Origin: an uncultured beta proteobacterium
GTDB lineage: Bacteria > Pseudomonadota > Gammaproteobacteria > Burkholderiales > Burkholderiaceae_C
NCBI GenBank assembly: GCA_963798255.1
Contig: CAWCSM010000007.1
Coordinates: forward strand, 364,274-428,273
Direction: 5' to 3'
DNA: 64,000 bases
Positions 1 to 64,000 of the stretch are shown here, piece by piece. Position numbers and translations under genes: made by a program. Within the stretch, counting starts at the first letter, position 1. Each line of letters begins with the position of its first letter. Below the pieces are notes generated by a model. The model was not told the DNA's origin. It worked only from the letters and a program-made list of their open reading frames with translations, and did not search any database.

Positions 1-3000
1 CCAGCACGCGCAGCCGGTGCGTGTCGAACAGCGTCTGGCCTTGGGCCGGCAGCTTGCCGAAGCGGTCGGTGATTTCTTCCAGCAGCGTGTCGATCTGTTC
101 CGCCCGCTCGGCACTGGCCAGGCGCTTGTACAGGTTCAGCCGCGTGTGCACGTCGCCGCAGTACGCGTCGGGCAGCAACGCCGGCGCGTGCAGGTTGATC
201 TCGGTCGTGGCGCCGAAGGGGCTGAGCAGGTCGGGCTCGCGCCCGGCCCGCAGCGATCGGACGGCTTCGGCCAGCATGTCGTTGTAGAGCTGGAAACCCA
301 CCTCCAGCATGTTGCCGCTCTGGTGGTCGCCCAGCACCTCTCCGGCACCGCGGATCTCCAGGTCGTGCATCGCCAGATAGAAGCCCGAGCCCAGCTCTTC
401 CATCGACTGGATGGCATCCAGCCGCAGGGTCGCCGGCTTGCTCAGGCCTTCCAGATCGGGCACCAGCAGGTAGGCATAGGCCTGGTGGTGGCTGCGCCCG
501 ACACGCCCGCGCAGCTGGTGCAGCTGCGCCAGGCCGAACTTGTCGGCACGGCTGATGACGATGGTGTTGGCGGTGGGCACGTCGATGCCGGTTTCGATGA
601 TCGTCGAGCACAGCAGCACGTTGAAACGCTGCGCCACGAAGTCGCGCATCACCCGTTCGAGCTCACGCTCGGGCAGCTGGCCGTGGGCGACGGCGATGCG
701 CGCTTCGGGCACCAGCTCGGCCAGCTTGTGTGCGCGGTTCTGGATCGTCTCGACCTCGTTGTGCAGGAAATAGACCTGCCCGCCGCGCTTCAATTCGCGC
801 AGCAGCGCCTCGCGGATGACGCTCGAGCCTTCGCTGCGCACGAAGGTCTTGATCGCCAGCCGCCGCTGCGGCGCGGTGGCGATCACGCTCAGGTCGCGCA
901 GGCCCTCGAGCGCCATGCCCAGCGTGCGCGGGATCGGCGTGGCGGTGAGCGTGAGCACATCGACTTCGGCGCGCATCGCCTTCATCGCTTCCTTGTGGCG
1001 CACGCCGAAGCGGTGTTCCTCGTCGATGATCAGCAACCCCAGGCGCTTGAACTTCACCGTCTGGCTGAGCAGCTTGTGCGTGCCGACGACGATGTCGATG
1101 CTGCCGTCCTCGATGCCCTGGATGGCCGCGGCCACTTCCTTCGGCGAACGAAAGCGCGACAGCTCGGCCACCTTCACCGGCCACTGGCCGAAGCGGTCGT
1201 TCAGCGTCTGGAAATGCTGCTCGGCGAGCAGCGTGGTCGGCGCCAGCAGCGCCACCTGCTTGCCGCCATGCACGGCGACGAAGGCGGCACGCAGCGCGAC
1301 TTCGGTCTTGCCGAAGCCGACGTCGCCGCACACCAGCCGGTCCATCGGCTTCGGGCTGATCATGTCCTGCACGACGGCGTGGATGGCCGCGCGCTGGTCG
1401 GCGGTTTCCTCGAAGCCGAAACTGGCGGCGAAGGCTTCGTAGTCGTGGGCCGAGAACGGGTGCGACAGGCCTTCGCGCGCGGCGCGGCGTGCGTACAGGT
1501 TGAGCAGTTCGGCGGCGGTGTCGCGCACCTGTTCGGCGGCCTTGCGCCGCGCCTTGTCCCACTGGCCCGAGCCCAGCTTGTGCAGCGGCGCTTCTTCGGC
1601 ACTGACGCCGGTGTAGCGGCTGATCAGGTGCAACTGCGCCACCGGCACATAGAGCGTCGCGTGGTCGGCGTATTCCAGATGCAGGAATTCGCTGGCACCG
1701 CCTTCGCCGGCCCCCAGCTCGATGTGCTTCAGGCCCTGATAGCGGCCGATGCCGTGGTTGGCATGCACCACCGGGTCGCCCACCTTCAGTTCGGACAGGT
1801 CCTTGATCAGCGCATCGACGCTGCTGGTCTGTTCCTGCTTGCGCCGCCGCCGCGCCTGCGGCGTGGTGGCGAACAGTTCGGTCTCGGTGATGAATTCGAT
1901 GGCCTTGCCGCGGCCCGGCCCGAGCCAGGCGAAGCCTTCGGCCAGCGGCGCGGCGGTGATCGCCACCTTTTCATCGCCGGCCTCGAATTCGGCCAGCGTG
2001 GCCACACTCGGCACGTCGATGCGGTGGTCGCGCAACAGATCGAGCAGGGTCGCGCGCCGACCCTCGCTCTCGGCCAGCAACAGCACCCGGTGCGCTGTCG
2101 TGTCGAGGTGCTTTTCCAGTGCCGCCAGCGGCTCGGTGGCGCCGCGCTCGATGCTCACATCGGGCAGTGGCCGCGCCCAGTCGGTCGCGCCACTGCCGCG
2201 CAGTTGCAGCGTGGCATGGGCGTTAGCGAGAACGAAGAATTCCTCGCTGCGCAGGAACAGGTCTTCCGGCGGCAGGATCGGCCGTTCCGGGTCGTGCTGT
2301 AGGAAGCGGTGGCGTTCGCGGGTGTCGGCCCAGAACTGCTGCAGCGCGTCGCTGACTTCGCCGTGCAGCACCAGCGCGGCGTCGTCACCCGCATAGTCGA
2401 AAAAGGTGGCGGTGTGCTCGAAGAACAGCGGCAGGTAGAACTCGATGCCGGCGCTGGCCAGGCCGGTGCCGACGTCCTTGTAGATGCGCGAGCGGCTCGG
2501 GTCGCCTTCGATGCGTTCACGCCAGCGTGAGCGGAAAGCGCTGCGCGCGCCTTCGTCCATCGGGAATTCGCGCCCCGGCAAGAGCCGCACCTCGGGAACG
2601 GGGTAAAGGCTGCGCTGGCTGTCGGGGTCGAAGGTGCGGATCGAATCGATCTCGTCGCCGAACAGGTCCACCCGGTAGGGCATGGCCGAGCCCATCGGGA
2701 ACAGGTCGATCAGCCCGCCGCGCACCGCATATTCGCCGGGCGATACGACCTGGCTGACATGGCTGTAGCCGGCCAGCGTGAGCTGCGCCTTCAGTGCCGC
2801 CTCGTCCAGCTTCATCTTCTGCCGGAAGTGGAAGGTGTAGGCGGCCAGGAAGCTGGGCGGCGCCAGTCGCGCCAACGATGTGGTGGCGGGCAGCAGCACC
2901 ACATCGACGCCGCCGCTGCGCACTTGCCACAAGGTCGCCAGCCGCTCGGAAATCAGGTCCTGGTGCGGCGAGAAGCTGTCGTAGGGCAGCGTCTCCCAAT

Positions 3001-3211
3001 CCGGAAACACGGCCACGCGCAGCGCCGGAGCGAAGAACTGCAGTTCGTCGGCCAGCCGCGCGACATCGGCTGGCTCGGCGCAGACGATGCACAGCAACTG
3101 GCCGGCAGCCGCCAGTGCTTCAGCGTGTGCGGCCAGCTGCAAGGCATCGGCCGAGCCGGGCGGACGCGGCAAGGTGAAGCGTTTTCCGGGGGCGATCGGT
3201 GGCGGTTGCAT
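1..3211 (-). CDS. mfd: Transcription-repair coupling factor Mfd (3' end runs off the window)
   Basis: Manual translation from ATG at 3211: MQPPPIAPGKRFTLPRP...VAVFPDWETLPYDSFSPHQDLISERLATLW. Further in are the CarD-like/RID region and helicase motifs (GDVGFGKTEVA, IIDEEHRFGV, QLHQLRGRVGR). Missing from the ORF track because there is no stop inside the window. Confidence 0.97.
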   Translation of the reverse strand, partial: MQPPPIAPGKRFTLPRPPGSADALQLAAHAEALAAAGQLLCIVCAEPADVARLADELQFFAPALRVAVFPDWETLPYDSFSPHQDLISERLATLWQVRSGGVDVVLLPATTSLARLAPPSFLAAYTFHFRQKMKLDEAALKAQLTLAGYSHVSQVVSPGEYAVRGGLIDLFPMGSAMPYRVDLFGDEIDSIRTFDPDSQRSLYPVPEVRLLPGREFPMDEGARSAFRSRWRERIEGDPSRSRIYKDVGTGLASAGIEFYLPLFFEHTATFFDYAGDDAALVLHGEVSDALQQFWADTRERHRFLQHDPERPILPPEDLFLRSEEFFVLANAHATLQLRGSGATDWARPLPDVSIERGATEPLAALEKHLDTTAHRVLLLAESEGRRATLLDLLRDHRIDVPSVATLAEFEAGDEKVAITAAPLAEGFAWLGPGRGKAIEFITETELFATTPQARRRRKQEQTSSVDALIKDLSELKVGDPVVHANHGIGRYQGLKHIELGAGEGGASEFLHLEYADHATLYVPVAQLHLISRYTGVSAEEAPLHKLGSGQWDKARRKAAEQVRDTAAELLNLYARRAAREGLSHPFSAHDYEAFAASFGFEETADQRAAIHAVVQDMISPKPMDRLVCGDVGFGKTEVALRAAFVAVHGGKQVALLAPTTLLAEQHFQTLNDRFGQWPVKVAELSRFRSPKEVAAAIQGIEDGSIDIVVGTHKLLSQTVKFKRLGLLIIDEEHRFGVRHKEAMKAMRAEVDVLTLTATPIPRTLGMALEGLRDLSVIATAPQRRLAIKTFVRSEGSSVIREALLRELKRGGQVYFLHNEVETIQNRAHKLAELVPEARIAVAHGQLPERELERVMRDFVAQRFNVLLCSTIIETGIDVPTANTIVISRADKFGLAQLHQLRGRVGRSHHQAYAYLLVPDLEGLSKPATLRLDAIQSMEELGSGFYLAMHDLEIRGAGEVLGDHQSGNMLEVGFQLYNDMLAEAVRSLRAGREPDLLSPFGATTEINLHAPALLPDAYCGDVHTRLNLYKRLASAERAEQIDTLLEEITDRFGKLPAQGQTLFDTHRLRVL

Positions 3212-3335
3212 GGGCTCGTTGGGCAAACACAAAACGCCCCGGGGCGCTGGTCCACGGGGCGGAGAGACGATTGTAGGCAGGGTGCCCGGACGCCTTCTGC
3301 CGGTCAGTCGAAGTTGTCGCGCTGCGCCGGACTGA

Positions 3336-3381
3336 TTGACTGATCAGAAATAAGACATATACTTGTACAATTCCTTGTACT
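3336..3381 (+). promoter_or_regulatory. Sigma70-type promoter with TA autoregulatory operator
   Basis: TTGACT (3336-3341)-N16-TATACT (3358-3363), followed directly by TGTACA (3364-3369) and TGTACT (3376-3381) 12 bp apart, then a GGAGG RBS. TGTACA cores at this spacing match the known YefM/Axe-type operator architecture. Confidence 0.75.
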
Positions 3382-3393
3382 GGAGGTCCTGCG

Positions 3394-3667
3394 ATGCACA
3401 AGCCAAACATTCACGAGGTCCGCGAGAACCTGGCCGAGTACCTGGTGGCGGCGCAGCGCGGTGAGGAGGTGTTGATCTGCAGGCGCAATCAACCGGTGGC
3501 GCGTCTGGTGGCGTTGCCGTTGTCCGCGCCGCGTGGCGAACGCCCGATCGGCCGCGCGCCCGATGCCGGCGCTGCGCTGCCCAGCGCATTCTGGGACGAA
3601 TTGCCTCGACGAGTTCACCGAAGCGCTGGCCGGTCGCGGCAGTGTGAGCCCCGCGGAAGTGCTTTGA
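3394..3667 (+). CDS. Phd/YefM-family antitoxin; apparent +1 frameshift at ~3607 fuses it in frame to the downstream toxin (single ORF 3394-4050 as sequenced)
   Basis: MHKPNIHEVRENLAEYLVAAQRGEEVLICRRNQPVARLV is a Phd/YefM N-terminus. The natural-looking tail DEFTEALAGRGSVSPAEVL* lies in the +1 frame (3608-3667), and its TGA overlaps the toxin TTG. Confidence 0.85.
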
Positions 3668-4050
3668 AGCTGTTGCTCGACACCTGCACGTTCCTGTGGG
3701 CGGTGCGTGGCGATGCACAGCTCAGCCGCGTTGCCGTGGCCCTGTTCCGCGACCCGGCCAACGAGGTCTTCCTTTCGGCGGTATCAGCCTGGGAGATCGC
3801 CGTCAAGCACGCCCTGGGCAAGCTGCCGCTGGCCGATGCGCCCGCGTCGTACGTGCCGCGCGAACGCCAGCGCCACGGCATCGACGCCTTGCCATTGGAC
3901 GAAGCGGCCACGCTGATGCTCGACAAGCTGCCGGCCGTGCACAGCGATCCGTTCGATCGGCTGCTCGTGTGTCAGGCGATTGCGCACGGACTGACCTTGC
4001 TCACGCCCGACCCGTCGATCCACCGTTATCCGGTGCCGGTGCAGTGGTGA
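3664..4050 (+). CDS. vapC: PIN-domain (VapC-family) toxin
   Basis: TTG start gives (M)KLLLDTCTFLW...SAVSAWEIAVK...HSDPFDRLLVCQA, with the conserved acidic PIN residues (D, E, D/D) present. Confidence 0.9.
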   Translation: MKLLLDTCTFLWAVRGDAQLSRVAVALFRDPANEVFLSAVSAWEIAVKHALGKLPLADAPASYVPRERQRHGIDALPLDEAATLMLDKLPAVHSDPFDRLLVCQAIAHGLTLLTPDPSIHRYPVPVQW

Positions 4051-4754
4051 AGGGCGACGACACCGCGCCGCGCCTGTTTGCACTGGTGCCGTGCGCCGGA
4101 GTGGGTGAACGTTCCGGCGCTGGCGGGCCCAAGCAATACGCCGATGTGGACGGCTTGCCGATGGTCGCGCACACCTTGCATGCACTGAGCCAGTTGCGGC
4201 CGTTGCATGCCACGCTGGTCGTGCTGGCAGGCGACGACCGCCACTTCGAACGCAGCGTGCCCGGTTTCACCGGCTGGGTCGAACGCTGCGGGGGCGCCAG
4301 CCGCGCCGCAAGCGTCGCCAATGGCCTCGATGCATTGACGCAGCGCGGCGCGCATGCCCACGACTGGGTCCTGGTACACGATGCGGCGCGGTGTCTGCTG
4401 CGCGCCGAATGGGTGCAGCGGCTGATCGACGCCTGCGCCGACGACCCGGTCGGTGGTTTGCTGGCGCTGCCGCTGGCCGACACGCTGAAGTCGGCGCGCG
4501 ACGGGCGGGTGGCCGCCACGCTGGAGCGCAGCGACAAGTGGGCCGCGCAGACGCCGCAGATGTTCCGCCTGGGCCTGTTGCGCGAAGCCCTGAGCGTGGC
4601 CGGGCCGTCGGTGACCGACGAGGCCGGCGCCATCGAAGCGCTCGGCCACGCGCCGCTGCTGGTACGCGGCGAAGCCGAGAATTTCAAGCTCACCTGGCCG
4701 GCGGATTTCGATCTGGCCGCCCGCTTGTTGCGCACCCGCGAGAAAACACGATGA
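4047..4754 (+). CDS. ispD: 2-C-methyl-D-erythritol 4-phosphate cytidylyltransferase
   Basis: [41 protein letters not shown] and [10 protein letters not shown] motifs. The GTG start overlaps the vapC stop (GTGA). Confidence 0.96.
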
Positions 4755-5233
4755 CCGCATTGCGCATCGGCGAAGGCTGGGATGTTCATGCGCTGGTCGC
4801 CGGCCGGCCGCTGGTGCTGGGCGGAGTGACCATCGCGCACAGCCACGGCCTGCTCGGCCATTCCGATGCCGATGCGCTGGCCCATGCCATCACCGATGCC
4901 CTCTTCGGTGCGGCCGGGCTGGGTGACATCGGTCGACACTTTCCCGACACCGACGCCGCATTCCGCGGGGCCGATTCGATGCAGTTGCTGGCCGAAGCCG
5001 CGGCTCGCGTGCGTGCGCGCGACTACCGCATCGTCAACATCGACAGCACGGTGATCGCCCAGGCGCCGAAACTGGCGCCGCACATCGCCGCGATGTGCGA
5101 GCGCATCGCGCAGGCCACCGGCATCGATATCGCGGCCGTGAATGTCAAGGCCAAGACAGCGGAGAAGATGGGGCCGGTGGGCGAGGGCAGGGCCATCGAG
5201 GCCCGCGCCGTGTGTCTGTTGTCGAAGCCCTGA
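4751..5233 (+). CDS. ispF: 2-C-methyl-D-erythritol 2,4-cyclodiphosphate synthase
   Basis: [26 protein letters not shown] and [11 protein letters not shown] motifs. Confidence 0.97.
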
Positions 5234-5246
5234 AGCGGCGGCCGGC

Positions 5247-6576
5247 TCAAGGCGCCTGCTTGAGCCGGATGTGCACCACCAGCCCGCCATCGGGCGCGTT
5301 CGCCAGCTCCAGCGTGCCGCCCATGCGCAGCAGCGATTTCTCGACGATCGCCAGCCCGAGCCCGGCCCCGGTGGCGGCGGTGCGTGCCGCGTCGCCGCGG
5401 AAGAACGGCGTTGTCAGCTGGCTGAGTTTTTCCTTGGCCACGCCCGGGCCCTTGTCGCGCACGGTGACGACGATCCACGGCCCGGTGCGGGCGTAGCTGA
5501 CGTTGACCACCGCAATGCCGGTGTCGGTGCTGCGACCGTAGCGGCGCGCGTTCTCGAACAGGTTGCCGAAGACCCGGCCGAGCTCGGTGTCGTCGGCCAT
5601 CACACGCAGGTCGATGGCCACGCGCGAAACGATGCGGATCTCGCTCGGGTCGCGAAACGGCGCCGCTTCGCGGTCGATCAGCTGCGACAGCATCACCGGC
5701 TGCAGCAAGGTCTCGCCAGGGCGGGCGTAGTCCATGAACTTGTCGATGATGGCGTCGAGCTGCTCGATGTCCAGCGCCATGTTGGCCTTGGCTTCCTCGT
5801 TGGCCACGCTCATCTCGGTTTCCAGCCGCAAGCGTGCCAGCGGCGTGCGCAGGTCGTGCGAAATGCCGGCCAGCATCACGGCGCGGTCTTCCTCCACCTT
5901 CGCCAGCTCGCGCGCCATGCGGTTGAAACCGCGGTTGACCTCGCGGATCTCGCTCGTCAGCGTATTCTCGTCGAGCCGCGAATCGAGGTCGCCTTCGCGG
6001 ATGCGGCTGGCGGCGAACGACAACTCGCGCAACGGCCGGTTGATGAGCCGCGCGATGATCACCGAGCCGACCAATGTGGCCATCAAGCGCGATGCCCAGC
6101 CAGACGAACCAGGTGCTGTTGGTCATCGGCCCGACTTGCAGGTCCTTGGTGCGCAGCCAGTAGCGGTCGTCCTCGATCGAAAAGCCGACCCACATGCCGC
6201 GCTTGGCGTTGACACTGCTGGCGACCAGCGTGTCGGGGCCGAGCCGGGCGCGCAACTCGTCGCTGACGCTGCGGCTGAAGCGATCCACCTCGTAAGGCTC
6301 CCACCGGTCGCCCGGCTCGCGCGGCAGCACCTGAACCGCATCCTCGCCACTCATGCTCTTGAGCAACGCCAGCCGGTTGATGCCATCGACGTTGAGCAAC
6401 GCGGCGCGCGTCAGGTTGACCAGTTCGGCGGTTTGTTGCGCGGCCTGGAAGGCGCGCGGCGCGAACTCGAGCGCGCGCAGCGTCTGCACCCACGCGAAGA
6501 TGCCGCCGACGAGCAGCATCGCCAGCAGGAAGAACGTGCGCCAGAACAGGCTCAGGCCGACGGTTTGGCGGGGCAC
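5247..6576 (-). CDS. EnvZ/RisS-type membrane sensor histidine kinase, split by a 1-bp frameshift at ~6085 (start codon approximate)
   Basis: The N-terminal TM (SLFWRTFFLL) and periplasmic part are in one frame, the HAMP, H-box (ISHDLRTPL), N-box and G-boxes (DKGPG, GAGLGL) in another. Removing one T from CTTG gives WLGIALMATLVGSV. Confidence 0.88.
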
Positions 6577-6688
6577 GGGAAGGTTCGGGGTCCGAAGTGT
6601 GCTCAGGCCGCGCGGTGCACGGCCCGCGCGATGGGACCGCGATTGTGGCCTCGATGCGGCCGGCAGCGCGAGCCGCCGCCGCGCCGGC

Positions 6689-7423
6689 TCAGTGCGTGCC
6701 GTCCGGGACGAACACGTAGCCCACGCCCCACACCGTCTGGATGTAGCGCGGCTGCGCCGGGTCGGGTTCGAGCATCTTGCGCAGACGCGAGATCTGCACA
6801 TCGAGGCTGCGATCGAAGGGCTCGAATTCGCGGCCACGCGCCAGCTGCGCCAGCTTGTCGCGCGACAGCGGCTGGCGCGGATGGCGCACCAGCGCCTTGA
6901 GCATCGAGAACTCGCCGGTGGTCAGCGAGATCTGCTGGCCTTCCTTGCACAGCCGCCGCAACGACAGGTCGAACTCGAAGGGGCCGAAGGTGACGGTCTG
7001 CGCGTCCTTCGACGGCGCTCCGGGCGCCTCCATCGCCGGGCGGCGACGCAGCACCGCGTGGATGCGGGCCAGAAGTTCGCGCGGGTTGAAGGGCTTGGGC
7101 AGGTAGTCGTCGGCACCCACTTCGAGGCCGACGATGCGATCGACATCCTCGACCTTGGCGGTGAGCATGATGATCGGCGTGGTGTCGTTGGCCGAACGCA
7201 GACGCCGGCAGATCGACAGGCCGTCTTCGCCGGGCAGCATCAGGTCGAGCACGATCAGATCGACGTTCTCGCGCATCAGCAGGCGGGCCAGCGCCTTGCC
7301 GTCCTCGGCCAGCAGCACATCGAAGCCTTCCTGCGTGAGGTAGCGGCGCAACAGGTCGCGAATGCGGGCGTCGTCATCGACAATGGCGATGCGGTTCGGA
7401 CGGGGCGTATTCGTCGGGTTCAT
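6689..7423 (-). CDS. ompR: OmpR/RisA-family response regulator
   Basis: IAIVDDD receiver, VLDLMLPGEDG, GADDYLPKPF and winged-helix RSLDVQISRLRK...IQTVWGVGY. Confidence 0.93.
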   Translation of the reverse strand: MNPTNTPRPNRIAIVDDDARIRDLLRRYLTQEGFDVLLAEDGKALARLLMRENVDLIVLDLMLPGEDGLSICRRLRSANDTTPIIMLTAKVEDVDRIVGLEVGADDYLPKPFNPRELLARIHAVLRRRPAMEAPGAPSKDAQTVTFGPFEFDLSLRRLCKEGQQISLTTGEFSMLKALVRHPRQPLSRDKLAQLARGREFEPFDRSLDVQISRLRKMLEPDPAQPRYIQTVWGVGYVFVPDGTH

Positions 7424-7579
7424 GGACGACTCTCGTATTTGTAACATGGACATTGTGCAAGGCTTTGAGAGGCCGCATGTGTTGGGAAAGACCACCTGTT
7501 ACAGCTCAGTTCACCCCGGTCATCGCCTTTGTGCAGCCGTCGTGATCTATGCCACGACACCACGACAAGGACATCCGGG

Positions 7580-8299
7580 ATGACACTTCGTTTGTTGAGC
7601 GCAGCGGCGCTGCTGACCGCTGTCGTGCTGATGCCCACGCGCAGCGCGGCGCAGAGCCCGCCGCCACAGGACGTGCTGTCGTTGTCGGCATCGGCGAGCA
7701 CCGAGGTCACGCGCGATGTCATGAACCTGGTGCTGTCCACCACGCGTGAAGGCGTCGAGCCCCAAGCCGTGCAGGCCGAGCTGAGCAAGGCGCTGCAAGC
7801 CGCACTGCTCGAAGCGCGCAAGCTGGCCAAACCGGGCCAGGTCGATGTCAGCACCGGCAACTTCTCGCTCTTTCCGCGTTATGCGCAGAATGCGCAGAAG
7901 GGCGGCAAGAACGGCATCAGCGGCTGGCAGGGCACTGCCGAGCTGCGCATCGACGGGACCGATATGCAAGCCATATCGTCGCTGGTGGCGCGCATCGACG
8001 GCCTCAGCGTGGCCCGCGTCGGCTTCAGCCTGTCGCGCGAGGCGCGCGAGCAGGTCGAAGATCAGGTGGCCGCGGAGGCCATCGCACGCTTTCGCAGCCA
8101 CGCCGAGGCCTATGCGCGGCAGTTCGGCTTCACCAGCGTGAGCGTGCGCGAGGTGCAGATCAACAGCAACGACCAGATGCCACCGATGATGATGATGAAG
8201 GACTCACGCGCGATGGCCGCCAGCGCCGAGGCGTTGCCCATCGAAGCCGGCAAGGCCACGGTCACCGCCACGGTGAACGGCAGCGTGCAGATGAAGTGA
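7580..8299 (+). CDS. SIMPL (DUF541) domain periplasmic protein
   Basis: Signal peptide followed by LSLSASASTEV...FSLSREARE...IEAGKATVTATVNGSVQM, typical of SIMPL proteins. Confidence 0.85.
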   Translation: MTLRLLSAAALLTAVVLMPTRSAAQSPPPQDVLSLSASASTEVTRDVMNLVLSTTREGVEPQAVQAELSKALQAALLEARKLAKPGQVDVSTGNFSLFPRYAQNAQKGGKNGISGWQGTAELRIDGTDMQAISSLVARIDGLSVARVGFSLSREAREQVEDQVAAEAIARFRSHAEAYARQFGFTSVSVREVQINSNDQMPPMMMMKDSRAMAASAEALPIEAGKATVTATVNGSVQMK

Positions 8300-8345
8300 G
8301 CGGCGTGTGGGTAGGATCGTCGCATCGAATTGATCGGATGAGGCG

Positions 8346-9218
8346 ATGACCGAGCCGCGAGCGCACGAGGTGGCCTGCCTGCACAACCAGGCGCTGCAGC
8401 GCATGGCGTACTGGGAATGGGGGCATGCCGACAACACCGAGGTGCTGCTGTGCCTGCACGGGCTGACCCGCCAGGGCCGCGACTTCGATGCGCTGGCACG
8501 CGCCTCGGCCGGCCGGTACCGGGTGGTTTGCCCCGATGTCATCGGCCGCGGCCGTTCCGACTGGCTCACCGACCCGATGGGCTACGCCATCCCGCACTAC
8601 GTGGCGCACATGGTCACGCTGTTGGCGCGTCTGAACGCAAGCCATGTCGATGTGGTCGGCACCTCGATGGGCGGGCTGATCGGCCTCGGGCTGGCCGGCC
8701 TGGCGGGCTCCCCGGTGCGCAAGCTGGTGCTCAACGATGTCGGGCCGGTGATCGAAGCGCAGGCCATCCAGCGCATCGGCAGCTATATCGGTCAGCCGGT
8801 GCATTGGCCCAGCGAGGCGGCTGCGGCCGCCGCACTGCGTGCCATCTCGGCCGGCTTCGGGCCGCACACCGATGCGCAGTGGCTTGAGCTGACGCGCCCG
8901 CAGCTGAAGCCGGATGCCGAGCGGGGCGGTTTCGTGCCGCGCTGCGACCCGGCCATCGCGGTTCCGTTCAAGGCCATCACGCCCGAACTGGCGCGCCTGG
9001 GCGAGGCCGCGCTGTGGCACGCTTACGACCAACTGCGTTGTCCGACCCTGTTGCTGCGCGGCGCCGATTCCGACCTGTTGTCACACGACACCGCACTGGC
9101 GATGACACGCCGCGGGCCGCACGCAGCGCTGCACGAATTTGCTGGCGTGGGCCACGCACCGATGCTCGTGCAGGACGATCAGATCGACGTCGTGCGGCGC
9201 TTCCTGTCGTCGTCATGA
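8346..9218 (+). CDS. Alpha/beta-fold hydrolase
   Basis: CLHGLTRQGRDF, DVIGRGRS, nucleophile GTSMGG and C-terminal GHAP. Confidence 0.9.
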   Translation: MTEPRAHEVACLHNQALQRMAYWEWGHADNTEVLLCLHGLTRQGRDFDALARASAGRYRVVCPDVIGRGRSDWLTDPMGYAIPHYVAHMVTLLARLNASHVDVVGTSMGGLIGLGLAGLAGSPVRKLVLNDVGPVIEAQAIQRIGSYIGQPVHWPSEAAAAAALRAISAGFGPHTDAQWLELTRPQLKPDAERGGFVPRCDPAIAVPFKAITPELARLGEAALWHAYDQLRCPTLLLRGADSDLLSHDTALAMTRRGPHAALHEFAGVGHAPMLVQDDQIDVVRRFLSSS

Positions 9219-11479
9219 AGTCCGCCGGCGGCGTGCTGGACGATCGCGGCAGCACATCGCCGATCGTGCGCCTGGGCCTGGTCGATGCCGACCCCAGCGG
9301 CCGGGGCGACGCCGATTTCGGCCTCGACGCGTTGCGCCGCGCACGCGCCTTCGCCGAGCCGCTGCTGGCCGGCCAGCAGCTCGACACCGGTGAAGATGCG
9401 ATGGCCCATGCCGAAGGAGTGGCCGCCATCTTGCAGGCCATCGGCGCGGCGCCGTCGATGCGCGCTGCGGCTTACCTGGTCTATGCCGGCGACTACCTGC
9501 AGCGGCCCGAAGACGTGGTGCACAAGGCCTTCGGTGCGTCGTACGCTGGCCTGGTCGGGCACACGCGCCGGCTGGTGCAGATCCAGCGCTCGGCACGCGA
9601 CGCGCAGCTCGAAGCCGAACGGCGTGCGCAGCAGACCGAGCGCGTGCGCAAGATGCTGCTGGCCTTCGCCAGCGACCTGCGCGTCGTGCTCCTGCGCCTG
9701 ACCTCGCGGCTGCAGACGCTGCGCTACTACGCGGCCAGCCGCGAAGCCTGCCCGCGTGCGCTGGCGCAGGAATCGATGGAAGTGTTCGCGCCGCTGTCGA
9801 ACCGGCTCGGCATCTGGCAGCTGAAGTGGGAGATCGAGGACCTGGCCTTCAGGTCGCTGCAACCCGTCGAATACCGGCGCATCGCCGCGCTGATGGACGG
9901 CAAGCGCGCGCAGCGCGAAGCCGCCGTCGAAGCGGCGCGCAGCCGCATGACCCATGAACTGGCCGAGGCGGGCATTCGCGCCGAGGTGCAGGGCCGCCCC
10001 AAGCACCTGTACAGCATCTGGAAGAAGATGCAGGGCAAGGGCATCGCCTTCGAGCACGTGTACGACCTGCATGCGCTGCGCGTCATCGTCGATGACGTCG
10101 ACGACTGCTACGCCGTGCTGGCCAGTGTGCACCAGCGCCACAGCCCGGTCAGCGGCGAGTTCGACGACTACATCGCCAAGCCGAAGGGCAACGGCTATCA
10201 GTCGCTGCACACGGTGGTGCGCGACGACGAAGGCGCCGCGCTGGAGGTGCAGATCCGCACCCGCGAGATGCACGAGCACGCCGAGTTCGGCGTGGCCGCG
10301 CACTGGGCCTACAAGGAAGCCGGTGCACGCGGCTATGCCGGCGTCCAGGCCGCCGGCGCCTCGGAAGAACGCATCGCCGAGGCCCGTCGCGCGGTGCTGC
10401 ATCAATTGCTGGCCTGGGAGCGCGAGGTGGCCGGCGATCAACCCGCCAAGGCCGGAGCCGACACCCGCGCCGACGAGCGCATCTACGTGCTCACGCCGCA
10501 GGCCTCGATCATCGAACTGCCGGTGCTGGCCACGCCGGTGGATTTCGCCTACCGGCTGCACACCAGCGTGGGCCACCGCTGCCGCGGCGCGCGTGTCGAT
10601 GGTGTGCTGGTGCCGCTGCACACGCCGCTGACCAACGGGCAGACGGTCGAGATCATCACCAGCAAGGAAGGCGGACCTTCGCGCGACTGGCTCAATCCCG
10701 AACTCGGGCTGCTGCGAAGCCCGCGTTCGCGCGCCAAAGTGCGCGCCTGGTTCCATGCCCAGGAGCAGGCCTCGACGGTGGCACGTGGCCGCGAGCAGGT
10801 GGAAAAGCTGTTGCAGCGCGAAGGCCGGACAGCGCTGAAACTCGAGCAGCTGGCCACGCAGCTGGGTTTCGCGCAGGCTGACGCACTGTTCGAAGCAGTG
10901 GGCAAGGAAGAGTACTCGCTGCATCAAATCGAAGCGCTGCTGCGGCCGAGCGCGCCCGCCCCCAGCGCCGATGATCTGATCGCGTTGCGCCAGGCGCGAA
11001 CGCCGGCCGCGCGCGACCCGGGCGGGGTGTTGGTGGTGGGCGTCGAATCGTTGCTCACCAGCCTGGCGCGCTGCTGCCGCCCGGCGCCGCCCGATGCCAT
11101 CGGCGGCTTCGTCACACGCGGCAAGGGTGTGGCGGTTCACCGTGCCGACTGCAGCAACCTGCGGCACATGCTCTCGCGTGCCCCCGAACGGCTGATCGAC
11201 GTCGGCTGGGGCGCACAACGGGGTGATGCTGCTGCGGTCTATCCGATCGATCTGCTGGTCGAAGCCGAGGACCGCCAGGGCCTGCTGCGCGACATCACCG
11301 AACTGCTCGCTAAGGAGAAGATGAATGTCAGCTCGGTGCACACCCATTCGGTGAAGGACGCCCGCGGTCACACCGCATGGATGACCTTCACCGTCGAGGT
11401 GAGCGGCACCGCGAGGCTGGCGCAAGTGCTGGCCCAGGTGGCCAAGGTGAGCGGTGTGCGCAGCGCGCGAAGGCGCTGA
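9215..11479 (+). CDS. relA: (p)ppGpp synthetase, RelA-type long RSH
   Basis: RPKHLYSIWKKM, EFDDYIAKPKGNGYQSLHT (ExDD type), EVQIRT, then TGS, CC and ACT domains. The HD hydrolase motif is degenerate (AAYLVYA), as in RelA. Confidence 0.93.
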   Translation: MKSAGGVLDDRGSTSPIVRLGLVDADPSGRGDADFGLDALRRARAFAEPLLAGQQLDTGEDAMAHAEGVAAILQAIGAAPSMRAAAYLVYAGDYLQRPEDVVHKAFGASYAGLVGHTRRLVQIQRSARDAQLEAERRAQQTERVRKMLLAFASDLRVVLLRLTSRLQTLRYYAASREACPRALAQESMEVFAPLSNRLGIWQLKWEIEDLAFRSLQPVEYRRIAALMDGKRAQREAAVEAARSRMTHELAEAGIRAEVQGRPKHLYSIWKKMQGKGIAFEHVYDLHALRVIVDDVDDCYAVLASVHQRHSPVSGEFDDYIAKPKGNGYQSLHTVVRDDEGAALEVQIRTREMHEHAEFGVAAHWAYKEAGARGYAGVQAAGASEERIAEARRAVLHQLLAWEREVAGDQPAKAGADTRADERIYVLTPQASIIELPVLATPVDFAYRLHTSVGHRCRGARVDGVLVPLHTPLTNGQTVEIITSKEGGPSRDWLNPELGLLRSPRSRAKVRAWFHAQEQASTVARGREQVEKLLQREGRTALKLEQLATQLGFAQADALFEAVGKEEYSLHQIEALLRPSAPAPSADDLIALRQARTPAARDPGGVLVVGVESLLTSLARCCRPAPPDAIGGFVTRGKGVAVHRADCSNLRHMLSRAPERLIDVGWGAQRGDAAAVYPIDLLVEAEDRQGLLRDITELLAKEKMNVSSVHTHSVKDARGHTAWMTFTVEVSGTARLAQVLAQVAKVSGVRSARRR

Positions 11480-11515
11480 ATCGTTGCCGCACCGCTGCTA
11501 GAATCTCCTTTTCTC

Positions 11516-11592
11516 AGGCGCGTAGCTCAGCTGGTTAGAGCACCACCTTGACATGGTGGGGGTCGATGGTTCGAGTCCATTCGCGCCTACCA
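11516..11592 (+). tRNA. tRNA-Val (anticodon GAC)
   Basis: AGGCGCG acceptor stem, D-arm TAGCTCAGCTGGTTAGAGC, anticodon arm CCACC-TTGACAT-GGTGG, TTCGA T-loop and encoded CCA. A TAGAAT -10 box lies just upstream. Confidence 0.97.
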
Positions 11593-11648
11593 AATTCGGT
11601 AGAGGAATCAAGCACTTGGCGGAAACGCCCGGTGCTTTTTTCTTGTCG

Positions 11649-11669
11649 GTACGGAAATAGTACGGAAAT
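11649..11669 (+). repeat. Tandem GTACGGAAAT x2 (11-bp period), integrase arm-type site candidate
   Basis: GTACGGAAAT-A-GTACGGAAAT about 57 bp downstream of the tRNA-Val CCA. Confidence 0.6.
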
Positions 11670-11699
11670 GTGTTGAGACTCGCCAGCATCGGGTAGCCC

Positions 11700-11890
11700 T
11701 CCAAGTGAGTGCGCAGTGGATAGACGAGGTACCGCTACCAGGAGACGTTGCGCCAGTGAGGTCGATCGACCCAGACCAGCTCATGTTCACGTTCGCCCCG
11801 TCCTCGTAGAGGAAGACGTTAACGACACCCGCGTTCGTTGTAGTCGCGAACGCGAAAGTGACTGCGATCGCTGGACGTTTCGCGGAATCT
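11700..11890 (-). pseudogene. 5' fragment of a secreted (PEP-CTERM-like) protein
   Basis: KRPAIAVTFAFATTTNA|GVVNVFLYEDGANVNMSWSGSIDLTGATSPGSG is a signal-peptide-like stretch plus a beta-rich N-terminus, with no plausible start codon or C-terminus. Confidence 0.4.
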
Positions 11891-11898
11891 CGCGCCAA

Positions 11899-11919
11899 AC
11901 GGCAACAGTACGGCAACAG
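11899..11919 (+). repeat. Tandem ACGGCAACAG x2 (11-bp period), arm-type site candidate for the adjacent integrase
   Basis: ACGGCAACAG-T-ACGGCAACAG, with further CGGCAA copies near 11947 and 11979, upstream of the integrase ATG at 12035. Confidence 0.6.
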
Positions 11920-12034
11920 AATCGCCTACGGACAAGTTATCAGTTGCGGCAACCGACCTACGGATATCGTGACAGAAACGGCAAGCAGACCCTCGTCCAC
12001 TAAGACATCGGACGCCAAGAGTCCGCGAGGCGGC

Positions 12035-13444
12035 ATGGTCACCGCGCGTGAGATCGAGGCCGCTTCCGGCAAAGCCAAGTCCAACGGGAAGGATGTGTGG
12101 CTGACCGACCCAGGAGCCCGAGGGCAGGGCCGTTTCACCGTGCGCTGCACAGGTGCCGGCGCGCGGGTGTGCATGTATCGCCATACGCGCGCCGATGGCA
12201 CACGCGATGTCCTGAAGGTGGCCGACTACGACCCGCGCGGCGTCGCCGGCATGACGCTGCATGAGGCGCGTCAGAAGGCCGGCGAACTCGCTCGATTGGC
12301 GGCGGGTGGCAACAACCTACGCGCGCTGTTCAGCGAGAAGGAGCAAGCCAAGGTCGCGGCCGAAGAGGCTGTAGTTGTGGCCAGGCGAGAGGCCGAGCGC
12401 GGAAGTCTGGATGCGCTATTGCGGGTCTATGTGACCACGCTCGACGGCAGGCAGTCGCACTACGACGCCCAGTCCATCTTCAAGCTTCACGTGAGTGGTC
12501 CATTTCCGAAACTCGTCGCCCGGCCCGCTGCGCAGGTCACGGCTGAGGAGCTGCGGGACGTTCTGGCGCGGCTGATTGACGCCGGCAAGGGCCGCACTGC
12601 GGCGAAGCTGCGAGCCTACCTGCGAGCGGCCTTTGGCTTGGCCATGCGGGCGGGCCTCGATCCAACCCTGCCTGAGGCGCTAACAACGTTCGAAGTTCGA
12701 AGCAATCCCGCCGACAGGCTGCCGAGCCTGGCGCAATTCTCGAGAGCGCTGGATCGAGCGTTGACCTTGCCTGAGCTTCATGCGTTCTGGCGTCGCGTCG
12801 ACACCGCAGCCGATAGTCCGGCGAGAGATGCGTTGATCGCCTGCATGTATCTGGGCGGTCAGCGGCCGACGCAGTTGCTTCGGTTGACGCCTCGGTTGGT
12901 TAACGTGTCCGGTGCTACCGTGACGCTGTTGGACCCCAAAGGGCGGAACCGCCATGCCAACCCGCGTCGACATGTCCTGCCCATTCATGAAGACTTGATG
13001 CCGGCAATCTGCCGGCGCTTGTCGCAGACCGAGGGTGTCGAGTCGCCGATGTTCAGCACATCCGGGCGCGTGCCGCTGCGCAAGGAGACGATGGCGGCCC
13101 TAGTCGAAGAAATTGAGAAAGCGATGCAGGAAGCAGGTGAACTTGAGCGCGGATCGTTTTCGATGCGGGATCTTCGACGTACGGCGGAGACGCACATGGC
13201 AGCGCTTGGCATATCAAGCGATGTCCGCGCGCAGATTCAATCGCACGGTCTCGGCGGCATTCAGGCGCGCCACTACGACCGCCATGACTACATGCCTGAG
13301 AAACGAACCGCGCTGGCGCTGTGGGCGCAGCGGTTCAGGGGCACAGGCTCACCGCTTTTTGCGGTCCGAACCCGATGCCAACCAACAGAGTCACGATGCG
13401 CCGAATCCGAGAGACATTGCGCCTGCACCTGCAGGCCGAGCTGA
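12035..13444 (+). CDS. P4-like tyrosine integrase with N-terminal arm-binding domain; the last ~35 codons come from the IS21 remnant
   Basis: Arm domain (KDVWLTD...GRFTVRCT...YRHT...LHEARQKA), catalytic box GQRPTQ, DPK, RDLRRTAET, QSHG and HYDRHDY. After WAQRFRG the ORF reads through the istA start region. Confidence 0.88.
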   Translation: MVTAREIEAASGKAKSNGKDVWLTDPGARGQGRFTVRCTGAGARVCMYRHTRADGTRDVLKVADYDPRGVAGMTLHEARQKAGELARLAAGGNNLRALFSEKEQAKVAAEEAVVVARREAERGSLDALLRVYVTTLDGRQSHYDAQSIFKLHVSGPFPKLVARPAAQVTAEELRDVLARLIDAGKGRTAAKLRAYLRAAFGLAMRAGLDPTLPEALTTFEVRSNPADRLPSLAQFSRALDRALTLPELHAFWRRVDTAADSPARDALIACMYLGGQRPTQLLRLTPRLVNVSGATVTLLDPKGRNRHANPRRHVLPIHEDLMPAICRRLSQTEGVESPMFSTSGRVPLRKETMAALVEEIEKAMQEAGELERGSFSMRDLRRTAETHMAALGISSDVRAQIQSHGLGGIQARHYDRHDYMPEKRTALALWAQRFRGTGSPLFAVRTRCQPTESRCAESERHCACTCRPS

Positions 13445-14138
13445 GCTACAACGAGGTTGGGCGCACGCTCAAGATCTCCAAGAGCGTGGTGGGCAAGTAC
13501 GTGTCGCTGGCCCGCGCGGCCGGGGTCGACTGGGCGCTCGCCCAGACCCTCAGCGACGAGGCCCTGGAAGCCCGGCTTTACCGCCCGGCAGTGCCGCGCG
13601 CCAGCCACCAACTGGCGCCCGATTTCGCCGTCGTGCACCAGGAGCTCAAGCGCGCCGGCGTCACGCTGATGCTGCTGTGGGAGGAGTACGCCGGCAACAA
13701 CCCGCTGGCCTACAAGTACACCAGCTTTTGCATCAAGTACCGCGAGTTCGCGCTGCGCCAACAGCGCTCGATGCGCCATGTGCACATCGCTGGCGAGAAG
13801 CTGTTCGTCGACTACGCCGGTTCCACGGTGCCCATCGTCGATGCGAGCACCGGCGAGATCACCCAGGCGCAGATCTTCGTGGCCACGCTAGGCGCATCGA
13901 ACTACACCTTCGCCTGCGCCACGGCGCGCCAGACCACCGAGGACTGGATCGGCGCGCAGGTGCTGGCGCTGGAGTTCATCGGCGGCTCCCGCGCCTGATC
14001 GTGCCCGACCAGACGCGCTCGCTCATCAAGACGCCCGACCGGTACGACCCTGAACCCAACCGCACCTACGAGGAACTTGCCAAGCACTACGGCTGCGCGG
14101 TGCTGGCCGCACGCCCGGCGCATCCGCGCGACAAGGCT
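13375..14138 (+). pseudogene. istA: IS21-family transposase IstA remnant (frameshift at ~13987, truncated at ~14138, no istB)
   Basis: MPTNRVTMRRIRETLRL HTH, LLWEEY, YTSFC, GEKLFVDYAG, VATLGASNYTF. It continues in another frame as LIVPDQ...RPAHPRDKA and stops just before the KVE glutamate. Confidence 0.92.
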
Positions 14139-14256
14139 TGGACTTCATAGTGCACCTTGTGTGGATGGTTGAGCGGCGATGAACCGGGCGGGCCGGCCGC
14201 CGTAGCGGCCTCGAAGAACATAAGGGCGAGCGAAGGCGGGCCGGAAAGGAGGCTCT

Positions 14257-15300
14257 ATGGCCCGACCTGAAGGACTCTACCGGCGACCGGATTCGGCCAG
14301 CTGGTGGATCAATGCAACGCTCCCCAACGGCCAGCGCATACGGCAAAGCGCTGGGACTGAAAACCGAGAGGATGCCCAGGCGCTGCTTGCCAAGCTCAAG
14401 CTCGACGCCTACCGAGGGCATCACTTCGGCATCAAGCCCCAGCGGTCATGGCAAGAGGCCGTTATCCGGTATCTCGAACTGAAACGGAGTTTGCGAAGCT
14501 TTGCGGACCTGCAGCGAATCTGCCGACTGCTCGACCCGTACCTGGGTGCAGCGATGCTCAATCAGATCAATGGCGACATGATCTGGCGCATCGTCCAGGG
14601 CGAGTTGAAGAAGGGCAACAAACCTGCAACGGTGAACCGCTACCTCGCCACGACCCGCAGCGTGCTCCGCATGGCGCGCGACGAATGGCAGTGGCTGGAC
14701 ACCATCCCGAAAATTCGTTTGCTTCGCGGCGAGATCGAGCGGGATCGCTGGCTGACGCGTGCTGAAGCCGATCGTTTGATCGCCTGCAGCGCTAAGCATC
14801 TGGCGGCCCTGGTGCGGTATGCCCTGGCAACAGGCTGCCGCGCTGCCGAGATCACCGGCCTGGAATGGGAACGGGTGGACCTGGCGCGCAATACGGCCTG
14901 GCTCAACCAAACCAAGAACGGGACGCCTCGGGGGGTGCCTTTGAATGTGGATGCAGTGCAAGTGTTGAGAGAGCAAATCGGCAAGCATCCTCGCTTCTGT
15001 TTCACCTACGAAGGCCAGCCCTTGCGGGCGGACGTGACCAACACGGCATGGCATTCGGCGTTGAGGCGGGCGGGGATCAAGGACTTCCGCTTTCACGATC
15101 TACGGCACACCTGGGCGTCTTGGCATCGGCAGGCGGGAACGTCCTGCGACGAGCTCAAGGACCTGGGCGGCTGGAAGTCGCGGCAGATGGTCGACCGCTA
15201 TGCCAAGTTTGCGACAGAGAACCTGTTGTCCGCGGCGTCTCGAATCGAGCGCGGGAGAGGGCAGGGCGTGACGCTCGCGTCACGCTCTTGTCACGGCTAG
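14257..15300 (+). CDS. Phage-type tyrosine integrase adjacent to the tRNA-Asn 3' end
   Basis: Strong AGGAGG RBS. Complete catalytic set: [29 protein letters not shown] and RY. Ends 44 bp from the tRNA-Asn CCA. Confidence 0.93.
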
Positions 15301-15344
15301 AAAAGACGAAAGCCCTACGCTCGCGCGTAAGGCCTTGATTTTAT

Positions 15345-15420
15345 TGGCTCCCCGACCTGGGCTCGAACCAGGGACCTACGGATTAACAGTCCGGCGCTCT
15401 ACCGACTGAGCTATCGAGGA
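15345..15420 (-). tRNA. tRNA-Asn (anticodon GTT)
   Basis: Reverse complement TCCTCGATAGCTCAGTCGGTAGAGCGCCGGACTGTTAATCCGTAGGTCCCTGGTTCGAGCCCAGGTCGGGGAGCCA. A TATAAT -10 box lies at 15431-15436 (minus strand). Confidence 0.97.
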
Positions 15421-15467
15421 TCAGCCGAAAATTATAGCGGCCTTCGGCATGCGCTCCGGCATGCCGG

Positions 15468-17633
15468 TCACAGGCTGGCCTGCAGCGACAGTGCGAAGGT
15501 GCGCGGCGCCAACGGAAACAGATAGACGTGCGCGAACTGGAACGGCGATTCGCGCCATGCGCCCTGGTCACCGACGTTTTCCACGCCCGCACGCCACACC
15601 AGCCGCGTGGATCCCACCGTGTGCGCATAGCGCAGCCCGATATCGATGCTGCCGTAGCCCGGGATCTGCTGGCTGTTGTCGGGCAACACCATGCGGTTGC
15701 TTTCGTACAGGCCATTGGCCTGCAGTTCGAGCCCCGGCACCGCCGGCACGCGATATCCCGCTTGCAGCTTCAGTGTGTAGGCGGGCACGTTGGTCGGGCG
15801 CAGGCCGTTGATGGCAGCGTCGATGCTGCCTTCGCGCCGCGCCTGCAATGCCATCGCACCGCCGCCCAGGCGCCAGTCGCCCAGGCTGGCGGCCAGGCCG
15901 ATCTCCAGCCCGCGGTGCGCCTGGCTGCCGTCGCGCTGGCGAGAGCAGCTGTCGGCGATGTCGCAGTTGCCGATGTCGGCTGACACCGGCCGGTCGATGT
16001 CGAAGGCGGCCACCGTCCATTCGGCGCCGTGGGCGATGCCCTTGGCGCCCAGTTCGATCTGGCGGCTTTGCAGCGCCGCCAACGGCTGGCCGCGGTTCAT
16101 GTAGATCGGCTGGTTCGGTGCCACGTCCGATTCATAGCCGGTGCCCCAGCTGGCATAGACCAGCGGCCCGTTGTCGATCTGGTGCGTCAGAGCCAGCCAA
16201 GGTGCGCTGAAGCTCTGGCTGAATTCGATCGCTTCGCTGCCGTCGGTGAGTTCGCTGCTCACGCGCTGCCAGGTGTGACGCAAGCCCAGCAACAGCTGGG
16301 TGCGGTCGTTCAGCGCCACCGCATCGCGCAGATAGAGCTCGCTCGAGCGTGCGTCGCGGTTGGTGCTTTCGGTGGTGGCGGCAGAAGCCGGCGGCGTGAA
16401 CAGCGTGCCTTCGACATTGCCGATGCCGGCGTAGTTGAAGGCTTGCAGCTCGAAGCGGTTGCGCACACGGCTGAACTGCGCGCCGACCGTCAATGCATGC
16501 TGCAACGGCCCGGTGGCGACGTTGCCGTTCAGCGCCACGTCGATGACGTTGGTGGTGCGCTTTTCGTTGTCGCTGCGAAAGTCGTACAGGTCGTAGGTGC
16601 CGTCGCTGCAATAGCGGTCGTAGGTGTTCTCGGCGCTGCAGCCGTACGGGAAGGCCAGCCGGTCGTCCGACTTCATGTTCTGGCTGGACGCATGCGCCAC
16701 CCAGTTCCACTGCGCATCGAGCTTCTGGCGCCAGCGCAGTGATCCGGTGGTGGCATCGAACACGTTGGGCAGCGACCACGGCTGGTTGTTCAGGTTGATC
16801 CTCGGGTTGCCGGGGTCGGGCAGCACGTTGCCGAGCAGGCTGAAGCCGGGTACGCTGGGTTGCGAGCGGTGCGAGCTTTCGATCTCGGCTTCGAACAGCG
16901 CGCCGGGCAGCGCGCGCCAGTCGAAGGCCAGCGCCGCCAGGCTGCGGCTGCCGTCGGCCGAATACACCTGAGGATCGAGGTTGGCGTAGGCGGCGTTCAA
17001 CCTGACGCCGAATTCGCGCTGCGTGCCGAAGCGCTGTCCCAGGTCGGTCGATGCCAGCACGGTGGCGTCCTGGCGCCAGCTCAAGTAGGCCTCGCGGATC
17101 GGCGCATCGGTCGGGCGCTTGACGTTGATGTTGACCAGGCCGCCCGGCGAGCCGACCCCGGCGAGCATGCCGCTGGTGCCCTTGAACACCTCGATGGCCG
17201 ATTTGTTGTCCAGCGGGATCGGCGTCTCGGCGCTGATCGGCAAGCCGTCGCGGCGGTAGTTGAAGCGGTTGTCGATGACGAAGCCGCGCACGGTGAGAAA
17301 GTCCCAGTAGCCATCAGCGTTGTAGCCGTCGCCCACCGACGGGTCGAGTCGGGCGATGTCGGCCAGGCGCTGCACGCCGTTGTCGCGCATTTGTTCGGCC
17401 GTGGTCACGCTCACCTGCATCGGCAGCTTCGACAGCGAGATGTCGCCGAAGCCGGTGATGGCGGCAAGAAACCTCTCGCCGGTGATGTTGACGGTCTGCG
17501 TGGCGACGGACTGCGTGTCGCCTTGTGCGTTCGACGTGCCAGCGGCACTCACGGCGATGCAACAAGCAATGCAAGACGAGATGCGCCAGGCCGGTGGCCG
17601 TGCGTGAAGCATGAAGCGGGTGGTGAATGCCAT
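15468..17633 (-). CDS. TonB-dependent outer-membrane receptor, probably for thiamine or a precursor (start approximate)
   Basis: Signal peptide, TonB box (TQTVNITG), plug motifs (VRGF...YRRDG, IEVFKG, PGGLVN) and a beta-barrel pattern. Preceded by a TPP riboswitch. Confidence 0.9.
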   Translation of the reverse strand: MAFTTRFMLHARPPAWRISSCIACCIAVSAAGTSNAQGDTQSVATQTVNITGERFLAAITGFGDISLSKLPMQVSVTTAEQMRDNGVQRLADIARLDPSVGDGYNADGYWDFLTVRGFVIDNRFNYRRDGLPISAETPIPLDNKSAIEVFKGTSGMLAGVGSPGGLVNINVKRPTDAPIREAYLSWRQDATVLASTDLGQRFGTQREFGVRLNAAYANLDPQVYSADGSRSLAALAFDWRALPGALFEAEIESSHRSQPSVPGFSLLGNVLPDPGNPRINLNNQPWSLPNVFDATTGSLRWRQKLDAQWNWVAHASSQNMKSDDRLAFPYGCSAENTYDRYCSDGTYDLYDFRSDNEKRTTNVIDVALNGNVATGPLQHALTVGAQFSRVRNRFELQAFNYAGIGNVEGTLFTPPASAATTESTNRDARSSELYLRDAVALNDRTQLLLGLRHTWQRVSSELTDGSEAIEFSQSFSAPWLALTHQIDNGPLVYASWGTGYESDVAPNQPIYMNRGQPLAALQSRQIELGAKGIAHGAEWTVAAFDIDRPVSADIGNCDIADSCSRQRDGSQAHRGLEIGLAASLGDWRLGGGAMALQARREGSIDAAINGLRPTNVPAYTLKLQAGYRVPAVPGLELQANGLYESNRMVLPDNSQQIPGYGSIDIGLRYAHTVGSTRLVWRAGVENVGDQGAWRESPFQFAHVYLFPLAPRTFALSLQASL

Positions 17634-17700
17634 CGTGTTTCCCATGTCGATGGCAGGTCGGCGATGCCGCAGCACTCACCTGATGGGTGGCACTGGGCCG

Positions 17701-17790
17701 AGCTTCCCTGCGCGAGGATTACCTCAATCAGGTTCAAAGGGACTTTCTCAGTCGGAAGCCGCGCAAGGCCGCTTCCAACACCCCTAGCGA
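17701..17790 (-). ncRNA. TPP (thiamine pyrophosphate) riboswitch
   Basis: Minus strand reads CGCTAGGGGTG...CTGAGAAAGTCCCTTTGAACCTGATTGAGGTAATCCTCGCGCAGGGAAGCT, with the hallmark GGGG, CUGAGA, CCC-UGAACCUGA and GUAAU...AGGGAA elements. Confidence 0.93.
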
Positions 17791-17844
17791 ATGCGCCGCT
17801 GCAAGCCGCGGCGCGGTCAAACTATAACGTCAGGTGCCGACGCC

Positions 17845-17875
17845 AACAAAAACGGGCTCGCCATGGCGAGCCCGT
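17845..17875 (-). terminator. Intrinsic terminator after the FNR gene
   Basis: Perfect inverted repeat ACGGGCTCGCC-AT-GGCGAGCCCGT followed on the minus strand by TTTTTGTT. Confidence 0.8.
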
Positions 17876-17900
17876 GATCAGTGATGGGCCCATCGCCGCG

Positions 17901-19016
17901 TCAATCGAACACCGGCGATTCCACGCCCAGCACCTTGTGCAGTTTCGGGCTGGTGGTGGTGTATTGCAGCAGGATGCGGCGTTCCGGGAAGATGATCGGT
18001 GCGGCGCCGAACGCAGCCAGGGCCGCTTCGTGAAAGCCCGACAGGATCAGCTTCTTCTTGCCCGGGTAGGTGTTGATGTCGCCGACCGCGAAGATGCCCG
18101 GCACGCTGCTCTCGAACTTCTCGGTATCGACGACGATCTGCTTGCGTTCGATGCCCAGGCCCCACTGGGCGATCGGGCCCAGCTTCGGGCTCAGGCCGAA
18201 GAACACCAGCAGCATGTCCAGCGGCACCTGGCGCGTGACGCCATCGCCGCCGGTCACTTTCAGCGACACCAGCTTGCCGTCGCGTTCCTCGATGCCGGTG
18301 GCCTGGCCGACGATGAACTGCATCTCGAGGGCATCGCACAGGTCCTTCATGCGACCGACCGATGCGGGTGCGGCGCGAAAGCCGTCGCGGCGGTGCATCA
18401 GGATCACGCTTTCGGCGCGGTTCGGCCCTTCCTGCACGAAGTTCAACGCCCAGTCGAGTGCCGAATCGCCGCCGCCGATGATGACCAGGTTCTTGCCAGC
18501 GAATTGCGACGGGTCGCGCACGCGGTAGAAAAGCTGGCTGTCGGTGTACTTGTCGAGGCCTTCGAGCTTCAGCAGCCGCGGCTGGAACGAGCCCACCCCA
18601 CCGGCGATGAAAACCGTGCGCGTGAGGAACGCTGTGCCCTTGCTGGTGCGCACGAAGAAGCGGCCATCGTCCTGGCGCGCGACCTCGGTCACTTCCTGGC
18701 CGAGATGGAAGGTGGCGCCGAAAGGCTCGATCTGCTTGAGCAGGTTGTCGGTGAGTTCCTTGCCGGTGCACATCGGCACCGCCGGGATGTCGTAGATCGG
18801 CTTGTCGGGGTACAGCTCGATGCACTGGCCGCCAGGGTAGGCGAGCGAATCGATGATGTGGGCCTTGATCTCGAGCAGCCCGAGCTCGAACACCTGGAAC
18901 AGCCCGACCGGGCCGGCACCGACGATCAGCGCATCGGTTTCGATGGGGCCGGCAGGCGCTGCGGTTGTTCCGGCTTCTGCGCGTTGGGCGTGTGCAGGGG
19001 AATCGTTCAGGTTCAT
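17901..19016 (-). CDS. Thioredoxin-reductase-fold ferredoxin-NADP+ reductase (YumC-like)
   Basis: GAGPVG FAD motif, [25 protein letters not shown] and [10 protein letters not shown]. No CxxC motif. Confidence 0.85.
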
Positions 19017-19047
19017 GGTAGGTGTCGCGGCCCGCGGCGGCGCGTCG

Positions 19048-19371
19048 TCAGCGGATCAGCTCGGACAGCTTGTCCTTCTTGTCGGCCCAGTCGTCGGCAT
19101 CGGGCGGGGCCGGCTTGCGCTTGGTGATGCTGGGCCAACCGCGTGACAGTTCCGCGTTCAGCTTGATGAAAAGCAGCTGGTCCTGCGGCACGTCCTCTTC
19201 GGGCAGGATGGCGTTCACCGGGCACTCGGGAATGCAAACCGCGCAATCGATGCACTCGTCGGGGTCGATGCTGAGCATGTTCGGCCCCTCGCGAAAACAG
19301 TCCACCGGGCACACATCGACACAGTCGGTGTACTTGCAGCGGATGCACGATTCGAGGACGACGTGGGTCAT
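19048..19371 (-). CDS. fdxA: 7Fe (3Fe-4S/4Fe-4S) ferredoxin, FdxA type
   Basis: [29 protein letters not shown]...[17 protein letters not shown]. Confidence 0.95.
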
Positions 19372-19474
19372 GAGAAAGGCTCGAGGCGAAGAGGGATGGT
19401 TGCGGTGGGCCGGGCTGCCCACACCTGGCGGACGTGTGCTGGCCAGGGCGCTGTTGCGCCGTCAACCTGGCATT

Positions 19475-20266
19475 TTAGATCGACACGGTGTGCCGGGTTG
19501 GCAGCGGGGTGTCGCGTCGGGTGCTGTGCTCGCCAGAACCTTTCGGCCCCTGCGAGGCGCTCAGGCGCTGCGCCGCCGCCCCCACGGTGACCACCGTCGG
19601 CCGCCCCGCGTGCAGCACGGCCGCCTGCGCCAGCGTGGCCACGCCGTGTTCGCTGTGCAGTTGATCGGGCCAGCCCGCGCGTGAGACCACCGAGGCCGGT
19701 GTGTCGGCGGCCCAGCCGGCGCGCAACAACTGCCGCGACAGCGCAGCCAGTTGCCGGCCGGCCATGTAGAACACCTCGCTGTCGGCATGGCGGCTGGCCT
19801 GCAGTTCGCCGCTGTGTGTCATCGCGGTGCTGAACGCGACGCTGCGCCCGCGCCCGCGCCGCGTCAGCGGGCGCTGGCTGGCGGCCGCGGCAGCCAGCGC
19901 GGCGGTCACGCCGGGCACCACCTCGCAGCCGATGCCGGCCTCGGCGAGGGCTTCGAGTTCCTCTTCGAGTCGGCCGAACAGGCTCGGGTCGCCGCCCTTC
20001 AGACGCACGACACACGTGTGCTTGCGCGCGGCAGCGACGAGCATGGCATTGATCGATTCTTGTTTTTGCGCATGGACGAAACCGCGCTTGCCGACATCGA
20101 TCCAGCGGGCCTGCGGTGCGAATTCCCGCAAAGCCGGGTCGGTGAGGGCATCGAACAGCACCACATCGGCAAGCGCCAGGGCCTTCACGCCGCGCAGCGT
20201 GATCAGGTCAGCCGATCCGGGGCCGGCGCCGACGAAGATCACACGCCCGGCGTTCACACGATTCAT
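19475..20266 (-). CDS. cobA: Uroporphyrinogen-III C-methyltransferase
   Basis: VGAGPGSADLITLRG, VRLKGGDPSLFGR and VVPGVTAA motifs. Confidence 0.93.
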   Translation of the reverse strand: MNRVNAGRVIFVGAGPGSADLITLRGVKALALADVVLFDALTDPALREFAPQARWIDVGKRGFVHAQKQESINAMLVAAARKHTCVVRLKGGDPSLFGRLEEELEALAEAGIGCEVVPGVTAALAAAAASQRPLTRRGRGRSVAFSTAMTHSGELQASRHADSEVFYMAGRQLAALSRQLLRAGWAADTPASVVSRAGWPDQLHSEHGVATLAQAAVLHAGRPTVVTVGAAAQRLSASQGPKGSGEHSTRRDTPLPTRHTVSI

Positions 20267-20267
20267 G

Positions 20268-21599
20268 TCAACGAACCAGGTTGACCAGCAGCGCGCCGCT
20301 GGTGCGGTTGCTGCTGGTATCGACGACGATCAACGAGCCGGCGACGCGGTTGTGCGCATACGGCTCCAGCGGCAGCGGCTGCTGCAGCTCGATGACGACG
20401 TGGCCGATGTCGTTGACCGCCAGCTGCGTGGCATCGTCGGCGCGCAGGCTGCCGATGTCCAGGCGGTGGCCGATGGAGACGATGCGCGCCTGCACCCAGC
20501 GGTGACCGTGGCGCACCAGATAGCGCCGGCCGATGGCCGCCGGTTCGGTGTCCAGCCAGGCCAGCGTGGCGCCGAAGCGCCGCGCGCCAATCAGGGTGTC
20601 GGGTGCGCCGATCCAGTCGCCGCGCGACATGTCGAGTTGGCGGTCGAGCACCAGCCCCACCGATTGCCCGGCACTGGCGCGGTCGGGTTCACCGTCGGCG
20701 TGCCGTAACTCGGCGACGATGGCACGCTCGCCGCTGGGAAACAGCTGCACCGCATCACCGACCTGCACGCAGCCGTGCGCAATGCGGCCCCAGGCGGTGC
20801 GCATGCGCTGGCCCGCGCCTTCGGCTGCTTCATCGGCGGCGCTGTCGCGGGCCACGTACTGCACCGGCAGCAACAGGGGCCCATCGATGCTCTCCTGCGT
20901 GGCCGGCAGCGATTCGAGCAACTGCAACAGCGATGGTCCGTCGTACCACGCCAGCTCGATCGGCGCGCTGACGTTGTCGCCGCGCAGCGCCGACATCGGC
21001 AGCACTGCCGCCACCGCAATGCCGGCCTGGCGCGCGAAATCGAGCAGTGCCGCTCGCACCGCTTCGAAGGCCTGTTGCGGCTCGTCGATCGCGTCGATCT
21101 TGTTGATGGCGAAGACGATGTTCGGCACGCGCAGCAGGTGCACCAGCAACGCATGGCGGCGCGTCTGCGGCAGCAGCGCCAGCGGCGCGGCGCGCCAGTC
21201 GATCTTGGTGATGTCCACCAGCACCACCGCCGCGTCGCTGCCGGCGGCCGCGGTGACCATGTTGCGCGTGTACTGCTCGTGGCCCGGCGCGTCGGCGATG
21301 ATGAACTTGCGCTTCGGCGTGGCGAAGTAGCGCCAGGCGACGTCGATGGTGATGCCCTGCTCGCGCTCGGCCAGCAGGCCGTCGGTCAGCAGCGACAGGT
21401 CGATCGCTGCGCCCTGCGCCTTGTGCTCGAGCATGGCCATCTGGTCGGCGAGGATGGCGCGGCTGTCGAATAGCAGCCGGCCGATCAAGGTGCTCTTGCC
21501 GTCGTCGACACTGCCGGCGGTGAGGAAACGCAGCGCGCGTTGCCGTGCCAGCTGGTCACCGCCAGCGAGGGCCGATTCCTGTCGCAGCAAGGCATTCAT
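20268..21599 (-). CDS. cysN: Sulfate adenylyltransferase subunit 1
   Basis: TAGSVDDGKSTLIGRLL, REQGITIDVAWRYF, IADAPGHEQYTRNM and NKID. The ATG overlaps the cysD stop. Confidence 0.94.
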   Translation of the reverse strand: MNALLRQESALAGGDQLARQRALRFLTAGSVDDGKSTLIGRLLFDSRAILADQMAMLEHKAQGAAIDLSLLTDGLLAEREQGITIDVAWRYFATPKRKFIIADAPGHEQYTRNMVTAAAGSDAAVVLVDITKIDWRAAPLALLPQTRRHALLVHLLRVPNIVFAINKIDAIDEPQQAFEAVRAALLDFARQAGIAVAAVLPMSALRGDNVSAPIELAWYDGPSLLQLLESLPATQESIDGPLLLPVQYVARDSAADEAAEGAGQRMRTAWGRIAHGCVQVGDAVQLFPSGERAIVAELRHADGEPDRASAGQSVGLVLDRQLDMSRGDWIGAPDTLIGARRFGATLAWLDTEPAAIGRRYLVRHGHRWVQARIVSIGHRLDIGSLRADDATQLAVNDIGHVVIELQQPLPLEPYAHNRVAGSLIVVDTSSNRTSGALLVNLVR

Positions 21600-22558
21600 C
21601 AGAAGTACCCCTCGGTCTTGCGCTGTTCCATGGCCACATCCGATGCACGATCGTCCATGCGCGTGGCGCCGCGTTCGGACACCGTCAGGTTCAGCGTCTC
21701 GGCGACGATGTCGATCGCCGTCTGCGCATCGCTTTCGACCGGGCAGGTGCAGCTCATGTCGCCGACCGTGCGAAAGCGCACCTGCAATGCCTCGGAGCGC
21801 TCGCCGTCGCGCAGCGGTGCCAGCTCGCTCACCGGCACCAGCAGGCCCTTGCGGCGCACGACCTCGCGCGGGTGGGCGAAGTACAGCGCGGGCAGCGGAA
21901 TGTTCTCGCGCGCCAGGTACAACCACACGTCGAGCTCGGTCCAGTTGCTGATCGGGAACGAGCGGAAGTTCTCGCCCGGCTGGATGCGGGTGTTGAACAG
22001 CGTCCACAACTCGGGCCGCTGCTGCTTGGGCAGCCACTGGCCGAAGCTGTCTCGGTGGCTGAAGATGCGTTCCTTGGCGCGCGACTTCTCCTCGTCGCGC
22101 CGCGCACCGCCGATCAGGCAGTCGAAGCGGTGCTGTTCGATGGCTTCCAGCAGCGCCACCGTCTGGTGGCCGTTGCGCGATTCGAGCGGATGCGCCAGGC
22201 GCACCGAACCGCGCGCGATCGAGTCTTCCAGGTTGGCGACGATCAAGCGCTCGCCGGTCTGCGCGACACGCTGGTCGCGAAAGGCGATCACTTCGGGGAA
22301 GTTGTGGCCGGTGTCGACGTGCAGCAGCGGAAACGGCAGGCGGCCGCTGAACCGGCTGCCGCCGACACGGGTCTTGAAAGCCTTCTCGGCCAGCCGCAGC
22401 AACACGCAGGAATCCTTGCCGGCCGAAAAGAGCAGGGCAGGGCGCTCGAAGCTGGCCGCCACCTCGCGCAGGATGAAGATCGCTTCTTCCTCCAGCCAAT
22501 CGAGATGGTGATGGTCGAGGTCCGGCAGTAGCGCCGCGGCGGTGACCGGGGCGTTCAT
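21599..22558 (-). CDS. cysD: Sulfate adenylyltransferase subunit 2
   Basis: LEEEAIFILREV, SAGKDS, HVDTGHNFPEV, GGARRDEEKSRAKER and RFRTVGD. Confidence 0.95.
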   Translation of the reverse strand: MNAPVTAAALLPDLDHHHLDWLEEEAIFILREVAASFERPALLFSAGKDSCVLLRLAEKAFKTRVGGSRFSGRLPFPLLHVDTGHNFPEVIAFRDQRVAQTGERLIVANLEDSIARGSVRLAHPLESRNGHQTVALLEAIEQHRFDCLIGGARRDEEKSRAKERIFSHRDSFGQWLPKQQRPELWTLFNTRIQPGENFRSFPISNWTELDVWLYLARENIPLPALYFAHPREVVRRKGLLVPVSELAPLRDGERSEALQVRFRTVGDMSCTCPVESDAQTAIDIVAETLNLTVSERGATRMDDRASDVAMEQRKTEGYF

Positions 22559-23313
22559 GCGGCCACCTCGGTGCGCGTGACATGCAAGCCGCATTCCTTT
22601 GCGTCCTCGGCCTCCCACCACCAGCGGCCGGCACGGAAGTCTTCGCCGACGGCGATGGCGCGCGTGCAGGGCACGCAACCGATGCTGGGAAAGAACTGGT
22701 CGTGCAGGTCGTTGTAGGGCACGTCGTGGTCGTCGATGTAGTGCCACACGTCGTGCCAGCTCCACTCGACCAGCGGGTTGAGCTTGATGCGACCCGCCTC
22801 ATCGGGCTGCTGCACATCCAGGTTGCCGCGTTGCGGCGATTGCTCACGCCGCAAGCCGGTGACCCAGGCCGTGCGGTCGGCCAGCAGGCGCGCCAGCGGC
22901 TCGAGCTTGCGCATGCCGCAGCAGGCCTTGCGCAGGTCGATGCTGCGGACCATCGCCTGTTCGCCGTGCTCGCGCACGAAATGCAGCACCGCATCGCGCT
23001 GCGGCGCATGGCGCTCGATCGGCAGCGCATAGCGGCGCTCGATGCGCGACATCAGCGCATGCGTTTCGGGGTGCAGCATGCCGGTGTCGAGCGTGGCGAT
23101 GGCGATCGGCAGGCGACGACGGGCGATCAGGTCGGTCAGCACCATGTCCTCGGCGCCCAGGCTGGTGGCCTGCACGATGCGCTGGGGGTGCTGCCTTGAA
23201 GCTTCTTCCAGCAGCGCGAGCGTCTGCGCCAAGCGCTGCTCGTAGCCTTCGGAAGGACGCGCGTACAGGTCGATGGCGGCCGAGCGCCCCGCCGCGCGGG
23301 TGGCAGGCTTCAT
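22555..23313 (-). CDS. cysH: APS/PAPS reductase (Fe-S, APS-reductase type)
   Basis: TSLGAED, LDTG, ACCGMRKLEPL, TGLRREQS, SIGCVPCT and ECGLH. The CC and CxxC cluster ligands are present. Confidence 0.93.
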   Translation of the reverse strand: MKPATRAAGRSAAIDLYARPSEGYEQRLAQTLALLEEASRQHPQRIVQATSLGAEDMVLTDLIARRRLPIAIATLDTGMLHPETHALMSRIERRYALPIERHAPQRDAVLHFVREHGEQAMVRSIDLRKACCGMRKLEPLARLLADRTAWVTGLRREQSPQRGNLDVQQPDEAGRIKLNPLVEWSWHDVWHYIDDHDVPYNDLHDQFFPSIGCVPCTRAIAVGEDFRAGRWWWEAEDAKECGLHVTRTEVAA

Positions 23314-23798
23314 GCGGCGTGCCGCGCGAACAGCGGGCGGGGTTGCACGAGGTCACCCTGATAGTGGCCGCCGAAGAAGCCGAGCGCTCGTTCGGCCACC
23401 TCCTGCTTCTGGTCGGCGCGCAACTGCACGGCGTCGACGCCGCAACGCTGCAGCAGCGGCATCATGTCGGCAAGCACCTCACCGCGCGCGCGAATCTCGC
23501 CCTTGAAGCCGAAACGAGAACGCAGCAGCCGCGCTTGCGAATAGGCGCGACCATCGGTCCACTTCGGAAACTGCAGCACCAGCAAGCCCAGCGCGCACGG
23601 TGTCGTGCGCAGATCGTCGGCAAGCAACGCGGGGTCGAGCGTGTTGTCGAGCAACAAGCCCACCGGCACGTCGGCCGGCCAGGTAGTCCGCGCGGCCTGC
23701 CACTGTTCCCAGCTCAGCAAGCTGTGTGCTGCGGGCACCGGCGCGGTGTCGCCTGCAGTGGCGCGCCAGGGGTCGTTGTCGCTGTCGATGAACTTCAT
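23310..23798 (-). CDS. DUF934 family protein (sulfite-reductase associated)
   Basis: LQFPKWTDGRAYSQARLLRSRFGFKGEIRARGEVLAD, located between cysI and cysH. Confidence 0.88.
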   Translation of the reverse strand: MKFIDSDNDPWRATAGDTAPVPAAHSLLSWEQWQAARTTWPADVPVGLLLDNTLDPALLADDLRTTPCALGLLVLQFPKWTDGRAYSQARLLRSRFGFKGEIRARGEVLADMMPLLQRCGVDAVQLRADQKQEVAERALGFFGGHYQGDLVQPRPLFARHAA

Positions 23799-23805
23799 GG
23801 CGGGC

Positions 23806-25512
23806 TCAGGCGGGAATGGCTGCCGCGGTCGCGCGGCGCACCGCGTCGGCAGCGGCACGGAAGGCAGCGGGGCCGATGCGCCGGCTGGTGTCGATGAAGC
23901 GCTCGCTGCCCTGGCGCTGTTCGCGGTAGGTGTCGATCAGCGCTTCGATCACGTCGGGCACCTCGTCGGCCGCAAACGACGGGCCGATGACCTTGCCCGG
24001 CGCCGATGCGCCGCTGTGGGTGCTGCCGTCGGAGCCGGCAACGGTGATCTGGTACCACTCGGCGCCGTCCTTGTCCACGCCGAGGATGCCGATGTGCCCG
24101 CTGTGGTGGTGGCCGCAGGAGTTGATGCAGCCGCTGATGTGCAGGTCGATGTCGCCGATGTCGTGCAGCAGGTCGAGGTCGTCGAAGCGCTCGGTGATGG
24201 CCGCGGCGATCGGAATCGAGCGGGCGTTGGCGAGTGCGCAGAAGTCACCGCCGGGGCAGGCGATCATGTCGGTCAGCTGGCCGATGTTCGGCGTGGCGAA
24301 ACCGGCTTCGCGCGCTTCCAGCCACAGCGCGTGCAGGTCGTTCTGATGCACCCACGGCAGCAGCAGATTCTGCTGGTGCGTGACGCGCAGTTCGCCCTGG
24401 CTGAAACGGGTGGCCAGGTGCGCGGCCGCATCCATCTGGTCGGCGCTGGCATCGCCCGGCGGCTGGCCGGCGCGTTTCAGCGACAGCGTCACCGCGCGGT
24501 ACGCCGGCAGCTTGTGGGCGCGCACGTTGCGCTCGAGCCAGCGGCTGTAGGCCACCGGCTTGTCGCACGGGTTGGCGTGGTGGCTGTACGGCACGCCCGC
24601 GCTGACTCCCTCGGGCAGCGTGAAGCAGGCGGCGACGCGGTCCAGTTCTGCCTGCGGAATGATGTGCGCCGAGCCGGCGGCGTCGTGCGTCAGGAGGTAG
24701 TCGAACTCGGCCTGCACCGCATCGACGAACTTCTGGCCCTCGGACTTGACCAGGATCTTGATGCGCGCCTTGTACAGGTTGTCGCGCCGGCCGAGCCGGT
24801 TGTACACGCGCACGATGGCCTCGATGAAGACCAGGATCTGCTGCCACGGCACGAACTCGGCAATCTCGCTGCCGATCACCGGCGTGCGGCCCATGCCACC
24901 GCCGACCAGCACCTTGAAGCCGACCTCGCCGGCATCGTTCTTCAGCAACTGCAGGCCGATGTCGTGCCAGGCGATGGCGGCACGGTCCTCGCGCGCGCCG
25001 GTGACGGCAATCTTGAACTTGCGCGGCAGGTGGGCGAATTCCGGGTGCAGCGTGCTCCACTGGCGCAGGATTTCGCAGTAAGGGCGCGGATCGACCACCT
25101 CGTCCGGCGCGATGCCGGCGAGCGCGTCGCTGGTGATGTTGCGGATGCAGTTGCCGCTGGTCTGGATGCCGTGCATGTCCACCTCGGCCAGCAGATCCAT
25201 GACGTCGGCGGCGCGGTCGAGCGATATCCAGTTGTATTGCAGGTTCTGGCGCGTCGTGAAATGGCCGTAGTCGCGGTCGAACTCGCGTGCGATGCGCGCC
25301 AGCTGGTGCAACTGGCGGCTGCTCAGCTCGCCATAGGGCACAGCCACGCGCAGCATCGGGGCGTGGCGTTGCACGTACCAGCCGTTTTGCAGGCGCAGCG
25401 CCTTGAAATCGTCCTCGGCCAATTCGCCGCCCAGGTGGCGCTGCAGCTGGTCGCGAAACTGCGCGGCCCGTGCGCGGACGAAGGAACGATCGAATTCGGT
25501 GTAGCTGTACAT
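23806..25512 (-). CDS. cysI: Sulfite reductase hemoprotein (nitrite/sulfite reductase)
   Basis: MYSYTEFDR start, RLQNG, HFTTRQNLQ, TSGNCIRN, PRKFKIA, ACPGGDFC and SGCINSCG. Confidence 0.94.
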   Translation of the reverse strand: MYSYTEFDRSFVRARAAQFRDQLQRHLGGELAEDDFKALRLQNGWYVQRHAPMLRVAVPYGELSSRQLHQLARIAREFDRDYGHFTTRQNLQYNWISLDRAADVMDLLAEVDMHGIQTSGNCIRNITSDALAGIAPDEVVDPRPYCEILRQWSTLHPEFAHLPRKFKIAVTGAREDRAAIAWHDIGLQLLKNDAGEVGFKVLVGGGMGRTPVIGSEIAEFVPWQQILVFIEAIVRVYNRLGRRDNLYKARIKILVKSEGQKFVDAVQAEFDYLLTHDAAGSAHIIPQAELDRVAACFTLPEGVSAGVPYSHHANPCDKPVAYSRWLERNVRAHKLPAYRAVTLSLKRAGQPPGDASADQMDAAAHLATRFSQGELRVTHQQNLLLPWVHQNDLHALWLEAREAGFATPNIGQLTDMIACPGGDFCALANARSIPIAAAITERFDDLDLLHDIGDIDLHISGCINSCGHHHSGHIGILGVDKDGAEWYQITVAGSDGSTHSGASAPGKVIGPSFAADEVPDVIEALIDTYREQRQGSERFIDTSRRIGPAAFRAAADAVRRATAAAIPA

Positions 25513-25572
25513 GAGTGGCCCACTGGTGCACTGAGCCCGCAGGCCCGTATCAGGGTTGCACTCTATGCAGGC

Positions 25573-25613
25573 TGCTTATGCTTGAAAACTACATAAAAGT
25601 GGAATGCTTATGC
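25573..25613. promoter_or_regulatory. Candidate LysR (CysB-like) operator upstream of cysI
   Basis: TGCTTATGC direct repeat at 25573 and 25605 (32-bp period), plus the inverted repeat TTATG-N11-CATAA (25576-25596) in an AT-rich patch. Confidence 0.5.
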
Positions 25614-25644
25614 AGAAAGGGCCTGTCAACGGTCGCCGTCGCGC

Positions 25645-25673
25645 AAAAGAAAAGGCCCGGTCGAAACCGGGCC
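25645..25673 (-). terminator. Intrinsic terminator of the phaP transcript / candidate sRNA
   Basis: Minus strand GGCCCGGT-TTCG-ACCGGGCC-TTTTCTTTT, i.e. a UUCG tetraloop stem plus a U-tract. Confidence 0.9.
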
Positions 25674-25795
25674 CGAAGATACCTTGAGAGGGGGTGTCAG
25701 AAGGTATCGAGGAGACAACCATCCACATTGCCGCCAGGCCAGGCCCGACGACTTCCATGTGATTGGCAATCCCGTTCGAAAGTTCAATCACCCCC
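25645..25795 (-). ncRNA. Candidate phaP 3'UTR-derived CU-rich (anti-SD) small RNA
   Basis: Three consecutive stems: GUGAUUG/CAAUCAC; GAUACCUU/AAGGUAUC with a C-rich loop CUGACACCCCCUCUC; and the terminator. Single-stranded AUGGUUGUCUCCU abuts the middle stem and is complementary to the aceE RBS and start. Confidence 0.6.
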
Positions 25796-25833
25796 AGCAG
25801 ACCCGTCACAGGGGCGGGCCGGCCAGCGCACGA

Positions 25834-26382
25834 TCAGGCGCGGCGCGCCTTGCTGGCGGCTTGCGACGCCTTCACGGCCGTGCTGGTGACGGCCTGGAAG
25901 TTGGCTTCGGCCACGTCGGCGGCCTGCTTCGACGCCTTGCTCACGCTTTCATAGGCGTTGTTGGCGGCGGCCATCGCCGACTTCACCAGCGCCACGGCGT
26001 TCTCGCTGCCGGCGGGTGCGTTCTTCATCGCCGTGTCCACGGCGGCGGCGAACTTCTTCTGCGCTTCGGCGACTTGCGCTTCGGCGACCTTGGTCACTTC
26101 GGCGTTGGTCGAGGCGGCGATGTCATAGACATGGCGGCTGTAGGCGGCGGCCTTCTCGGCGGTCGGCTGCAGCATCGACGCTTGCAGCGCCAGCAGTTCC
26201 TGCGCGTCCTTCACCGACAGCGCGGCGCGGGTGTTGTCGGCGGCTTCGGTCCAGGCGGCCTTGGCCACCTGCATGTTCAGCTCGACGAGCTTCTCTACGC
26301 CTTCGAATGCCTTGTTGGTCAGGCCGAAGAGGGTTTCGACGTTGGCCTTGTGGGCGGCCATAACTTGTTCAGCGGTCATCAT
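25834..26382 (-). CDS. phaP: Phasin (PHA granule-associated protein)
   Basis: [35 protein letters not shown]...[34 protein letters not shown], the betaproteobacterial PhaP1 type. Confidence 0.93.
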
Positions 26383-26412
26383 GTTTCAATCTCCTGGGTT
26401 GGGTCTAGAGCG

Positions 26413-26503
26413 TTTGCTGCACTGTATTGCTGCACTGCAACATGAAACGGATTCTAAAGACTCGCTCGGGCATTGCAAGCACTATTTGCTGCATTGCAGC
26501 AAA
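26413..26503. promoter_or_regulatory. PhaR-type operator boxes upstream of phaP
   Basis: Palindrome TTTGCTGC-ATT-GCAGCAAA (26485-26503) and tandem TTGCTGCACTG x2 (26414, 26427). TGC-N3-GCA-rich boxes are the known PhaR-site type. Confidence 0.7.
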
Positions 26504-26545
26504 GTAGAGTCGAAACCCTACGCGGCGCTCGAGCCCGGCTTTTCC

Positions 26546-27514
26546 ATGCAGGCTTTTCACTCCGATCACTTCACGCTCGCGCTGCCGCCGGGCCACAGCT
26601 TCCCGATGAGCAAGTACCGCTTGCTGCGTGAAGCAGTCGAAGGCGAGCTGCCGGCCGTCCGGGTGCACGAAGCGCAGCCGGCCAGCGACGGCGAACTGGC
26701 GTTGGTGCACGACCCGGCCTATGTCGGCGCGGTCGCCGCAGGGCAGCTGTCGTCGGCGCAGCAGCGCGAGATCGGATTTCCGTGGTCGCTGCGCATGGCC
26801 GAACGCGCACGGCGTTCGGTCGGCGCGACCATCGCTGCGGCGCGCGCAGCGCTGGCCGAGGGCGTGGGCGCGAACCTGGCCGGCGGCACGCACCATGCCT
26901 TTGCCGACCGCGGCTCGGGTTACTGCGTGTTCAACGATGTCGCGGTGGCCGCGCGGCTGATGCAGGCCGAATGGCAGCGCCGCCGGCGAACGTGGCTGCG
27001 CGTGCTGGTCATCGACCTGGACGTGCATCAGGGCAATGGCACGGCGGCCATCTTCGCCGATGACCCGACGGTGTTCACGCTGTCGCTGCACGGTGCGAAA
27101 AACTTCCCGGCGCGCAAGGAGCGCAGCGACCTCGACATCGAACTGCCCGACGGCTGCGGTGACGACGAATACCTGGCTGCGTTAGAAGCCGCACTGGCAC
27201 AAGTGGGGCAGCGCCATGCCACCGACCCCTTCGGGCTGGCGTTCTATGTCGCCGGTGCCGATCCGCACGAGGGCGATCGCCTGGGCCGCCTGAAGCTGAG
27301 CTTCGACGGCCTGGCCCGCCGCGATGCGAGAGTGTTCGACGCGTTGCGCGGGCACGGCCTTCCGGTGGCGGTGTCGATGGCCGGCGGCTATGGCCGCGAC
27401 GTGGCCAGCACCGTGGCCGTGCACCTGAAGACGCTCGAACTGGCGCTGCACAGCTGGCACGCCTGCTCGGGCCACAAAGGGGCGCTGCAACAATCACCGC
27501 TCCAGACACCATGA
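26546..27514 (+). CDS. Zn-dependent histone-deacetylase-family protein (AcuC/HDAC-like)
   Basis: GHSFPMSKY, GGTHHA, GYCVFND, DLDVHQGNG, AGADP and GGY motifs. Confidence 0.92.
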   Translation: MQAFHSDHFTLALPPGHSFPMSKYRLLREAVEGELPAVRVHEAQPASDGELALVHDPAYVGAVAAGQLSSAQQREIGFPWSLRMAERARRSVGATIAAARAALAEGVGANLAGGTHHAFADRGSGYCVFNDVAVAARLMQAEWQRRRRTWLRVLVIDLDVHQGNGTAAIFADDPTVFTLSLHGAKNFPARKERSDLDIELPDGCGDDEYLAALEAALAQVGQRHATDPFGLAFYVAGADPHEGDRLGRLKLSFDGLARRDARVFDALRGHGLPVAVSMAGGYGRDVASTVAVHLKTLELALHSWHACSGHKGALQQSPLQTP

Positions 27515-27529
27515 GTTGACCTTCGCCCC

Positions 27530-28234
27530 ATGACCGATCCCGAACTGTTGCCCAACGCGGCCGTCGTCGATGCCGCGATCGAAAGCCGTCGCTCGCTGCG
27601 CGCCTTCCTGCCCACACCCGTGTCGCGCGCGGTGGTCGAGGACATCCTGCGCGTGGCCGCGCGCGCACCTTCGGGCACCAACACGCAGCCGTGGAAGGTG
27701 ACGGTGCTGACGGGCCAGGCCAAGGCCGAGCTGTCGCGCAAGATCCTGGCGGTGCACGACGATCCGGCCGAGCTGGCGCGCCACAGCGAGGAATACGACT
27801 ACTACCCGACCGATTGGCATTCGCCCTACATCGACCGGCGCCGCAAGGTCGGCTGGGACCTGTACACGCTGCTCGGCATCGGCAAGACCGACAAGCAGCG
27901 CATGCACCGCCAGCACGGCCGCAATTACGGATTCTTCGACGCGCCGGTGGGCCTGATGTTCACCATCGACCGCACGCTGCGCCAGGGCAGCTGGCTCGAC
28001 TACGGCATGTTCTTGCAAAACATCATGGTCGCCGCGCGCGGGCGCGGCTTGCACACCTGCCCGCAGGCGGCCTTCATGCGCTTTCATCGCGTCATCACCG
28101 AACACATCGGCGCGCCGAGCGGCGACATGCTGGTGTGCGGCATGTCGATGGGCCATGCCGATGAGACGGCGATCGAGAACAGCCTGCTCACCGAGCGCGA
28201 GCCGGTGGCCGGCTTCGCCCGCTTCCTCGAATGA
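27530..28234 (+). CDS. Nitroreductase family protein
   Basis: SRRSLRAF, APSGTNTQPW, DYGMFLQNIM and GLHTCPQAA. Confidence 0.9.
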   Translation: MTDPELLPNAAVVDAAIESRRSLRAFLPTPVSRAVVEDILRVAARAPSGTNTQPWKVTVLTGQAKAELSRKILAVHDDPAELARHSEEYDYYPTDWHSPYIDRRRKVGWDLYTLLGIGKTDKQRMHRQHGRNYGFFDAPVGLMFTIDRTLRQGSWLDYGMFLQNIMVAARGRGLHTCPQAAFMRFHRVITEHIGAPSGDMLVCGMSMGHADETAIENSLLTEREPVAGFARFLE

Positions 28235-29217
28235 GCAAGCCCGCCGTGCTCGTCGCGCGCGCCGTCTTCGACGACGTGCTGCGGCGGCTGCAGCAGCACT
28301 TCGAGGTGCGGCACAACCAGGACGATGCCGTCTGGTCGCCGTCGCAGCTGATCGAGCGGCTGCAAGGCTGCCGCGGCGTGTTCGTCACCGGCACCGAAAC
28401 CGTCGATCAGTCGCTGCTCGACGCCTGCCCGCAACTGCGCGTGGTGTGCTCGATGGCGGTGGGCTACAACAACATCGATCTGGCGGCATGCACGCAGCGC
28501 GGCGTGCTGGTCAGCAACGCGCCCGGCGTGCTCACCGAGACCACCGCCGACTTCGGCTTCGGCTTGATGATGGCGGCGGCGCGGCGCATCACCGAGAGCG
28601 AACATTTCCTGCGCGCCGGGCGCTGGCGGCGTTGGGGCCACGACATGTTTGCCGGCGCCGATGTGCATGGCGCGACACTCGGCGTACTGGGCATGGGCCG
28701 CATCGGCCAGGCCATCGCCCGCCGCGGCGCCTTGGGTTTCGGCATGAAGGTCCTGTATCACAACCGCTCGCGGCTCGATGTCGATGTCGAGGCCGCAGTC
28801 AATGCGACCTGGGTGGACAAGGCGACGCTGCTGCGCGACAGCGACCACCTGGTGCTGGTGTTGCCGCACAGCGCCGGGTCGCACCATGCCATCGGCGCCG
28901 CCGAGCTGGCGCTGATGCGCCCGACCGCCACGCTCACCAACATCGCGCGTGGCGGCATCGTCGATGACCAGGCGCTGGCCGATGCGTTGCGCGAGCGTCG
29001 CATCGCCGCCGCCGGCCTCGATGTTTTCGAAGGCGAACCGGCACTGCTTCCGGCGCTGCTCGAGCTGCCCAACGTGGTGCTCACGCCGCACATTGCCAGC
29101 GCCAGCGTGCCGACGCGGCGTGCGATGGCCCACCTGGCCGCCGACAACCTGATCGCTGCACTGTGCGGGGGCACGCCGCCCACCGCGCTGAACCCGCAGG
29201 TGCTGCCACTGGCTTGA
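28231..29217 (+). CDS. D-2-hydroxyacid dehydrogenase (glyoxylate/hydroxypyruvate reductase-like)
   Basis: VGYNNID, GVLGMGRIG, NIARG, GLDVFEGEP and TPHIAS. Confidence 0.92.
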   Translation: MSKPAVLVARAVFDDVLRRLQQHFEVRHNQDDAVWSPSQLIERLQGCRGVFVTGTETVDQSLLDACPQLRVVCSMAVGYNNIDLAACTQRGVLVSNAPGVLTETTADFGFGLMMAAARRITESEHFLRAGRWRRWGHDMFAGADVHGATLGVLGMGRIGQAIARRGALGFGMKVLYHNRSRLDVDVEAAVNATWVDKATLLRDSDHLVLVLPHSAGSHHAIGAAELALMRPTATLTNIARGGIVDDQALADALRERRIAAAGLDVFEGEPALLPALLELPNVVLTPHIASASVPTRRAMAHLAADNLIAALCGGTPPTALNPQVLPLA

Positions 29218-29299
29218 TCGCGGAGAAAGGGCGGATGTGGTGGTGCGTTGCCGGCTTGCTCTGCCGTTGGCAGTGGACGCGGCGGACGACAATTCGCCA

Positions 29300-29617
29300 A
29301 TGAGATCCGGGTTGGTTGGCGTCGTGATCGGGCTTTGCTTGGTCCTTTGGGGTTGCAGCAGCGGGCCGCAAGTGCGTTCGCTGGTCGCCGCCGACGGCAT
29401 CACGGCCTACGAGCTGAGTGGCCGCGACAGCGCCGAGCTCGATGTCCAGGCGCGACGCTTGTGCACGAAGGGCTACGAGGTGCTGCGCCGCTCGGCCAGT
29501 TTCGGTTCGCAGCAGGACAGCGACGGTCAAGCCGTGGCCTGGTTGCAACCGGCCGCGGAGTGGATCAGCGGCGTGCCGCCCAACCAGGCGCAGGCCACCA
29601 TCGTCTGCCGCGCCTGA
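29300..29617 (+). CDS. Small predicted lipoprotein, unknown function
   Basis: MRSGLVGVVIGLCLVLWG-C lipobox-like signal, followed by a CTKGYEVL...ATIVC Cys pair. Fills the gap between the dehydrogenase and rmuC. Confidence 0.65.
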   Translation: MRSGLVGVVIGLCLVLWGCSSGPQVRSLVAADGITAYELSGRDSAELDVQARRLCTKGYEVLRRSASFGSQQDSDGQAVAWLQPAAEWISGVPPNQAQATIVCRA

Positions 29618-29667
29618 GGCCGTCTGGCGGCGCCGGGCCGGTGCCGGCGCGCTGAGACAATCGGTCG

Positions 29668-31092
29668 ATGGATGAATGGTGGTTGGTGCCGGCACTGCTG
29701 GCGGCGGTGCTGGTGCTGCTTGTGCTGGTGACCTGGCGCGTCTTCGTGCGGCGCGACGACCCGGCGCTGCAAGCGCTTGGCGAAGCCTTGCGCCAGCATG
29801 AGCGCGAACTGCGCAGTGAAGTGCAGAGCAGTGCCGGCGGCACACGGCAGGAACTGGCCAACACCCTGAGCTTGTTCCAGCACACGCTGCTGGCGCATGG
29901 CGGTGACGTGGCGCGCACGCAGAACGAGCAGATCGACGCCTTTCGCGCCCAACTGGGCACGCTGCAGCAGCAACTCGGTGTGGCGATGCACAGCGCGCGC
30001 GAAGCGCAGGACGCGGCGCTGCGCCGGCTCGCCGATTCGCTGGGCGAGCAACTGCGTGCGCTGTCCGATGCCAACGAGCGCCGGCTGGCCGAGGTGCGTG
30101 GCAGCGTGGAAAGCAGGCTGACGGCGCTGCAGACGGGCAACGAGGCCAAGCTCGAGCAGATGCGTGCCACCGTCGATGAAAAGCTGCAAGCCACGCTCGA
30201 GCAGCGCCTGAGTGAGAGCTTCAGGCAGGTGGCCGAGCGGCTGGAGCAGGTGCACAAGGGACTGGGCGACATGCAGCAGTTGGCCCGTGATGTCGGCACG
30301 CTCAACCGCGTGCTGACCAACGTCAAGCCACGTGGCATTTTCGGCGAGGTGCAACTGGCCGGCCTGCTCGAACAGGTGTTCACGCCCGAGCAGTACGCCA
30401 CCAACGTGGTCACCGTGCCGGGGCGCAACGAGCGCGTGGAGTTTGCGCTGCGCCTGCCCGGCCGGCGCACCGATGGCGCACCGCTGTGGCTGCCGATCGA
30501 TGCGAAGTTTCCGCGCGAGGACTACGAGCGGCTGCTCGATGCCCAGGAGCGTGCCGATCCGGTGGCGGCCGAGGCCTCGGCGCGCGCCATCGAAACGAGG
30601 CTGCGCGCCGAAGCGCGCAGCATTCGCGACAAGTACGTCGCACCGCCGCACACCACCGATTTCGCGATCCTGTTCGTGCCGACCGAAGGTCTGTACGCCG
30701 AAGCCCTGCGCCGCCCTGGCCTGGTCGAGGCGTTGCAGCGCGAGCACAAGGTCATGCTGGCCGGCCCGACCACCTTGCTCGCCACGCTGAACAGTTTGCA
30801 GATGGGCTTTCGCACGCTGGCGCTGGAGCGGCGCAGCGTCGAGGTCTGGGAGGTGCTGGGCGCGGTGAAGACCGAATTCGGCAAGTTCGGCGATGTGCTG
30901 GGCAGGACGCGCGCGAAGCTCACCCAGGCCGCCAACAGCATCGCCGATGCCGAAACCCGCAGCCGCCAGATGGGGCGCGCGCTGCGCTCGGTCGAGGCAC
31001 TGCCGGAAGCGCATGCGCAAAGAATTCTGCCCATGGACTCCACCGTGGCGGCTGAGGACGGTGCCGGGCCGGAAGCGGCGCCGTCGGCTTGA
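29668..31092 (+). CDS. rmuC: DNA recombination protein RmuC
   Basis: N-terminal TM and coiled coil, RGIFGEVQL, LPIDAKFPREDY, FAILFVPTEGLY and GPTTLLATLNSLQMGF. Confidence 0.94.
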   Translation: MDEWWLVPALLAAVLVLLVLVTWRVFVRRDDPALQALGEALRQHERELRSEVQSSAGGTRQELANTLSLFQHTLLAHGGDVARTQNEQIDAFRAQLGTLQQQLGVAMHSAREAQDAALRRLADSLGEQLRALSDANERRLAEVRGSVESRLTALQTGNEAKLEQMRATVDEKLQATLEQRLSESFRQVAERLEQVHKGLGDMQQLARDVGTLNRVLTNVKPRGIFGEVQLAGLLEQVFTPEQYATNVVTVPGRNERVEFALRLPGRRTDGAPLWLPIDAKFPREDYERLLDAQERADPVAAEASARAIETRLRAEARSIRDKYVAPPHTTDFAILFVPTEGLYAEALRRPGLVEALQREHKVMLAGPTTLLATLNSLQMGFRTLALERRSVEVWEVLGAVKTEFGKFGDVLGRTRAKLTQAANSIADAETRSRQMGRALRSVEALPEAHAQRILPMDSTVAAEDGAGPEAAPSA

Positions 31093-32294
31093 ACACAACC
31101 GAACCCGACGGCCCCCTGGCCACGCGCCGGGCGCCGCTGCTGCTGCCCTTGATCGCCGGCCAGATCGGCGTGCACGCGACCATGGCCGGGGTGCGGCTGG
31201 CCGCGCCGTTGCAGGCACTGCGTGACGGCCACAGCGCCTGGAGCGTGGGCGTGCTGCTGGCGCTGTACGCGGCGGGGCCGGTGCTGTTGTCGCTGCATGC
31301 CGGGCGCATGGCTGACCGCCTGGGCTACCACCGCCCGGTGCGCCTGGCGATCGCGCTGGCGCTGTGCGGCGCTGCGCTGGCGGTGGTCTCGACGTTGGCA
31401 CCCGGCCCGTGGCCGTTTGCCCTGTTGTGTGTGTCGGCGCTGTTCGTCGGCAGCGCCGCGAACCTCGGCCTCATCGTCGCGCAGCGCACGGCCGGTCTGG
31501 CCGCGAGCAGCACCGCCGAGCGCGTGCGCGTGTTCAGCTGGCTCGGCATCGCGCCGTCGTTGTCGAACGTCATTGGGCCGGTCACCGCGGGTTTTCTGAT
31601 CGACGCCGGCGGTTTTCGAGCGGCCTATGCGCTGATGCTGGCGCTGCCGCTGGTGTCGTGGTGGTGCGTGCACCGGGTGCCGGTCGAACCGCTGCCGGCC
31701 GCGCCGCCGCTGGGCAACGTGCGGCCGAGTTCCTGGCAATTGCTTGCGGTGCCGGGCCTGAAACGGCTGCTGTGCATCAACTGGCTGCTGTCGGCTTGTT
31801 GGGACGTGCATGCCTTCGCGGTGCCGATCCTCGGCTTCGAACGCGGCTTCAGCGCCAGCACCATCGGCCTGATCCTCGGCTCCTTCACGCTGTCGATCAG
31901 CCTCGTGCGCCTGCTCATGCCGCTGTGGGCGCATCGTCTGCGCGAAGCGCAGGTGCTGACGGCGGCGATGCTGGCCACCGGCACGGTGTTCGCGCTGTAC
32001 CCGCTGGCGCATTCTCCGTGGCTGATGGGCGGCTGCGCGCTGCTGCTGGGGCTGACGCTGGGTTCGGTGCAGCCGATGATCATGTCCACGCTGCACCACC
32101 TGACCCCGGCCGGACGCCATGGCGAGGCGATCGCGTTTCGATCGATGGTGATGAATGCCTCGAGCACGTTGATGCCGTTGACCTTCGGCGCCGCCGGCAC
32201 CGCACTGGGCGCGGCAGCGCTGTTCTGGATGGTCGGCGCCGCCGTGGCCGCCGGCTCGCGCCTGGTGCGGCGGCTGCCGCAGGTCGGACGCTAG
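31089..32294 (+). CDS. MFS transporter
   Basis: About 12 hydrophobic segments and motif A-like GRMADRLGYHR. Confidence 0.88.
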   Translation: MNTTEPDGPLATRRAPLLLPLIAGQIGVHATMAGVRLAAPLQALRDGHSAWSVGVLLALYAAGPVLLSLHAGRMADRLGYHRPVRLAIALALCGAALAVVSTLAPGPWPFALLCVSALFVGSAANLGLIVAQRTAGLAASSTAERVRVFSWLGIAPSLSNVIGPVTAGFLIDAGGFRAAYALMLALPLVSWWCVHRVPVEPLPAAPPLGNVRPSSWQLLAVPGLKRLLCINWLLSACWDVHAFAVPILGFERGFSASTIGLILGSFTLSISLVRLLMPLWAHRLREAQVLTAAMLATGTVFALYPLAHSPWLMGGCALLLGLTLGSVQPMIMSTLHHLTPAGRHGEAIAFRSMVMNASSTLMPLTFGAAGTALGAAALFWMVGAAVAAGSRLVRRLPQVGR

Positions 32295-32932
32295 AAGCGC
32301 AAGCCGCTGGCCGGGGCGGGCAGTGGCACTGGCGCTGTTGGCGCCTGCGCGCGTTCCACGGGCGCCTGCCCGGCCTCGATCCCGGGCCCAATCGCCGGCG
32401 CGGGACGCCGTGCCACCAGCGGCTCGGCCACGCCGGCCTGCCAGCTGCGTGGCAGTTGCGAATCACGCGGATAGCGGGCTGCGTCCAGATAGGCGCTCCA
32501 TTCGTCGGCCGACCAGCCACGCAGGGCTTGTTTGCCAATGGTCAAAGCCGGCACGGTGCGAAACCCCAGCGCGCGTTCAAGCGCGGCGGCATCGTCTTCG
32601 CTGACGACGCGCTTCTCGGTGAACGGAATGCCGCGCTGTTCGAGCATGCGTCGCCCGGCGTCACAGGGTGCGCAATCCGCGGTGGCGTACAGCACCACCG
32701 GATAGCGTTCGCTGGCCTGGCGCAGTTCCAGCGGCAGGCTGGCCAGCGGCGTGACTTCGGTCACCGTGCCCCCTTCGAGCGTGCTGACTTTGGCCGAGGT
32801 GCCGGCGGGCGGACGATCGGTATAGGTCACGCTGCCGTCGGCAGCGACGATCTTGTACAGCGCCAGCGACGGCGTTGCGGCCGCGGCCAGCAGCAAGGCC
32901 AGCGCGATCCGGGGCAGGGGGCTTGTGATCAC
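32291..32932 (-). CDS. Exported glutaredoxin-family protein with DUF4124-like N-terminus
   Basis: Signal peptide, LYKIVAADGSVTYTDRPP, CAPC, TVPALTIG and GWS. Confidence 0.8.
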   Translation of the reverse strand: MITSPLPRIALALLLAAAATPSLALYKIVAADGSVTYTDRPPAGTSAKVSTLEGGTVTEVTPLASLPLELRQASERYPVVLYATADCAPCDAGRRMLEQRGIPFTEKRVVSEDDAAALERALGFRTVPALTIGKQALRGWSADEWSAYLDAARYPRDSQLPRSWQAGVAEPLVARRPAPAIGPGIEAGQAPVERAQAPTAPVPLPAPASGLRF

Positions 32933-32956
32933 GGTGCTCCTTCGGCTGTCGTGGGC

Positions 32957-35005
32957 TCAGGCCAGGCCTTGTTGGCGCAGCAGGGCATCGATTTTCGGTT
33001 CACGCCCGCGAAAGGCCTTGAAATTGACGAGCGCGTCGCGGCTGCCGCCGCGTTCGAGGATCTGCTCACGGTAGCGCCGGCCGGTGTCGGCGTCGAATAT
33101 GCCGGCTTCCTCGAACGCACTCCATGCATCCGCCGACAGTACTTCAGCCCAGGCGTAGCTGTAGTAGCCGGCCGCATAGGCGCCGTCGAAGATGTGTGAA
33201 AAACTGTGCTGAAAGCGGTTGAACGTGGCCGCCGGCAGCACCGCCACCTGGCGGCGCACGTCGTCCATGATCGCCTGCAGGCGCCCGGCGGCACCCGCTT
33301 CGGTGTGCACGCGCATGTCGAACAGCGCGAATTCCATGTGACGCAGCATGCCGAGCCCGCTGTGGAAGGTCTTCGCCGCCAGCATCTTGTCGAACAGCTC
33401 GCGCGGCAGCGAGTCGCCACGGTCCACATGGCCGCTCAGGCGCGACAAGACCGGCCATTGCCAGCAGAAGTTCTCCATCAGCTGGCTGGGCAGTTCGACG
33501 GCATCCCACTCGACGCCCGAGATGCCGGCCACCGGCAACTCGTCCACCTGTGTCAGCAGCAGGTGCAACGCGTGGCCGAACTCGTGGAACAGCGTGATCA
33601 GGTCGTCGTGCGACAGCAGCGCGGGGCGGGTGCGGCCGTCGATGACTTCGGCATTGGCGAAGTTGCACACCAGGTGCGCCACCGGCAGTTGCAGCCGGCC
33701 GTCATCCGGTCGCAACCAGCGCCCTTGTGCATCGCCCATCCAGGCGCCGTCGCGCTTGCCCTCGCGTGCATGCAGGTCGAGATAGACGTGGCCGATCGTT
33801 TGGCCGCCGCGCTGGAGTTGGAAGTGCCTGACGCTGGCATGCCAGGTCGGCGCGGCTTCGGCCTCGATGCGCACATCGAACAGCCTGTGCACGATGTCGA
33901 ACAGCCCCTCGAGCACGCGCTCCAGGCCGAAGTATTCGCGCACCTGCTCGGCGCTGAAGGCGAAGCGCCGTTGGCTCAGCTGTTCGGTGGCGAACGAGAT
34001 GTCCCACGGTTCGAGCTCGGCCAGTCCCAATTCGGTGGCGGCGAACTCGCGCAACTCGGCGAGTTCGCGCAGCGCGTGCGGCCGCGCTCGTTCGGCCAGC
34101 GCATCGAGCAAGGCCAGCACCTCGCCGGTCGAGCCGGCCATCTTCGGCACCAGCGACAGCTCGGCGTAGTCGCAGCGGCCGAGCAGCGCGGCCAGTTCCT
34201 GGCGCAGTTCGACGATCTCGGCCATCGTCGCCGAGTTGTCGAACGCCGCATCGCCGAGGTCGCTGGCGCGCGTGATGTGGCCGGTGTACAGCGCGCGGCG
34301 CAGTCCGCGGTCGTGGGCTTCGCGCAGGGTCGCAAACAGGCATGGCGCCTGCAGCGTGAGTTTGTAGCCTTCGCGGCCCGCCTCGGCGGCAGCGCGGCGC
34401 GCCTCGCGCAGCACGTCGGCCGGGATGCCGGCAGCTTGTGCCTCGGTGGCGAACAGGGCAAAGGCATCGGTCGCATCGAGCACGTTCTCGGCATAACGCT
34501 GGCCGAGCTCGGCCAGACGCTCCTGAACGGCGTCGAAGCGCTCGCGCGCTGCACCTTGCAGTTCGGCACCACCGATAACGAAGTCGCGCAGCGCATGGCG
34601 CAAGGCCTGGCTTCGCGCGGGGCTGAAATGCGCTGCGGCCGGCGACTCGGCGATGCGCCGGTACTTGGCGAACAAGCGCGCGTCGGCGCCGAGACGGGTG
34701 TGGAACTGCGCCACCCTCGGCAGCATCGTGTTGAAGGCCGCACGCAATGCCGCTGTGTCCATCACTTCGTTGAGGTGGACCACCGCCTCCCAGGCGCGTG
34801 TCAGCTGTTCGACCGCTACATCGAGTTCGGCCGAGACGGCCACGTAATCGTCGGCCACGCCGCCGTCGGCGACCCGTTCCAGTGCCGCATCGGCAGCGGC
34901 CAGCAGCTGGCCGATCGCCGGTTCGACATGGGCCGGCTCGATGCGCGAGAAATCCGGCACGCCCAGGCGCTGCAACAGCGGGTTGTCCTCGTCAGGCCGC
35001 GGCAT
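32957..35005 (-). CDS. prlC: Oligopeptidase A (M3 metallopeptidase)
   Basis: NPLL start, [27 protein letters not shown] and [17 protein letters not shown]. Confidence 0.92.
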
Positions 35006-35843
35006 GCTCGGCCGCCTGCAGCGTGTTCATCAACAACATCGTCACCGTCATCGGTCCGACGCCGCCGGGCACCGGCGTGATCCAGCCGGCCACTTCGCGC
35101 ACTGGCGCGAAATCGACGTCGCCGCACAGCTTGCCGTGTTCGTCGCGGTTCATGCCGACGTCGATGACGATCGCGCCGGGCTTGACCATGTCCGCGGTGA
35201 CGGTGTTGCGCCGGCCGACCGCCGCCACCAACACATCGGCCGAGCGCGTGTGCGCGGCCAGGTCGGTGGTCGCACTGTGGCACACGGTGACCGTGGCATT
35301 CGCCCTCAGCAGCAGCAGCGCCATCGGTTTGCCCACCGTGTTGCTGCGGCCGATGACCACGGCGTGCTTGCCGCGCAGGCTCACGCCGGTACTGTGCAGC
35401 AGCTTCATGCAGCCGTGCGGCGTGCAGGCGATGAAGCCGTCGAGCCCCGTCAGCAGCCGGCCGGCGCTGGGCACCGAAAAGCCATCGACGTCCTTGCGCG
35501 GATCGATGGCTTCGATGACACGCTGTGCGTCGATGTGCGGCGGCAGCGGCATCTGCACCAGCACGCCGTGAACCGCCGGATCGTCATTCAACTCGGCCAC
35601 CCTGGCGAGCAGATCGGGTTCACTCAGCGTGGTCGGCTGACGGTCGAGGATCGAGCGCACGCCGCACTCTTCACTGGCCCTGACCTTGTTGCGCACGTAC
35701 ACCTGACTGGCCGGATCGTCGCCGACCAGGATCACCGCCAGACATGGTTGCACGCCACGCTGATGCAAAGCCTGCGCCCCCGCCCGCATCTCGGCGCGCA
35801 GGCTGCGCGACAACGCGTTGCCGTCAATGAGTTCAGCGGTCAT
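34992..35843 (-). CDS. folD: Methylenetetrahydrofolate dehydrogenase/cyclohydrolase
   Basis: [25 protein letters not shown] and [11 protein letters not shown]. Confidence 0.96.
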
Positions 35844-35912
35844 GGCAGTGTGCGGAGCCGGTGGGCCGCGGTGGAGCCAGGCCCCTCAGGCGGCCCGCCC
35901 GTGGCGCGGCAT

Positions 35913-36536
35913 TCAGACCTTCGACTGCGCGCCGAGCGCGATCTTCAACAGGTCGGCCACGGTGTTGGCATTCAGCTTTTCCATGATGTTGGCGCGGTGC
36001 GCCTCCACCGTCTTGATGCTGATGCCCAGGTCATCGGCGATCTGCTTGTTCAGCCGGCCGGCGACGATGCGTTCGAGCACCTGCGCTTCGCGCGTGGTCA
36101 GCCGCGCCAGCAGCGCGTCGCGACTGGCCTGCTCCTGGTGCTGCGAAAACGCACTGCGCGCGGTGTCGAGCATGCGCTCGACCAGACGCAGCAGTTCTTC
36201 TTCCTTGAACGGCTTCTCGATGAAATCCATCGCGCCCTTCTTCATCGTCGTCACTGCCATCGGCACATCGCCGTGACCGGTGATGAAGACGATCGGCAAC
36301 GGGCTCTTGCGGTCGACCAGGCGGTCCTGAAGTTCCAGCCCACTCATGCCGTCCATGCGGATGTCGGCGATCAGGCAGGCCACCTCGCGCACATCGAATC
36401 GCGACAGGAACGACTCGGCCGAATCGAAACATTTGACGCGGTAGTCCTTGCCTTCCAGCAACCACTGCAGCGAATCACGCACCGCCTCGTCGTCATCGAC
36501 GACATAGACGGTGCCCTTCTTGGGAATCAGGCTCAT
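35913..36536 (-). CDS. fixJ: FixJ/LuxR-family response regulator
   Basis: VYVVDDDEAVRDSL, ADIRMDGMSG, TGHGDVPMAV, KPF and a LuxR HTH (NKQIADDLGISIKTVEAHRANIMEKL). Confidence 0.88.
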   Translation of the reverse strand: MSLIPKKGTVYVVDDDEAVRDSLQWLLEGKDYRVKCFDSAESFLSRFDVREVACLIADIRMDGMSGLELQDRLVDRKSPLPIVFITGHGDVPMAVTTMKKGAMDFIEKPFKEEELLRLVERMLDTARSAFSQHQEQASRDALLARLTTREAQVLERIVAGRLNKQIADDLGISIKTVEAHRANIMEKLNANTVADLLKIALGAQSKV

Positions 36537-39116
36537 TCAGGATGTCACCGCGTTGTTCAGCAGGGGATCGCCCAGCGCCTCGGCCGTGTTGTCGGAGCCC
36601 GGGGTGTCGCTTCGGATCGGCGTTTCGACCGGCAGGGTGAAGGTGAAACGGCACCCCGACACGGCGTCGCCATTGTAGAGGTTCTGCGCGCGCATCCGGC
36701 CGCGGTGCGACTCGACGATGCTGCGGCACAGCGACAAGCCGATGCCCAGGCCCTCGGCCTTGGTCGAGAAGAACGATTCGTAGAGCCGCGCAATGACTTC
36801 GCCCTGCAAGCCCGGCCCCATGTCGGTGACGCTGAATTCGATGACGCCGCCTTCGTCAGCGGTGTGGCGTGGCACCACGCGCAGTTCGATGCTGCGCCGC
36901 GAGGCCGGCAGCTGCGCCATGTCGATGGCCTCGGCCGCGTTCTTCAGCAGGTTCATCAGCACCTGCTCGATCAGGATCGGATCGACCATCAGCATCGGCA
37001 GGCGCTGCGCCACGTAGGTGCGGATGGCGACATTGCGGCGGCGCATCTCGAAGCTGGCCAGTTCGACCGCGTCCTCGACGATCTGCCGCGCATGGGCCGG
37101 TTGGCGTTGCGGCTCGCTTTTCTTGACGAAGGCGCGGATGCGGCGAATCGTCTGTCCGGCACGCTCGGCCTGGCGCGCGGTCTTGCGCAGCGCGGCCACC
37201 AGGTCGGCCTTGTCGATGGTGTCGGCATTGACGCGCGAGACCATGCCGTTGCAGTAGTTCGTGATCGCCGTCAGCGGCTGGTTCAGCTCGTGCGCCACCG
37301 ACGAGGCCATTTCGCCCATCGTCACCAGCCGGCTGGTGACGCGCGCCTTTTCGGCTTGCGTGGCGGCTTGTTCCTCGGCACGCAGCCGCGCGGTGATGTC
37401 GGTGGCGATGAGCATCTGCGCCAGCCGGCCGTCGGTCCACTGCAGGTAGCGTGAACGCACGTCGAACCATTTGCGCAGGGCCTCGACATAGACCTCGCGC
37501 GGGTCGGACCCCGATTCGGTGATCTCCTGCGTCGGCAGGCCCGACAGGCCATCGACCAGGTCTTCGACGTCGGGCACGTAGGCGGGTGCGCCGGTGCTGC
37601 CGGCCAGCGCATCATGGCCGCGCGCATCGGCACCGAACCACAGGCGGTACGAGCGGTTGGCGAACAGCAGCTCGCCTTGCGGCACCGACAGCACCGATAC
37701 CGACGCATCGAGACCCTCGAGCACGGTGGTGAAGCGCTCGTGCGAGGCCGACAGCTGGTCGCGGATGCGCTTGGCTTCGGTGATGTTGGTCATCGAGGTC
37801 ATCCAGCCGGTCTGCTGGCCGCGCGGGTCGATCAGCGGCGAGACGTACATGCGCGCATCGAACAGCGAGCCGTCCTTGCGCATCACGCGCACCTCGATGC
37901 CGCCGGCCGGGCTGCGGCCGTGCAGCTCCTGCTGCAACAGGCGGGCGTTTTCGTCGATGTGGTCGTTGGGCCAGTACGGAAACGGCGGCATCTGGCCGAG
38001 CAGCGCGCCTTCCGAGAAGCCGGTCATCGCGCAGAACGCAGCATTGACGTAGGTGATGCGCCCCTCCAGGTCCATCGCGCGCATGCCGGTGAGCATGGAG
38101 TTTTCCATCGCGCGGCGGAAGTTCGTTTCCTGCACCAGCGCGGCCTGGATCTGCGAGCGCCGCCGCAGGTGCCGCCAACTGCCCAGCAGCATCCACACCG
38201 TCAGCACCGACAGCGCCACCACCATCCAGAACAGCGTGTTGCTGATCAGCCCGATCGAGTTGCGGTAGCCCACACCGCGCAGCACCAGGGCGTTGGCGGT
38301 CGGCGCCAACGGCACGTCGTACAGGATCGGCGAACGCAGCGTGGTCTGCTGGCCGGGCATCGGCGTGACGGTGCTGGCCAGCACCGCATTGCTGGCGTCG
38401 ACGACCGAGATCGCATGCCGGCGCGACACGTCGCTGGGCACGAAGTAGCGCAGCAGCGCTTCGACGGAATATTCGGCCAGCAAGGTGCCGACGAAGGTGT
38501 TGCGCGCGATCAGCGGCACCTGGATCTGGAACACGGTGGTGCCGGTGGCATCGACGAAGGCCTGTGAATAGACCGGCTGGCGCGCCTGGCGCGCCTTGTC
38601 GAAGGCCGCGGCGACGGCCGGTTCGCCTTGCGCCAGTGTCGGGTCGCTGATGTCGCCACCCCATTGGTTGTCGCCCCGGTACGGCGTCGCCCAGTGGCGC
38701 GCCTGCGGGATGCGGTTGGCATCCAGCCAGGCGACCTTGGTGATGGCCGGGCGCTCGCTGGCGAAGCCGGCGGCCTGGGCGATGAAATCGGTGGCCCGCA
38801 TTTCGCCCTGCATCAGATCACCGGCCATGCGCACCAGCCGCTCCTGGTTCTCGATCAGGTGCACGCGAATTTGCTGTTGGGTGATCTCGGTATCGCGCTT
38901 GACCGATTCGGCCTCGCGTTCGACCTCCTCGTTGCGCAGGTACCAGAAGGCGGAAATGATGGCCGCCAGGAACAAGAGCACTGACACCAGCGGGGCGGCG
39001 GTGACAAGACGGTCCTGCCGCGCCGGCGTCTGCCGTCGCCACCAAGCGGCCATCTGACGCCGTGACCGTTGCCAGCGGGTCGGCGCTTCGCTCGCAGGCG
39101 TCTGTGGGGCTTGCAT
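36537..39116 (-). CDS. fixL: Membrane PAS-domain sensor histidine kinase (Burkholderiales FixL-like)
   Basis: Two TMs around a periplasmic domain, two PAS-like segments, H-box AHELNQPL, N-box QVLMNLLKNA, DMGPG and GLGIGL. Divergent from aceE. Confidence 0.82.
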   Translation of the reverse strand: MQAPQTPASEAPTRWQRSRRQMAAWWRRQTPARQDRLVTAAPLVSVLLFLAAIISAFWYLRNEEVEREAESVKRDTEITQQQIRVHLIENQERLVRMAGDLMQGEMRATDFIAQAAGFASERPAITKVAWLDANRIPQARHWATPYRGDNQWGGDISDPTLAQGEPAVAAAFDKARQARQPVYSQAFVDATGTTVFQIQVPLIARNTFVGTLLAEYSVEALLRYFVPSDVSRRHAISVVDASNAVLASTVTPMPGQQTTLRSPILYDVPLAPTANALVLRGVGYRNSIGLISNTLFWMVVALSVLTVWMLLGSWRHLRRRSQIQAALVQETNFRRAMENSMLTGMRAMDLEGRITYVNAAFCAMTGFSEGALLGQMPPFPYWPNDHIDENARLLQQELHGRSPAGGIEVRVMRKDGSLFDARMYVSPLIDPRGQQTGWMTSMTNITEAKRIRDQLSASHERFTTVLEGLDASVSVLSVPQGELLFANRSYRLWFGADARGHDALAGSTGAPAYVPDVEDLVDGLSGLPTQEITESGSDPREVYVEALRKWFDVRSRYLQWTDGRLAQMLIATDITARLRAEEQAATQAEKARVTSRLVTMGEMASSVAHELNQPLTAITNYCNGMVSRVNADTIDKADLVAALRKTARQAERAGQTIRRIRAFVKKSEPQRQPAHARQIVEDAVELASFEMRRRNVAIRTYVAQRLPMLMVDPILIEQVLMNLLKNAAEAIDMAQLPASRRSIELRVVPRHTADEGGVIEFSVTDMGPGLQGEVIARLYESFFSTKAEGLGIGLSLCRSIVESHRGRMRAQNLYNGDAVSGCRFTFTLPVETPIRSDTPGSDNTAEALGDPLLNNAVTS

Positions 39117-39269
39117 GGGCGCATTATCCGAGTGCGCTCGCGCGTTGCCTTCGCCCACTTGTTCTTGTCACTATATAAAACGCAGATGCACTATTTGAAA
39201 TTTTCATCATGCTGTGGCAAACTAGCGGCGCTGCAAGAATGACCTCGAGACCACGATAAGGAGACAACC

Positions 39270-41999
39270 ATGTCCGCCATGCCCGAGCCCAGCCGTGACC
39301 CGTCCGCCGACGACGTCGATCCCCAGGAAACGCGTGAGTGGCTCGATGCACTGAACGCGGTCATCGGTGCCGAGGGCGGTGAACGTGCCCACTTCCTGCT
39401 CGAACAACTGATCGAGGAAGCGCGACAGAACGGCATCGACATGCCGTTTTCGGCGAAGACGGGTTACGTCAACACCATCGAGCCCGCCGACGAGGAACAC
39501 AGCCCCGGCAACCTCGAACTCGAAGGCCGCCTGCGCGCCTACATGCGCTGGAACGCGATGGCGCTGGTGGTCAAGGCCAACCGACATGATCCGGCCGACG
39601 GCGGTGACCTCGGGGGTCACATCAGCAGCTTCGCGTCGGTGGCGCACATGTTCGCCGCCGGCTTCAACCATTTCTGGCATGCCGAAAGCGAGGGCCACGG
39701 TGGTGACCTGCTGTACATCCAAGGTCACAGCGCGCCGGGCATCTATGCGCGCGCCTTCATGGAAGGTCGCCTGAGCGAGGAGCAACTGCTCAACTTCCGC
39801 CAGGAGGTGGGCGGCAAGGGCGTGTCGAGCTATCCGCACCCGAAGCTGATGCCCGAGTTCTGGCAGTTCCCGACCGTGTCGATGGGCCTGGGCCCGTTGA
39901 TGGCGATCTACCAGGCGCGCTTCCTGAAGTACCTGCATGCGCGGGGCATCGCCGACACCGCCAACCGCAAGGTGTGGGTGTTCTGCGGCGACGGCGAGAT
40001 GGACGAGCCCGAGTCGCTCGGCGCCATCGGGCTGGCGGCGCGCGAAAAGCTGGACAACCTGATCTTCGTCATCAATTGCAACCTGCAGCGCCTGGACGGC
40101 CCGGTGCGCGGCAACGGCAAGATCATCCAGGAGTTGGAAGGCGAGTTCCGCGGCTCGGGCTGGAACGTCATCAAGCTGATCTGGGGCGCCAACTGGGATC
40201 CGCTGCTGGCGCGCGACAAGGACGGCGCGCTGCGCAAGATCATGCTCGACACGCTCGACGGCGATTACCAGGCCTTCAAGGCCAACGACGGCGCCTTCGT
40301 GCGCAAGCATTTTTTCGGCCGTGACCCGCGCACCTTGGAGATGGTTGCCAAGATGAGCGACAAGGATGTGTGGAACCTGCGCCGCGGCGGCCACGATGCA
40401 CACAAGGTGCATGCCGCCTTCCACAGGGCCAACACGCATACCGGCCAGCCGACGGTGCTGCTGGTGAAAACGGTCAAGGGCTGGGGCATGGGCAGTGCCG
40501 GCGAAGGCAAGAACACTGCGCACCAGACGAAGAAGCTGACCGATGACGACATCCGCTTCTTCCGCGACCGCTTCAACATTCCGGTGCCCGACAGCGAATT
40601 GAGCAAGCTGCCCTTTGTCAAGCCGGCCGACGACACGCCGGAGATGAAGTACCTGCACGAACGTCGACAGGCGCTCGGCGGCTACCTGCCCAAGCGCCGC
40701 ACCAAGGCCGACGAGAGCTTCACCGTGCCGTCGCTTGGAACCTTCAAGGCGGTGCTCGATGCCACCGCCGAAGGGCGCGAGATCAGCACCACACAAGCGT
40801 TCGTGCGTTTCCTGACGCAGCTGCTTCGCGACAAGGCGCTGGGCCCGCGCGTGGTGCCGATCCTGGTCGACGAGGCGCGCACCTTCGGCATGGAGGGCCT
40901 CTTCCGCCAGATCGGCATCTACAACCCCGAGGGCCAGAAGTACACGCCGGTGGACAAGGAACAGGTGATGTACTACCGCGAGTCGATCGACGGGCAGGTG
41001 CTGCAGGAAGGCATCAACGAAGCCGGTGGCATGGCCAGCTGGATCGCCGCCGCCACCTCGTACTCGACCAACAACCGGGTCATGCTGCCTTTCTATGTGT
41101 ACTACTCGATGTTCGGCTTCCAGCGCATCGGCGACCTGGCCTGGGCCGCCGGCGACATGCAGGCGCGCGGCTTCCTGCTCGGTGGCACCAGCGGGCGCAC
41201 GACGCTGAACGGCGAAGGCCTGCAGCACGAAGACGGGCACAGCCACATCCTTGCCGGCACCATTCCCAACTGCGTCAGCTACGACCCCACCTTCGCGCAC
41301 GAGGTGGGGGTGATCCTGCACCACGGCCTGAAGCGCATGGTCGAGAAACAGGACAACGTGTACTTCTACCTGACCTTGCTGAACGAGAACTACCCGATGC
41401 CGGGCCTGAAGGCCGGTACCGAGGAGCAGATCATCAAGGGCATGTACCTGCTGGAAGAGGCTGCCCAGGCGCCGGCGAAGAAATCCTCGAAGGCCGTGCC
41501 GCTCGTGAACCTGCTTGGCAGCGGCACCATCCTGCGCGAATCACAGGCTGCCCGCCAGTTGCTGCTGGACGATTGGGGCGTGGCCGCCAACGTCTGGAGT
41601 TGCCCGAGCTTCAACGAACTCACCCGGGAAGGACAGGATTGCGAGCGCTGGAACCTGCTGCACCCGACCGACAAGCCGCGGGTGCCGTTCGTCACCCAGC
41701 AGCTCGAAGCGCACGCCGGTCCGGTGGTTGCGTCCACCGACTACATGAAGAACTACGCCGAGCAGATTCGCGCGTTCATCCCCAAGGGCCGGGCATACAA
41801 GGTGCTGGGCACCGACGGCTTCGGCCGCAGCGACTTCCGCAACAAGCTGCGTGAGCATTTCGAGATCGACCGTCACTACATCGTGGTGGCGGCGTTGAAG
41901 GCGCTGGCCGACGAGGGCGCCCTGCCGGCGGCCAAGGTGGCCGAGGCGCTGAAGAAATACGGCATCGACGTCGAGCGCATCAACCCGTTGCACGCCTGA
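39270..41999 (+). CDS. aceE: Pyruvate dehydrogenase E1 (homodimeric)
   Basis: DVDPQETREW, GGHISS, GDGEMDEPES, NCNLQRLDG and GTDGFGRSD. RBS is AGGAGA. Confidence 0.97.
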   Translation: MSAMPEPSRDPSADDVDPQETREWLDALNAVIGAEGGERAHFLLEQLIEEARQNGIDMPFSAKTGYVNTIEPADEEHSPGNLELEGRLRAYMRWNAMALVVKANRHDPADGGDLGGHISSFASVAHMFAAGFNHFWHAESEGHGGDLLYIQGHSAPGIYARAFMEGRLSEEQLLNFRQEVGGKGVSSYPHPKLMPEFWQFPTVSMGLGPLMAIYQARFLKYLHARGIADTANRKVWVFCGDGEMDEPESLGAIGLAAREKLDNLIFVINCNLQRLDGPVRGNGKIIQELEGEFRGSGWNVIKLIWGANWDPLLARDKDGALRKIMLDTLDGDYQAFKANDGAFVRKHFFGRDPRTLEMVAKMSDKDVWNLRRGGHDAHKVHAAFHRANTHTGQPTVLLVKTVKGWGMGSAGEGKNTAHQTKKLTDDDIRFFRDRFNIPVPDSELSKLPFVKPADDTPEMKYLHERRQALGGYLPKRRTKADESFTVPSLGTFKAVLDATAEGREISTTQAFVRFLTQLLRDKALGPRVVPILVDEARTFGMEGLFRQIGIYNPEGQKYTPVDKEQVMYYRESIDGQVLQEGINEAGGMASWIAAATSYSTNNRVMLPFYVYYSMFGFQRIGDLAWAAGDMQARGFLLGGTSGRTTLNGEGLQHEDGHSHILAGTIPNCVSYDPTFAHEVGVILHHGLKRMVEKQDNVYFYLTLLNENYPMPGLKAGTEEQIIKGMYLLEEAAQAPAKKSSKAVPLVNLLGSGTILRESQAARQLLLDDWGVAANVWSCPSFNELTREGQDCERWNLLHPTDKPRVPFVTQQLEAHAGPVVASTDYMKNYAEQIRAFIPKGRAYKVLGTDGFGRSDFRNKLREHFEIDRHYIVVAALKALADEGALPAAKVAEALKKYGIDVERINPLHA

Positions 42000-42032
42000 G
42001 CCCGAGTCAACAAGAAAACACGGAGACGACGC

Positions 42033-43685
42033 ATGGCCCTGGTCGAAGTCAAGGTTCCCGACATCGGGGACTTCAAGGAAGTCGAGATCATCGAACTGCT
42101 GGTCAAGCCCGGCGACACGGTGAAGGTGGAGCAATCGCTGATCACGGTGGAATCGGACAAGGCATCGATGGAGATTCCGTCCTCGACCGCCGGCGTGGTC
42201 AAGGAGCTGAAGGTCAAGCTCGGTGACAAGGTCAGCGAAGGCACGCCTTTGTTGATGCTCGAGGCTGCCGAGACCAGCGATGCGCCGGCCGCGGCGCCGA
42301 GGCCCGCCGATGAGGCGAAGCCGGCGGCCGAACCGGCAGCACCGGCAGCGGAGACCGCGGCGCCCGTGGCGGCGCCGCAAGGGGGTGGTCCGGTCGACAT
42401 TGTGGTGCCCGACATCGGCGATTTCGACGAGGTGGCGGTGATCGAACTGCTGGTGCAGCCCGGCGATGACATCGCCGTAGAGCAAAGCCTGATCACGGTG
42501 GAATCGGACAAGGCTTCGATGGAAATTCCGTCGTCGCATGCCGGCAAGCTGATGACGCTGAAAGTCAAGCTCGGCGACAAGGTGTCCAAGGGCACACTGA
42601 TCGCCGTCATCGAAGCGGCCGCAGGCCAGGCCGCCGCTTCGCCAGCGCCTTCTGCGCCTTCTGCACCGGCGCCCACGGCTGCCGGCGCTCCCCCCGCAAC
42701 CAAGCCTGCGGATGCACCGGCCGCGATGCCCGCACACCAGCCGACGACGCCGAGCGCCACGTTGCCGCACGCGTCCCCCTCGATCCGCCGCTATGCGCGC
42801 GAACTCGGCGTGCCACTGGACAAGGTCAAGGGCAGCGGGCCGAAGGGCCGCATCACGCAGACCGACGTGCAGACCTTCGTCAAGGGCGTGATGGCCGACA
42901 CCGCCGCGCCCAGGGCGGCTGCAGCGCCCGCCGGCGGCAGCCTGCCGGGCTTGCTGCCGTGGCCGCAGGTGGACTTCAGCAAGTTCGGCCCGGTCGAACG
43001 CAAGCCGCTGAGCCGCATCAAGAAGATCAGCGGCGCGAATCTGCATCGCAACTGGGTCGTGATCCCGCATGTCACCAACCATGACGATGCCGATATCACC
43101 GAGCTCGAAGCCTTCCGTGTCGCCACCAACAAGGAAAACGAGAAGAACGAAAAGGCAGGCATCAAGGTGACGATGCTCGCCTTCCTGATCAAGGCCTGCG
43201 TCGCGGCACTCAAGAAGTTTCCCGATTTCAACGCCTCGCTCGACGGCGACGAGGTGGTGCTGAAGCAGTACTTCCACATCGGCTTTGCCGCCGACACGCC
43301 GAACGGCTTGATGGTGCCGGTGATCAAGGACGCCGACAAGAAGGGCGTGCTGCAGATCAGCCAGGAGATGAGCGAACTGGCGAAGAAGGCGCGCGACGGC
43401 AAGCTCGGCCCCAACGACATGGCCGGCGGCTGCTTTTCGATCAGCTCGCTGGGTGGCATAGGCGGGCGCTACTTCACGCCGATCATCAACGCACCCGAGG
43501 TCGCGATCCTGGGCGTGTGCCGCAGCAACATCGAACCGCGCTGGGACGGCAAGGCTTTCCAGCCGCGGCTGATGCTGCCGTTGAGCCTGAGCTGGGACCA
43601 CCGTGCGGTGGACGGCGCCGCTGCGGCGCGCTTCAACGCCTATCTCGGTGCGATCCTGGCGGATTTCCGCCGCGTGTTGCTTTAG
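42033..43685 (+). CDS. aceF: Dihydrolipoamide acetyltransferase E2 with two lipoyl domains
   Basis: Two ESDKASME lipoyl motifs, HASPSIRR PSBD and catalytic DHRAVDG. Confidence 0.96.
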   Translation: MALVEVKVPDIGDFKEVEIIELLVKPGDTVKVEQSLITVESDKASMEIPSSTAGVVKELKVKLGDKVSEGTPLLMLEAAETSDAPAAAPRPADEAKPAAEPAAPAAETAAPVAAPQGGGPVDIVVPDIGDFDEVAVIELLVQPGDDIAVEQSLITVESDKASMEIPSSHAGKLMTLKVKLGDKVSKGTLIAVIEAAAGQAAASPAPSAPSAPAPTAAGAPPATKPADAPAAMPAHQPTTPSATLPHASPSIRRYARELGVPLDKVKGSGPKGRITQTDVQTFVKGVMADTAAPRAAAAPAGGSLPGLLPWPQVDFSKFGPVERKPLSRIKKISGANLHRNWVVIPHVTNHDDADITELEAFRVATNKENEKNEKAGIKVTMLAFLIKACVAALKKFPDFNASLDGDEVVLKQYFHIGFAADTPNGLMVPVIKDADKKGVLQISQEMSELAKKARDGKLGPNDMAGGCFSISSLGGIGGRYFTPIINAPEVAILGVCRSNIEPRWDGKAFQPRLMLPLSLSWDHRAVDGAAAARFNAYLGAILADFRRVLL

Positions 43686-43697
43686 CAGGAGCGGAAC

Positions 43698-45485
43698 ATG
43701 GCACTCATCGAAGTGAAGGTTCCGGACATCGGCGACTTCAAGGACGTGGCGGTCATCGAACTGCTGGTCAAGCCGGGCGATGTGGTGAAGGTCGAGCAGA
43801 GCCTGGTGACGGTTGAAAGCGACAAGGCGTCAATGGAGATTCCGTCGGCGGCGGCCGGCGTGGTGAAGGAGCTGAAGGTCAAGATCGGTGACACCGTCAA
43901 TGAAGGCAGCTTGTTGTTGGTGCTCGAAGCCGATGCGGCCGCGACGCCAAGCGCGCCCTCAGCCCAACCGTCTCCTTCGAAGGGAGAGGGGGCAAAGCCG
44001 GTGCCAGCGCCTGTCGTCCCGGCACCCGCCGCCAGCCATGCCGGTGGCGCTGATCTGGAGTGCGACATGCTCGTGCTCGGCGCCGGACCGGGCGGTTATT
44101 CGGCCGCGTTCCGCGCCGCCGATCTGGGCATGAAGGTGGTGCTGGTCGAGCGCTATGCCACGCTCGGCGGCGTGTGTCTGAACGTCGGCTGCATTCCGTC
44201 GAAGGCACTGCTGCATGTGGCGGCGGTGATGGACGAGGTCAGCCACTTCGCCGCGCTCGGCGTCAGCTACGGCGACCCGACCATCGACCCGGCCAAGCTG
44301 CTGGCGCACAAGAACAAGGTGGTGGGCAAGCTCACCGGCGGGCTCACGGCGATGGCCAAGATGCGCAAGGTGACGGTGCTGCGCGGCCAAGGCAGCTTCA
44401 TCGACCCGCATCACCTGAAGGTCGAAGAAACTTCCGGCGAAGCCCAGGAAAAGACCGGCCAGTCGCAGGTGGTGCAATTCAAGCAATGCATCATCGCCGC
44501 CGGTTCGCAGGCGATGCACCTGCCTTTCCTGCCCGACGACCCGCGCATCGTCGATTCCACTGGCGCGCTCGAGTTGCGTCAGACGCCCCAGCGCATGCTG
44601 ATCGTCGGCGGCGGCATCATCGGCCTGGAAATGGGCACCGTGTATTCGACGCTCGGCGCGCGGCTGGATGTGGTGGAGATGCTCGACGGTCTGATGCTCG
44701 GCGCCGACCGCGACCTGGTCCGGGTGTGGCAGAAGATGAACGCGCCGCGCTTCGATCACATCATGCTGAAGACGAAGACCGTGGGTGCGAAAGCCACGCC
44801 AGACGGCATTCTGGTCAGCTTCGAAGGCGAGGGCGCGCCCAAGGAGCCGCAGCTGTACGACCTGGTGCTGCAGGCCGTGGGACGCACACCGAACGGTCTG
44901 CGCATTGGCGCCGACAAGGCCGGCGTGAGCGTCGGCGAACGCGGCTTCATTCCGGTCGACGTGCAGATGCGCACCAACGTCGCGCACATCTTCGCCATCG
45001 GCGACATCGTCGGCCAGCCGATGCTGGCGCACAAGGCGGTGCACGAAGCGCATGTCGCGGCCGAGGTCGCCGCCGGCGACAGCAAGGCGCGCTTCGATGC
45101 GCGTGTGATCCCGAGCGTGGCCTACACCGACCCGGAGGTGGCCTGGGTCGGCCTGACCGAGGACGAAGCCAAGTCCCAGGGCATCGCGCTGAAGAAGGGC
45201 CTGTTTCCGTGGACCGCCTCGGGCCGCGCCATCGCCAACGGCCGCGACGAGGGCTTCACCAAGCTGTTGTTCGATGCACAAACGCACCGCATCCTCGGTG
45301 GCGGCATTGTCGGCACACACGCCGGCGACATGATCGGCGAGGTGGCGCTGGCCATCGAGATGGGCGCCGACGAGGTGGACATCGGCAAGACCATCCATCC
45401 GCATCCGACGCTGGGCGAAAGCATCGGGTTGGCCGCCGAAGTGGCCCACGGCAGCTGCACCGACCTGCCGCCCGCGAGAAAGTGA
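43698..45485 (+). CDS. lpdA: Dihydrolipoamide dehydrogenase E3 with an N-terminal lipoyl domain
   Basis: ESDKASME lipoyl domain, then GAGPGG, GGVCLNVGCIPSK and HPHPTLGE. Confidence 0.96.
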   Translation: MALIEVKVPDIGDFKDVAVIELLVKPGDVVKVEQSLVTVESDKASMEIPSAAAGVVKELKVKIGDTVNEGSLLLVLEADAAATPSAPSAQPSPSKGEGAKPVPAPVVPAPAASHAGGADLECDMLVLGAGPGGYSAAFRAADLGMKVVLVERYATLGGVCLNVGCIPSKALLHVAAVMDEVSHFAALGVSYGDPTIDPAKLLAHKNKVVGKLTGGLTAMAKMRKVTVLRGQGSFIDPHHLKVEETSGEAQEKTGQSQVVQFKQCIIAAGSQAMHLPFLPDDPRIVDSTGALELRQTPQRMLIVGGGIIGLEMGTVYSTLGARLDVVEMLDGLMLGADRDLVRVWQKMNAPRFDHIMLKTKTVGAKATPDGILVSFEGEGAPKEPQLYDLVLQAVGRTPNGLRIGADKAGVSVGERGFIPVDVQMRTNVAHIFAIGDIVGQPMLAHKAVHEAHVAAEVAAGDSKARFDARVIPSVAYTDPEVAWVGLTEDEAKSQGIALKKGLFPWTASGRAIANGRDEGFTKLLFDAQTHRILGGGIVGTHAGDMIGEVALAIEMGADEVDIGKTIHPHPTLGESIGLAAEVAHGSCTDLPPARK

Positions 45486-45668
45486 GCTTGCCGCCGCGGC
45501 AAGCCTGAATGCGCGCGCCGCGACAGGCAACGTGCGTCCTTGGCGCACAGCGTTGCGCTGCGTCGCCGCAGCCTCAAGTCGAGGCCGGTCCTGCCGAAGC
45601 AGGCAGGGCGGCCATCGCGGGCCAGAGGGTCCGCGGCGGGTCGCGCTTTGCGACCCAGCCTCTGAACC

Positions 45669-46370
45669 GTGCCCGCCACTCGTGTCTGCAATGTCCCGCG
45701 ATCGAGATGGCCGGCCACGCTGTCGGCTCTGTCGTTGATGTTTTGCGCGGCGGTCTGGTCGGCCGGCCCCGCTTGGACTTTCGACGACACCCGCCTGCAG
45801 CGCGGCGCAAAGCTCGCCGGCACGCAGGCGCAGCAGGCGCTGGAGCGCCTGCTGCCGCTGCTGCGTTCAGCACGCGCGCAGCCGCCGCGCGAGCAGTTGC
45901 GCGCGGTGAATCGCTTCTTCAACGAGGAGCTGCGTTTCGCCCCCGACAGTCAGGTGTGGGCCGTCGAGGACCACTGGGCCAGCCCTCTGCAGGCGCTGCA
46001 GAAGGGCGCCGGTGACTGCGAGGATTACGCCATCGCCAAGTACTTCAGCCTGCTCGCCGTCGGCATGCCGGCCGCGCGTCTGCGGCTGGTCTATGTGCGC
46101 GCGCGGCTGCCCGATGGCAGCGCCCAGGCGCACATGGTGCTGGCCTACCATGGCCCCGACGATGGCGAAGAAGGGGAGGTGCTGATCCTGGACAACCTCA
46201 TCGACGAGATCGAACCCGCTACCCGCCGTGCTGACCTGAGCCCCGTCTTCAGTTTCAACAGCGAAGGCTTGTGGCAAGGTGCGGGCTCGGTCGCCGCGGG
46301 GAACCCGCTCGTGCGCCTGACACGCTGGCGTGATGTGGTGGTCCGCGCCCACGCCGAAGGATTTCCGTGA
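45669..46370 (+). CDS. lapG: Transglutaminase-like periplasmic cysteine protease LapG (start approximate)
   Basis: Signal peptide, VNRFFN, GDCEDYAIAKY, HMVL and LDN (Cys-His-Asp triad). Confidence 0.9.
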   Translation: MPATRVCNVPRSRWPATLSALSLMFCAAVWSAGPAWTFDDTRLQRGAKLAGTQAQQALERLLPLLRSARAQPPREQLRAVNRFFNEELRFAPDSQVWAVEDHWASPLQALQKGAGDCEDYAIAKYFSLLAVGMPAARLRLVYVRARLPDGSAQAHMVLAYHGPDDGEEGEVLILDNLIDEIEPATRRADLSPVFSFNSEGLWQGAGSVAAGNPLVRLTRWRDVVVRAHAEGFP

Positions 46371-46383
46371 GGGCCCATTGCAC

Positions 46384-48300
46384 ATGTCGTTGATTCGGCA
46401 AATCTGGTCGTTGCTGATCGGCCTGCTGCTGGTGGCGCTGCTGGCCGCCGTGGGCACCCACGCTTGGATGGCGCGTGTGGGCGCGATGGCGCAGGTTCAA
46501 GCGCGCAACGACGACAGCGCGATGATGCTGGCGCTGGCCCTGTCGCAACAGGGCGGGGATGCGCAGCGCCTGCAACTGGTGGCCTCGTCGCTGTTCGACA
46601 CCGGCCACTACCGCCGGCTGCGTCTCTTGCAACCCGACGGCAGTGCCTGGTTCGAGCGCGATGCAGCCGACCAGGCAGGCACCGCGCCGGCCTGGTTCCA
46701 GCGCCTGGCCGACTTCGACATCGCACCCGGTGTGGCCTGGGTCAGCCATGGCTGGACGCCGCTCGGCCAAGTCCAAGTGTCGAGCCAATCCGCCTGGGCG
46801 CTCGACGCGCTGTGGGCCAGCTGCCTGGCGATGACGTCGTGGATGGCGGCGCTGGCCGCGCTGGCGGCGGTGCTCGGCGCCTGGCTGGTGCGCTCCTGGC
46901 AGCGACCGCTGGACGCCGTCGTCGCGCAGGCGCGCGCCCTCGAAGAACGCCGCTTCGTTATCGCCGAGGAACCGCGTGTGCCCGAACTGCGCCGCCTCAC
47001 GCGTGGCATGAACAGCCTGGTCGCGCGGCTGCAGCGCTTGCTGGCCGACCAGGCCGAGCAACTCGATGCGCTGCGCGAGCAGGCCCACACCGATGCGCCC
47101 ACCGGGCTGGCGCGCCGACGGCCGTTCATCGGCCAGATGGATGCCGCGCTGCGCCGCGCGCCGGTCGGCGGGGCGGGGCTGCTGATCGTGCGCGTGCTCG
47201 ACCTGGCGGCGATGAACCGGCGCATCGGCCACGCTGGCACCGACGCCTTGCTCGGCGCGCTTGGCGAAGTGCTGCAGTCGTATCCGCGTCATGTCGAAGC
47301 CGCGTTGACCGGGCGGCTGAACGGCACCGACATGGCGCTGTACCTGCCCGCTGCCGGCATCGCCGCCGACACCGCTCGCAGCCTCGTCGATGCGCTGCGC
47401 GCCGCGTTGGCCACGGTGGATGCTGGCGCCGAACTGGTGATCGGCGGCAGCGATGGACTGTCGGGCCTCAGCGGTGGCGAAGCCCTGGCGCGCGCCGATG
47501 CGGCGCTGGCCCGCGCCGAACTGCGCGGCGCCTTCGCCATCGAGATCAGCGCCGAGACTGGCGGTGCAGTCGCCATCGCTGCCGGCGAGCAGCAATGGCG
47601 CCGGCTGCTCGGCGCCGCGCTGAACGAAGGGCGCACCCGCTTGAGCGAAGAGCCGGTGCTCGACGCCGACGGTCGCCTGGTGCACCTGTTGTGTTCGATG
47701 TGCCTGCAGTGGCAGGACGGCGACCCCTTTCATCCGGCGGCCGCGTGGCTGCCGATGGCGCAACGCTGCCGCCTGGCGCCGCAGGCCGACCGCGCGGCGC
47801 TGGCCCTGGCGTTGGCGGCGATCGGTGCCGACCGGCAACCGCGCTGCGTGGTGCTGACCACGGCCTCGTTGGCCAGTGCCGGCTTCGTCAGTGGCGTGCA
47901 GGCGCAGTTGGCGGCTGCGCCCGAACAGGCGGCCAGCCTGTCCATCGAACTGCGAGACAGCGCCACCTCGCGCCATGCCGCGCGGCTGCGTCACGCGAGC
48001 GTGCTGTGGCGCGGGCAAGGGGTCCGGTTGGGCCTGTCGCAGGCGGGTTCGAGCCTGCGCGAGCTGCCGCGCCTGCACACGCTCGGCCTGGATTACCTGC
48101 GCATCGACGCATCGCAACTGCAGGACGTGGCGCACGACCCGGCGGTGCGTGAACTGGCGCGTGGGCTCGTCAGGTTGCTGCACGGCATGGGCATGCAATT
48201 GCTTGCCGACGGCGTGGACAACAGCGACGATCTGGCGGCGTTGTGGCAGCTGGGATTCGACGGCGCGCGCGTTGCCGCCGGCGCCGAAGCCGCTACGTGA
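46384..48300 (+). CDS. lapD: LapD-like c-di-GMP receptor (periplasmic LapD/MoxY domain, HAMP, degenerate GGDEF and EAL)
   Basis: MSLIRQIW TM, LFDTGHYRRLRL, a second TM and HAMP, RLNGTDMALY in place of GGDEF, and a degenerate EAL domain. Directly follows lapG. Confidence 0.85.
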   Translation: MSLIRQIWSLLIGLLLVALLAAVGTHAWMARVGAMAQVQARNDDSAMMLALALSQQGGDAQRLQLVASSLFDTGHYRRLRLLQPDGSAWFERDAADQAGTAPAWFQRLADFDIAPGVAWVSHGWTPLGQVQVSSQSAWALDALWASCLAMTSWMAALAALAAVLGAWLVRSWQRPLDAVVAQARALEERRFVIAEEPRVPELRRLTRGMNSLVARLQRLLADQAEQLDALREQAHTDAPTGLARRRPFIGQMDAALRRAPVGGAGLLIVRVLDLAAMNRRIGHAGTDALLGALGEVLQSYPRHVEAALTGRLNGTDMALYLPAAGIAADTARSLVDALRAALATVDAGAELVIGGSDGLSGLSGGEALARADAALARAELRGAFAIEISAETGGAVAIAAGEQQWRRLLGAALNEGRTRLSEEPVLDADGRLVHLLCSMCLQWQDGDPFHPAAAWLPMAQRCRLAPQADRAALALALAAIGADRQPRCVVLTTASLASAGFVSGVQAQLAAAPEQAASLSIELRDSATSRHAARLRHASVLWRGQGVRLGLSQAGSSLRELPRLHTLGLDYLRIDASQLQDVAHDPAVRELARGLVRLLHGMGMQLLADGVDNSDDLAALWQLGFDGARVAAGAEAAT

Positions 48301-48838
48301 TGTCGCCGAAGTGCAGCGCGAAGGCACCGGCTGCGCGGTCGGCAAAGAAGTGCTGCAGCGTCTCACGCACGGTGCGAAAGGCCAGCTGTTCCCACGGGAT
48401 CTCGTGTTCGTGGAACAACTGCGCTTCGATGGTTTCGGGGCCGGGGTCGAAGCGCGTGTCTTCGAGGCGGGCGCGATAGAACAGGTGCACCTGGCCGACG
48501 CGCACCACGTTGATCATCGTGAACAAGCCCTGCATCTCGATGCGTGCGCCGGCCTCCTCGACCGTTTCGCGCAGCGCGCCTTGCTCAGTGGTCTCGCCCA
48601 GTTCCATGAAGCCGGCCGGCAGCGTCCACAGCCCGTAGCGGGGTTCGATATTGCGCCGGCACAGCAGCACCTGCTCGCCCCACACCGGCAGCGTGCCCAC
48701 CACGTTGAGCGGATTTTCGTAGTGCACCTCACCACAGGCGCTGCACACCGCGCGTTCGCGGTTGTCGTCGGCGGGAACCTGGTAGTGCGCGGGGCTGCCG
48801 CAGACGCGGCAGTGCTTGATCCGGCGAGCGTCCCACAT
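48293..48838 (-). CDS. NUDIX hydrolase with N-terminal zinc ribbon
   Basis: CRVCG...CSACG...HYENP, then the Nudix box GFMELGETTEQGALRETVEEAG. Confidence 0.92.
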   Translation of the reverse strand: MWDARRIKHCRVCGSPAHYQVPADDNRERAVCSACGEVHYENPLNVVGTLPVWGEQVLLCRRNIEPRYGLWTLPAGFMELGETTEQGALRETVEEAGARIEMQGLFTMINVVRVGQVHLFYRARLEDTRFDPGPETIEAQLFHEHEIPWEQLAFRTVRETLQHFFADRAAGAFALHFGDIT

Positions 48839-48947
48839 GCGTCTCAGTGTAGCGTGCGGGGGGTGTGCGGCGCGGTTGCGCGGGTGCCTGCGTGGCATCA
48901 TCCACAGCGTCGTTGCGCTCTCTTACACGCCTGCAGAAAGCCCACCC

Positions 48948-49640
48948 ATGAGCCTCGTTGTCGTCGCCCCCGCACCCGTCACCGTGCCCGTCGAGGAAGG
49001 GCGTGAATTCCCGGTGCACCGCATCTACTGCGTGGGGCGAAACTATGTCGAGCATGCGCAGGAGATGGGCCACACCGGGCGCGAGCCGCCGTTCTTCTTC
49101 ATCAAGCCGGCCGACACGGTGGTGCCGGTGCCCGAGGGCACCATCGGCACGATGGACTACCCGAGCCTGACGCAAAGCCTGCATCACGAGATCGAACTGG
49201 TGGTGGCCATCGGCCGCGGCGGACGCGACATCGCCGTCGACGATGCCGCCCGGCACATCTGGGGCTATGCGGTGGGGCTGGACATGACCCGCCGCGACCT
49301 GCAGGCCGAAATGAAGAAGCAGGGCCGGCCGTGGTGCATCGGCAAGGCCTTCGAGCAATCGGCACCGATCGGCCCGATCGTGCCGATCGCGCGCAGCGGC
49401 CGCCTGCTCAAGGGCGAGATCACGCTGAGCGTGAACGGCAAGCTGCGCCAGAAAGGTGACCTGTCGCAGTTGATCTGGAGCGTCAACGAAACCATTGCGC
49501 ACATCAGTGCCGCCTGGCTGCTGCAGCCGGGCGACCTGATCTTCACCGGCACGCCGGCCGGCGTTGGCGCGGTCGAGCGCGGCGAGGTCATGGAAGGCCG
49601 CATCGAAGGCCTCGGCACCTTGCGCGTCGCGGTGCGCTGA
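48948..49640 (+). CDS. Fumarylacetoacetate-hydrolase family protein (fumarylpyruvate hydrolase-like)
   Basis: YCVGRNY, FFIKP, HHEIEL, DMTRRDLQ and GDLIFTGTPAGVG. Confidence 0.92.
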   Translation: MSLVVVAPAPVTVPVEEGREFPVHRIYCVGRNYVEHAQEMGHTGREPPFFFIKPADTVVPVPEGTIGTMDYPSLTQSLHHEIELVVAIGRGGRDIAVDDAARHIWGYAVGLDMTRRDLQAEMKKQGRPWCIGKAFEQSAPIGPIVPIARSGRLLKGEITLSVNGKLRQKGDLSQLIWSVNETIAHISAAWLLQPGDLIFTGTPAGVGAVERGEVMEGRIEGLGTLRVAVR

Positions 49641-49654
49641 GGGCACGTCAGAGC

Positions 49655-50287
49655 ATGGAACTTTTCAGCTACTTCCGATCGTCGGCCTCGTACCGGGTGC
49701 GCATCGCACTGGCGCTGAAGGGGTTGGACTACGACTACCGCGCGGTGCACATCGCGAAGGACGAACACTTCGAGGAGCCTTTCGCGTCGGAGTCGGCAAG
49801 CCGCCTGGTGCCGCTGCTGCGCGATGGCGGACTGGTGTTGAGCCAGTCGCTCGCGATCATTGAATACCTCGACGAGACCCACCCGACGCCGCCGCTGTTG
49901 CCTGCCGATGCGCCGGGCCGCGCGCGCGTGCGCTCGCTGGCGCTCGACATGGCCTGCGAGATTCATCCGCTGAACAACCTGCGTGTGCTGCGCTACCTGG
50001 TGAACTCGTTGAAGCTGGGCGAAGACGACAAGAACCGCTGGTACCGGCATTGGGTCGAGACCGGTTTCGAGGCGGTCGAACGTCAACTGGCGCGGCAGCC
50101 ATCGACCTTCTGTCACGGCGACAGCCCGACACTGGCCGACTGCGTGCTGGTGCCGCAGGTCTACAACGCCCAGCGCTTCGAGTGCCGGCTCGATCACGTG
50201 CCGAACCTGATGCGCGTGCACGCGGCCTGCATGCAACTCGATGCCTTTCAGGCCACGCGGCCCGAAGCCTGCCCGGATGCGGCTTGA
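49655..50287 (+). CDS. maiA: Maleylacetoacetate/maleylpyruvate isomerase (zeta-class GST)
   Basis: YFRSSASYRVRIALALK, SQSLAIIEYLDE, IHPLNNLRV and PQVYNAQRF. Confidence 0.93.
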   Translation: MELFSYFRSSASYRVRIALALKGLDYDYRAVHIAKDEHFEEPFASESASRLVPLLRDGGLVLSQSLAIIEYLDETHPTPPLLPADAPGRARVRSLALDMACEIHPLNNLRVLRYLVNSLKLGEDDKNRWYRHWVETGFEAVERQLARQPSTFCHGDSPTLADCVLVPQVYNAQRFECRLDHVPNLMRVHAACMQLDAFQATRPEACPDAA

Positions 50288-51029
50288 TGCCGGCCCCGCG
50301 CTGGGGCAGCACGTCGGCGCGTGCATGACGACCCGCGAGGGCGGCGTCAGCCAATCGCCCTGGGACAGCTTCAATCTCGGTGCGCGCTGCGGCGACAGCG
50401 AACACGACGTGCGGCGCAACCGGCGCCGCTTCGCCGTGGCGATCGGCGCTGCGCCGGTGTGGTTGAACCAGGTGCACGGCTGCCGTGTCGTCGCCGTCAC
50501 CGCAACCGATGCCGATGCCGAACCGAAAACTGCCGATGCCGCGTGGACCAATCAGCCGCGTGTAGCCTGCGCGGTGCTGGTGGCCGATTGCCTGCCGGTG
50601 CTGCTGGCCGCACCGACGGCGGTGGCCGCAGCCCACGCTGGCTGGCGGGGCCTGGCGGCGGGTGTGCTGGAGCAGGCTGTGGCGGCGTTGTGCGCGGGCA
50701 GTGGCTGCGAACCGGCTGCCGTACGCGCCTGGTTGGGGCCGTGCATCGGCCCGCGTCGCTTCGAGGTCGGCGCTGACGTGCCGCGTGCCTTTGGCACCGT
50801 GTCCGATCGAGACGCCGCCGCGTACTTTGTGCCGCAGGGTGTGCGCGCTGGCCAGCAGCGCTGGCTGGCCGACCTGGCCGGGCTGGCGCACGCGCGGCTG
50901 CGCGGCCTGGGCCTGGTGCACATCGCCGGCGAACGACGCTGCACCGCCGAAGAACCGTCATCCTTCTTCTCGTACCGGCGCGACGGCGTCACCGGGCGCA
51001 TGGCCGCTGCCATCTGGCTGCGCGGCTGA
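50277..51029 (+). CDS. pgeF: Peptidoglycan editing factor PgeF / YfiH laccase-domain protein (start approximate)
   Basis: SFNLG, LNQVHG, ADCLPVL, AHAGWRGL, GPCIGP and FFSYRRDGVTGRMAA. Confidence 0.92.
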   Translation: MRLDAGPALGQHVGACMTTREGGVSQSPWDSFNLGARCGDSEHDVRRNRRRFAVAIGAAPVWLNQVHGCRVVAVTATDADAEPKTADAAWTNQPRVACAVLVADCLPVLLAAPTAVAAAHAGWRGLAAGVLEQAVAALCAGSGCEPAAVRAWLGPCIGPRRFEVGADVPRAFGTVSDRDAAAYFVPQGVRAGQQRWLADLAGLAHARLRGLGLVHIAGERRCTAEEPSSFFSYRRDGVTGRMAAAIWLRG

Positions 51030-51227
51030 ATCTGGCCCGCGCTCGGCGGCGCGTCGCGCGCGTCGGCGCATCGGCGCGCCCATCACGTACAGCACGATGG
51101 ACAGCGGCAGAACGCCATAGAGCAGCAGCGTGAAGAACGCGCCGAGCAGCGTGCCATGGCTGGAGAAGGCCTCGACCAAGGCCATCATCACCACCACATA
51201 ACCCCATGCCAGCGCCACCACGTGCAT
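50958..51227 (-). CDS. Small two-TM hypothetical membrane protein
   Basis: MHVVALAWGYVVVMMALVEA...LLYGVLPLSIVLYVMG gives two hydrophobic helices then a basic tail. Its 3' end overlaps pgeF convergently by 72 nt. Confidence 0.6.
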   Translation of the reverse strand: MHVVALAWGYVVVMMALVEAFSSHGTLLGAFFTLLLYGVLPLSIVLYVMGAPMRRRARRAAERGPDSAAQPDGSGHAPGDAVAPVREEG

Positions 51228-51363
51228 ATCGAAATGTGATTTCTGTTTTTAGAATATGGAATTACACCAGGCTTTCACCGTAGAATGCGTGCACGATTCG
51301 GCTCAGACTTCAGCGGCGCAGCCTGGGTCGCGCAAGACCGACGACAACACGGAGACAAGCGAG

Positions 51364-53025
51364 ATGGACAAGCCTAACCCCTTCCTGCCCGACCTGGGCC
51401 TGGACGCCTGGAAAGGCGTGGTGCCGCTGACGGTATCGCCGAACTCGCTGTTGCAGGCGCAGCAGGCCTATATCGAAGGCGCGACCGCCTTGTGGAACGT
51501 GAGCGTCGCGGCGGGCGACGGCAAGGGCGCGGCCATGCCGCTTCAGGACAGGCGCTTTGCTGCCGAGGGCTGGCGCGACAACCCGGCGGCGAATTTCCTG
51601 TCGCAGATGTACCTGCTCAATTCGCGCGCGTTGCTGGCCATGGCCGATGCGGTGCAGGCCGACACGAAGACGAAGGCCCGCATCCGCTTCGCCGTGCAGC
51701 AATGGGTCGATGCCGCCTCGCCGGGCAACTATCTGGCGTTGAACCCGGAGGCGCTGCAAAAAGCGGTTCAAACGCAGGGCCAGAGTCTGGCCGAAGGCAT
51801 CAAGCACCTGCTCGAGGATGCCGGCAAGGGGCATCTGTCGCAGACCGACGAATCGGCTTTCGAAGTGGGCCGCAACGTCGCCACCAGCGAGGGCGCAGTG
51901 GTGTTCGAGAACGAGCTCTTCCAACTCATCGAATACCGGTCCTTGACGGCGAAGGTTCATGCGCGACCGATGCTGTTCATCCCGCCGTGCATCAACAAGT
52001 TCTACATCATGGACTTGCAGCCGGAGAACTCGTTGATCCGCTACACGGTCGAGCAGGGTCACCGTGTGTTCGTCATCAGCTGGCGCAACCCCGATGCGTC
52101 GCTGGCCTCGAAGACCTGGGACGACTACATCGAACACGCCGCCATTCGCGCCATCGACGTGGTGCGCGACATCACCGGCGCCAAATCAATCAACACGCTG
52201 GGTTTCTGCGTCGGCGGCACGATCCTGGCGACTGCGCTGGCGGTGCTGGCGGCGCGTGGCGAGCAGCCGGCCGAAAGCGTGACCTTGCTGACCACCTTGC
52301 TCGATTTCAGCGACACCGGCGTGCTCGACCTGTTCATCGACGAAGCCGGTGTGCGCCTGCGCGAGATGACGCTGGGCGAGCAGGCGCCCGCCGGTCCGGC
52401 GCTGCTGAAGGGCCAGGAACTGGCCACCACCTTCAGCTTCCTGCGCCCGAACGACCTGGTGTGGAACTACGTCGTCGGCAACTACCTGAAAGGCGAGTCG
52501 CCGCCGGCCTTCGACCTGCTGTACTGGAACGGCGATGCGACCAATCTGCCCGGGCCGATGTACTGCTGGTACTTGCGCCACACCTACTTGCAGAACGAAC
52601 TCATCAAGCCCGGCGCGCTGACGGTGTGCGGCGAGAAGATCGACCTCGGCGCGATCGAGGCGCCGGTGTTCATCTACGGCTCACGCGAGGACCACATCGT
52701 GCCCTGGAAGGCGGCCTACGCCTCCACGCAGGTGATGAAAGGGCCGCGCCGCTTCGTGCTCGGTGCGTCGGGCCACATCGCCGGCGTCATCAACCCGCCG
52801 GCGAAGAAAAAGCGCAGTCACTGGACCAACACCAGGCTGGTCGCCGATGCCGACAAGTGGTTCGACGGCGCGACCGAGGTGTCCGGCAGCTGGTGGCCCG
52901 AATGGGCGGGCTGGCTGAAGCCGCACGCCGGCGCGATGAAACCCGCGCCGAAGTCTCCTGGCAGCAAGTCATTCGCCCCGATCGAACCCGCGCCCGGCCG
53001 CTACGTCAAACAGAAGGCGTCCTGA
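51364..53025 (+). CDS. phaC: Class I poly(3-hydroxyalkanoate) synthase
   Basis: [12 protein letters not shown], lipase box GFCVGG, DLLYWN, EDHIVPW and SGHIAG. GGAGACAA RBS at 51351 (alternative upstream ATG at 51256). Confidence 0.95.
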
Positions 53026-53059
53026 GCGAAGCTCATTTTTCAACCCTGGAGAACCTGAC

Positions 53060-54241
53060 ATGACCGACATCGTGATCGTCGCCGCCGCCCGCACCGCCGT
53101 GGGCAAGTTCGGTGGCAGCCTGGCCAAGACACCCGCCACCGAGCTGGGCGCCGCCGTCATCAAGTCGCTGCTCGAGCGCGCCAAGCTCGACGGTGAGCAG
53201 ATCAACGAAGTCATCCTCGGCCAGGTGCTGCAGGCCGGCACCGGCCAGAACCCGGCGCGCCAGTCGGTAATCAAGGCCGGGTTGCCGCATGCGGTGCCGG
53301 CGATGACCATCAACAAGGTCTGCGGCTCGGGGCTGAAAGCGGTGATGCTGGCAGCGCAAGCCATCCGGGACGGCGACAGCGAGATCATCATCGCCGGTGG
53401 CCAGGAGAGCATGAGCATGAGCCCGCACGTGCTGCCCAATTCGCGCGACGGCCAGCGCATGGGCGACTGGAAGCTGGTCGACACGATGATCACCGACGGC
53501 CTCTGGGACGTCTACAACCAGTACCACATGGGCATCACGGCCGAGAACGTGGCCAAGAAGCACGGCATCAGCCGCGAAGCGCAGGATGCGCTGGCGCTGG
53601 GTTCGCAGCAGAAGGCCGCGGCCGCGCAGGAAGCCGGGCGCTTCAAGGACGAGATCGTGCCCTTCAGCATCGCGCAGCGAAAGGGCGATCCGATCGTCTT
53701 CGCCGCCGACGAATTCATCAACAAGAAGACCAGCGCCGAAGCGCTGGCCGGCCTGCGCCCGGCCTTCGACAAGGCCGGCAGCGTCACTGCTGGCAATGCC
53801 TCGGGCCTGAACGACGGCGCCGCGGGTGTGGTGGTGATGAGCGCGGCCAAGGCCAAGGCGCTGGGCCTGACACCGCTGGCGCGCATCGTCAGCTACGCCA
53901 GCGCCGGCCTCGACCCGGCGTTCATGGGCATGGGCCCGGTGCCGGCGGCGCGCAAGGCGTTGCAGCGTGCCGGCTGGAAGGCAACCGACCTCGACCTGCT
54001 GGAGATCAACGAGGCCTTCGCCGCGCAAGCCTGCGCCGTGCACCAGGAAATGGGCTGGGACATGAGCAAGGTCAATGTCAACGGCGGCGCCATCGCCATC
54101 GGCCACCCGATCGGCGCGTCGGGCTGCCGCATCCTGGTCACGCTGCTGCACGAGATGGCGCGGCGGGGCAGCAAGCGCGGCATCGCCTCGCTGTGCATCG
54201 GTGGCGGCATGGGCGTGGCGCTGACCGTCGAACGCGGCTGA
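53060..54241 (+). CDS. phaA: Acetyl-CoA acetyltransferase (beta-ketothiolase)
   Basis: [26 protein letters not shown] and CIGGGMG. Confidence 0.95.
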
Positions 54242-54347
54242 ATCCCGACCACCCCAGGACGACCCGGCTTGACTTGCGCGCTCAAGCAGGCAAGCTTCGC
54301 ATTCGATCCGGCACGCTGGACATTCATATCAATAACAGGAGAACGGC

Positions 54348-55084
54348 ATGGCAAACAAAGTGGCATACGTGACTGGGGGCATGGGCGGCATTGGCACCGC
54401 CATCTGCCAGCGCTTGCACAAGGAAGGCTTCCTCGTCATCGCCGGTTGCGGCCCCAGCCGCGACTGGAAGAAGTGGCTTGACGAGCAGAAGGCGCTGAAC
54501 TACAGCTTTCACGCCTCGGTCGGCAACGTCGCCGATTGGCAATCGACGGTCGATGCCTTCGGCAAGGCCACCGCCGAGCACGGGCCGATCGACGTGCTGG
54601 TGAACAACGCCGGCATCACGCGCGACCGCATGTTCCTGAAGATGAGCCCGAGGACTGGAAGGCGGTCATCGACACCAACCTGAACAGCATGTTCAACGTC
54701 ACCAAGCAGGTGGTGCCGGGCATGGTGGAAAAGGGCTGGGGCCGCATCGTCCAGATCAGTTCGGTCAACGGCGAGAAGGGCCAGGCCGGGCAGACCAACT
54801 ACTCGGCGGCGAAGGCCGGCATGCACGGCTTCACGATGGCGCTGGCGCAAGAAATGGCCAGCAAGGGCGTCACGGTGAACACGGTCAGCCCGGGCTACAT
54901 CGGCACCGACATGGTCCGTGCCATCAAGCCCGAGGTGCTGGAGAAGATCGTTGCCACGATTCCGGTCAAGCGCCTGGGCACACCCGAGGAAATCGGCTCG
55001 ATCGTCGCCTGGCTGGCCGGCGAGGATTCGGGTTTCACCACCGGCGCCGACTTCAGCTGCAACGGCGGCCTGCACATGGGCTGA
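54348..55084 (+). CDS. phaB: Acetoacetyl-CoA reductase, split by a 1-bp deletion at ~54649
   Basis: VTGGMGGIG and NNAGITRD in one frame; EDWKAVIDTNL, SSVNG, YSAAKAG and NGGLHMG in the next. ATG AGC CCG AGG needs one extra base to read MSPEDW. Confidence 0.92.
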
Positions 55085-55138
55085 GGCGGTTGCGCCTCGG
55101 CGTATGCCTGTCTCTCGCCTAGACGGGAGAGAGAAAAG

Positions 55139-56191
55139 TCAGGTGAGTTGCTGCGCGGCCTCGCGCAGCGTGTCGGGCTCGCCATCGAGCAGGTCGATCT
55201 TCAGCCCCGCATCCAGCTGCGGGAAGCTGCGCTTCAATGAACGACCGTACAGCGGGTCGTAGTGCTGCTGCATCAACTGGCCGAACACTTCGCGCCAACG
55301 GCCAGCGCGGGCAGCGACCTGCCAGCGGTTCACCGTCTCGCGGCCGCGCAGCGGCAGCAGCGATTCGAGCAACCGGCAGAAGCCTTCGACATCGTCGGCG
55401 AAGAAGGCGTACTCCTGCTGCAGCAGGTCGAGGCGCGCTTCATCGGCCATTTGCACCAGCACGCATTCGCCATCGCTGCGCATGTGATCGATCAGTGCCT
55501 CCGGCACGCGCAGCGCGCCGACCTTGCGGCTCTCGCTTTCGATGAACACCGGCCGGCCCGGATCGAAGCCTTTGAGCGCTTGCCACAGCAGTGAATCGAA
55601 GTGCTTCTGTGTCGGCTGCGGCCGGCCCGGCACCGCACCGAGCACCGAGCCGCGATGGCAGGCCAGCCCTTCCAGATCGAGCGTTTGCGCGCCGATGTCG
55701 GCCAGCGCGCCCAGCAGTCGTGTCTTGCCACTGCCGGTGCGCCCGCAAAGGACGCGGTATTTGAAGCGCCGCGGCAGCTCGTCGAGTTCGTCGCGCACGA
55801 TCGCGCGCCAGGCCTTGTAGCCACCGTCGAGCTGCGTGGTGCGAAAACCGATCTGGCCCAGAAACCAGGCCAGGCTGCCCGAACGCTGGCCACCGCGCCA
55901 GCAGTACACCAGCGGCTGCCAGTCGCGCGGCTTGTCCTGCACCCACTGTTCGACATGCACGGCGATGTTGCGCGCCACCATCGTTGCGCCCACCTTGCGC
56001 GCCGCCAGCGCCGATTGCTGCTTGTACAGCGTGCCGACGATGCGCCGCTGCTCGTCGTCGAGCACCGGCCAGTTGACGGCGCCGGGCAAGTGGTCTTCGG
56101 CGAACTCGGCCGGCGAGCGTGCATCGATGATGCAGTCGAAACGATGCGGCGCATCAAGATACGCGGCCGCGCCGGTCTGCTTCAGGCTCAC
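55139..56191 (-). CDS. mnmH: tRNA 2-selenouridine synthase (SelU/MnmH)
   Basis: [16 protein letters not shown] rhodanese, [10 protein letters not shown]-loop [19 protein letters not shown] and ESESRKVG. Confidence 0.93.
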
Positions 56192-58866
56192 GCCGGCGCC
56201 ACCGCGTCGAGCAGTTCGCTTTCGATCTGCAATTGTTCACGCGACCGTTGCAGCGCCGCGCCGTCGACCAGGAAGGTGTCCTCGACCCGTTCGCCCAGCG
56301 TGCTGACCTTGGCCAGGTGCAGGTTGACTTCGTGGCGGGCGAGCACGCGCGCAATACCGTACAGCAGCCCCGAGCGGTCGCTGGCGCTGATCGTCAGCAG
56401 CCAGCGCTGCGCGCGTTCGTCCGGTTGCAGCGTGACGCGTGGCGTGACCGGGAACGAGCGCACGCGCCGCGACACGCGCCCGCGGCCAGGCTCGGGCAGG
56501 GCGCCGGTCGATGCCAGCGCGGTGGCCGCCTGTGTCTCGACGAGCGAGATCAGGTCGCGATAGGCGGCTGCCGAGCCCGGCTCCATGCGCGTGCTGACGA
56601 CCTGGAAGGTGTCCAGCGCGTAGCCGGCGCGGGTGGTGTGCACCTTGGCATCGAGCACGCTGAAGCCGGCGCTGTCGAAGTAGCCGCAGATGCGGGCGAA
56701 CAGGTCGGGGCGGTCGGGCGTGAAGACCACCACCTGCAAGCCCTCACCGACCGAGGAGACCCGCGCGCGCACGATCGGCACGCGGCTGTCCAGATGGCGC
56801 CACAGCGCGCGCGCATGCCAGGCGATGTCGGTGGCATCGTGGCGGGCGAAGTAACTCAGGTCGAGCGTGCGCCACAGCCGGTCCTCGCTGCCGGGCAGCG
56901 CACTGCCCAGCGCCAGCAGCTTGCGCGCCTCGCCCTTGCGTGCCTCGATCACCGCGGCGATGTTCGGCCGTGCCCCGCCGAGTGCGCGCAGCGTCAGGCG
57001 GTACAGGTCTTCCAGCAGCTTGCCCTTCCAGGCATTCCACACCTTCGGGCTGGTGCCGCGGATGTCGGCCACCGTCAGCAGATACAGCGCGCTCAGGCGC
57101 CGTTCGTTGCCCACCAGTCGTGTGAAGGCCATGATCACCTCCGGATCGCTGAGGTCTTCCTTCTGCGCGATGCGGCTCATCGTCAGGTGTTCGAGCACCA
57201 GGAACTCGATCAGCGCCGCATCGTCGCCGACGATGCCGTGGTCACGGCAGAAACGTCGCGCATCGGCGGCACCGAGGGTCGAGTGGTCGCCGCCGCGGCC
57301 TTTGGCCACGTCGTGGAACAGCGCCGCCACGTACAGCGGCCAGGGCTCGCCCCATTCGCTGGCCACCTGCGAGCAGAACGGATACTCGTGCGAGTGCTCG
57401 GGGATGAAGAAGCGGCGCAGGTTGCGCACCACCATCAGGATGTGCTGATCGACCGTGTAGACGTGGAACAGGTCGTGCTGCATGCGCCCGACGATGCGCC
57501 GGAAGACCCACAGGTAGCGGCCCAGCACCGAGGTCTGGTTCATCAGCCGCAGCGCGTGCGTCAGCCCTTGCGGCTGGCGCAGGATGTCCATGAACAGTTC
57601 GCGGTTGTAGGGGTCGCGCCGGAAATCGGCGTCCATCAGATTGCGCGCGTTGTACAGCGCGCGCAAGGTGCGCGCCGAAAAGCCCTTGATGCCCGGCGTC
57701 TGCTGATAGACCAGGAACGATTCGAGGATCGCGTGCGGGTGTGCGGCGAACAACCCATCGTGAGCCACCTCGAGCATGCCACCGCGATCGAGGAACTGCG
57801 CGTTGACCGGCCGCATCGGTGCCGTCTCCGAGCCGTTGACGCGTTCCTCGATGTTCAGCATCAGGATCTGGTTCAGCTGCGTCACCGCCTTGGCCGCCCA
57901 GTAGTAGCGGTGCATCAGCAGCTCCGACGAGCGCAATCCCTTCGTCGGCGCCAGGCCGAAGCTCTGTGCCACGGCCGTCTGCAGGTCGAACACCAGACGG
58001 TCTTCGCGCCGCTGCGCGACCAGGTGCAATCGCGCCCGGATGAGCTTCAGCGTGCCTTCGTGGCGCCGCAACTGGCTGACCTCGAACGGCGTGATGAGGC
58101 CCTTGTCGGCGAGTTCCTTCCAACTGCGCCCGAGTCCTGCCCCGCGCGCCACCCAGATGACGACCTGCAGATCGCGCAGGCCACCGGGGCTTTCCTTGCA
58201 GTTCGGCTCCAGCGAATACGGCGTGTCCTCGTACTTGGTGTGACGCTGGCGCATCTCGAGCGTCTTGCCGCGCAGGAACGCCTTCGCATCCATCGCCGCC
58301 TCGGTGGCCGCGCTGAACTCGCCGAACAGCACGCGCGAGCCGCACAGCAAGCGTGCCTCGAGCAGCGCGGTCTGCACCGTCAGATCGCTGCGCGCCATGG
58401 CCACGCACTCGGCCACCGTGCGCACCGAGGCGCCGATTTCGAGGCCGATGTCCCAGCAGGTGCGCGAGAAGCCTTCGATGGCCGCGCGCAGCCGCTGCTC
58501 GCGATCGGACACGGCGACACCGGCGCGGGTGGCCTCGAGTGCCTCACCGGCCGGCAGCAGCACCACGACATCGACGTCGGAGTAGGGGAACAGCTCGGCG
58601 CGACCGTAGCCGCCGACCGCCGCCAGCGCCGCGCCGTCGGGCATGCCGACGCGGGCCCACAGCTCGCTCAGCATGGCATCGACATGGCGCGTCAGCGCCT
58701 TCGTGAGCCGCGCCGCGGCGCGCACCGTGGGCCGCGAGCGCTCGAACTGCTCGAGCAGTGCCGCCTTGCCAGTCAGCACCCGCTCGCGCATGACCGCCAC
58801 ATGGGCCGGCGTCAGCACGGCGGCAGGTTCGCACCGCAACGCGAGCGCTGCACCGGTGGCAGACAT
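56188..58866 (-). CDS. glnD: [Protein-PII] uridylyltransferase
   Basis: [49 protein letters not shown] and two ACT domains. Confidence 0.96.
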
Positions 58867-58875
58867 CGCGTGCGC

Positions 58876-59679
58876 TCAGCCGCCGACGAATTCCGGCGGG
58901 CGCGGGCTGCCCGCCGAATGCGTCAGCACCTCGTAGCCAGTGTCGGTGACCAGCACGGTGTGCTCCCACTGCGCCGACAGCGAGCGGTCCTTGGTGACGA
59001 TCGTCCAGCCGTCGCCGAGTTCGCGGATGTCGCGGCGCCCGGCGTTGATCATCGGCTCGATGGTGAACACCATGCCGGGTTGCAGGGTGTCCAGCGTGCC
59101 CGGGCGGCCGTAGTGCAGCACCTGCGGTTCCTCGTGGAACTTGCGGCCGATGCCGTGGCCGCAGAACTCGCGCACGATCGAAAAGCCCTGGTTCTCACCG
59201 AAGGTCTGGATCGAATGGCCGATGTCGCCCAGCCGCGCCCCGGGCCTGACCTTGACGATGCCCTTCCACATCGCTTCATAGGTCAGCTGGCACAGCCTTT
59301 TCGCGGCGATCGAGCCCTCGCCGACGATGAACATGCGGCTGGTGTCGCCGTGCCAGCCGTCCTTGATGACGGTGACGTCGATGTTGACGATGTCGCCGGC
59401 CTTCAGTGGCCGCTCATTCGGGATGCCGTGGCAGACCTGGTGGTTGACCGAGGTGCAGATCGACTTCGGGTAGGGCGTGTAGCCCGGCGGGGCATAGTTC
59501 AGCGGCGCCGGCACGGCGCCCTGCACGTTCACGATGTGCTCGTGCGCCAGCTTGTCGAGTTGTTCGGTGCTGACGCCGGGTATCACATGCGCGGTCAGCA
59601 TGTCCAGCACTTCCGAGGCCAGGCGCCCGGCGATGCGCATGCCTTCGATGTCGGTGCCGGTTTTGAGGTTGATGGTCAT
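58876..59679 (-). CDS. map: Methionine aminopeptidase type I
   Basis: SVNHQVCHGIP, GWHGDTSR, CGHGIG, TIEPMIN and SAQWEHT. Confidence 0.97.
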   Translation of the reverse strand: MTINLKTGTDIEGMRIAGRLASEVLDMLTAHVIPGVSTEQLDKLAHEHIVNVQGAVPAPLNYAPPGYTPYPKSICTSVNHQVCHGIPNERPLKAGDIVNIDVTVIKDGWHGDTSRMFIVGEGSIAAKRLCQLTYEAMWKGIVKVRPGARLGDIGHSIQTFGENQGFSIVREFCGHGIGRKFHEEPQVLHYGRPGTLDTLQPGMVFTIEPMINAGRRDIRELGDGWTIVTKDRSLSAQWEHTVLVTDTGYEVLTHSAGSPRPPEFVGG

Positions 59680-59792
59680 AGCCTTCGATTATCCCATCGG
59701 CCAATAAAATGCGCGGCTTCGCTGCGGCCCGTGCGGGCCGTGTGCCATCCGGCGGCACCGCCGCCTAACCGCCCTCGATCACCTGCCATCGC

Positions 59793-62700
59793 ATGCCAGC
59801 CTCCGCCCACCCGTTGATGTGCTTCGAAGGCGGCAATGCGCTGTCACGCTTTCGTGCCCAGGCCTTGCTCGACCGCATCGCGGCGCTGCCGGACGTCGCC
59901 ACCCCGATCGTCACCATCAGTGCCCGATTCGTGCATTGGGCGCGCTGCGGGCAAGCGCTGGACGTCGCCAGCACGAATCGTCTGCAAGCGCTGCTGCACT
60001 ACGGCGAACCGGCCGCCGACGCAGCCGCCGGCGCGCGCGTGGTCGTGATGCCACGGCTGGGCACCGTGTCGCCGTGGTCCAGCAAGGCCACCGACATCGC
60101 GCACAACTGCGCCTTGCCGGTGCAACGCATTGAACGCTGCACCGAGTACACGCTGGTGGTGAAGCGCGGCTTGCTCGGCAGCAGGACCCTCGGCGCAGCC
60201 GAACTGCAGGCCGTGGCCGATGTGCTGCACGACCGCATGACCGAAAGCGTGGCCTTCGACCGCGAAGCCGCGCGCCATCTGTTCGACGAGCAGCCGGCGC
60301 CACCGCTCGAACGGGTGGATGTGCTCGGCGTCGGACGCACCGCGCTGGTGACGGCCAACACGCGCTTCGGCCTGGCGCTGAGCGACGACGAGATCGACTA
60401 CCTGATGGCTGCCTTCAGCGGCCTGCGGCGCAACCCGAGCGATGTCGAACTGATGATGTTCGCGCAGGCCAACAGCGAGCATTGCCGGCACAAGATCTTC
60501 AACGCCGCGTTCTGCATCGACGGGCTGGAGCAGCCGCTGTCGATGTTCGGCATGATTCGCCACACCGAAGCGACATCGCCGCAGTACACGATCGTCGCCT
60601 ACCACGACAACGCCGCGGTGATGGCTGGCGGCCCGGTGCAGCGCTGGCTGCCGCAGGGCTACACCAACGCGCCGATGTACACCGCGCGCGACGAGGTCGC
60701 GCACGTGCTGATGAAGGTGGAAACGCACAACCACCCGACCGCGATCTCGCCGTTTGCCGGCGCCGCCACCGGTGCCGGCGGCGAGATCCGGGACGAGGGT
60801 GCCACCGGCCGCGGTGCCCGGCCCAAAGCCGGGTTGACGGGCTTCTGTGTGTCGAATCTGCACCTGCCCGGTACCGACGAACCGTGGGAACACGCACCCG
60901 TCGGCAAGCCCGCGCACATTGCCAGCGCGTTGCAGATCATGCTCGACGGTCCGCTCGGCGGCGCCGCCTTCAATAACGAGTTCGGCCGGCCCAACCTGGG
61001 CGGTGTCTTTCGCGTCTTCGAGATGGACTTGGCCGGCGTGCGGCGCGGCTATCACAAGCCGATCATGATCGCCGGCGGCCTGGGCATCATCAGCGACGCC
61101 TTGACGCACAAGCTGCCCTTCGATGCCGGCACACTGCTGATCCAGCTCGGCGGGCCGGGCATGCGCATCGGCATGGGCGGCGGCGCGGCCAGCTCGATGG
61201 CCGCGGGCAGCAACACCGCCGCGCTCGACTTCGATTCGGTGCAGCGTGGCAACCCCGAGATGCAGCGCCGTGCACAGGAGCTCATCAACCACTGCTGGGC
61301 ACTGGGTGCGTCGAACCCGATTCTGGCCATCCACGACGTCGGTGCGGGCGGCATCAGCAACGCCTTTCCTGAACTGGTCGATGGCGCGATGCGTGGCGCC
61401 ACCTTCGATCTGCGCAAGGTCCCGCTGGAGGAGAGCGGCCTCGCGCCGAAGGAAGTCTGGTGCAACGAAAGCCAGGAACGCTACGTGCTGGCGTTGGCGA
61501 GCGATGCGCTGCCGATCTTCGCGGCGATGGCTGAACGCGAGCGCTGCCCGTTCGCCGTGGTCGGCGTGGTCGCCGCCGAACGGCAACTGGTGCTGGAAGA
61601 CGGCCCCGCCGGCGAGCGCTTCATCGACATGCCGATGGAGGTGCTGCTCGGCAAGGTGCCGAAGATGCGGCGCGACGTGACGCGTGTGCAGCGCAAGGAA
61701 GCCGCGCTCGACCTGACCGGCGTCGACTTGCAGCAGGTGGCCTTCGATGTGCTGCGCCACCCGAGCGTCGCCTCGAAGCGTTTCCTGATCACCATCGGCG
61801 ACCGCACGGTCGGGGGCCTGAGCCACCGCGATCCGATGGTCGGGCCGTGGCAGGTGCCGGTGGCCGACTGCGCGGTCACGTTGGCCGACTACGCCGGCTT
61901 TCGCGGCGAGGCGATGAGCATGGGTGAACGCACGCCGCTGGCCAGCCTGGATGCACCGGCCTCGGGGCGCATGGCGGTCGGCGAGGCGATCACCAACCTG
62001 CTCGCCGCGCCGGTGACGCTGGATCGCATCAAGCTCAGCTGCAACTGGATGGCGGCCTGCGGCGAAGCCGGCGAAGACGCCGCGCTGTACGACACCGTGC
62101 GCGCGGTGGCGATGGAGCTGTGTCCGGCACTGGGCATTGGCGTGCCGGTGGGCAAGGATTCGCTGTCGATGCGCACGCGCTGGGTCGACGCCGGCCAGGC
62201 CAGGCAAGTCATCGCGCCGGTGTCGCTGATCGTCAGCGCCTTCGCCACGCTCGACGATGTGCGCGGCACGCTGACGCCGCAGCTGCAAACGGAGGACAGC
62301 GCGCTGATCCTGGTCGACCTGGGGGCTGGGCGCCATCGCCTGGGCGGATCGATGCTGGCACAGGTGCTGGGCAGCTTCGGAAACGAGGTGCCCGATCTGG
62401 ACGACACCGATCGCCTGAGGGCACTGGTCGCGGCCGTCAACGACTTGCGCGCTGCCGGCCAGCTGCTCGCCTATCACGACCGCAGCGATGGTGGCCTGTG
62501 GGCCTGCGTGTGCGAGATGGCCTTTGCCGGCCATATCGGCGTCAGCCTGAACGTGGATCTTCTCGTCACCGAAGGCGATGGCATCGGCGACAGCCGCGCC
62601 GAGCACGGCGATTCGAAGAACTGGGCCGCGCAAATCGGCGAACGGCGCAGTGAGCTGACCTTGAAGGCGCTGTTCAACGAGGAACTCGGCGTCGTGCTGC

Positions 62701-63776
62701 AGGTGCCACGCGCGCAACGCGACGCGGCCATCGGCGTGCTGCGCGGGCACGGGCTCGGCCGCTGCAGCCATGTCATCGGCCAACCGAACGATCGGCGCGC
62801 CATCGAGGTCTGGCGCGACGCGAAGAAGGTCTTCACGTCGCCGCTGCGCGATCTGCAGCAGGCCTGGGACGAAACCAGCTGGCGCATCGCCCGACTGCGC
62901 GACAACCCGGCCTGCGCCGATGCCGAGCATGCGGCCGCAGGCCACGACGATGACGCCGGCTTGCATCTGCACCTGAGCTTCGATGCCACTAACGCCCCCG
63001 CGCTGCTGAAGACGCGCCCGAAGATGGCGGTGCTGCGCGAGCAGGGCGTCAACAGCCATGTCGAGATGAGCTATGCACTGGCGCAGGCCGGCTTCGATTG
63101 CTTCGATGTGCACATGAGCGACCTGCAATCCGGTCGCGCGCGCCTGGATATGTTCCAGGCGCTGGTTGCTTGCGGCGGCTTCAGCTACGGCGACACGCTC
63201 GGTGCCGGCGAGGGTTGGGCGCGATCGATCCTGTTCAACCCGGCGCTGGCCGAGATGTTCGCCGGCTTCTTCAACCGGCCCGACACGCTCGCGCTGGGTG
63301 TGTGCAACGGCTGCCAGATGATGGCCGCGCTGAGCTCGATCATTCCCGGCACGCAGGCGTGGCCGAAGTTCACGCGCAACAGGAGCGAGCAGTTCGAGGC
63401 GCGCCTGAGCCTGGTCGAGGTGCTCGACAGCCCGAGCCTGTTCTTCACCGGCATGGCCGGCAGCCGGCTGCCGATCGCGGTCGCGCACGGGGAAGGGTTC
63501 GCCGACTTTTCGCAGCGCGGTGATGCGAAGGGCGTGCGGCGCTCAATGCGCTTCGTGGACCACGCAGGGGCCGCCACACAGGCCTACCCCTTCAACCCCA
63601 ACGGCAGCCCCGACGGCCTGACCGCGGTGACCACCGACGACGGCCGATTTACCGCGCTGATGCCGCACCCCGAACGCGTGTTCCGCAATATCCAGATGAG
63701 CTGGACCGGCGCCGACACTGGCGCGCCGAGCCCGTGGATGCGCATGTTCCACAACGCGCGGCGTGCGCTGAGCTGA
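59793..63776 (+). CDS. purL: Phosphoribosylformylglycinamidine synthase (large single-chain)
   Basis: [42 protein letters not shown] and MPHPER. Confidence 0.97.
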
Positions 63777-63818
63777 GGCGCGGCCTGGAAGGGATGCGGC
63801 CCGCCGCTGCCAGCGGGA

Positions 63819-64000
63819 TCAGGCGGCGGCCGCGGCAGCCACCGCCGCCGCCAGTTCGGCATGGTCGTGCGTCACCACGAACTGCGGAAACTGCGCCGTG
63901 ATGGCCGGGGGCGCGTGGATGAAAAAGCCCGCGTCGGCGGCCTTCAGCATGCCGGTGTCGTTGTACGAATCACCGGCCGCGAAGACGCGGTAGTTCAGGC
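63819..64000 (-). CDS. thrH: Phosphoserine phosphatase/homoserine phosphotransferase ThrH (C-terminal end only)
   Basis: Manual translation gives LNYRVFAAGDSYNDTGMLKAADAGFFIHAPPAITAQFPQF, a HAD motif IV typical of ThrH. Confidence 0.8.
   Translation of the reverse strand, partial: LNYRVFAAGDSYNDTGMLKAADAGFFIHAPPAITAQFPQFVVTHDHAELAAAVAAAAAA

Follow-up and report, generated by a model that had tools for sequence, protein, structure and literature searches.

What does the stretch of DNA between the phasin gene phaP and its transcription terminator encode, and which genes, if any, does its product control? The locus lies in a 64,000-nucleotide stretch (the window) of the genome of an uncultured beta proteobacterium, and a preliminary description of it, made from the sequence alone, had proposed a small RNA (sRNA) derived from the phaP 3' untranslated region (3'UTR) that represses aceE, linking storage granules to pyruvate dehydrogenase. 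Here, we compare this locus with its counterparts in related genomes and with known regulatory RNAs. Our main reading, to which we assign a probability of roughly 0.7, is that 25645-25785 on the minus strand would be the gene for a trans-acting, translation-blocking sRNA in the phaP 3' region, representing a phaP-linked branch of the double-hairpin RNAs.

The conserved region downstream of phaP

The RNA-coding stretch sits 3' of phaP on the minus strand (25646-25790), and the next gene on that strand, a sulfite-reductase-like gene, starts at 25512. The locus comprises the following elements:

25834-26382, minus strand: phaP, encoding a phasin of 182 aa (open reading frame; Pfam Phasin_2, 98 bits, E 3e-28; 80 orthologous loci)
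25730-25752, minus strand: 5' stem-loop 1 of 10 bp, predicted by folding, about 6 nt after the -10 box described below; variable in sequence, with pairing kept by compensatory changes
25709-25722, minus strand: single-stranded seed AUGGUUGUCUCCUC, with the conserved part GGUUGUCUCCUC; columns invariant or at least 90% conserved in 59 sequences, unpaired in the folds
25678-25708, minus strand: hairpin 2 of 8 bp, with arms GAUACCUU and AAGGUAUC and the C/U-rich loop CUGACACCCCCUCUC, from fold and alignment
25645-25674, minus strand: intrinsic terminator (9 bp, UUCG loop, U-run), from the fold and many compensatory pairs; common to phaP and the RNA

The RNA spanning 25753-25646 on the minus strand folds with a z of -4.2 into three hairpins and a single-stranded AAUGUGGAUGGUUGUCUCCUC (also given as AUGGUUGUCUCCU), and a short form starting at GUUGUCUCC gives a clean double hairpin with a z of -4.85. 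The open reading frame, the Phasin_2 match and the fold agree with the preliminary description in that phaP is followed by a structured minus-strand region and a UUCG terminator; the order of stems, single strand, loop and terminator given there also stands, with the correction that the first stem has 10 bp rather than 7. In hairpin 2, a change from G-C to A-U affecting both arms is specific to the clade, and the loop is C/U-rich in relatives, making CUGACACCCCCUCUC a possible second pairing site. Only one terminator-like site was found in 25300-26600, at 25674-25653, between phaP and the next gene, and because the only terminator of phaP is thus shared, the phaP-linked RNA still counts as a 3'UTR RNA. 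On the other side of the gene, the phaP promoter contains a perfect palindrome, TTTGCTGCA-T-TGCAGCAAA, at 26485-26503 and two further TTGCTGCA boxes at 26414-26442, the boxes flanking a sigma-70-like TTGCAA-16-TAGAAT; the palindrome and boxes (26414-26503) look like PhaR operators.

Conservation was assessed in 80 phaP loci from many genera of the Rubrivivax/Ideonella/Piscinibacter-type group. The motif TGTCTCC occurs 3' of the phaP stop codon in 59 of the 80, mostly at a distance of 50-130 nt (10 nt in two loci, 205 nt in one), and falls within the block GGTTGTCTCCTCGGTACC, which is followed by a hairpin and a terminator. Across the alignment of these 59 sequences, the core GGUUGUCUCCUCGGUACC / GGTTGTCTCCTCGGTACC is invariant or at least 90% conserved in each column, and 14 of the 19 predicted pairs show compensatory changes; conservation of stems and seed downstream of phaP, which the preliminary description had named as a check on its proposal, is thereby borne out. 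A search of the GTDB family allowing at most one mismatch detected the 17-mer core in 70 of 301 genomes, usually as a single copy in each, and in 50 of 201 genera, compared with 4 matches for the control. Among the matches listed for the 17-mer alone, 12 loci picked without reference to phaP all carry phaP directly upstream on the same strand, at 70-82% identity (12/12). A blastn search with the element in 40 relatives recovered the closest ones only; pattern searches and searches anchored on phaP succeeded instead. The phaP-linked RNA is present in cultured strains of Ideonella, Piscinibacter, Caldimonas, Albitalea and Roseateles. On this comparative evidence, we take the stretch after phaP to be a real, conserved regulatory RNA gene.

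As to its class, a scan against Rfam aligned the RNA to the full length of the RF02278 model with 31.9 bits (E 3e-4), below the gathering score of 50, and the phaP-linked RNAs of relatives reach 33-38 bits against the same threshold. Nevertheless, the class traits are present: the unpaired 5' seed UGUCUCCUC, complementary to the Shine-Dalgarno (SD) sequence, which in the window (25709-25722) corresponds to positions 1-9 of the model; a first hairpin with a C/U-rich loop and a second that is the intrinsic terminator; and several siblings, with three units of seed, hairpin and terminator in the genome (C7:389990, C4:1353693 and C10:63791). The earlier assignment to the Rfam type of toxic sRNAs of Betaproteobacteria thus holds for the anti-SD seed and the full-length alignment and fails on the score. 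Judged by sequence and predicted structure, the phaP-linked RNA is a divergent branch of the double-hairpin, "toxic" or S17 sRNAs, lying outside RF02278 as Rfam now defines it.

Both siblings lie outside the window. The first, at C4:1353631-1353693 on the minus strand, is a true RF02278 member with 56.6 bits, and the second, at C10:63791 on the plus strand, combines the same UUGUCUCCUCC seed with a hairpin and a terminator. One relative's phaP-linked RNA (L074:2189-2263) scores 35.1 bits against ncS54 (RF02871, gathering score 43), pointing to a possible kinship of several Burkholderia sRNA families through a shared layout. Within the window, only three Rfam matches exceed their thresholds, namely a TPP riboswitch at 17688-17795 on the minus strand (57.2 bits) and two tRNA genes, at 11516-11589 (plus strand) and 15348-15420 (minus strand).

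A putative promoter between phaP and the RNA

Two short boxes precede stem-loop 1:

25780-25785, minus strand: -35 box GAACTT of a putative ECF promoter of the RpoE/AlgU type, found with constant spacing in 52 of the 55 distinct relatives
25758-25762, minus strand: -10 box TCACA, 17 nt after the -35 box; mostly TCTGA in relatives

The pattern GAACTT-N16/17-TC[TA][GC]A is found upstream of stem-loop 1 in 45 of 61 loci, in nearly all of which 38-42 nt separate its end from the seed. The AlgU/RpoE consensus is GAACTT-N16/17-TCtgA (PMC10651043); the box in the window matches this architecture with GAACTT-N17, its -10 element TCACA differing from TCTGA, and an rpoE orthologue is present in the genome. 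Between the two elements, the spacer is constant in length and variable in sequence, as expected for a promoter.

The main competing view is that the promoter is of the sigma-32 (RpoH) heat-shock type, or that there is none and the RNA is released exclusively from phaP mRNA by processing. The sequence TTGAAC...CATCT does overlap with the sigma-32 consensus, and the search pattern also matches promoters of HtpX-like proteases; htpX in the same genome has TTGAAC-N13-CCCCATCT. Family-wide, TGAACTT-N16/17-TCTGA picks up promoters of two kinds, those at htpX resembling the sigma-32 class and those at dsbA the ECF class, so that a search with this pattern alone could not settle the sigma factor. The alignment was therefore re-anchored on GAAC and TC only, which retained 52 of 55 distinct loci and left the other positions unselected. 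In these loci, the unselected -35 positions after GAA are C in 98%, T in 94% and T in 92%, and the last A of the -10 box is conserved in 90%, whereas the C-run that a sigma-32 -10 box should show reaches only 31-62%; the positions specific to RpoE/AlgU are thus the well-conserved ones. The sigma-32 interpretation is further opposed by the promoters of groES, dnaK, htpG and clpB in this genome, which read TTGAAA-N13/14-CCCnAnnT and contain neither GAACTT nor TCTGA, and by that of dsbA, where GAACTT-N16-TCACT stands without TTGAA or CAT and where at least 15 of 25 relatives have GAAC(T/C)(T/A)-N16/17-TCnnn. On the other hand, the 400 nt preceding rpoE contained no GAACTT-type motif in any of 28 genomes, and several relatives have no box before the RNA. 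Weighing these observations, we regard a sigma-32 promoter, or none at all, as unlikely, and consider an ECF promoter of the RpoE/AlgU type somewhat the better supported identity for the internal box.

Other searches define how restricted the box is. A position-weight-matrix scan of the genome returned no other strong promoter site of the same type, a strict regular expression gave 2 matches there against about 3 expected by chance, and the GAACTT...TCnnA box is absent at both siblings (C4:1353631-1353693 and C10:63791).

Several related features were noted along the way. The dsbA gene (C4:1084269 region) follows a SPOR-domain-like gene, and its ECF-type box lies just after the stop codon of that gene in many genera. 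At their rpoE loci, most of the 28 genomes have a conserved GCGGTATATTC box that resembles a sigma-70 -10 element and falls within the last part of the preceding ORF, about 60-130 nt ahead of rpoE. In four other genera of the family (L093, L094, L110 and L116), TGAACTT-N16/17-(C)CATCTGA stands in front of a gene for a DUF3567 protein (95-100 aa), and this gene may belong to the same stress regulon.

The distance from the phaP stop codon to the box varies from 7 to 139 nt in the 45 relatives that have it, with a T-run in 12 of the 45. At loci of the Roseateles/Paucibacter type, 10 nt separate the phaP stop from the seed, and several other loci are without a box; with no room for a promoter, or no box, the RNA of these relatives would come only from the phaP transcript. 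The general state would accordingly be an RNA embedded in the phaP 3'UTR, to which most lineages, including that of the window, add a putative internal promoter. Thus, the strict link to phaP and the shared terminator uphold the 3'UTR origin originally proposed, which needs to be amended by the promoter box that most copies have of their own, a feature that is new here. Given a putative ECF promoter in most copies, phaP and its regulator PhaR are probably not the sole input, and the phaP-linked RNA probably has two transcriptional inputs.

Predicted targets of the seed

Three ribosome-binding sites (RBSs) in the window match the seed:

39259-39271, plus strand: SD, spacer and the AT of the ATG of aceE, complementary to the seed at 13 of 13 positions (candidate target, sequence match)
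42022-42030, plus strand: RBS of aceF, GGAGACGAC (weaker candidate target, sequence match)
51351-51358, plus strand: RBS of phaC, whose product has a PhaC_N domain, GGAGACAA (candidate target, sequence match)

All three are located as first reported, and the 13-mer AGGAGACAACCAT occurs in the window only at 25710-25722 and, again, at the aceE start (39259-39271); two matches were obtained in 0 of 100 shuffles. In the whole 5.25-Mb genome it is found three times, namely antisense in the sRNA, at aceE and at a gene for a DctP-type solute-binding protein, placing aceE among the best two or three seed matches of the genome. However, GGAGACA is present at 84 RBS-like sites in the genome and AGGAGACA at about 35, and the spacer after GGAGACA is A/C-rich, with a probability of about 0.4-0.5 for each further matching base. 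With such spacers, about 3 RBSs of the form AGGAGACAACC are expected and 3 are seen, so that the 13/13 match is real and not improbable, as had been cautioned from the outset on the grounds that this SD is common.

Examined across the genome, the sites point to a broader set. Based on crude gene calls and a crude rule for signal peptides, both applied to the window's own genome, signal-peptide proteins make up 34% of the genes with a GGAGACA RBS, compared to 8.9% of genes with other GGAG RBSs (Fisher p 3.6e-9), and no such enrichment was seen for the control RBSs GGAGAT, GGAGAA and GGAGCC. The roughly 80 GGAGACA genes are enriched 3-4 times for exported proteins, mainly solute-binding proteins of TRAP and ABC transporters. 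Among the 30 genes with GGAGACAA are 7 for DctP (TRAP), 3 for Peripla_BP_6 and 1 each for Peripla_BP_4 and TctB, and the others include those for AceE, PhaC, malic enzyme, an AMP-binding ligase, enoyl-CoA hydratase and two short-chain dehydrogenases. This distribution suggests that the GGAGAC(A) variant of the RBS marks a regulon at the level of translation, set by the two bases after GGAG, although paralogy, expression level or some other factor could instead account for the enrichment at genes for exported proteins. Since the seed is common to two siblings, the enrichment is not assignable to the phaP-linked RNA alone.

The model of the preliminary description was narrower, the main task of the RNA being repression of aceE, together with aceF and phaC, as a feedback on acetyl-CoA supply coupled to PhaR and the phasin. 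In its favor, aceE has one of only two RBSs in the genome with the full match, GGAGACAA occurs also at phaC and the malic enzyme gene, and the RNA is strictly linked to phaP, with the TTGCTGCA-type palindromes in the phaP promoter. In a naive RNAduplex scan, aceE ranks 14th among 6061 crude gene starts, a ranking dominated by spurious G+C-rich duplexes. Moreover, GGAGAC is found in 27 of 27 aceE orthologues, mostly followed by R and then A, which, set against the variable RBS of phaP, indicates that GGAGAC at aceE is under constraint. This constraint, however, is not assignable to the phaP-linked RNA in particular, as two siblings share the seed, and the same aceE site persists in five genomes from which the phaP-linked RNA is missing. 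The match beyond GGAGAC(R)A, that is, its ACC-AU extension, is not conserved in the 27 orthologues, the nearest relative having GGAGACGCCC. Most of the matching RBSs, furthermore, belong to solute-binding proteins, and most copies of the RNA have a promoter box of their own. A feedback centered on aceE therefore appears unlikely. A role of aceE as the defining target is not supported, with the 13/13 match specific to this genome and the site kept in the absence of the RNA; on sequence grounds, aceE is instead a plausible member of a broad target set, and a special link of the RNA to pyruvate dehydrogenase is weakly supported.

The leader of aceE has a feature of its own. TGTG(C/G)(G/C)A(A/C)ACT at 39213-39223, about 45-60 nt upstream of the aceE start, is conserved across genera in an otherwise variable leader, and could be a regulator site or a promoter element.

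It is quite improbable that the region is solely the 3'UTR and terminator of phaP, acting in cis through mRNA stability or pairing with the gene's own RBS and giving rise to no trans-acting RNA. The terminator is indeed shared with phaP, the seed lies 10 nt after the stop codon in some relatives, and the phaP RBS AGGAGAU can make about 7 pairs with the seed. Yet the seed is identical to those of the free-standing siblings in the same genome and of the trans-acting RF02278 and S17 RNAs, a conserved promoter-like box separates the stop codon from the RNA, and the phaP RBS, which is variable in the clade and reads GGAGAT in 49 of 80 loci, is a poorer match than those of many other genes. A small protein, for instance of 77 or 53 aa from the minus-strand ORFs 25576..25809 and 25626..25787, was rejected as scarcely credible, given that ORFs of such size are expected by chance at 68% G+C, that indels in the loops are not multiples of three and that conservation tracks base-pairing rather than codons.

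For the trans-acting sRNA, we propose the following course of events. The RpoE/AlgU-type promoter GAACTT-N17-TCACA would yield a primary transcript of about 105 nt starting from stem-loop 1, and read-through of phaP transcripts would be a second source of the RNA. RNase E would probably cut at the 5' edge of the seed (GG/UUGUCUCC), as in S17 of Bordetella pertussis, leaving an Hfq-associated double hairpin of about 72 nt that begins with the seed. The seed, possibly aided by the C/U-rich loop, would then pair with SD regions of the form (A)GGAGAC(A)(A) and block initiation. Its target set would be broad, with about 80 GGAGACA genes and 200 GGAGAC genes in the genome, consisting mainly of genes for exported TRAP and ABC solute-binding proteins and of a smaller pyruvate/acetyl-CoA group (aceE, phaC, malic enzyme and acyl-CoA ligase). 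The likely outcome would be reduced synthesis of periplasmic uptake proteins when phasin expression is high or the ECF sigma factor is active, and perhaps, under the same conditions, reduced entry of carbon into acetyl-CoA. The full dual-input scheme, with PhaR-controlled phaP transcription and an RpoE/AlgU-type sigma factor feeding a single anti-SD seed that throttles solute-binding proteins along with aceE, phaC and malic enzyme, is put forward tentatively, as a possibility that the odds do not favor. If true, it would amount to an envelope-stress sRNA directed against periplasmic binding proteins, not outer-membrane proteins, which about one genus in four of the family would have incorporated into a storage-granule gene.

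Comparison with known regulatory RNAs

The double-hairpin RNAs of Burkholderia are 57-92 nt long and have C/U-rich stretches that pair with RBSs; one of them, ncS27, is processed to a short form, and its overexpression slows growth (PMC5688073). The phaP-linked RNA resembles RF02278 and these Burkholderia RNAs (ncS03, ncS05, ncS27 and ncS62, or bdhR) in the UGUCUCCUC seed, the hairpin with a C/U-rich loop, the terminator, the existence of siblings and the predicted pairing at RBSs of genes for transport and carbon metabolism. It departs from RF02278 in hairpin 1 of the double hairpin, which has GGUACC arms and a larger loop, and in its additional 5' stem-loop, its constant location behind phaP and the ECF-type box in front of it.

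S17 of Bordetella pertussis is a 190-nt sigma-A transcript, enhanced by BvgA, from the intergenic region BP3151/coq7 (Sim et al., bioRxiv 2024, PMC11722255). Cleavage by RNase E at the seed's 5' boundary yields the stable, Hfq-bound S17S of 67 nt, which represses about 70 genes by pairing with RBSs, including 32 transporter-related genes or operons (PMC11722255). S17 and, by prediction, the phaP-linked RNA share the arrangement of a longer transcript with an internal seed just before the double hairpin, as well as a similar predicted target profile, and it is reasonable to view the predicted target set as mirroring the S17 regulon, with aceE and phaC as candidates within it and not at its core. 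Unlike the intergenic, sigma-A-dependent S17, the phaP-linked RNA lies behind phaP and has an RpoE/AlgU-like box.

In genomic arrangement, the closest parallels are the "type I" 3'UTR sRNAs MicL and DapZ, which lie at the 3' end of a protein-coding gene, share its terminator and have a separate promoter. MicL, which targets lpp, is transcribed from a sigma-E-type promoter within the coding sequence of cutC and matures into a shorter, active RNA. The type I trait of a terminator shared with the upstream mRNA, with none in between, is found in the window (25300-26600). The phaP-linked RNA is unrelated in sequence to MicL or DapZ; its box occupies the short gap that follows the phaP stop codon, and it is predicted to target periplasmic binding proteins.

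The connection with storage metabolism recalls MmgR (alpha-r8) of Sinorhizobium meliloti, an anti-SD-type sRNA tied to PHB metabolism and to control by PhaR/AniA (PMC8401924). Membership of the phaP-linked RNA in that family (RF00519) was rejected, at 21.6 bits versus 41. MmgR is a free-standing alphaproteobacterial gene that represses phasins, whereas the RNA described here lies downstream of a phasin gene whose RBS is a poor match to the seed. A review from 2021 stated that no riboregulation of PHB metabolism had been described for Betaproteobacteria (PMC8401924).

Compared with these systems, the mechanism itself, that of an anti-SD sRNA, is not new; the phaP-linked variant of the known class is. 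The phasin locus thereby gains a conserved RNA output, and the S17/bdhR class is extended to a branch that Rfam does not capture, which offers possible links from storage state to nutrient uptake and from an ECF sigma factor to the translation of periplasmic binding proteins.
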